This document shows positions 1 through 11,663 of a stretch of DNA of 11,663 nucleotides, piece by piece. This DNA is from Candidatus Heimdallarchaeota archaeon (GTDB lineage Archaea > Asgardarchaeota > Heimdallarchaeia > Heimdallarchaeales > Kariarchaeaceae). The notes under the pieces are model-generated. The model made no database searches. It was not told where the DNA came from and saw only the letters and a program-made list of their open reading frames with translations. The stretch spans positions 1 to 11,663 of the forward strand of contig JAOUKW010000097.1 in assembly GCA_029882335.1 (NCBI GenBank), given 5' to 3'. Positions within the stretch are counted from its first letter, which is position 1, and each line of letters starts with the position of its first letter. Position numbers and translations under genes: made by a program.

Positions 1-3
1 TTT

Positions 4-2139
4 ATGAACAAGAAAAGATTCCCACATAGGGAATTAGAACCACTAATACGTGAATTATGGGAAAAAGAACATATCTATGCACATGACAAGCTAAATGGAA
101 ATAAACCATATATCATTGATACTCCCCCTCCCTATGCAAATGGTCAATTGCATCATGGTCATGGGATGAGTTATACTCATATTGATATAATTGCAAGGTA
201 TCGAAGACATTTCCAACCGGTGATCTTTCCTCTTTGTTTTGATGACAATGGATTACCAACAGAGAAATTTACAGAGAAGAAGTACAATATAACTCTTGGA
301 AATTATCCAAGCAATTTCACTGAACTTTGTCATAATGAGGCATCTAAATCAATTGAAACTCAGATAGAACAATTTTCTGCTCTTGGTATGTCGTTCAGTG
401 ATTCTATTGCATACAGAACATACGATGAGAGAAGTCATAGAATAACACAAAAGAACTTCATTGAGTTATACAATAAAGGCTTGATTACACGTCAATTGGA
501 ACCCCAATTATATTGTATTACCTGTAGAACTGCCTTATCTATGGCAGATTTGGAAACAGCAAAAAGAGAATCAGAATTACTGTACCTTAAATTCCCTACG
601 TCAAATGGAGAATACATTCTTATCGCTACAACGCGACCAGAACTATTAGAAGCTTGCGTTGGAATATTTTTTCATCCAGATGATATTCAAATGGTAAAGA
701 CGATATCAATATTTCATCCACTTACAGGATTGCCCCTACCAATGTATACAGACGATAGAATAGATATGTCATTTGGGTCAGGTATCATGATGTGTTGTAC
801 ATTTGGAGATCAATTGGATTTACAATTATTCAGAGAATATAGTCTAGATTTAATATCTATTATTGATTATGATGGTTTGTTTAATTCTAAATCACAGCTT
901 CTCAACGGATTATCAATTTCAGAAGGAAGGGAAATAATGATTCAATATTTAAAAGATAAAGAAATAATAACCTCAAGAAATAAAATTATTCAAGATGTAG
1001 CTACCTGTGAAAGATGTAAAACACCAATAGAGATAATACTATCTAAACAATGGTCTTTGAATATTTTATCACTTAAAGATGAGTTATTGGAGTTGAAAAA
1101 ACAGATCAAATGGTATCCTCAATATATGGAAATAAGACTTGAAAATTGGATTAGAGGTCTTAGGTGGAATTGGATTATTTCAAGACAGAGAAAATATGGT
1201 ATTCCTATTCCTGCATTTTATTGTAATAAATGTGATAATATACTTTTTCCTTCAATCTCTGAACTTCCTGTTGACCCAAAATTGTCAATACAAGCATTAT
1301 CAAAATGTAAATCTTGTTATTCTGGAGTATATATTGCTGAAACAGATGTTTTTGATACTTGGATGACCAGTTCATTAAGTCCTCAAATTATTAAAGATAT
1401 TTATTTTCCAGATGATGAAGAGTTGATATTTGATCTCAGACCACAAGCACATGAAATAATTAGAACTTGGACATTCTATACTATGTTTAAAGCATATACT
1501 TTGAATGGAAAGAAACCTTGGGAATCAATAATGTTATCTGGATGGGGTTTAGGATTTAAAGAAAAGGGAAAAAGAAAACAGAAAGCATCCAAATCAAGTG
1601 GTTCAGGCACCAATCCATTAAACATAATTGATGAATATGGTGCAGATGTTTTTAGATACTGGAGTAGTATGGCTAGACCTGGAAAGGATCAACATTTAGA
1701 TGAAAAAATTCTAATTCGTGGTCGGAAATTAGTAACAAAATTATATAATGCTTGTAAGATAATTTTAATACTTCGAGATCGAGTAAAGAAAAATAATTTT
1801 GAGATGATAAGCGAAATCTCGAATATCATGCAATTAGAACTGCAAGATGTAAAACATTATTACAAAGAGCAAATGGATGAATTCAATTATACAGATGCTT
1901 TGAAAAAAGTAGAACAATCATTTTGGAAGATATACTGCTCCAATTATATAGAACAATTAAAGAAAATGATGGATATATCGCTTCAAGAATATAATATTTT
2001 AATTAAATGTTTTTTCGATTATTTATTGCTATTTTCCCCATTTTTACCCTTTATAACAGAGTATCTAAATTTCATAATTTCCACTGATGTAAAAAACGAT
2101 GTGAATTATTCTTCAATCCATTTACTTCAGTTTAATTGA
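4..2139 (+). CDS. valS: valyl-tRNA synthetase (class Ia aminoacyl-tRNA synthetase, archaeal-type, compact 711 aa)
   Basis: Full ORF with ATG at 4. The HIGH motif reads PPPYANGQLHHGH (HHGH at nt 151-162). The KMSKS-type motif reads KASKS (nt 1582-1596) and is followed by NPLNIIDEYGADVFRYW. The CP1 editing domain is flanked by CxxC knuckles (CITC from nt 514, CERC from nt 1006). It contains ATTRPE and GSGIMMCCTFGD, which resembles the archaeal ValRS GTGxVMxCTFGD motif. WNWIISRQRKYGIPIP matches the DWxISRQR box. The choice of Val over Ile or Leu rests on motif recall only. Confidence 0.72.
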   Translation: MNKKRFPHRELEPLIRELWEKEHIYAHDKLNGNKPYIIDTPPPYANGQLHHGHGMSYTHIDIIARYRRHFQPVIFPLCFDDNGLPTEKFTEKKYNITLGNYPSNFTELCHNEASKSIETQIEQFSALGMSFSDSIAYRTYDERSHRITQKNFIELYNKGLITRQLEPQLYCITCRTALSMADLETAKRESELLYLKFPTSNGEYILIATTRPELLEACVGIFFHPDDIQMVKTISIFHPLTGLPLPMYTDDRIDMSFGSGIMMCCTFGDQLDLQLFREYSLDLISIIDYDGLFNSKSQLLNGLSISEGREIMIQYLKDKEIITSRNKIIQDVATCERCKTPIEIILSKQWSLNILSLKDELLELKKQIKWYPQYMEIRLENWIRGLRWNWIISRQRKYGIPIPAFYCNKCDNILFPSISELPVDPKLSIQALSKCKSCYSGVYIAETDVFDTWMTSSLSPQIIKDIYFPDDEELIFDLRPQAHEIIRTWTFYTMFKAYTLNGKKPWESIMLSGWGLGFKEKGKRKQKASKSSGSGTNPLNIIDEYGADVFRYWSSMARPGKDQHLDEKILIRGRKLVTKLYNACKIILILRDRVKKNNFEMISEISNIMQLELQDVKHYYKEQMDEFNYTDALKKVEQSFWKIYCSNYIEQLKKMMDISLQEYNILIKCFFDYLLLFSPFLPFITEYLNFIISTDVKNDVNYSSIHLLQFN

Positions 2140-2233
2140 TCTATTTATACAATACTACATTAAAATAGAATATTATTTGATTCTTGTATTAGGAGATAAT
2201 AAAATTTAAATAATTACCATTGGATTTTTTTTC

Positions 2234-2758
2234 ATGAACAAAGAATTAGATGATTTTTTAAGAAAGGTTGAATTTTTGCTTTATGATGAAAAAGATCCAA
2301 AAGCAGCGATTGAAGTCCTTGATGAAATATTATTGATCTATTCTAATTCATTTTATACATTGTATTATCTAATGGTTGCGTATTACCAATTGGATAAATT
2401 CCAAGAGGCACTTGATTATGCAGAGAATTTAGTCTCTTTAAATGAGGAAACAGAATCAGTTACTATTGAAAAACAATATAATTATCTTAATCTAATGAAA
2501 GCAAAAGTCCTTCAAGAAAATCCTAATTTAGACATAGGAAAATCTTATCAATCACCAATCGTAATAATTGCAGATAATACTTCAGAGGGTATTAAAAAGG
2601 AATATCAGTTTATACAATTAGTACATTCACAATACAAACGAGTGAAACAAAGTCTACAAAATACAGAAAGTGGAGTTTATGATGTTATTACCATTGAAAT
2701 AAATGGAATTCAACAAGATTATTATTTTGAAATTTCCTCTTTTTTTGGTAATTGGTAA
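2234..2758 (+). CDS. hypothetical protein with N-terminal TPR-like helical repeat
   Basis: 174-codon ORF with an ATG start in an AT-rich genome where stop-free frames are rare. The N-terminal segment PKAAIEVLDEILLIYSNSFYTLYYLMVAYYQLDKFQEALDYAENLV has the TPR-like A/Y/L spacing. I do not recognise the C-terminal half. Confidence 0.55.
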   Translation: MNKELDDFLRKVEFLLYDEKDPKAAIEVLDEILLIYSNSFYTLYYLMVAYYQLDKFQEALDYAENLVSLNEETESVTIEKQYNYLNLMKAKVLQENPNLDIGKSYQSPIVIIADNTSEGIKKEYQFIQLVHSQYKRVKQSLQNTESGVYDVITIEINGIQQDYYFEISSFFGNW

Positions 2759-2768
2759 TCAGTAATAT

Positions 2769-3392
2769 TCATTCATTTGATGACTCTATCGATTGAGGAA
2801 TATTATTGTGATTTAGCTGGATATATTTCCAACTGCCATTTGACTTCGATAATTTTATAATATCAGTGTTATATATGGTCTCGGCTGTTAAATTAAGATA
2901 ATAATTTAAAATTGCTCTCATAATCCCTCCATGACTAAATATTAATATTCTATTGAATTTTTTATTTTGTGAATTTTTAAGAATTTTATTAAACACTTCT
3001 GCAGCTCTTGATTTAAAATCGACCAATTTTTCTGCACCAAATTTACCATTAAATAAGTCTTCTCTTAAATAAGCATGTTCTCTGAATTGATCCTTGGAAA
3101 AATCTAATGTTGAAGAATGAATTCCCTCTAATTCGCCTAAGCCTATTTCCTTTAAATTATCCACTATTTCTAATTTTGGATGATCTATTTGGATTTTTAA
3201 GGCAATTAATGCAGTATCTCTGGCTCGTTGTAGGGGAGAAGAATATACCATATCATAATCTTTTGGTAAATATTCCCGGATTAATCTTGCCTGATGAATA
3301 CCTAAATCAGATAGGGGAGAATCAAACTGTCCCTGAATAGTTCCATCATTGTTTGATTTACTTTGACCGTGTCTTATTAGGTAAATTTCCAT
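2769..3392 (-). CDS. histidine phosphatase superfamily protein (phosphoglycerate mutase-like / CobC-like)
   Basis: The N-terminus reads MEIYLIRHGQSKSNNDGTIQGQFDSPLSDLGIHQA, with the catalytic RHG motif. SSPLQRARDTA and the C-terminal FSHGGIMRAIL (second catalytic His) follow. I placed the start at the ATG at 3392. The ORF track extends to a TTG at 3401, which is an alternative start. Confidence 0.85.
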   Translation of the reverse strand: MEIYLIRHGQSKSNNDGTIQGQFDSPLSDLGIHQARLIREYLPKDYDMVYSSPLQRARDTALIALKIQIDHPKLEIVDNLKEIGLGELEGIHSSTLDFSKDQFREHAYLREDLFNGKFGAEKLVDFKSRAAEVFNKILKNSQNKKFNRILIFSHGGIMRAILNYYLNLTAETIYNTDIIKLSKSNGSWKYIQLNHNNIPQSIESSNE

Positions 3393-3582
3393 ATGTATCA
3401 ATTATTTTAATTGCTTATATTACTTAGTTTAGATAGAATTTATTTATTCTTCAATTCAATAGAGTAATTTTCTTTTTTCAATAACAAGGAATATTATAAT
3501 TTAATAATAAAATTCTCAAAAAATAATCCAATAATTATTGAAATTTGCAAATAAATAAAAGCTAAAATCAATTTGTTAATCT

Positions 3583-4380
3583 GTGGAGTTTGATTGTTCA
3601 ATTGAGAAAAATAAAACACCATTTGCATCATTGGGTTTGCTTTTATTATTTTACATTATTGGGTTGATTTTCTTAGACACATCTAATTTTACTACACCGG
3701 ATACTTATAGAATGGATACATATACAATTAGAATACAAACACTTGATAGTTTTGCTTTACTTCCTGTTTTTAAAGTACAATGGTCAATATTGAGTTATTA
3801 CTTAATTCACTTTGCACCTGTTCATTACGGATATTCAGGTATGTTGCTGTTATATTATATGGTAGGCTTGGAAAAAGCTACAAATAAAAGAATTGTACTC
3901 CTAACATTTTTTGGAACCAGTATACTAACACCATTCATTTTTGGTCCTCCTCTTTTTATTTTGTCGGGTAAATATTCATTCCTTCTCAAGTTCTTTCTAA
4001 TTCAGTCTTACTATCTTGGTTCATCACCAGGTATTTGGGGTACCATTGGAATGAGTGCCCCTGTTTGCAGAAAGAGAAAATTTTTTTGGGTAGGTATCTT
4101 TTTAATGCTGATCCCGGAGTTTATCCTAAAGATAGTTGCAGGTACAGGAGATATAACTGCTAATGTCATCCACGTACTTATTTTTTTGATTACTTGGTTT
4201 GTCTCTCATAAATTTATTAAATACCATAATAATCATGGAAAATCAGGTGAATTAAAAAGAAATAGAAAAGAAGATCTACCCTATATATTTGGAATTTTAA
4301 TGCATGGGTTGATTATGATTATTTATTTTATTGACCAACTAGGTATTCTGAAGTCGAATATTTTAAGATATATTTTATAA
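3583..4380 (+). CDS. polytopic (about 7 TM) membrane protein, rhomboid-like
   Basis: 265-aa ORF with a GTG start. The first in-frame ATG (aa 44) would delete the first hydrophobic helix. About seven hydrophobic segments are visible. QWSILSYYLIHFAPVHYGYSGMLLLYYMVGLE resembles the rhomboid TM2 block (W..L...F.H....H...NM..L...G..E). YLGSSPGIWGTIG resembles the TM4 GxSGxxxGxxG block, with the candidate Ser at nt 4024-4026. ANVIHVLI provides a TM6-position His at nt 4171-4173. The 6+1 TM layout matches many rhomboids. Confidence 0.6.
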   Translation: MEFDCSIEKNKTPFASLGLLLLFYIIGLIFLDTSNFTTPDTYRMDTYTIRIQTLDSFALLPVFKVQWSILSYYLIHFAPVHYGYSGMLLLYYMVGLEKATNKRIVLLTFFGTSILTPFIFGPPLFILSGKYSFLLKFFLIQSYYLGSSPGIWGTIGMSAPVCRKRKFFWVGIFLMLIPEFILKIVAGTGDITANVIHVLIFLITWFVSHKFIKYHNNHGKSGELKRNRKEDLPYIFGILMHGLIMIIYFIDQLGILKSNILRYIL

Positions 4381-4525
4381 ATGTTACATTTTATCAAAAA
4401 ATCAATAGTCTAATTTACTATTTATTTAATATTATTTGTACTGAAAACTGTTATTCAAATTCTCTTTAATAAAAAAATATAAATAATATTTTCTATTAAC
4501 AAAAATAACATTTACATTTTTTAAT

Positions 4526-4530
4526 GGAGG
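4526..4530 (+). promoter_or_regulatory. Shine-Dalgarno-like GGAGG, 7 nt upstream of the TTG start of the surface protein gene
   Basis: The sequence reads aatGGAGGaaaaataTTGaaacat. This is the only strong SD-like element seen upstream of any gene in the window. It supports the non-ATG start at 4538, which preserves a complete signal peptide. Confidence 0.6.
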
Positions 4531-4537
4531 AAAAATA

Positions 4538-7500
4538 TTGAAACATCAAAAATTAACAATTAGTGTGTCTATATTTATAATATGGAGTATGTCACTCTCA
4601 GGATTGGTACCTGTTCAGAATGCTCAAGGATTTATTTCCTTGGATGCATCTAGATCTACATATCTAACCTATCTTGGTTATGATTATTTTGAATTAAATG
4701 CTATGGATGCAACTTATGATATAGCATGGTCGTTTTCGGGTTCAATAATAAAACCAGCAGCCTATGCTATGACCTATAATGACTTTGCATCTTTTGTTGA
4801 TACATATAATATACCTGCGACTGCAACAGTACTCAATGCAGGAGGTTTAGTATTTAGTGCTTCTGGGAATTTTATTCCTACCTCATCCGGTACTTGGATT
4901 ATTTTATTCCGTCATAACCAATCAGGTGTTGGGGGTGGATATGTTACGATTGCTGCAACTGCTACTCAAAACCTACCATATATTCAAAGTCATACTTTGA
5001 CAACATTGAATAACAACGCAGATGTGAATAACCTAGTTGATTCCGTGCGCATTACTTTTGATCCGAATATTGGCGGAGGTAGAACAGCAACTGCTACATT
5101 TACAGCATATTTATATGATTCAGACGATAATTATTCTGGTTTATCAAGCAGTGGATCGTTTACTTTTACCGGAACTCAAGTAAATAGTTTTCAATTAACG
5201 GTTGGCTATGTCACTGAATCTGATGACTATTACATTAAATTATATATGACCTATAATGGAGCAACCACTTTACAATTAACAACAATTGCAAATAGACTGT
5301 GGGAATTAGCAAGTCATCCATTTGTTGCATCAGCAGTGGTAGAACCGTATTCGTTTGATGGAGATGCTTCATCAGATTCGGCTAAATTTGCGATAAATGT
5401 AGATTTTAATACAGGTTACTCAGGAATAGTAGCAATTTACGCTGGGTTGTATCGAACAGGTGGCACTTTTATTAGAGGCGTCGGTTTTACTGATTATACA
5501 TTTACAGGTACAACTACAGCCGATCTTGTGAGAGTGGATTTAGGATCTGTGACTACGACATCAACATATTATATTTATTATCAGATAATTTGGAATAATG
5601 GCGTTGTCTCTGCAACATTTAATACACCTACTTTTTCATTAAATGCAGTTCAACCTGCTGCACCATTTTTACAATCCCTAACCACTACCCTCTATGATGA
5701 AGATACAGATGGAAATAATGATGGAGTTAGAGCAAATTTCAATCCTGATTTCAATGGAATGTATTCTGGTACGGCCACTGTAACTATTACACTCAGCTTA
5801 TGGAATGGTGCATCTTGGGTAACTCAAAATACACAGAGTTCATCATTCACTTTCTCTCAGCAGACTGTTGATGCATTTCAGATAGATATGGGGACTGCAA
5901 CAACTACTGGTTCTCACCGATTGTCGGGATATGTAACATTTAGTGGTACAAATAGTGCTACAGTTTCAACTGCTAGCTTCACTTTAAACGCGTATATCCC
6001 TCCGTCGCCATATATTGCAAGTTTAACCACCACTACATATGATTTTGATACTGATGGAAATATTGATAGTGTAAAAGCAAATGTCAATCCTGATTTTAAT
6101 CTTGCGTATTCTGGGACAGTAACGATTATAGCAAGCTTATATACATCTACAGGAACTCTTGTTACTTCACAAACCAGATCATATTCAACAACAGGTCAAG
6201 CTACCACGGTTTATACCATTGATTTAGGATATGTTTATACTACTGGATTATATTATGTACAAGCTCAACTTAAATATCTAAATGTATTAAAGGATACGAA
6301 GACAAGTACAAATTTCAATCTAAATGCCTATGTTCCTCCACCTGTTTTTAGATCTGTTAGTCATAGTACCTCTGATGCAGATGGTGATCTAAATGTTGAT
6401 ACACTTCAGATTAATGTTGACGCAGATTTTACACCTGGATATAGTGATAGTGTGACTATATTTGTTGAATTCTACAGACCTGATAATTCTCTAAGAAATA
6501 ATGTATCGCAAGTGGTTGTTGTTAACGGACAAGCTGTGTCTCCTGTTAGTTTTAATCTAGGTGGTGCTGATGTGAGTGGATTACATAAATACCATGCAAA
6601 AATATATTATCTTGGAGTACTTTACTCACATGCGATTGTTTCTATAGACCTAGATAAGGTAAAAGCCCCCCCAACTCTGACTGTCAATGGGGTTTATCTT
6701 TATGATACAGATAATGATCAAAATAATGACAGTGTGAATATATTATTCGATGTCGATTATGAACCTGGATACACAACTCAAGTCACAGTGAGTATAAATC
6801 TATATTCAGACTTAGGCGATTTACTCCAGTCATTCAATGTGATCTTAACGATTTATGGAAATATGGTGGATATTTTTAATGAAACAGTTTCAATTGCTCC
6901 AGGTCAGGGAGATTATTATATTACTGTGGCCTTATACCACCTTGGTTCTTTAATAGATGAACAAACTACAGCAAATTTCTTTTTAAATTCACTTTACGAG
7001 GAGCCTTATTTCTATGATTATTACTATGATCTGACAGATAATGATGATAATGGACAAAATGATGGTGTAATTGTTTATTTTGATGTTGACTATCCTGATG
7101 GTATTATTGATGATGTTATGATTATTGCTGAATTATATTTAGGAATGAATGATTTAATATCAACAATTAGTGGGAATTTTACAATAAATGGAACTGAAGC
7201 ATTGTTGAATGAATTAAACTTTGGATTTGTAACCGTAACGGGAGGTTATTTCATTAAACTTCATCTATATAAAGGTGATAATATAATAGAAAGTGTTTTT
7301 ACGTCTACATTCACTTTATACGCATATGAAGAAGCTCCTATTTTAGATCGTATAAATGTCAATCCATATCAATCTATAGGAGGTAATACAATTGATTCAG
7401 TCTCTATTTCTATATCTCCATATTTCAATATGATATCAGAAGGTTTAGTTACAATAAAAGTATTTCTCTATCACCAAACAAGTGGAACTATTATAAATTC

Positions 7501-7828
7501 GAATACCGATCAGCAGACAATTACAGATACTGCAATCACAATATCCTATGATTTAGGCAAAACTACAAGAGATGGACAACACTATGTCTTAGTTGAATTA
7601 TTTTATTTATCTACAACAAATCCAGATGTATCCTTGACGAGTAGTATATTCAATCTTGAATTAGGGCAATCATCGAATCCATCATCATCTAGTAGGAATC
7701 AAATAAGTCAAGATGTAACTGATGAAGGCACCAATTTAAACTATCCTTCATTTTGGGTATTCATCCTATCTTTTGGTGTTTTTGTCCTTGTAAAAAAAAG
7801 TCTTATCAATAAAATTAGGAAAAATTAG
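4538..7828 (+). CDS. secreted, C-terminally anchored cell-surface protein (S-layer/adhesin-like) with 8 tandem ~112-aa beta-rich domains
   Basis: 1096-aa ORF. The N-terminal Sec-type signal is MKHQKLTISVSIFIIWSMSLSGLVPVQNAQ|G. A unique ~116-aa head domain follows, then eight tandem domains. These are followed by a Ser-rich linker (GQSSNPSSSSRNQ), a hydrophobic helix (WVFILSFGVFVLV) and a basic tail (KKSLINKIRKN). The composition is rich in Thr, Ser, Asn, Tyr and Gly, with no Cys in the mature part. Confidence 0.9.
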   Translation: MKHQKLTISVSIFIIWSMSLSGLVPVQNAQGFISLDASRSTYLTYLGYDYFELNAMDATYDIAWSFSGSIIKPAAYAMTYNDFASFVDTYNIPATATVLNAGGLVFSASGNFIPTSSGTWIILFRHNQSGVGGGYVTIAATATQNLPYIQSHTLTTLNNNADVNNLVDSVRITFDPNIGGGRTATATFTAYLYDSDDNYSGLSSSGSFTFTGTQVNSFQLTVGYVTESDDYYIKLYMTYNGATTLQLTTIANRLWELASHPFVASAVVEPYSFDGDASSDSAKFAINVDFNTGYSGIVAIYAGLYRTGGTFIRGVGFTDYTFTGTTTADLVRVDLGSVTTTSTYYIYYQIIWNNGVVSATFNTPTFSLNAVQPAAPFLQSLTTTLYDEDTDGNNDGVRANFNPDFNGMYSGTATVTITLSLWNGASWVTQNTQSSSFTFSQQTVDAFQIDMGTATTTGSHRLSGYVTFSGTNSATVSTASFTLNAYIPPSPYIASLTTTTYDFDTDGNIDSVKANVNPDFNLAYSGTVTIIASLYTSTGTLVTSQTRSYSTTGQATTVYTIDLGYVYTTGLYYVQAQLKYLNVLKDTKTSTNFNLNAYVPPPVFRSVSHSTSDADGDLNVDTLQINVDADFTPGYSDSVTIFVEFYRPDNSLRNNVSQVVVVNGQAVSPVSFNLGGADVSGLHKYHAKIYYLGVLYSHAIVSIDLDKVKAPPTLTVNGVYLYDTDNDQNNDSVNILFDVDYEPGYTTQVTVSINLYSDLGDLLQSFNVILTIYGNMVDIFNETVSIAPGQGDYYITVALYHLGSLIDEQTTANFFLNSLYEEPYFYDYYYDLTDNDDNGQNDGVIVYFDVDYPDGIIDDVMIIAELYLGMNDLISTISGNFTINGTEALLNELNFGFVTVTGGYFIKLHLYKGDNIIESVFTSTFTLYAYEEAPILDRINVNPYQSIGGNTIDSVSISISPYFNMISEGLVTIKVFLYHQTSGTIINSNTDQQTITDTAITISYDLGKTTRDGQHYVLVELFYLSTTNPDVSLTSSIFNLELGQSSNPSSSSRNQISQDVTDEGTNLNYPSFWVFILSFGVFVLVKKSLINKIRKN
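4976..7669 (+). repeat. eight tandem in-frame protein-domain repeats (period 110-115 codons)
   Basis: Repeat units start near nt 4976, 5318, 5663, 6008, 6341, 6671, 7004 and 7337 (aa 147, 261, 376, 491, 602, 712, 823, 934). The shared skeleton is P(Y/F)(I/L)xS.TTT.YD.DTDGN.D.V.A.(F/V)NPDFN..YSGT.T(I/V)...LY....G......(F/Y)(T/S)..G.......(I/F)(D/N)(L/M)G.....G.Y(Y/F)(I/V)...L.Y.........T..F.LNAY.PP. Units 3 and 4 are the most similar to each other. Units are diverged at the DNA level and are not identical copies. Confidence 0.85.
7733..7825 (+). other. C-terminal tripartite sorting/anchor-type signal (short motif, TM helix, basic cluster)
   Basis: The last 31 aa read NLNYPSF-WVFILSFGVFVLV-KKSLINKIRKN and follow a Ser-rich linker. 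This is the same architecture as PGF-CTERM, PEP-CTERM, GlyGly-CTERM and LPXTG type signals. The motif itself (YPSF) is not one I can assign to a named class. Confidence 0.5.
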
Positions 7829-7927
7829 AGTTTAATATAAGAAAATAACAAAATTTACTTAGTCAGATTTATTAATTACATCAAAACATCATTGTAATTT
7901 ATCAAAAAACTTTTTTAGTATAATTGT

Positions 7928-10624
7928 ATGAAGTTACTAAGATTAGTGGGTATGGGCTCTCAGGTTTTAAATGATTGGGTAAGAGAAATTATCTCAAATA
8001 TGTATGAGACTACATTGGATAGAGTTCTAGAGAAAATAGATAATTTTTTGAATCTAAATCTAAATAGTGAATCAAGCCTATCTCTCTTATTTCTTAAAAT
8101 AAAATGCCTTGAAGTAAAGGGTGATCATGGTGAAATATTAAATATCATAGAGGATTTACATCAATTCCCAGATCATACCTATCTCAAAAATATTTTCCAG
8201 ATAATTAAACTACAAATTGAATTATATACTAAAGATAAAAATGAAATTCTAAACAATGTAAAAATATTAGATTCCCTTAATTTAAACGGTGTGGATAAAG
8301 AATACTTAATAGAATTACATGGGGACATATTTGCATTACGAGGTGATTACAACAAAGCTATAGAACAATTTATACAGATTGATAATTCTGAATTTTATCT
8401 TGATTATGATAGGGAATATAGATTAAAAAATAAAATTGCTCAATCTTATCGAGAATTAAAAGAATATAGTCAAGGATTCAAATATGTAAATTCAATGATT
8501 GAGGATCAGGAAATAAACCGATATTCCCCTCAGCTAGCGATAGCACTTAACATTAAAGGAATTATTCTATCAGATTTGGGTAAATTTGATGAAAGTATAG
8601 ACTATTTGAACAAATCTTTGAGCATTAAAAATAGGTATAAGAATCCATTTGAAATTTCCAAAACTTATAATAATTTAGCCACCAATTATTTTTATAAAGG
8701 AGATTACATCAATGCAGAAAATTTCTTTTTAAAAAGCCTTGCAATGAGAAGAGCTACGGGTGACAAGAGAAAGATAGCTCATCTTTGTTCAAACTTAGCA
8801 GTATTTTATAATTACATCAATAACTATAGTAAAGCAATTGATTATTACAATGAAAGTATTACCTATTTTGAAGAATTAGGTAATGACATTGAATTATCTC
8901 AAGCTATCAATAATTTAGGTTTCTTACAATTCCAGAATCAAGAATATTTACAAGCTATTGAAAATTTTAATGCATCTTTAAAATTGCGAAAAAAAATAGA
9001 TAATGAAGAACACATTGCAGAAACATTATATTTTTTGGCATTAACCAAATATCGATTGGGATATTTCAAGAAAGCAGAAAAAATATCTGTTGAATTATTA
9101 AAATATAGGGAGACTGTTGGAAATAAACATCATCTTGCTGATACATTAGAATTACTCGGTGGATTATCAATGCATAAAGGTGATTTGTATGAGTCAATGC
9201 AATATTTTGATCGATGTAAGCAATATCGTCTTGAGATAGGAAATAATCATTTTACTTCTAATTGTTATATGGAGATCGCTAAATTACATCGAATAAAAGG
9301 TGAATATAATTTAGCCCTTGGTATGCTTACAAACGCATTGGAATTTATTGATAAATTACCATTAGATAAACTTAGAATTGATATTTCATATCAAATTGGT
9401 CTGGTACATTTAGAAAATCTCGATGTTACAGCCGCACAAAATACAATTGAATTAATGGAGCAATTAATATCAAATCAAGCAGATACACCTTCAAATAAAG
9501 TTCCACTTGAATTATTAAAAAATAAATTAAATAAATTGATATCAGGATCAATTGATAATATACATGTGAGAGATCTATATGATATTATTTTTAGTGGGAA
9601 AATAAAAAACATTGACCTTGTTTCGGATATAGTATTAAATTTATGTAGTACAATTACAGATGAGTTACAGCTAATAACAAATAAATCATTGTTTGAAAAA
9701 GCATTTAATTTACTTGCAAAATTAATAGAAATTTCAGAACAAACTGGTTCTCAACTACTATTATGTGAAGTATATTTATTGAAAGCTAGATTATATCTGG
9801 TCCAAAATAACCAAAATGCAATTCTTGAAAACTTAAATGAAGCAGAAAATATTGCTAATTCTCATGGATTGGGAGTAATAATCGACAAAACAAAGAACAT
9901 AAGATTAAATATAGGACTCTATACTAAGATGATTAATCTAAATAGAGATTTACAACGTTCTAATGAAGATTTGCAAAACTTTGTAGGAATAATATCACAT
10001 GATCTAAGAAATCCATTATCTATTATTGCACAATCAATAGAATTAATTAAAGTTCAAAATCCAGAGTTATTTAATAACAAGGACAGTCCAGTTACTTTCA
10101 TCGAACATAGTACTGAAAAAATTCAAAACATATTATCATCTATGGTTGAAATGTCTAAATTTAGAAAAATTGATCATCCTCATCAATTGATAAATTTCAA
10201 TGATATAATCACGAGCATTAAAACGATTTATTTGAAAGATATAATTAACACCACTGGAGCAAAAATCAATATAATAGGAGATTTTCCAGTTGTTTATGGA
10301 GATTCCACACAAATTTTTCAACTTCTACATAATTTAATTGATAATTCAATCAAATATAGAAAAATGGACGTCATCCCTGAAATTGTCATCTCTAGTAGAT
10401 CTAATGATATCGAAAAAGTAATAGAAGTCATTGACAATGGAATTGGAATCAATAAGAAGGATATCGATAATATTTTTAAAATGTTTCAAAGAGGGGAGAA
10501 TATTTCCTCAATTAATGGATCTGGTATTGGTCTCGCAATTTGCTCTCGAATCATGCAAAATCATAATGGTACAATTATAGTTGAATCTAATGATCAAATT
10601 ACTAAATTTATACTTACTTTTTAA
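7928..10624 (+). CDS. soluble TPR-repeat sensor histidine kinase (HisKA + HATPase_c at C-terminus)
   Basis: 898-aa ORF. About 650 aa carry TPR-like repeats, for example ALNIKGIILSDLGKFDESIDYLNKSLSI, YNNLATNYFYKGDYINAENFFLKSLAM and INNLGFLQFQNQEYLQAIENFNASLKL. A coiled-coil linker follows. The H-box is FVGIISHDLRNPL (His at nt 9998-10000), the N-box is HNLIDNSIKY, G1 is DNGIGI and G2 is GSGIGLAI. No hydrophobic TM segment is seen. Confidence 0.9.
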   Translation: MKLLRLVGMGSQVLNDWVREIISNMYETTLDRVLEKIDNFLNLNLNSESSLSLLFLKIKCLEVKGDHGEILNIIEDLHQFPDHTYLKNIFQIIKLQIELYTKDKNEILNNVKILDSLNLNGVDKEYLIELHGDIFALRGDYNKAIEQFIQIDNSEFYLDYDREYRLKNKIAQSYRELKEYSQGFKYVNSMIEDQEINRYSPQLAIALNIKGIILSDLGKFDESIDYLNKSLSIKNRYKNPFEISKTYNNLATNYFYKGDYINAENFFLKSLAMRRATGDKRKIAHLCSNLAVFYNYINNYSKAIDYYNESITYFEELGNDIELSQAINNLGFLQFQNQEYLQAIENFNASLKLRKKIDNEEHIAETLYFLALTKYRLGYFKKAEKISVELLKYRETVGNKHHLADTLELLGGLSMHKGDLYESMQYFDRCKQYRLEIGNNHFTSNCYMEIAKLHRIKGEYNLALGMLTNALEFIDKLPLDKLRIDISYQIGLVHLENLDVTAAQNTIELMEQLISNQADTPSNKVPLELLKNKLNKLISGSIDNIHVRDLYDIIFSGKIKNIDLVSDIVLNLCSTITDELQLITNKSLFEKAFNLLAKLIEISEQTGSQLLLCEVYLLKARLYLVQNNQNAILENLNEAENIANSHGLGVIIDKTKNIRLNIGLYTKMINLNRDLQRSNEDLQNFVGIISHDLRNPLSIIAQSIELIKVQNPELFNNKDSPVTFIEHSTEKIQNILSSMVEMSKFRKIDHPHQLINFNDIITSIKTIYLKDIINTTGAKINIIGDFPVVYGDSTQIFQLLHNLIDNSIKYRKMDVIPEIVISSRSNDIEKVIEVIDNGIGINKKDIDNIFKMFQRGENISSINGSGIGLAICSRIMQNHNGTIIVESNDQITKFILTF

Positions 10625-10994
10625 TTTTTATTCACTTAAACTACAATTTTTACAGAAATGGATATTTTACTCTGATAATTTATACATAGAGAAACTGAAG
10701 CTTGTAGGTAAATTTCTGAATTTTTGACAATATATACTAAATTAGTACTACCTAGGTTGTATTTAACTAACGATAAATGTAAATTCACCAATGATTAAAT
10801 TCTTAAGTATCCCCACCAATTATTTAATTTCAGATACTATAAGTCAGTATTACAAATTGATTTTTTTACCTAAGTCTATTCAGAGAGTGAATTTAAGTTA
10901 TCTCTTCCCATTTCATATACCATTTTTTCTAATATTTCCGATATTGTCTAGTTTTTTCCATTCTTCTGACACACTCCGCGTTCCGTAAATGTAG

Positions 10995-11004
10995 TTTTAT
11001 ATAT
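10995..11004 (+). promoter_or_regulatory. candidate archaeal TATA box for the 5S-like RNA gene
   Basis: TTTTATATAT lies about 30-40 nt upstream of the first base of the terminal stem (11036). A second TATA-like TATAGATAAA sits at 11012-11021. The background is so AT-rich that either could be chance. Confidence 0.3.
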
Positions 11005-11035
11005 TTTCTATCTATAGATAAATTAGAGAAAAGTC

Positions 11036-11184
11036 AATTCACAAGCCGGGAAAGTTAAGCCTTGCCACGAACGATAATACTAATATACGCGAGTTTTTGG
11101 GAAACTCGTTTGCTGCAAAAGGATTGCGGCCAAAGGGCGAGGGCTACACCGGGAAACATTCCGAACCCCGATAGCTTGTGAATT
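11036..11184 (+). rRNA. circularly permuted 5S rRNA-like gene including flanking BHB-like processing stem (predicted mature body about 11053-11172)
   Basis: This is a GC-rich island in an AT-rich spacer. Segment 11124-11166, TTGCGGCCAAAGGGCGAGGGCTACACCGGGAAACATTCCGAAC, matches the 5S 5' half (helix I 5' strand, loop A, helix II, helix III and the loop C CAUUCCGAAC signature). Segment 11050-11066, GAAAGTTAAGCCTTGCC, matches what normally follows immediately (GAAGUUAAGC plus the helix II 3' strand), yet it is encoded about 100 nt upstream. Four pairings are visible. Helix II is GGCGAGG 11136-11142 with CCTTGCC 11060-11066. Helix III is CGGG 11150-11153 with CCCG 11167-11170. Helix I is GCTGCAA 11112-11118 with TTGCGGC 11124-11130, capped by AAGGA. 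A perfect 11-bp terminal stem pairs AATTCACAAGC 11036-11046 with GCTTGTGAATT 11174-11184. Confidence 0.65.
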
Positions 11185-11207
11185 TGAGTGACTCAAGCAT
11201 TGTGCAA

Positions 11208-11213
11208 TTTTTT
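11208..11213 (+). terminator. oligo-T (T6) candidate terminator downstream of the 5S-like RNA
   Basis: The TTTTTT run lies 24 nt after the terminal stem. It is preceded by small hairpins (TGAG/CTCA at 11185-11195 and GCA/TGC at 11197-11205). Archaeal RNA polymerase terminates at T-runs. Confidence 0.4.
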
Positions 11214-11412
11214 GTTTCACTTTTTTCAAGAATAGACTTAATAAGCAGCTATTGCATAAATCTCCCATTCCTTTTGGTGGTTTGATTATTTTCATTACTG
11301 ATAAGGTTTGGTTACAAAGTGTATGAATTCCTGATGCATTGTAAACCATATGAATTTTTGAGCATTATAAATTATAATAATCAATTTGTATATAAATAAA
11401 TAAATAACAACA

Positions 11413-11445
11413 ATTTTCAAAATTTTTCAAAATTGTAGAAAATTG
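11413..11445. promoter_or_regulatory. three helically phased copies of (C/G)AAAATT, candidate operator or bent DNA
   Basis: CAAAATT starts at 11418, CAAAATTG at 11428 and GAAAATTG at 11438, an exact 10-bp period. TTTTCAAAATT occurs twice, at 11414-11424 and 11424-11434. The outer arms CAATTTT and AAAATTG are inverted. The element lies about 80-110 nt upstream of the ATG at 11522. Confidence 0.3.
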
Positions 11446-11491
11446 TTGAATAAGCGCTAATTTGAACAACAACAGAAAAAAAAATATTTTA

Positions 11492-11500
11492 TTTATATAT
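11492..11500 (+). promoter_or_regulatory. candidate TATA box positioned for a leaderless transcript of the downstream CDS
   Basis: TTTATATAT is centred about 26 nt upstream of the ATG at 11522. No SD-like sequence lies in between. An A-rich tract (11476-11484) lies upstream. Confidence 0.35.
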
Positions 11501-11521
11501 AATTCAAATAATTAGTATGTA

Positions 11522-11663
11522 ATGGTAACAGAAACCAACATATTGGATAATCATATTGAAGCTGTAAACAACAACCTAAACCCATTAGTTGTTGATATTA
11601 TGGTCAAACTCGATATGGATCCTGCAGATATAGAATACATGCATGAATTATCACCATATTTAA
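11522..11663 (+). CDS. hypothetical protein, 5' partial (runs off the window)
   Basis: ATG at 11522, then 47 stop-free codons to the window edge: MVTETNILDNHIEAVNNNLNPLVVDIMVKLDMDPADIEYMHELSPYL. This is not in the supplied ORF track, presumably because it is truncated. The acidic, non-low-complexity composition looks coding. No family is recognisable. Confidence 0.4.
   Translation, partial: MVTETNILDNHIEAVNNNLNPLVVDIMVKLDMDPADIEYMHELSPYL

Follow-up and report, generated by a model that had tools for sequence, protein, structure and literature searches.

The window analysed here is a stretch of 11,663 nucleotides from a Candidatus Heimdallarchaeota archaeon (GCA_029882335.1, JAOUKW010000097.1:1-11663). 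It carries a gene for a 265-residue membrane protein, followed on the same strand by a gene for a 1096-residue surface protein, and the ORF list agrees with the earlier note on the two genes, their placement, their strand and the gap between them. That note had read them as a candidate dedicated sorting pair, in which a rhomboid-like enzyme would act on the C-terminal signal of the protein encoded next to it. The features used in the following are listed here.

3583-4380, plus strand: gene for the 265-residue membrane protein, GTG start (ORF list)
3808-3840, plus strand: TM2 motif HFAPVHYGYSG, residues 76-86 (H76, H81, S85), from hhalign and hmmsearch alignments to GlpG
3865-3876, plus strand: GLEK, G95-K98, in the predicted cytoplasmic loop after TM2, aligned to the GlpG AVEK segment
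4018-4050, plus strand: TM4 motif GSSPGIWGTIG, residues 146-156, with the predicted catalytic Ser148 (GxSx), aligned to GlpG GLS201G
4150-4173, plus strand: TM6 motif DITANVIH, residues 190-197, with the predicted catalytic His197, which is invariant in the 18-sequence family alignment
4381-4537, plus strand: AT-rich spacer of 157 bp, with a TATA-like box TATAAATA at 4478-4485 and GGAGG at 4526-4530 (sequence reading)
4538-7828, plus strand: gene for the 1096-residue surface protein, TTG start (ORF list)
4538-4627, plus strand: signal-peptide-like N-terminus, residues 1-30, with basic KHQK, a hydrophobic core at 5-27, then VQNAQG (sequence reading)
4985-7657, plus strand: about eight tandem repeats of about 115 residues each (phmmer of 115-residue segments against the whole protein)
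7664-7732, plus strand: Ser-rich linker GQSSNPSSSSRNQISQDVTDEGT, residues 1043-1065 (translation)
7733-7825, plus strand: C-terminal tail, with NLNYPSF at 1066-1072, a hydrophobic stretch F1072-V1085 and KKSLINKIRKN at 1086-1096

The GTG of the membrane-protein gene is the sole start that keeps the conserved N-terminus of the homologues, because an in-frame TAA lies upstream of it at 3577-3579. In the spacer, the TATA-like box and the GGAGG, which ends 7 nt 5' of the TTG start, suggest a separate ribosome-binding site and, as a candidate, a separate promoter for the surface-protein gene. A scan of the region for sigma-70 promoters and terminators stayed at background level with models that are uninformative for archaea. 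The GC3 of the surface-protein gene is 0.198, similar to that of the neighbouring genes, and its codon usage is thus native. Horizontal transfer of this gene was considered and rejected, since the first and second codon positions account for its higher GC and its GC3 is the same as in the adjacent genes.

Transitive HMM homology, profile-profile comparison and the fold all support placing the membrane protein among the rhomboid intramembrane serine proteases, as a very divergent member with predicted activity. The HMM search that had been proposed for this protein gave a divided answer. HMM scans returned no direct match to Pfam or NCBIfam at E<=0.1, and PDB sequences searched with the single sequence, or with the profile of the close group around the window protein (A1), gave nothing significant; the rhomboid relationship appears through intermediates, profiles and the fold. 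Library-wide, the A1 profile matches the more distant members P0016-P0020 at E 1e-8 to 1e-13, and these pass PF01694 at 22.9-43.9 bits (gathering score 22.6). This Pfam model is passed or reached by 8 of the 18 members in the family alignment (A2). The close group aligns with the Pfam-Rhomboid-positive subgroup (A3) in hhalign at 99.7%, E 1.5e-25, and the whole family aligns with E. coli GlpG at E 4.6e-5, with the serines aligned. Searched against PDB sequences, the A2 profile has its best matches exclusively in GlpG and iRhom. An earlier hhalign comparison of A1 with GlpG, which matched in TM2 only at 2.7% probability, has been superseded by A2.

The predicted fold gives the same answer. The AF2 model built from the 18-sequence alignment has a pLDDT of 88.4 and a pTM of 0.87, and Foldseek ranks 1-33 in the PDB are all GlpG or iRhom (iRhom2 second), at probabilities of 0.72-1.00 and E-values of only 0.01-0.7, with target-normalised TM-scores of up to 0.68. 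From rank 34 on the matches are unrelated folds, a sharp fall to noise. A first AlphaFold model from 8 sequences, now superseded, had a pLDDT of 67.9 and found GlpG only at E about 5. The family is small. An exhaustive profile search recovered 14 clusters among 1.84 billion representatives, the members come from Heimdallarchaeota MAGs according to locus titles and protein names, and their public names, where any exist, are "hypothetical protein". As far as sampled, the clade is limited to Heimdall-group Asgard archaea. Members are encoded in GCA_001940725.1 (Heimdallarchaeota LC_2), GCA_964645535.1, GCA_026997455.1, JALUTL01 and WAKA01, and on ENA contigs of 1.6 Mb and 2.85 Mb, which carry P0029 and P0030. 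A scan of metagenome contigs with A1 gave no match; its recall is limited, since it missed the JGI contig known to encode a family member (L005, with P0002). A literature search combining rhomboid with Heimdallarchaeota returned no paper.

Hydropathy and the AlphaFold secondary structure give seven TM helices, and the basic loops (GLEKATNKR, CRKRKF and the loop at 211-230) all lie on one side, so that a predicted N-in, 6+1 topology fits the protein. The rhomboid-like motifs that had been picked out by eye in a 7-TM protein are real and conserved. In both hhalign and hmmsearch, HFAPVHYGYS aligns on HFSLMHILFN of GlpG, which places H76, H81 and S85 on GlpG H145, H150 and N154, with Asn replaced by Ser at the last position. 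H81 is invariant in 18 of 18 family members; the oxyanion position is Ser85 in the clade of the window protein, Asn in the distant member P0016 and Ser or Thr in others. The counterpart of GLEK in GlpG is G-x-x-x-E166-K, and E97 is invariant across the family alignment. So are G146 and S148, in sequences that are 17-53% identical, and the TM4 helix of the AF2 model starts exactly at residue 148. Four residues after Ser148 (S148-P-G-I-W152) stands Trp152, the predicted stacking aromatic, at a position that is Trp or Tyr across the family. Direct reading of TM6 gives the same N-x-x-H spacing as N251-G-A-H254 of GlpG. TM6 has lost its GxxxG, and L1 the Arg of the WR motif. Together these alignments support an intact Ser/His dyad, from which we infer proteolytic activity.

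The sequence of the neighbour supports a type-I protein that is secreted and has a linker, a TM helix and basic residues at its C-terminal end. Its N-terminus, MKHQKLTISVSIFIIWSMSLSGLVPVQNAQG, resembles a signal peptide, and the protein is acidic, rich in Thr, Ser, Asn and Tyr, and has no Cys. The repeats lie between residues 150 and 1040; self-BLAST shows none of them, but phmmer --max reveals them. Five start with a calcium-loop-like motif of the DxDxDGxxD type, at positions 387, 502, 613, 723 and 834. The surface protein has no match in Pfam or NCBIfam and no relative in the PDB, and a search of 5.8 billion proteins found no homologue, returning only the protein itself.

At its C-terminus, translation and hydropathy agree with the tripartite layout first described, that is, the Ser-rich linker, NLNYPSF, one hydrophobic helix and a Lys/Arg-rich end. 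The helix is preceded by small residues (P-S-F) and interrupted by an S-F-G break. The earlier note was also right that the pair does not match the named sorting classes. Neither the tail alone nor the whole surface protein matches any CTERM model of NCBIfam at E<=10 (including TIGR04126, NF045529 and NF033507), while a positive control, the tail from locus L008, scores 25.9 bits on NF045529; the membrane protein has no match to TIGR03902 and carries Trp at Ser+4. The idea that other proteins share the tail found no support among 5.8 billion proteins, JGI contigs or the CTERM models. In the 5.8-billion-protein index no candidate shared three words with the tail, a weak negative because the parent protein was not returned either. 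In JGI metagenome contigs, tblastn gave 599 pattern matches, and 0 of them were confirmed as related. The tail reads as an ordinary membrane anchor with a stop-transfer helix.

A dedicated pair had also been expected to stay together in relatives, and in the contexts covered it does not. Synteny between the rhomboid gene and a surface-protein gene is not conserved: an adjacent tail-anchored surface protein is absent in 12 of the 13 other distinct contexts of the family, where the neighbours vary and include a methyltransferase, a cytochrome oxidase (COX) operon, His_Phos_1 and an amino-acid permease. The exception is locus L019. There, 481 bp downstream of the gene for the distant family member P0016 and in the same orientation, lie genes for TSP3-repeat surface proteins of 685 and 1261 residues; both proteins have a signal peptide, a linker rich in Thr and Asn, a TM helix and the end RMRRRML. 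The TM helices and RMRRRML tails of these two are nearly identical to each other; the only motif common to them and the window tail is a small residue, then Phe, at the start of the helix. Relatedness of the window surface protein to these TSP3-repeat proteins was examined and rejected, with no TSP3_bac match and FG-GAP_3 only at E>1. About 4% of the ORFs in the family loci encode secreted proteins with a C-terminal anchor, so that one adjacency in 13 contexts, with the discovery case excluded, is what chance predicts. With the window counted in, the figure is 2 of 14 contexts (P about 0.05-0.14). Counting only large calcium-repeat surface proteins makes the coincidence rarer, but this criterion was picked after the data had been seen. 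The adjacency of the two genes is therefore explicable by chance, though their features are not.

A dedicated sorting pair is thus not supported, since the tail was found nowhere else searched and the genes are not syntenic in relatives. We consider it probable that the locus combines a divergent rhomboid with an unrelated, lineage-specific surface protein, that the two do not form a conserved enzyme/substrate module, and that they lie side by side by accident of gene order. In the model that we propose, the membrane protein would have a six-helix rhomboid core plus a seventh helix, with the Ser148/His197 dyad opening to the cell exterior, and the oxyanion hole would be lined by His81 and by Ser85, which stands where Asn is usual. 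The surface protein would be exported by its signal peptide and would display about eight repeat domains, bearing calcium loops, on a Ser-rich stalk. Its membrane anchor would be a plain stop-transfer helix at the C-terminus, followed by a positively charged end in the cytoplasm. The two genes would be transcribed separately.

Two other readings of the tail deserve attention. One is that the rhomboid does serve a sorting system, dedicated or many-to-one, and like a rhombosortase cuts the tail near S1071/F1072 or at the S-F-G kink, which would release or re-anchor the surface protein. Such cleavage is possible on topological grounds, as the substrate would be of type I and the enzyme is predicted to be N-in with its active site facing outward. 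The two genes of the window are direct neighbours with the same orientation, the dyad is intact, and L019 offers a second case, in which P0016 lies upstream of two proteins whose tails are nearly the same. Weak synteny is also compatible with a functional link, because in many-to-one sorting most targets are encoded away from the enzyme gene. The commonest NCBIfam match of the family, though weak, is TIGR03902 (5 of 18 members, best E 0.0061), and single-target rhombosortases are usually adjacent to their targets (16 of 21 genomes, PMC3237569). We regard this reading as unlikely. The adjacency is at chance level with 12 of the 13 other contexts empty, the surface protein is an orphan, no second tail of its kind and no CTERM-model match were found in the collections searched, and the tails of the window and L019 have no motif in common beyond the small residue and Phe. 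In addition, Ser+4 is Trp rather than the His of rhombosortases, and the tail has no Gly-Gly motif.

The other reading takes the tail as a degenerate archaeal P-G-F signal of the PGF-, Heimdall- or Loki-CTERM kind, served by an archaeosortase-like enzyme encoded elsewhere, with the rhomboid irrelevant to it. The layout is the same, with P-S-F, 13 hydrophobic residues and KK. A 1132-residue Heimdallarchaeota surface protein, from a genome that carries the same rhomboid family, ends in LPVPGFEAYLALFAMIGIVVYRKRRF and scores 25.9 bits on Heimdall-CTERM, above the cutoff of 24, and tails at related loci start with a small residue and then Phe or Trp (AGF, APF, SSF, NTF, SLW). The window tail itself, however, matches no Heimdall-, Loki- or PGF-CTERM model, nor any other in NCBIfam, at E<=10; it has Ser in place of Gly, and its cytoplasmic end is longer than usual. 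We thus give this explanation a low probability. A role for the rhomboid-like protein as a pseudoenzyme or chaperone (derlin- or iRhom-like) in membrane-protein quality control is highly improbable: it would fit the strong divergence from canonical rhomboids, the failure to match Pfam directly, the Asn-to-Ser change in the oxyanion hole, the loss of the TM6 GxxxG and the WR-motif Arg, and the second rank of iRhom2 among the fold matches, but the catalytic Ser and His, the TM2 His and the Ser+4 aromatic are invariant or nearly so although identity across the rest of the family alignment is only about 20%, which is the pattern expected of an active enzyme, and pseudoproteases typically lose the catalytic Ser (PMC3237569).

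Taken at face value, and on the preferred reading of a divergent rhomboid beside an unrelated surface protein, the findings enlarge the rhomboid family by a clade that is unannotated and unusually divergent. This is useful for the annotation of Asgard genomes, if not surprising. The clade indicates that the fold and the dyad can be conserved without the canonical oxyanion Asn and without the GxxxG of TM6. The processing of C-terminally anchored surface proteins would be the more interesting option, though the evidence for it does not rise above chance. Asgard archaea are the lineage closest to eukaryotes, in which secretase-type 6+1 rhomboids shed surface ligands. We know of no natural substrate of an archaeal rhomboid, and to our knowledge surface-protein sorting in Asgard archaea is uncharted. 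There is a slim chance that the Heimdall clade is an archaeal counterpart of the rhombosortases, clipping or shedding large calcium-binding surface proteins at their C-terminal anchors, with the window pair and L019 as surviving adjacent examples. In that case an archaeal rhomboid would for the first time be paired with its substrates.

Among known systems, the closest to the membrane protein are the GlpG-type rhomboids (PF01694, MEROPS S54). With them it shares the six-helix core fold, the GxSx Ser at the N-terminus of TM4, the TM6 His three residues after Asn, the H-x4-H of TM2, the Glu-Lys loop after TM2, an aromatic residue at Ser+4 and the Trp at the end of L1. It differs from them in having no direct Pfam or NCBIfam match, in the Ser that its clade has for the oxyanion Asn, in the Pro, Val or Ile that replaces the Gly after the catalytic Ser in its family, in the loss of the WR-motif Arg and the TM6 GxxxG, and in its extra seventh helix. 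Its clade is also tiny and, as far as sampled, found in Heimdall-group archaea only.

The arrangement of the locus recalls the rhombosortase RrtA (TIGR03902) and its GlyGly-CTERM targets (Haft and Varghese 2011, PMC3237569; Gadwal et al. 2018, PMC6219818), where a rhomboid enzyme likewise lies beside a secreted protein that ends in a linker, a TM helix and a basic cluster. The hallmark of the rhombosortases is His at Ser+4, in the signature S-G-M-L-H (PMC3237569), where the window protein has Trp. It also has no TIGR03902 match, its relatives reaching the model only at E>=0.006; the window tail is without the Gly-Gly signature and has a longer cytoplasmic end. The host is an archaeon rather than a proteobacterium, and adjacency is not conserved in the family (1 of the 13 other contexts).

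The tail also resembles those of the archaeosortase A/PGF-CTERM, Heimdall-CTERM (NF045529) and Loki-CTERM (NF033507) systems, in which a large surface protein of an archaeon likewise has Pro, a small residue and Phe at the start of a short C-terminal helix, and basic residues after it; a protein of the Heimdall-CTERM kind occurs in a genome with the same rhomboid family. Unlike such tails, that of the window scores on none of these models and has Ser for Gly. A literature search for Heimdall-CTERM or Loki-CTERM returned no paper. Finally, the account of Parente et al. 2014 within PMC6098224 has RhoII of Haloferax volcanii affecting the N-linked glycan of the S-layer protein, with no tail cleavage shown in that account. 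By this description, rather than by sequence, RhoII resembles the window protein as an archaeal rhomboid genetically linked to a cell-surface glycoprotein (PMC6098224).

The window has a G+C content of about 28% and carries the following genes:

4-2139: archaeal-type valyl-tRNA synthetase (NCBIfam PRK13208, 737 bits)
2234-2758: small TPR protein
2769-3401, minus strand: histidine-phosphatase family protein (His_Phos_1)
3583-4380, plus strand: 265-aa membrane protein
4538-7828, plus strand: 1096-aa surface protein
7928-10624, plus strand: 898-aa TPR-histidine kinase

The ORF coordinates, the 157-bp spacer between the membrane and surface protein genes and the tail quoted in the earlier note were all correct. 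The gene that begins 100 bp after the surface protein gene encodes HisKA and HATPase_c domains preceded by a long TPR array, with no obvious TM helix. The product, a soluble TPR-sensor histidine kinase, has no response regulator alongside it in the window. A partial ORF (MVTETNILDNHIEAVNNNLNPLVVDIMVKLDMDPADIEYMHELSPYL...) at 11547-11663 (+) continues past the window end. The ORF-free region before it (10625-11546) contains a G+C-rich island at 11034-11190 (+), surrounded by DNA of about 27% G+C, which folds as a closed multi-helix structure with the closing helix UUCACAAGC...GCUUGUGAA. The minimum free energy for 11020-11260 is -67 kcal/mol; the z-score is -2.85 for the plus strand and -1.17 for the minus strand. 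No tRNA was found in the island, and no Rfam family reaches its gathering score there; the best sub-threshold Rfam match is 5S_rRNA at 11004-11121, with 19.4 bits where the gathering score is 38. It is a candidate for an unannotated non-coding RNA.

On indirect evidence only, from profile comparison and a predicted structure, the membrane protein is a rhomboid. Searched directly, it matches no Pfam or NCBIfam family at E<=0.1, and PDB-sequence searches with the single sequence and a shallow profile returned no match. Only seven relatives, at 38-53% identity, are found among 5.8 billion clustered proteins, and searching 1.84 billion representatives exhaustively with a HMMER profile gives a family total of 14 clusters. 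The distant relatives (P0011, P0016-P0020) do pass Pfam Rhomboid PF01694, scoring 22.9-43.9 bits where the gathering score is 22.6; this model is matched by 8 of the 18 aligned family members. The profile of the protein's close group aligns with that of the distant, Pfam-positive group at 99.7% probability (E 1.5e-25, 209 columns). The 18-sequence family profile aligns with E. coli GlpG, whose sequence was verified against PDB entries, at E 4.6e-5 and with the two catalytic serines matched to each other; the profile's top PDB sequence matches are uniformly GlpG and iRhom2, each individually weak (E 0.1-2.5). AlphaFold2 modelling from the same 18 sequences gave a pLDDT of 88.4 and a pTM of 0.87. 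When this model was compared with the PDB by Foldseek, ranks 1-33 were all GlpG (E. coli, H. influenzae) or iRhom1/2, with probability up to 1.0 and target-normalised TM-score up to 0.68; past rank 33 there were unrelated folds at probability <=0.04. The rhomboid reading of the earlier note is borne out, and even strengthened, by the profile-profile comparison, the GlpG alignment and the modelled fold.

The active site points in the same direction. H81, E97, G146, S148 and H197 are invariant across the family, whose sequences otherwise share only 17-53% identity. In the alignments, H81 and E97 correspond to GlpG H150 and E166, G146-x-S148 to G199-L-S201, and H197 to H254; N194 matches N251, and W152 stands where GlpG has the stacking Tyr205. 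In the model the TM4 helix starts exactly at S148, like that of GlpG. The family departs from the rhomboid canon: the membrane protein has Ser85 instead of Asn154 (P0016 retains Asn), the residue after the catalytic serine is Pro, Val or Ile rather than Gly, the Arg of the L1 WR motif is replaced by Gln or Ser, the TM6 GxxxG is lost and a seventh helix is extra. Because the basic loops all lie on one side, hydropathy and the model suggest an N-in topology with the active site facing out. We conclude that the membrane protein represents a new, very divergent clade of rhomboid proteases and is probably active.

The family members come from MAGs labelled Candidatus Heimdallarchaeota or "uncultured archaeon", and the named entries, HeimC2_30910 (Heimdallarchaeota LC_2), RMG30112.1 and MCH8908675.1, are all "hypothetical protein". 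An Arf-like GTPase gene adjoins one homologue, which fits an Asgard origin. The protein P0014 (324 aa; ENA, 1.36-kb contig) matches glycosyltransferase family GT87 in its N-terminal part (E 2e-10) and TM5-TM7 of the rhomboid-like family in its last ~90 residues (E 3e-15). This could reflect a genuine fusion, or else a fault of assembly or gene calling.

The surface protein has a signal-peptide-like N-terminus, with GGAGG 7 nt ahead of its TTG start, and some eight divergent repeats, each roughly 115 aa long, five of which open with a DxDxDGxxD calcium-loop-like motif. Thr, Ser, Asn and Tyr are abundant, Cys is absent, and there are 100 acidic residues to 39 basic ones. The C-terminal part consists of a Ser-rich linker, NLNYPSF, a hydrophobic stretch of 14 residues and, last, KKSLINKIRKN. 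There is no Pfam, NCBIfam or PDB match, and no homologue among 5.8 billion proteins. Since its third-position G+C (0.198) is the same as that of its neighbours, the gene is native rather than recently imported. The tail matches none of the NCBIfam C-terminal sorting models, even at E<=10. As a positive control, the tail alone of a Big_7 protein from a Heimdallarchaeota S146 contig (L008) scored 25.9 bits on Heimdall-CTERM NF045529 (cutoff 24), and weakly on Loki-CTERM and PGF-CTERM. This 1132-aa surface protein (1566-4964) ends LPVPGFEAYLALFAMIGIVVYRKRRF, and its gene lies 5 kb upstream of a rhomboid family member. Genomes with this rhomboid clade thus do employ a named P-G-F-type tail. A search for other proteins with three 5-residue words of the window tail found none, a weak negative as the parent protein was also missed; JGI metagenome contigs gave no tail relative, likewise a weak negative as the close-group query missed a known JGI family member. 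The tails of other anchored secreted proteins in related loci are alike only generically (small residue, Phe/Trp, helix, basic end).

Besides the window, 13 distinct genomic contexts of the family were compared for gene neighbourhoods. Twelve of these have no tail-anchored surface protein on either side of the family gene. What adjoins the gene varies: a polytopic His-box membrane protein with a SAM methyltransferase (L001, L003, L010), a cytochrome oxidase operon (L008), an amino-acid permease (L020), an AsnC regulator (L022) and, as in the window, His_Phos_1 (L004/5). On several Heimdallarchaeota contigs (L001 8698-11612, L003 8678-11613), the rhomboid-like gene lies 40 bp after that of a 420-427-aa polytopic membrane protein, which has His-box-like motifs (HVVRQHWG, GHNIQYH) and no Pfam match; directly after the rhomboid-like gene comes that of the SAM-dependent methyltransferase. 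This may be a conserved three-gene cluster. His_Phos_1 is the sole neighbour common to the window (2769-3401, minus strand) and other contexts (L004 2131-2712, L005 2746-3327), where its relative orientation differs; the family member there, P0002 (49% identity), is among the closest relatives of the window protein.

The lone exception among the 13 is L019 (8001-15467, ENA ERZ25073868 ctg76048), the only other context that resembles the window's arrangement and one suggestive parallel. Here TSP3-repeat proteins of 685 aa and 1261 aa are encoded on the same strand as P0016, a distant Pfam-Rhomboid-positive member, starting 481 bp downstream of it; both have a signal peptide, a Thr/Asn-rich linker and a near-identical TM and YRMRRRML end. 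In domain content, neither is related to the surface protein of the window. A third TSP3 protein begins at 16691. In these loci, secreted, C-terminally anchored proteins account for about 4% of the ORFs that are 100 aa or longer. With the window counted, 2 of 10-14 contexts gives P ~0.05-0.14; with the discovery case left out, as is due, 1 of 13 is the chance expectation. In addition, the window spacer carries a TATA-like box and a ribosome-binding site of its own, which suggests separate transcription.

Cleavage of the surface protein by the membrane protein is physically possible, as topology and a type-I substrate allow it, a compatibility that every type-I membrane protein of this cell would share. 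The earlier note had proposed that the two form a dedicated sorting pair. This is unsupported by synteny (12 of 13 contexts lack it), tail recurrence and family hallmarks, and we regard it as improbable. The proposed precedent, rhombosortase, was defined by Haft and Varghese (PMC3237569) on several grounds: a match to the TIGR03902 model, a His at Ser+4 (S-G-M-L-H), an enzyme and a tail that co-occur near-perfectly and, in 16 of 21 single-target genomes, an enzyme gene that adjoins its target. In contrast, the window protein does not match TIGR03902, on which its relatives reach only E 0.006, and has Trp at Ser+4. The surface protein tail lacks Gly-Gly and has eleven residues after the helix, and the adjacency of the pair is not conserved. 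Because of these differences, we conclude that the membrane protein is not a rhombosortase.

What the first reader, a model, noticed from the sequence alone, without database searches (positions are those of the whole stretch)
11036..11184. Circularly permuted 5S rRNA gene: 3' half encoded before 5' half, native termini fused by a 5-nt loop
Read 5' to 3' on the + strand, the island begins with GAAAGTTAAGCCTTGCC. In 5S rRNA this is loop B plus the helix II 3' strand, and it directly follows CCGAAC..GG. The island continues through a domain of gamma length and a hairpin GCTGCAA-AAGGA-TTGCGGC. It then runs into GCGGCCAAAGGGCGAGGGCTACACCGGGAAACATTCCGAACCCCG, which is helix I 5' strand, loop A, helix II 5' strand, helix III and loop C. 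All canonical beta-domain and helix I pairings exist, but gene order is rotated. The normal 5' and 3' ends are joined by the AAGGA loop, and the new ends fall just 3' of helix III. The core between the flanking stem arms is 127 nt (11047-11173), close to the usual ~120 nt. No 5' half lies upstream and no 3' half lies downstream, so this is not the junction of two tandem 5S genes. Permuted 5S rRNAs have been reported for some mitochondrial genomes. Permuted tRNA genes are known in a red alga and a few archaea. I am not aware of a permuted 5S gene described in a prokaryotic chromosome.
Basis: partly seen in the sequence, partly recalled or inferred. Interest (0 to 1): 0.92.

Follow-up and report, generated by a model that had tools for sequence, protein, structure and literature searches.

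The report
Circularly permuted archaeal 5S rRNA gene
This Asgard (Heimdall-group) archaeon encodes its 5S ribosomal RNA with the back half before the front half, flanked by a tRNA-splicing-type cut site that should excise and close it into a 120-nt circle. This explains why 5S rRNA genes could not be found in these close archaeal relatives of eukaryotes.

Summary
Window 11053-11172 (+) is a complete 5S rRNA in circularly permuted gene order: loop B/helix II-3', gamma domain, helix I closed by an AAGGA loop, loop A, helix II-5', helix III/loop C.

- **Model scores.** Rfam's 5S model scores 19.4 bits, below its 38-bit threshold. A covariance model built only from ordinary 5S rRNAs that I rotated at the same point scores 68.6 bits (E about 5e-14), full length.
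- **Relatives.** The same arrangement is present in at least 15 other Heimdall-group genomes or contigs, including closed genomes of Ca. Heimdallarchaeum and Hodarchaeales. About 95% of cells are paired and 18-21 base pairs show compensatory changes.
- **Literature.** The authors of the closed Heimdallarchaeum genomes reported that no 5S gene could be predicted.
- **New finding.** The 11-bp flanking stem, a 4-nt leader copy of helix III's 5' strand and two 3-nt bulges form a canonical bulge-helix-bulge motif. Splicing endonuclease cuts after 11052 and 11172, followed by RtcB ligation, would give a 120-nt circle with normal 5S connectivity. Circularisation is inferred, not shown.

I found no prior description of a permuted 5S gene in archaea.

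The parts
10996..11003 (+). Candidate archaeal TATA box (TTTATATA), about 25 nt upstream of a plausible transcription start near 11025-11028. Inferred only.
   Evidence: Read from the sequence. Similar TTAAATA/TTATATA/TTTAAATA boxes lie upstream of several relatives, at varying distances (about 45 to 100 nt) from the start of the RNA. This is weak evidence in a roughly 25% GC genome.
11036..11046 (+). Leader arm of the outer processing helix (h of the BHB), AAUUCACAAGC.
   Evidence: It pairs perfectly over 11 bp with 11174-11184. L060 has a different 10-bp sequence, AGAUCCUGAG/CUCAGGAUCU, at the same place. Hodarchaeales show GAGAUCCUG, GAGACUCUG, GAGAUUCUG and GAGAUAUUG, each matched by its trailer.
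11047..11050 (+). Leader 'decoy' CGGG. It copies helix III's 5' strand and pairs with helix III's 3' strand (11167-11170) to form the 4-bp central helix H of the BHB.
   Evidence: The MFE fold pairs 11047-50 with 11167-70. In relatives the leader 4-mer tracks helix III: CGGG/CCCG, CAGG or UCAG/CCUG or CUGA, CCAG/CUGG, CUGG/CCGG, CUGG/CCAG.
11051..11053 (+). 5' bulge AAA of the BHB. The predicted endonuclease cut lies between 11052 and 11053.
   Evidence: BHB scan. The rotated-5S model alignment starts exactly at 11053. The cut position follows the established rule that EndA cuts after the 2nd nucleotide of each 3-nt bulge (my knowledge; not tested here).
11053..11172 (+). Predicted mature 5S rRNA, 120 nt, in permuted gene order. 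It would be circular after ligation of U11172 to A11053.
   Evidence: CM R1 scores 68.6 bits over its full length. The HMM test supports the same extent. The circular fold recovers helices I, II and III; in the gamma domain it forms the local CGAGUUU/AAACUCG hairpin rather than the canonical helices IV and V.
11054..11068 (+). Loop B (GUUAA) and the 3' strand of helix II (GCCUUGCC.AC).
   Evidence: It pairs with 11135-11144. Helix II is 96.5% paired across 16 relatives, with 4 pairs changed on both sides.
11069..11111 (+). Gamma domain: helix V (11069-11074 with 11106-11111), the loop E region, helix IV (11080-11088 with 11093-11100) and loop D.
   Evidence: The Rfam 5S alignment matches this half. 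Helices IV and V covary in relatives. A competing local hairpin, CGAGTTT/AAACTCG at 11090-96/11102-08, also exists.
11112..11130 (+). Helix I as a closed hairpin: 3' strand GCUGCAA (11112-18), cap loop AAGGA (11119-23), 5' strand UUGCGGC (11124-30).
   Evidence: Helix I is 98% paired in relatives, with CG/UA/AU, GC/AU and AU/CG/UA substitutions. Caps in relatives are UUCG, UACG, UGCG, AUU, GUU, UAUUAU and AAUUA.
11131..11149 (+). Loop A (CAAA) and the 5' strand of helix II (GGGCGAGGGC), plus the loop B 5' side (UACAC).
   Evidence: Alignments A3 and A4 and the pair counts.
11150..11170 (+). Helix III (CGGG 11150-53 with CCCG 11167-70) and loop C (AAACAUUCCGAAC).
   Evidence: Helix III is 100% paired in 16-20 relatives, and 3 of its 4 pairs are changed on both sides.
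11171..11173 (+). 3' bulge AUA of the BHB. The predicted cut lies between 11172 and 11173.
11174..11184 (+). Trailer arm of the outer processing helix, GCUUGUGAAUU.
11208..11226 (+). Two T-runs (11208-11213 and 11221-11226), candidate archaeal oligo-T termination signals. Inferred only.
   Evidence: Read from the sequence. Most relatives also have T5-T8 runs within about 100 nt downstream, most of them 25-70 nt.

Best explanation
This locus is the organism's functional 5S rRNA gene, encoded in circularly permuted order.

**Proposed pathway**
1. A stand-alone transcript of roughly 190 nt is made.
2. Its leader and trailer pair over 11 bp. A 4-nt leader copy of helix III's 5' strand (CGGG) pairs with helix III's real 3' strand (CCCG).
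3. This creates a canonical bulge-helix-bulge motif: outer helix, 3-nt bulge AUA on the 3' strand, 4-bp helix, 3-nt bulge AAA on the 5' strand, then a 3-bp inner helix GUU/AAC.
4. The archaeal tRNA splicing endonuclease (EndA) cuts after A11052 and after U11172.
5. The RtcB ligase joins the 2',3'-cyclic phosphate and 5'-OH ends.
6. The product is a 120-nt covalently closed 5S rRNA. The normal loop C to loop B continuity is restored (..CCGAACCCCGAU|AGUUAAGCC..). Helix III's 3' strand switches from the decoy to its native partner. Helix I is permanently capped by a short loop.
7. The circle, or a derivative, is assembled into the 50S subunit.

**Shown versus inferred**
- Shown: permuted 5S identity, its conservation and covariation, the BHB geometry and its conservation, and failure of standard 5S detection.
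- Inferred: transcription limits, EndA cleavage, ligation, and use of the circle in ribosomes.

**Sub-confidences**
- Functional permuted 5S gene: about 0.93.
- EndA cleavage at the BHB: about 0.8.
- Circular final product: about 0.6.
For: **5S identity**
- CM R1, built only from rotated ordinary 5S rRNAs, hits window 11053-11171 at 68.6 bits (E = 5e-14) over its full length. It hits 19 further permuted loci at 51-87 bits.
- The HMM test gives 40.7 bits in native order against split, swapped hits in gene order.

**Selection on the fold**
- On a structure-blind MAFFT alignment of 16 sequences, 94.6% of cells are paired and 21 of 35 pairs are changed on both sides. Slid controls give 33-43%.
- On the alignment fitted to the canonical structure, 95.4% are paired and 18 of 27 pairs are compensatory. 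Slid controls give 28-49%.

**Only 5S available**
- Rfam finds no 5S at gathering threshold in any of the 10 permuted loci I scanned with it, the window and 9 relatives.
- Each closed Heimdallarchaeum genome has 2 permuted copies. The authors could not predict any 5S gene (PMC8813620).

**BHB motif**
- The MFE fold forms it.
- The scan finds 3-4-3 geometry with an 11-bp outer helix and a 120-nt circle in the window. L060 shows the same geometry with a wholly different 10-bp outer helix.
- Canonical or near-canonical versions occur in L012, L011, L022, the Heimdallarchaeum 'a' copies and Hodarchaeales.
- The leader decoy covaries with helix III.

**Machinery**
- EndA and RtcB were found in all archaeal genomes examined in PMC12918454. 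Circular 16S and 23S transcripts were seen in Asgard archaea.

**Precedents**
- The permuted SRP RNA gene of Thermoproteus is circularised at a site cut by the splicing endonuclease (PMC4731332).
- E. coli ribosomes function with the native 5S ends joined by a 4-nt connector (PMC7283268).
- UNCG tetraloops and 3-nt loops on helix I argue for a permanent cap.
Against: - There are no RNA data. No junction read, transcript end or cleavage assay was available.
- A protein-space search for contigs spanning the predicted ligation junction found none.
- In the window, the canonical cuts leave a 3-nt linker (AUA) between helix III and GUUAAGCC. Ordinary 5S has 2 nt there.
- In the Heimdallarchaeum 'b' copies, L026-like copies and L010, a leader hairpin is inserted between the outer helix and the central helix. 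The 3' bulge then sits in a three-way junction rather than a canonical BHB.
- In several relatives the 5' bulge is 2 or 4 nt, or the fourth pair of H is A·C.
- Absence of a conventional 5S in this particular genome could not be checked. Only 34 kb of it is on the contig.
- A Heimdall-group MAG (Kariarchaeum) is reported with a detectable 5S. The trait is therefore not universal in the group.
Confidence: 0.7

Rival explanations
1. Permuted but linear 5S rRNA. The leader-trailer structure is cut by EndA or another nuclease but the ends are not ligated. The ribosome then carries a 5S with a closed helix I and a nick between helix III and loop B. This would be analogous to the permuted mitochondrial 5S rRNA of brown algae, which stays permuted in the final product.
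For: - Permuted linear 5S rRNAs exist in stramenopile mitochondria (PMC4267664).
- No junction evidence was obtained here.
- The linear gene-order RNA folds into helices I-III by itself at -34.6 kcal/mol.
- Some relatives have imperfect BHBs.
Against: - The flanks form a precise 3-4-3 BHB whose central helix and outer helix both covary.
- Known BHB-excised RNAs are ligated by RtcB: tRNA introns, pre-16S and pre-23S, and Thermoproteus SRP RNA (PMC4731332, PMC12918454).
- The cut sites give exactly 120 nt and restore near-canonical loop C to loop B spacing, which matters only if the ends are joined.
Confidence: 0.2
2. Circular intermediate that is re-opened. The circle is cleaved in the helix I cap loop to regenerate a conventional linear 5S with native-like ends. 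Permuted tRNA genes work this way, with their circles opened by RNase P and tRNase Z.
For: - Permuted tRNA genes are expressed through a circular intermediate and then cut to the standard form (cited in PMC4267664 and PMC10085705).
- Pyrococcus 23S is circularised and then opened elsewhere (PMC7758197).
Against: - Helix I is only 7 bp and its caps are very short and stable. They include cUUCGg, UACG and UGCG tetraloops and 3-nt AUU/GUU loops.
- Cap sequence is not conserved across clades, so there is no obvious recognition site.
- No enzyme is known that would open such a loop.
- Engineered 5S with joined native ends is functional (PMC7283268).
Confidence: 0.06
3. Non-functional rearrangement: a pseudogene, the junction of two tandem 5S genes, or an assembly artefact.
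For: - Rfam's 5S model does not reach threshold.
- L012 and L078 show partial duplications next to the gene that could be assembly noise.
Against: - The identical architecture occurs in independent assemblies, including four closed chromosomes (CP084166, CP084167, CP070695, CP070760), and at a syntenic position in six Hodarchaeales-like loci.
- Compensatory changes occur in all helices.
- No second half lies on either side.
- The identical sequence was assembled independently in ENA, JGI and Logan data.
Confidence: 0.02
4. A 5S-derived non-ribosomal RNA, for example a regulatory or mobile-element RNA that happens to retain the 5S fold, with the true 5S still undetected.
For: Direct association with ribosomes has not been shown.
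Against: - All universally conserved 5S motifs are retained: loop C CCGAAC, loop B GUUAAGC, loop E UACU/GGGAA and the loop A CAUAG type.
- Copy number is 1-2 per closed genome.
- No other 5S could be predicted in the closed genomes.
- The locus is not linked to mobile-element genes in the loci examined.
Confidence: 0.02

Closest known systems
Permuted SRP RNA gene of Thermoproteus tenax (Plagens et al. 2015, eLife, PMC4731332)
   Same: Both are essential, universally conserved structured RNAs whose conventional gene was 'missing' from the genome. [quoted passage not shown]
   Different: The RNA differs (5S rRNA, a ribosome component). The phylogenetic spread is much wider here, covering many Heimdall-group Asgard lineages rather than a few Thermoproteus species. 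A leader 'decoy' of helix III builds the BHB. Circularisation here is only predicted.
Permuted mitochondrial 5S rRNA of brown algae and other stramenopiles (Valach et al. 2014, PMC4267664; Rfam mtPerm-5S)
   Same: In both, 5S rRNA has helix I replaced or closed by a hairpin, so the molecule's ends lie elsewhere. Both were missed by the standard 5S model.
   Different: The mitochondrial breakpoint is at the alpha/gamma junction, and the product remains permuted and linear. Here the breakpoint is in the beta domain between helix III and loop B, a BHB flanks it, the genome is a prokaryotic chromosome, and ligation is predicted to restore continuity. No mtPerm-5S hit was reported by Rfam.
Circularly permuted tRNA genes (Cyanidioschyzon merolae; Soma et al. 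2007)
   Same: In both, the 3' half is encoded before the 5' half, and a BHB-like motif is formed by leader and trailer. Expression goes through a circular RNA made by the tRNA splicing machinery.
   Different: tRNA circles are re-opened at the native ends by RNase P and tRNase Z. Here the native ends are fused by very short stable loops with no evident processing site.
BHB-dependent circular pre-16S/pre-23S rRNA, circular 23S in ribosomes, and permuted 23S of Pyrococcus/Thermococcus (PMC12918454, PMC7758197)
   Same: Both involve archaeal rRNA, leader-trailer helices carrying BHB motifs, EndA plus RtcB, and circular rRNA species, possibly retained in ribosomes.
   Different: Those genes are collinear with the RNA, and the permutation, where present, arises post-transcriptionally. 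The literature states that 5S is not part of this pathway. Here the gene itself is permuted and the RNA is 5S.
Engineered cp5S rRNA in E. coli (Huang et al. 2020, PMC7283268)
   Same: In both, the native 5S ends are joined by a 4-nt connector, and ribosomes remain functional in the engineered case.
   Different: That construct is artificial, opened in loop C or loop D, and covalently inserted into 23S rRNA.

Membership tests
5S rRNA (Rfam RF00001) | Three-domain 'triskelion' fold with helices I-V. | tested here: met
   All five helices can be drawn. Across 16-20 homologues 94.6-95.4% of cells are paired, with 18-21 compensatory pairs. Slid controls give 28-49%.
5S rRNA (Rfam RF00001) | Conserved loop motifs: loop C CCGAAC, loop B/helix II GUUAAGC, loop E UACU...GGGAA, and a loop A CAUAG-like sequence. 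| tested here: met
   These columns are invariant in alignments A1 and A3. The Rfam alignment matches the 3' half.
5S rRNA (Rfam RF00001) | Scores above the family gathering threshold (38 bits) in collinear order, with free 5' and 3' ends at helix I. | tested here: not met
   The window scores 19.4 bits. No gathering-level hit was found at the window or the nine relatives' loci that I scanned with Rfam. Helix I is a closed hairpin. The element is therefore a 5S rRNA by fold and motifs but not by gene order.
5S rRNA (Rfam RF00001) | Matches the 5S model once the permutation is undone. | tested here: met
   The rotated-model CM R1 scores 68.6 bits (E = 5e-14) over its full length. The HMM of ordinary 5S scores 40.7 bits on the native-order sequence, against a best shuffle of -0.7 bits.
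5S rRNA (Rfam RF00001) | Is the 5S species of the ribosome (present in the 50S subunit, sole 5S gene). | not testable with these tools
   Support is indirect only. The authors could not predict a 5S gene in the closed Heimdallarchaeum genomes, and those genomes carry 2 permuted copies each.
Bulge-helix-bulge (BHB) substrates of archaeal splicing endonuclease EndA | Two 3-nt bulges on opposite strands separated by a 4-bp helix. | tested here: met
   In the window, CGGG[AAA] at 11047-53 faces CCCG[AUA] at 11167-73, and this forms in the MFE fold. L060, L012 and L011 show the same. Relaxed variants occur elsewhere: a 2- or 4-nt 5' bulge, an A·C in H, or a three-way junction in the 'b' copies.
Bulge-helix-bulge (BHB) substrates of archaeal splicing endonuclease EndA | Flanking helices h and h' on both sides. 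| tested here: met
   The outer helix is 11 bp and the inner helix GUU/AAC is 3 bp. Outer helices covary across species.
Bulge-helix-bulge (BHB) substrates of archaeal splicing endonuclease EndA | Actually cleaved by EndA at the bulges. | not testable with these tools
   This needs a cleavage assay or RNA end mapping. EndA and RtcB are reported in all archaeal genomes surveyed, including Asgard (PMC12918454).
Permuted RNA genes expressed through a circular RNA (Thermoproteus SRP RNA, permuted tRNAs) | Gene order is a circular permutation of the functional RNA. | tested here: met
Permuted RNA genes expressed through a circular RNA (Thermoproteus SRP RNA, permuted tRNAs) | Termini of the permuted unit lie in a BHB formed by leader and trailer. 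| tested here: met
Permuted RNA genes expressed through a circular RNA (Thermoproteus SRP RNA, permuted tRNAs) | Circular junction detectable in RNA. | tested here: inconclusive
   Only an indirect try was possible. A profile of peptides translated across the predicted junction found no native-order contig of this family in 5.8 billion predicted proteins. This search had low power. Read-level data are needed.
Permuted mitochondrial 5S (Rfam mtPerm-5S) | Termini at the alpha/gamma junction, with helix I replaced by a 5' hairpin; an organellar gene. | tested here: not met
   The breakpoint here lies between helix III and loop B in the beta domain. The host is an Asgard archaeal chromosome. Rfam E-value mode reports no mtPerm-5S match.

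The most novel reading that the evidence does not exclude
Ribosomes of a large part of Heimdallarchaeia, including Heimdallarchaeaceae and Hodarchaeales (the archaea placed closest to eukaryotes), contain a covalently closed circular 5S rRNA. It is made from a chromosomally permuted gene by the tRNA-splicing endonuclease and ligase. This would be the first natural circular 5S rRNA and the first rRNA gene permuted at the DNA level in a prokaryote. The permutation would be a clade-defining character that makes 5S invisible to all standard annotation tools.
Probability: 0.55. Interest if true: 0.92.

Novelty: new variant of a known kind. Interest (0 to 1): 0.88.

Why it matters
- **It solves a concrete puzzle.** Closed genomes of Ca. 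Heimdallarchaeum were published with the remark that no 5S rRNA gene could be predicted (PMC8813620). The gene is there, in two copies, but permuted.
- **It affects genome annotation and quality standards.** Standard 5S models miss the gene, and the MIMAG 'high-quality' label requires a 5S. Heimdall-group MAGs are therefore systematically under-annotated. Antisense ORFs over the gene are being deposited as hypothetical proteins (P0251).
- **It extends a known mechanism to the ribosome.** It adds 5S rRNA to the short list of essential RNAs whose genes are permuted and rescued by the tRNA-splicing machinery. Current reviews and a 2026 study state that 5S is not part of the archaeal circularisation pathway.
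- **It gives a discrete evolutionary marker.** The rare genomic change is present in Heimdallarchaeaceae-like and Hodarchaeales-like lineages and in this AT-rich lineage. Other Asgard MAGs (Kariarchaeum, Borrarchaeum, Jordarchaeum) are reported with a standard-tool-detectable 5S gene. Eukaryotes have collinear 5S genes, so the character bears on which Heimdall lineages can be closest to the eukaryotic stem, or it requires a reversal.
- **It makes testable predictions** about circular 5S in ribosome assembly and stability.

Tried and rejected
1. **Rfam on the window.** Gathering threshold gave no hit. E-value mode gave only a 19.4-bit 5S match whose 5' half is aligned to junk, plus a chance StyR-44 match.
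2. **tRNA/tmRNA scan.** ARAGORN found nothing in the window.
3. **Bacterial promoter and terminator scan.** It was uninformative for an archaeon: 3 sigma-70-like sites, all on the minus strand, and no intrinsic terminator.
4. **Feeding a rotated sequence to Rfam.** The tools do not allow it, so I rotated ordinary 5S rRNAs instead and built a model from them.
5. **Tandem-junction hypothesis.** Rejected. No further 5S half lies on either side.
6. **Pattern-scan false positives.** Sixteen of 25 genome hits and 30 of 39 metagenome hits were ordinary 5S genes with a chance CCGAAC downstream, or unrelated sequence. Model R1 filtered out the 30 metagenome hits; I set aside the 16 genome hits by reading the matched sequences, with Rfam confirming six of them as ordinary 5S genes. 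L037 and L014 are spirochaete 5S genes followed by a partial duplicate, not permuted genes.
7. **Direct evidence for the circle.** I translated across the predicted ligation junction in 10 family members and searched the profile against 5.8 billion proteins. The search found only antisense ORFs over permuted genomic copies and ordinary 23S-5S operons of other archaea. This null result has low power.
8. **Conventional 5S in the same genomes.** I could not scan whole genomes for one.
9. **Minus-strand ORF 11080-11349 (89 aa).** It has no Pfam match and overlaps the RNA gene, so I treat it as spurious.
10. **Literature.** Ten full-text searches found no paper describing a permuted or circular 5S rRNA in archaea.
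Full report
**Origin of the window.** The window is the last 11.7 kb of a 34,269-bp ENA metagenome contig (ERZ27296342:k141_2155078). Its valyl-tRNA synthetase is 100% identical to a protein NCBI labels 'MAG: Candidatus Heimdallarchaeota archaeon'. The next-best relatives are only about 50% identical and come from Odin-, Prometheo-, Hod- and Heimdall-archaeal MAGs. The host is therefore a deep-branching, very AT-rich Asgard archaeon. The element stands out as a 41-43% GC island (150-nt windows) against mostly 21-30% in the surrounding sequence. The identical sequence was also assembled in a JGI metagenome (L068), and a Logan run (L002) carries the adjacent histidine kinase gene on a 3.9-kb contig that I did not scan for the element.

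**Checking the observation.**
- The perfect 11-nt inverted repeat lies at 11036-11046/11174-11184, with 127 nt between the arms.
- GAAAGTTAAGCCTTGCC lies at 11050-11066.
- The hairpin GCTGCAA-AAGGA-TTGCGGC lies at 11112-11130.
- Loop A, helix II 5' strand, helix III and loop C lie at 11131-11170.
- The region folds far better than shuffles (z = -4.7).
- Rfam finds nothing at gathering threshold. In E-value mode the 5S model scores 19.4 bits, and only its 3' half is really matched, to 11050-11121.

**Is it a permuted 5S?** I could not submit a rotated sequence to Rfam, so I rotated the reference instead.
- I collected ten ordinary 5S rRNAs: one Thermoplasmata, one Micrarchaeota, three haloarchaea and five bacteria. 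All were confirmed by Rfam at 80-106 bits.
- A plain HMM of them matches the window element re-written in native order as one full-length hit of 40.7 bits (E = 1.4e-12).
- In gene order it gives two partial hits in swapped order. This is the signature of a circular permutation. The best of 200 shuffles scores -0.7 bits.
- I then cut each ordinary 5S before A-GUUAAGC, joined its native ends with GAAA, aligned the products and built covariance model R1.
- R1 contains no Asgard sequence. It hits window 11053-11171 at 68.6 bits (E about 5e-14), covering model positions 1-121 of 121. It finds nothing else in the window with filters off.

**Relatives.**
- One scan of 185,579 species-representative genomes with AGTTAAGCC-N30-45-GGGAA-N45-75-TYCCGAAC returned 25 loci. 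Nine are the same permuted gene, all from Heimdall-group archaea.
  - Two copies each lie in the closed genomes of Ca. Heimdallarchaeum aukensis and Ca. H. endolithica.
  - The other five lie in five further MAGs.
- The same scan of JGI metagenomes added seven more contigs plus an identical copy of the window sequence.
- One of these, L060, is the closest relative of the window element.
- The neighbour gene of L022 is a thioredoxin reductase with 86% identity to Hodarchaeales proteins.
- I fetched six syntenic loci with the order TrxR, PTPS, MptE-like, gap, Lactamase_B_2, MutS. They include closed chromosomes CP070695 and CP070760, Ca. Hodarchaeum mangrovi and B3_Heim. In every case R1 found the permuted 5S in the gap, at 56-80 bits.
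- Rfam's 5S model reports nothing at gathering threshold for the window and the nine genome-scan loci, the only permuted loci I ran it on. It finds the ordinary 5S genes that were fetched by chance.

**Covariation.**
- On a structure-blind MAFFT alignment of 16 distinct sequences, the five canonical helices are 94.6% paired and 21 of 35 pairs are changed on both sides. The covariation score is 0.50. No shuffle in 500 reaches the percentage paired, the number of pairs changed on both sides or the covariation score (7 in 500 reach the count of further pair types). Sliding the partners by 1-3 columns gives 33-43% pairing and scores of 0.05-0.09.
- On the alignment of 20 sequences fitted to R1, whose structure comes only from ordinary 5S rRNAs, 95.4% are paired and 18 of 27 pairs are compensatory. 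Slid controls give 28-49%.
- Helix I is always a closed hairpin. Its stem covaries (CAA/UUG, CGA/UCG, UGA/UCA, AGC/GCU, AAG/CUU).
- Its cap varies freely: AAGGA, UAUUAU, UUCG, UACG, UGCG, AAUUA, AUU and GUU.

This excludes a pseudogene, a tandem-gene junction and an assembly artefact.

**Is there a conventional 5S as well?**
- I could not scan whole genomes.
- Those genomes each contain two permuted copies. The permuted gene is therefore the missing 5S.
- Other Asgard MAGs (Borrarchaeum, Jordarchaeum, Kariarchaeum) are reported with a 5S found by standard tools. The permutation is thus restricted to a clade.

**What the flanks are.** The MFE fold shows more.
- Directly inside the 11-bp stem, leader CGGG (11047-50) pairs with CCCG (11167-70), the 3' strand of helix III.
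- AUA (11171-73) is bulged on the 3' strand and AAA (11051-53) on the 5' strand.
- GUU (11054-56) pairs with AAC (11164-66).
- This is a canonical hBHBh' motif, the substrate of the archaeal tRNA splicing endonuclease.
- The leader 4-mer is a copy, or 'decoy', of helix III's own 5' strand (CGGG, 11150-53).

A systematic scan gives the following:
- The same 3-4-3 geometry in L060, with a completely different 10-bp outer helix (AGAUCCUGAG/CUCAGGAUCU).
- The same geometry in L012 and L011.
- Near-canonical versions in L022, the Heimdallarchaeum 'a' copies and Hodarchaeales.

The decoy tracks helix III across clades: CGGG/CCCG, CAGG/CCUG, CCAG/CUGG, CUGG/CCGG and CUGG/CCAG. The outer helices covary extensively.

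The Heimdallarchaeum 'b' copies and their relatives insert a conserved leader hairpin between the outer helix and the central helix. This gives a three-way junction, so the motif there is relaxed.

**Predicted product.**
- I applied the established rule that EndA cuts after the second nucleotide of each bulge. This is my knowledge and was not tested here.
- The RNA then runs from A11053 to U11172, exactly 120 nt. R1's alignment independently begins at 11053.
- Ligation would create ...CCGAACCCCGAU|AGUUAAGCC.... This is the normal loop C to loop B connection with a 3-nt linker where ordinary 5S has 2 nt.
- In Heimdallarchaeum the equivalent cuts give the canonical 2-nt linker and 121 nt.
- Folded as a circle, the 120-mer forms helices I, II and III and a gamma-domain hairpin.
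- EndA and RtcB were found in all archaeal genomes surveyed in PMC12918454. That study also detected circular 16S and 23S transcripts in Asgard archaea, while noting that 5S rRNAs are not known to follow this route.

**Mechanistic precedents.**
- The closest is the permuted SRP RNA gene of Thermoproteus. Its termini are processed by the splicing endonuclease and ligated into a functional circle (PMC4731332).
- Engineered E. coli ribosomes tolerate 5S with its native ends joined by a 4-nt connector (PMC7283268).
- The very short, stable caps on helix I argue that the cap is permanent rather than a processing site. These include cUUCGg and other UNCG loops.

**Transcription unit (inferred).**
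- A TTTATATA box lies at 10996-11003, about 33 nt before the outer stem.
- T-runs lie at 11208-11213 and 11221-11226.
- Together these would bound a stand-alone transcript of about 190 nt.
- No 23S or 16S is linked in any of the ten permuted loci scanned with Rfam.

**What remains unproven.** No RNA data were accessible.
- An indirect attempt translated across the predicted junction in ten family members and searched the profile against 5.8 billion predicted proteins.
- It recovered only antisense ORFs over genomic permuted copies, one deposited as a Hodarchaeales 'hypothetical protein', and ordinary 23S-5S operons of other archaea.
- Cleavage, ligation and the final form in the ribosome (circular, nicked or re-opened) are therefore inferences.
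- My estimates are about 0.93 that this is the functional 5S gene, about 0.8 that EndA cuts at the BHB, and about 0.6 that the mature RNA is circular.

**Comparison with what is known, and novelty.**
- Permuted 5S rRNAs are known only from stramenopile mitochondria. There the break is at the alpha/gamma junction and the RNA stays linear (PMC4267664).
- A 2023 survey of natural RNA permutations lists only that case for 5S (PMC10085705).
- Ten full-text searches found no report of a permuted or circular 5S rRNA in archaea or bacteria.
- The principle is known: a permuted gene rescued by the tRNA-splicing machinery. Its application to a ribosomal RNA gene, its spread across Heimdallarchaeia and the helix III decoy are new.
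- I therefore rate it a new variant of a known kind, of high interest.

Noticed in passing
L012 1603-1675 (CAZYCQ010000018.1): A second, partial permuted-5S copy begins about 40 nt after the trailer of the first (CCAGAGAGTTAAGCCCGGC...) and runs into a run of N. R1 scores it 20 bits. It is either a tandem duplicate or a scaffolding artefact.
   Followed up: partly
L078 about 8614-8670 (JBSWNS010000010.1): The last ~37 nt of the permuted 5S plus its trailer (ccggtctcattccgaacccggaaacaatatcccctgg) are repeated directly downstream. This is a partial duplication of the helix III/BHB end.
   Followed up: no
L006/L017/L026 and L008/L021 (Heimdallarchaeum and relatives): There are two paralogous 5S loci per genome. 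Copy 'a' lies divergent from tRNA-Ser(GCU). Copy 'b' lies about 145 nt upstream of tRNA-His(GUG) on the same strand, so co-transcription is possible. The Heimdallarchaeum 'b' copies (L008, L021) and the L026-like copies carry a conserved leader hairpin (CUGGAUGUGUUCCAG type) between the outer helix and the BHB central helix.
   Followed up: partly
window 11090-11108: A perfect 7-bp local hairpin, CGAGTTT/AAACTCG, competes with the canonical helix IV/V pairing of the gamma domain. L060 keeps a GAGUU/AACUC version. It may be an alternative precursor fold.
   Followed up: no
window 11080-11349 (-) and proteins P0241, P0242, P0251: Spurious antisense ORFs run across the permuted 5S gene. Such ORFs have been deposited as hypothetical proteins in Hodarchaeales MAGs, for example 'hypothetical protein ACXAB2_13830'.
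   Followed up: partly
window 4-2139 (+): The class I tRNA synthetase (ValRS-like) is only 711 aa. The Asgard-group homologues at about 50% identity are similarly short, 635-744 aa. The more distant homologues, bacterial and other archaeal, at about 38% identity are 780-900 aa. This suggests a shortened Asgard-type enzyme.
   Followed up: no
window 4538-7828 (+): A 1096-aa protein has many internal repeats of about 90-100 aa, an N-terminal signal-like segment and a C-terminal hydrophobic anchor. It has no Pfam match and is probably a surface or S-layer-like protein.
   Followed up: no
window 7928-10624 (+): An 898-aa protein combines a long TPR array with HisKA and HATPase_c domains (a histidine kinase). 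A CheR methyltransferase gene lies upstream on the same contig (L001).
   Followed up: no
L014 1664-1823 and L037 1467-1643: In spirochaete contigs an ordinary 5S gene is followed, after a T-run, by a partial duplicate of the 5S 5' half. This produced false positives in the pattern scan.
   Followed up: partly
L024 2218-2871: A group I intron (Rfam, 55.7 bits) sits inside the 23S rRNA gene of an Acidobacteriota MAG.
   Followed up: no
L011 2661-2715 (+): A SNORD36-like C/D-box RNA hit (31.4 bits, threshold 30) lies in a Heimdallarchaeota MAG, about 1.1 kb from the permuted 5S.
   Followed up: no

What the first reader, a model, noticed from the sequence alone, without database searches (positions are those of the whole stretch)
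11036..11184. Canonical-geometry bulge-helix-bulge motif flanks the permuted 5S and would restore the native junction by circularisation
The flanks fold into five consecutive elements. The outer helix is 11 bp (11036-11046 with 11174-11184). A 3-nt bulge AUA (11171-11173) sits on the 3' strand. A 4-bp central helix pairs CGGG 11047-11050 with CCCG 11167-11170. A 3-nt bulge AAA (11051-11053) sits on the 5' strand. The inner helix pairs GUU 11054-11056 with AAC 11164-11166. This is the 3-4-3 hBHBh' substrate of the archaeal tRNA splicing endonuclease, with the same handedness as tRNA introns and rRNA processing stems. Cutting inside both bulges and ligating (RtcB-type) would release a circle of about 120 nt, about 11053-11172. 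Its junction would read CCGAACCCCGA.AGUUAAGCC, almost the canonical 5S CCGAACCCGGAAGUUAAGCC. The 5' flank CCGGGAAA (11046-11053) is an exact copy of the helix III 5' strand CCGGGAAA (11149-11156). The leader therefore acts as a decoy partner for CCCG before cleavage, and the true helix III can form afterwards. The product could stay circular or be opened in the AAGGA loop to give normal ends. The latter would be analogous to permuted tRNA maturation via a circular intermediate.
Basis: partly seen in the sequence, partly recalled or inferred. Interest (0 to 1): 0.9.

Follow-up and report, generated by a model that had tools for sequence, protein, structure and literature searches.

The report
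Permuted 5S rRNA gene with splicing motif
In a group of Asgard (Heimdall) archaea the 5S ribosomal RNA gene is written back to front and flanked by the cut-and-join signal normally used for tRNA introns, so a normal 5S RNA can form only after cutting and joining into a circle, which also explains why no 5S gene could be found in these genomes.

Summary
11036-11046 pairs perfectly with 11174-11184 (11 bp). Next come CGGG/CCCG (4 bp), the bulges AAA and AUA, and GUU/AAC, giving a canonical 3-4-3 hBHBh' motif with tRNA-intron handedness.

The enclosed RNA is a circularly permuted 5S rRNA: the 3' part comes first, helix I is capped by AAGGA, and the 5' part follows. Rfam misses it. A covariance model built only from the in-silico circularised sequences matches ordinary 5S genes end to end, including through the junction (107.7 bits, E = 1e-30).

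The host is a Heimdall-type Asgard archaeon. I found 26 further permuted 5S loci, all in Heimdall or unnamed archaeal MAGs and metagenomes. These include two copies in each closed Heimdallarchaeum genome, where the authors reported that no 5S gene could be predicted.

In the window's subgroup the BHB covaries strongly: 94% of cells are paired, 14 of 18 pairs change on both sides, and 0 of 500 shuffles reach this. The leader "decoy", the helix III 5' strand and their shared 3' partner change together.

The most likely mechanism is EndA cleavage followed by RtcB ligation, giving a 120-nt circle (11053-11172). Whether the circle is the mature form is unresolved. No RNA data were available. I found no prior report.

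The parts
10997..11004 (+). Putative archaeal TATA box (TTTATATA), about 32 nt upstream of the processing stem
   Evidence: Read directly from the sequence. Comparable A/T-rich octamers lie 20-35 nt upstream of the outer stem in most related loci. Inferred only; the transcription start is not mapped.
11036..11046 (+). Outer helix h, 5' strand (leader): AAUUCACAAGC
   Evidence: Exact complement of 11174-11184. All 11 pairs show changes on both sides across 5 lineages, and 90.9% of cells are paired.
11047..11050 (+). Central 4-bp helix H, 5' strand (CGGG). This is the 'decoy' copy of the helix III 5' strand.
   Evidence: Pairs with 11167-11170. 100% paired in 5 lineages, with 3 of 4 pairs compensatory.
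11051..11053 (+). 5' bulge AAA. Predicted EndA cut between 11052 and 11053.
   Evidence: A 3-nt bulge is conserved (AAA or UAA) in all group 1 loci. The cut position is inferred from the established rule for BHB cleavage.
11053..11172 (+). Predicted excised and circularised 5S rRNA (120 nt). In genomic order it runs helix III 3' lower strand, helix II 3' strand, loop E and helices IV-V, helix I 3' strand, cap, helix I 5' strand, helix II 5' strand, helix III and loop C.
   Evidence: Folds as 5S after re-ordering. Model R1, built from re-ordered sequences, hits canonical 5S genes end to end. Rfam gives only a partial hit in genomic order.
11112..11130 (+). Helix I closed by a cap: GCUGCAA (11112-11118), AAGGA (11119-11123), UUGCGGC (11124-11130)
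   Evidence: Helix I covaries among relatives, and in group 2 the cap is a UNCG tetraloop.
11150..11170 (+). True helix III: CGGG (11150-11153), 13-nt loop C AAACAUUCCGAAC (11154-11166), and CCCG (11167-11170). The CCCG strand is shared with the BHB central helix.
   Evidence: 100% paired with 3 compensatory pairs. Loop C carries the universal CCGAAC motif (alignment).
11171..11173 (+). 3' bulge AUA. Predicted EndA cut between 11172 and 11173.
   Evidence: AUA is invariant in all 5 group 1 lineages.
11174..11184 (+). Outer helix h, 3' strand (trailer): GCUUGUGAAUU
11185..11196 (+). Small trailer hairpin (UGAG-UGA-CUCA region) directly after the stem
   Evidence: Present in the MFE fold of the extended precursor. 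Function unknown.
11208..11226 (+). Two T6 tracts (11208-11213 and 11221-11226), a likely archaeal oligo-T terminator
   Evidence: Oligo-T tracts follow the 3' stem strand in most related loci. Inferred.

Best explanation
The locus is a self-contained transcription unit encoding a circularly permuted 5S rRNA.

The primary transcript, roughly 11028-11213, starts with a leader whose last four paired bases (CGGG) copy the helix III 5' strand. The leader and trailer form an 11-bp stem. The leader copy pairs with the real helix III 3' strand (CCCG). Together these present a canonical 3-4-3 bulge-helix-bulge.

The archaeal splicing endonuclease EndA cuts after the second nucleotide of each bulge, at 11052|11053 and 11172|11173. 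The RtcB-type ligase joins the new ends.

The product is a 120-nt circle in which CCCG is released from the decoy and pairs with the true CGGG (11150-11153). This restores continuous 5S connectivity across ...CCGAAC-CCCG-AUA-GUUAAGCC.... Helix I stays closed by the AAGGA cap.

I consider it most likely that this circle, or a very lightly processed form of it, is the functional 5S rRNA of the ribosome.

Shown: the motif, the permutation, the 5S identity after re-ordering, conservation and covariation, the archaeal host, and the absence of a recognisable canonical 5S in closed relatives.

Inferred: cleavage, ligation and the final topology.
For: - Geometry and handedness are exact.
- Precursor fold: z = -4.74.
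- 5S identity: re-ordered sequences fold as 5S, and 18 of 33 consensus pairs are compensatory.
- Model R1, built only from re-ordered sequences, scores 107.7 bits (E = 1e-30) on a haloarchaeal 5S, 83.5 bits on another, and 29-64 bits on bacterial 5S genes. These full-length hits span positions 1-121 and the printed alignments run across the junction. Two further hits are 5'-truncated at a locus end. The unrearranged window gives only split hits of 24.3 and 22.1 bits.
- Orthologues: patterns built from 5S-internal motifs in permuted order, with no flank information, found 11 genomic and 15 metagenomic permuted 5S loci, all archaeal.
- BHB covariation in the window's subgroup (5 lineages): 94.4% of cells paired against 26-50% in slid registers, 14 of 18 pairs changed on both sides, 0 of 500 shuffles as high.
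- Cognate flanks pair at 9-11 of 11 positions, against a mean of 5.65 for non-cognate combinations.
- Three-way covariation of decoy, helix III 5' strand and helix III 3' strand.
- Host: the ValRS is identical to a protein NCBI names as from a Candidatus Heimdallarchaeota MAG, and its nearest relatives are Asgard.
- Asgard archaea, including a Heimdallarchaeote, carry (alpha-beta)2 EndA with the L1 insert (PMC5829648).
[quoted passage not shown] Each genome holds two permuted copies.
- Rfam finds no 5S at gathering score in the window or in 11 related loci.
- Promoter-like and oligo-T elements bracket the stem.
Against: - There is no RNA-level evidence: no junction reads and no mapped ends.
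- endA and rtcB were not located in this particular MAG.
- Canonical cleavage gives a 3-nt AUA bulge in helix III where 5S normally has AA. The product is near-canonical, not identical.
- The inner helix h' is only 3 bp and is not formed in the MFE fold.
- Covariation rests on five lineages in the window's subgroup.
- The larger Heimdallarchaeum subgroup has a more complicated, non-canonical flank, so the simple one-step scheme may not be general.
- I could not scan whole genomes for a divergent canonical 5S copy. Absence rests on the authors' statement.
Confidence: 0.8

Rival explanations
1. Circular intermediate, then re-linearisation. After EndA and RtcB act, the circle is opened in or near the helix I cap (AAGGA, 11119-11123). 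The mature 5S is then a normal linear molecule, as in permuted tRNA maturation. This shares the first two steps with the best explanation.
For: [quoted passage not shown] The cap lies exactly where canonical 5S has its ends (alignment). The group 1 caps (AAGGA, UAUUAU) are not especially stable loops.
Against: - In the sister subgroup the cap is a 4-nt UNCG tetraloop (UUCG, UACG) on a covarying 7-8 bp helix I. This looks selected for stability rather than for cleavage.
- No archaeal nuclease is known that would open such a cap. tRNA reopening relies on RNase P and RNase Z recognising the tRNA body.
- Mature circular 23S rRNA in archaeal ribosomes is now documented (PMC12918454).
Confidence: 0.25
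2. Cleavage without ligation. EndA, or other nucleases trimming the stem, release a linear permuted 5S whose ends lie in the helix III bulge. The RNA works as a 'nicked' 5S held together by helices II and III, like the permuted mitochondrial 5S of brown algae, where the final product is permuted.
For: The break falls in a bulge rather than in a helix, so a nick could be tolerated. Permuted mature 5S rRNAs exist in stramenopile mitochondria (PMC4267664).
Against: Known EndA products with ends held by a BHB (tRNA exons, introns, pre-16S and pre-23S) are ligated in archaea (PMC3326292, PMC10515664). The strict 3-4-3 geometry and invariant AUA bulge are what a splicing substrate needs, not what simple trimming needs. 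After the cut only 2-3 bp of lower helix III would hold the new 5' end.
Confidence: 0.1
3. Non-functional or artefactual. The locus would be a rearranged 5S pseudogene, a misassembly, or a mobile-element inverted repeat that happens to flank 5S fragments.
For: Rfam does not call it. Nothing else supports this reading.
Against: - Identical sequence in three independent assemblies.
- 26 further loci across divergent lineages with the same permutation point.
- Compensatory changes throughout the 5S helices and the flanking stem.
- Two copies in each closed genome that otherwise lack a detectable 5S.
- Flank sequences differ completely between lineages but keep pairing. That is RNA-level selection, not a conserved DNA repeat.
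Confidence: 0.02

Closest known systems
[quoted passage not shown]
   Same: The 3' half is encoded upstream of the 5' half. The transcript termini form a BHB. EndA-type cleavage plus ligation restores the native junction. The locus is an independent small transcription unit.
   Different: The substrate is 5S rRNA, not tRNA. The native ends are linked by a tight 4-5 nt cap on helix I rather than by a spacer removed by RNase P and tRNase Z, so the circle may be the end product. The junction lies in the helix III bulge and needs a leader 'decoy' copy of a helix strand.
[quoted passage not shown] PMC10515664, PMC7714728), and mature circular or permuted 23S rRNA (PMC12918454, PMC7758197)
   Same: A leader-trailer stem carries a 3-4-3 BHB. 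EndA excision and ligation produce a circular rRNA species. For 23S the circle can persist in ribosomes.
   Different: Those genes are collinear with the mature RNA, and circularisation joins the natural ends. Here the gene itself is permuted, and ligation creates an internal bond that is essential for the fold. Current reviews state that circularisation applies to 16S and 23S 'but not 5S rRNAs' (PMC12918454).
Permuted mitochondrial 5S rRNA of brown algae and other stramenopiles (Rfam mtPerm-5S; PMC4267664)
   Same: A 5S rRNA whose gene order departs from the canonical order. Standard 5S models miss it or score it poorly.
   Different: In the organellar case the mature RNA is itself permuted: helix I is replaced by a terminal hairpin and the ends lie at the three-way junction. 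No BHB, splicing enzymes or circularisation are involved. The permutation point is different. No Rfam family reached its gathering score on the window.
Low-level circular reads of ordinary 5S rRNA in Sulfolobus solfataricus and Halobacterium (PMC3326292)
   Same: A 5S-sized circular RNA species in archaea.
   Different: Those come from collinear genes by joining the natural helix I ends. They are minor, were not validated by RT-PCR and may be degradation-related. No BHB is involved, and circularisation is not needed for the fold.

Membership tests
EndA substrate: canonical hBHBh' motif | Two 3-nt bulges on opposite strands separated by exactly 4 bp | tested here: met
   AAA (11051-11053) and AUA (11171-11173) flank CGGG/CCCG. 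The same 3-4-3 spacing is found in all 5 group 1 lineages.
EndA substrate: canonical hBHBh' motif | Flanking helices h and h', with each bulge 3' of its own central-helix strand (tRNA-intron handedness) | tested here: met
   h is 11 bp (11036-11046 with 11174-11184) and h' is GUU/AAC, 3 bp. h' is invariant, so it carries no covariation signal, and it is absent from the MFE fold.
EndA substrate: canonical hBHBh' motif | Structure conserved by compensatory change in orthologues | tested here: met
   94.4% of cells paired, 14 of 18 pairs changed on both sides, 0 of 500 shuffles as high, slid registers 26-50%.
EndA substrate: canonical hBHBh' motif | Host encodes splicing endonuclease and RtcB ligase | not testable with these tools
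   Only 34 kb of this MAG is available and it contains neither gene. At lineage level, Asgard archaea including a Heimdallarchaeote have (alpha-beta)2 EndA with the L1 loop (PMC5829648).
EndA substrate: canonical hBHBh' motif | Cleavage in both bulges and ligation observed | not testable with these tools
   No transcriptome data can be searched.
5S rRNA (Rfam RF00001) | Collinear match to the 5S covariance model above the gathering score | tested here: not met
   No hit at gathering score. The permissive scan gives 19.4 bits against a cut-off of 38, and only the 3' part truly aligns.
5S rRNA (Rfam RF00001) | 5S fold (helices I-V, 12-13-nt loop C with CCGAAC, GUUAAGC, UGGGAA) and homology to canonical 5S | tested here: met
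   Met after in-silico circularisation. Individual folds and the consensus show the 5S fold. Model R1 matches canonical 5S genes over positions 1-121 at up to 107.7 bits.
Permuted genes matured via a circular intermediate (permuted-tRNA type) | 3' part upstream of 5' part, with a BHB formed by the transcript termini | tested here: met
Permuted genes matured via a circular intermediate (permuted-tRNA type) | Intervening sequence between the native 3' and 5' ends that is removed to re-linearise the RNA | tested here: inconclusive
   Only a 4-6 nt cap closes helix I: AAGGA here and UNCG tetraloops in relatives. No processing signal is recognisable.
Organellar permuted 5S (mtPerm-5S) | Helix I replaced by a terminal hairpin, ends at the three-way junction, mature RNA permuted, match to the Rfam model | tested here: not met
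   No Rfam family reached its gathering score. The permutation point here is the helix III bulge, and a BHB is present.

The most novel reading that the evidence does not exclude
In at least two families of Heimdallarchaeia, close archaeal relatives of eukaryotes, the only 5S rRNA genes are circularly permuted. The ribosomal 5S rRNA is then an obligately spliced, covalently closed circle made by the tRNA-splicing machinery. In the Heimdallarchaeum-type loci, maturation may need two successive BHB reactions. The first circularises a precursor. That ligation creates a second, canonical BHB, which removes a ~32-nt hairpin 'intron'. This would be the first rRNA gene that is both permuted and intron-containing.
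Probability: 0.45. Interest if true: 0.92.

Novelty: new variant of a known kind. Interest (0 to 1): 0.84.

Why it matters
1. It gives a concrete, testable answer to a published gap. The closed Heimdallarchaeum genomes, and probably many Heimdall MAGs scored as lacking 5S under MIMAG criteria, do have 5S genes, but standard models cannot see them.

2. It would extend BHB/EndA/RtcB processing to the one rRNA currently said not to use it. It would also be the first case I could find in which an rRNA gene is permuted at the DNA level in a cellular, non-organellar genome, making ribosome biogenesis strictly dependent on the tRNA-splicing machinery.

3. If the circle persists, it would be the first obligately circular 5S rRNA, complementing the recent discovery of circular 23S in archaeal ribosomes.

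4. The leader 'decoy' that masks a helix strand until ligation is a neat example of a programmed RNA refolding switch.

5. In practice, a permuted-5S covariance model would improve the annotation and quality scoring of Asgard genomes.

Tried and rejected
- **Rfam at gathering score**, on the window and on 11 related loci: no 5S hit. This was informative, because it explains why the gene goes unannotated.
- **ARAGORN on the window**: no tRNA or tmRNA, so this is not a permuted tRNA.
- **Assembly artefact**: rejected, because three independent assemblies are identical.
- **DNA-level inverted repeat or MITE**: rejected, because the flank sequences differ completely between lineages yet keep pairing.
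- **Minus-strand ORF 11080-11349 (89 aa)** overlapping the gene: no Pfam family, so it is treated as spurious.
- **False hits in the first genome scan**: 25 of the 36 hits were canonical 5S followed by a chance TCCGAAC, tandem bacterial 5S genes, or coding-sequence chance matches. They were discarded after inspection, and several were reused as canonical 5S controls.
- **MAFFT alignment of re-ordered sequences**: it mis-registers loop C by one base between the two subgroups. BHB statistics were therefore computed on a genomic-order alignment of the window's subgroup only, in which the flanks aligned without gaps.
- **Fixed canonical register applied to the Heimdallarchaeum subgroup**: it failed. 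Those loci need an offset register and contain an inserted hairpin.
- **Literature**: one query ('circular 5S') timed out. The retry with 'circular 5S rRNA' found 0 papers.
- **Not possible**: I could not scan whole genomes for canonical 5S or for endA and rtcB, because the collection scans were exhausted and only loci are held. No RNA-seq data could be searched.

Full report
**1. The observation**

Reading the window and extracting the elements by script confirms every coordinate in the finding.
- AATTCACAAGC (11036-11046) is the exact reverse complement of GCTTGTGAATT (11174-11184).
- CGGG (11047-11050) pairs with CCCG (11167-11170).
- AAA (11051-11053) and ATA (11171-11173) are unpaired.
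- GTT (11054-11056) pairs with AAC (11164-11166).
- Each bulge lies 3' of its own central-helix strand, which is the arrangement of tRNA-intron and rRNA-stem BHB motifs.
- CCGGGAAA at 11046-11053 is an exact copy of 11149-11156.

The precursor 11030-11190 folds at -54.9 kcal/mol against -38.0 +/- 3.6 for dinucleotide shuffles (z = -4.74, 0 of 200 as good). The MFE structure contains the outer helix, the central helix and the AUA bulge. Shuffling the two flanks gives even a minimal version, a 4-bp central helix plus an outer helix of at least 4 bp in this register, only 32 times in 200,000.

The sequence is identical in an independent Logan assembly (L002) and in a JGI metagenome contig (L054). 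The arrangement is therefore not a misassembly.

**2. The enclosed RNA is a permuted 5S rRNA**

Rfam finds nothing at gathering score in the window. A permissive scan gives 5S_rRNA at 19.4 bits against a cut-off of 38, and only model positions ~58-120 truly align, to 11054-11121. The 5' part of 5S follows at 11124-11170, after a 5-nt cap (AAGGA, 11119-11123) that closes helix I.

Joining 11172 to 11053 and writing the sequence from the cap gives a 120-nt RNA. On its own it folds into helix I, helices II-III with a 13-nt loop C, and helices IV-V.

The decisive test was a covariance model (R1) built only from 12 such re-ordered sequences.
- It matches ordinary 5S genes that happened to be in the fetched loci. 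Full-length hits cover positions 1-121, and the printed alignments run across the junction. Two hits are 5'-truncated at a locus end.
- Scores were 107.7 bits (E = 1e-30) on Halegenticoccus, 83.5 bits on Halobellus, and 29-64 bits on bacterial 5S genes.
- On the unrearranged window it gives two split hits of 24.3 and 22.1 bits.

The circularised order is therefore the canonical 5S order.

**3. Host and context**

The window is the last 11.6 kb of a 34-kb metagenome contig. Its valine-tRNA ligase is 100% identical to a protein that NCBI names as from a 'Candidatus Heimdallarchaeota archaeon' MAG. The nearest relatives, at about 50% identity, are from Odin-, Prometh- and Hodarchaeales MAGs. The host is an Asgard archaeon.

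Kaneta et al. 2018 report that Asgard archaea, including a Heimdallarchaeote, carry the (alpha-beta)2 EndA with the L1 insert that confers broad BHB specificity (PMC5829648). I could not look for endA or rtcB in this MAG itself.

A TTTATATA box lies at 10997-11004, about 32 nt before the stem. T6 tracts follow at 11208-11213 and 11221-11226. Equivalent A/T-rich boxes and oligo-T tracts bracket the stems in most related loci. These look like independent mini transcription units.

**4. Related loci**

I searched one genome per species (GTDB) with AGTTAAGC-N33-42-TGGGAA-N48-66-TCCGAAC. This pattern uses universal 5S motifs in permuted order. Apart from the leading A, which is the last nucleotide of the 5' bulge, it contains no flank information.
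- Of 36 hits, 11 are true permuted 5S genes and all 11 are archaeal.
- They are Heimdallarchaeota MAGs, three unnamed archaeal MAGs, and two copies in each closed genome of Ca. Heimdallarchaeum aukensis and Ca. H. endolithica.
- The other 25 are ordinary or tandem 5S genes, or chance matches.

A more specific permuted-order pattern run on JGI metagenomes gave 15 hits, all true permuted 5S genes.

None of the 11 genomic loci contains a 5S that Rfam recognises. For the two closed genomes, Wu et al. [quoted passage not shown] The permuted genes explain this gap.

**5. Conservation of the BHB**

The loci fall into two groups. Group 1 comprises the window, L012 and its near-identical metagenome copies, L048, L027 and L041. 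It keeps the strict 3-4-3 motif.

| Element | State across group 1 |
|---|---|
| Central helix | CGGG/CCCG, CGGA/UCCG or CAAG/CUUG |
| 5' bulge | AAA or UAA |
| 3' bulge | always AUA |
| Outer helix | 8-11 bp, largely unrelated in sequence between lineages |

On a genomic-order alignment whose flanks aligned without gaps:
- 94.4% of cells form standard pairs, against 26-50% when the 3' partners are slid by 1-3 columns.
- 14 of 18 pairs have changes on both sides.
- 0 of 500 column shuffles reach the observed values.
- Cognate 5' and 3' flanks pair at 9-11 of 11 positions, against a mean of 5.65 for non-cognate combinations.

The same 3' strand also pairs 100% with the true helix III 5' strand, with compensatory changes at the same three positions. 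The leader copy, the helix III 5' strand and their shared partner therefore co-evolve. This is what the 'decoy' model predicts, and it has no explanation in 5S function alone.

**6. Mechanism**

The rule that EndA cuts after the second nucleotide of each 3-nt bulge is established knowledge for BHB substrates. Applied here, it releases 11053-11172 (120 nt). Ligation of the 2',3'-cyclic phosphate and 5'-OH ends by RtcB, as for tRNA exons, introns and pre-16S/23S, gives a circle with the junction ...CCGAAC-CCCG-AU|A-GUUAAGCC.

Once the leader is gone, CCCG can pair with CGGG (11150-11153) and the 5S fold forms.

The junction differs from canonical 5S only in a 3-nt AUA bulge where 5S normally has AA. 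In group 2 the predicted junction is exactly canonical (CUGA-AA-GUUAAGCC).

All of this is inference from structure and from known enzymology. No RNA data could be consulted.

**7. Circle or re-opened?**

Helix I is closed by AAGGA here, by UAUUAU or CUCGA in other group 1 lineages, and by UNCG tetraloops (UUCG, UACG, including C(UUCG)G) in most group 2 loci. Helix I shows compensatory changes beneath the cap: GCGA/UCGC, GGAU/AUCC, GCGC/GCGC, GCAU/AUGC and GGCA/UGCC.

A stable, conserved cap argues that it is a permanent feature, so the mature RNA would remain circular. Mature circular 23S rRNA is now documented in archaeal ribosomes (PMC12918454). Re-linearisation as in permuted tRNAs, or a nicked unligated form, cannot be excluded.

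**8. The Heimdallarchaeum-type loci (group 2)**

These share the permutation point and the proximal module C(G/A)GG-AWA-GUU. Their 5' flank has the layout: outer helix (7-11 bp), NCAG, a 3-nt W-rich spacer, a covarying hairpin, 1-2 nt, then the proximal module.

Simulating a first cut and ligation at the distal module (NCAG/CUGR plus the outer helix) creates a second, canonical BHB in every locus parsed.
- The central helix is 4 of 4 paired.
- The bulges are 3 + 3 nt.
- The flanking helix is the hairpin itself.
- This second BHB would remove a 31-32-nt 'intron' and leave the exact canonical junction.

The script parsed five of the eight loci. The other three have an AUA bulge that my regex missed, and by eye they follow the same layout.

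A one-step reaction on a three-way-junction substrate by the broad-specificity EndA is the alternative. Four loci (L011 type) have a simple one-step 3-4-3 motif. This part is a hypothesis only.

**9. Prior knowledge**

Full-text searches found no report of a permuted or BHB-flanked archaeal 5S gene.
- A 2026 paper states that circularisation applies to archaeal 16S and 23S 'but not 5S rRNAs'.
- Described 5S maturation routes use tRNase Z, FAU-1 or an A/U-motif endonuclease.
- Danan et al. saw minor, unvalidated circular reads of ordinary 5S rRNA.
- Permuted mature 5S exists in stramenopile mitochondria without any BHB.
- The mechanistic precedent is the permuted tRNA gene.

The library lacks most subscription journals, so the absence of a prior report is not proof.

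**10. Verdict**

This is a new variant of a known kind of system: BHB-dependent circularisation of a permuted gene, applied for the first time, to my knowledge, to 5S rRNA. It is restricted so far to Heimdall-type Asgard archaea, and it resolves a published 'missing gene'.

Noticed in passing
L007, L042, L043, L053, L055, L016/L032/L047, L015, L035 (5' flanks, about 60 nt upstream of GTTAAGC): Heimdallarchaeum-type permuted 5S loci carry two tandem 'H4 + 3-nt bulge' modules separated by a covarying hairpin. A simulated first ligation creates a perfect second BHB that would remove a ~32-nt intron-like piece. This suggests a two-step 'permuted plus intron' maturation.
   Followed up: partly
L016:5527-5617 (-) compared with L032:6822-6896 (+): The tRNA-His about 150 nt downstream of the permuted 5S is 91 nt in Ca. 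H. endolithica but 75 nt in Ca. H. aukensis. The difference is a 16-nt insertion (GCAGAAAACCATAGAG-like) 3' of the anticodon arm. It is probably a non-canonical intron, and so an EndA substrate in the same genome.
   Followed up: partly
window 11171-11173 / predicted junction: In the window's subgroup the ligated 5S would have a 3-nt AUA bulge in helix III instead of the near-universal AA, and loop C is 12 nt in three of the five lineages. The sister subgroup restores exactly AA with a 13-nt loop.
   Followed up: partly
Helix I caps: window 11119-11123; L042, L053, L055 and others: Helix I is capped by UNCG tetraloops (UUCG, UACG, C(UUCG)G) in most Heimdallarchaeum-type loci, but by AAGGA, UAUUAU or CUCGA in the window's subgroup. 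UAUUAU is shared by the divergent lineages L012, L048 and L027.
   Followed up: partly
window 11080-11349 (-): An 89-aa ATG ORF on the opposite strand overlaps the 5S gene. It has no Pfam match. It is almost certainly spurious, but a gene caller could annotate it as a hypothetical protein over the unrecognised RNA gene.
   Followed up: partly
window 11185-11196: A small hairpin (stem UGAG/CUCA, loop UGA) lies directly after the 3' strand of the processing stem, before the oligo-T tracts. L012-type and L041 loci instead extend the stem with a second, distal helix that also shows compensatory changes (for example GGATCTG/CAGATCC against GGATCTTTA/TAAAGATCC).
   Followed up: no
window 4538-7828 (+) and 3583-4380 (+): A 1096-aa ORF and a 265-aa ORF have no Pfam or NCBIfam match. 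They sit between a histidine phosphatase and a TPR-histidine kinase.
   Followed up: no
window 4-2139 (+): The valine-tRNA ligase is short (711 aa against about 800-860 for typical ValS models). It scores 737.1 bits, just under the 738-bit cut-off of NCBIfam PRK13208. Its Asgard relatives are similarly short (709-744 aa).
   Followed up: no
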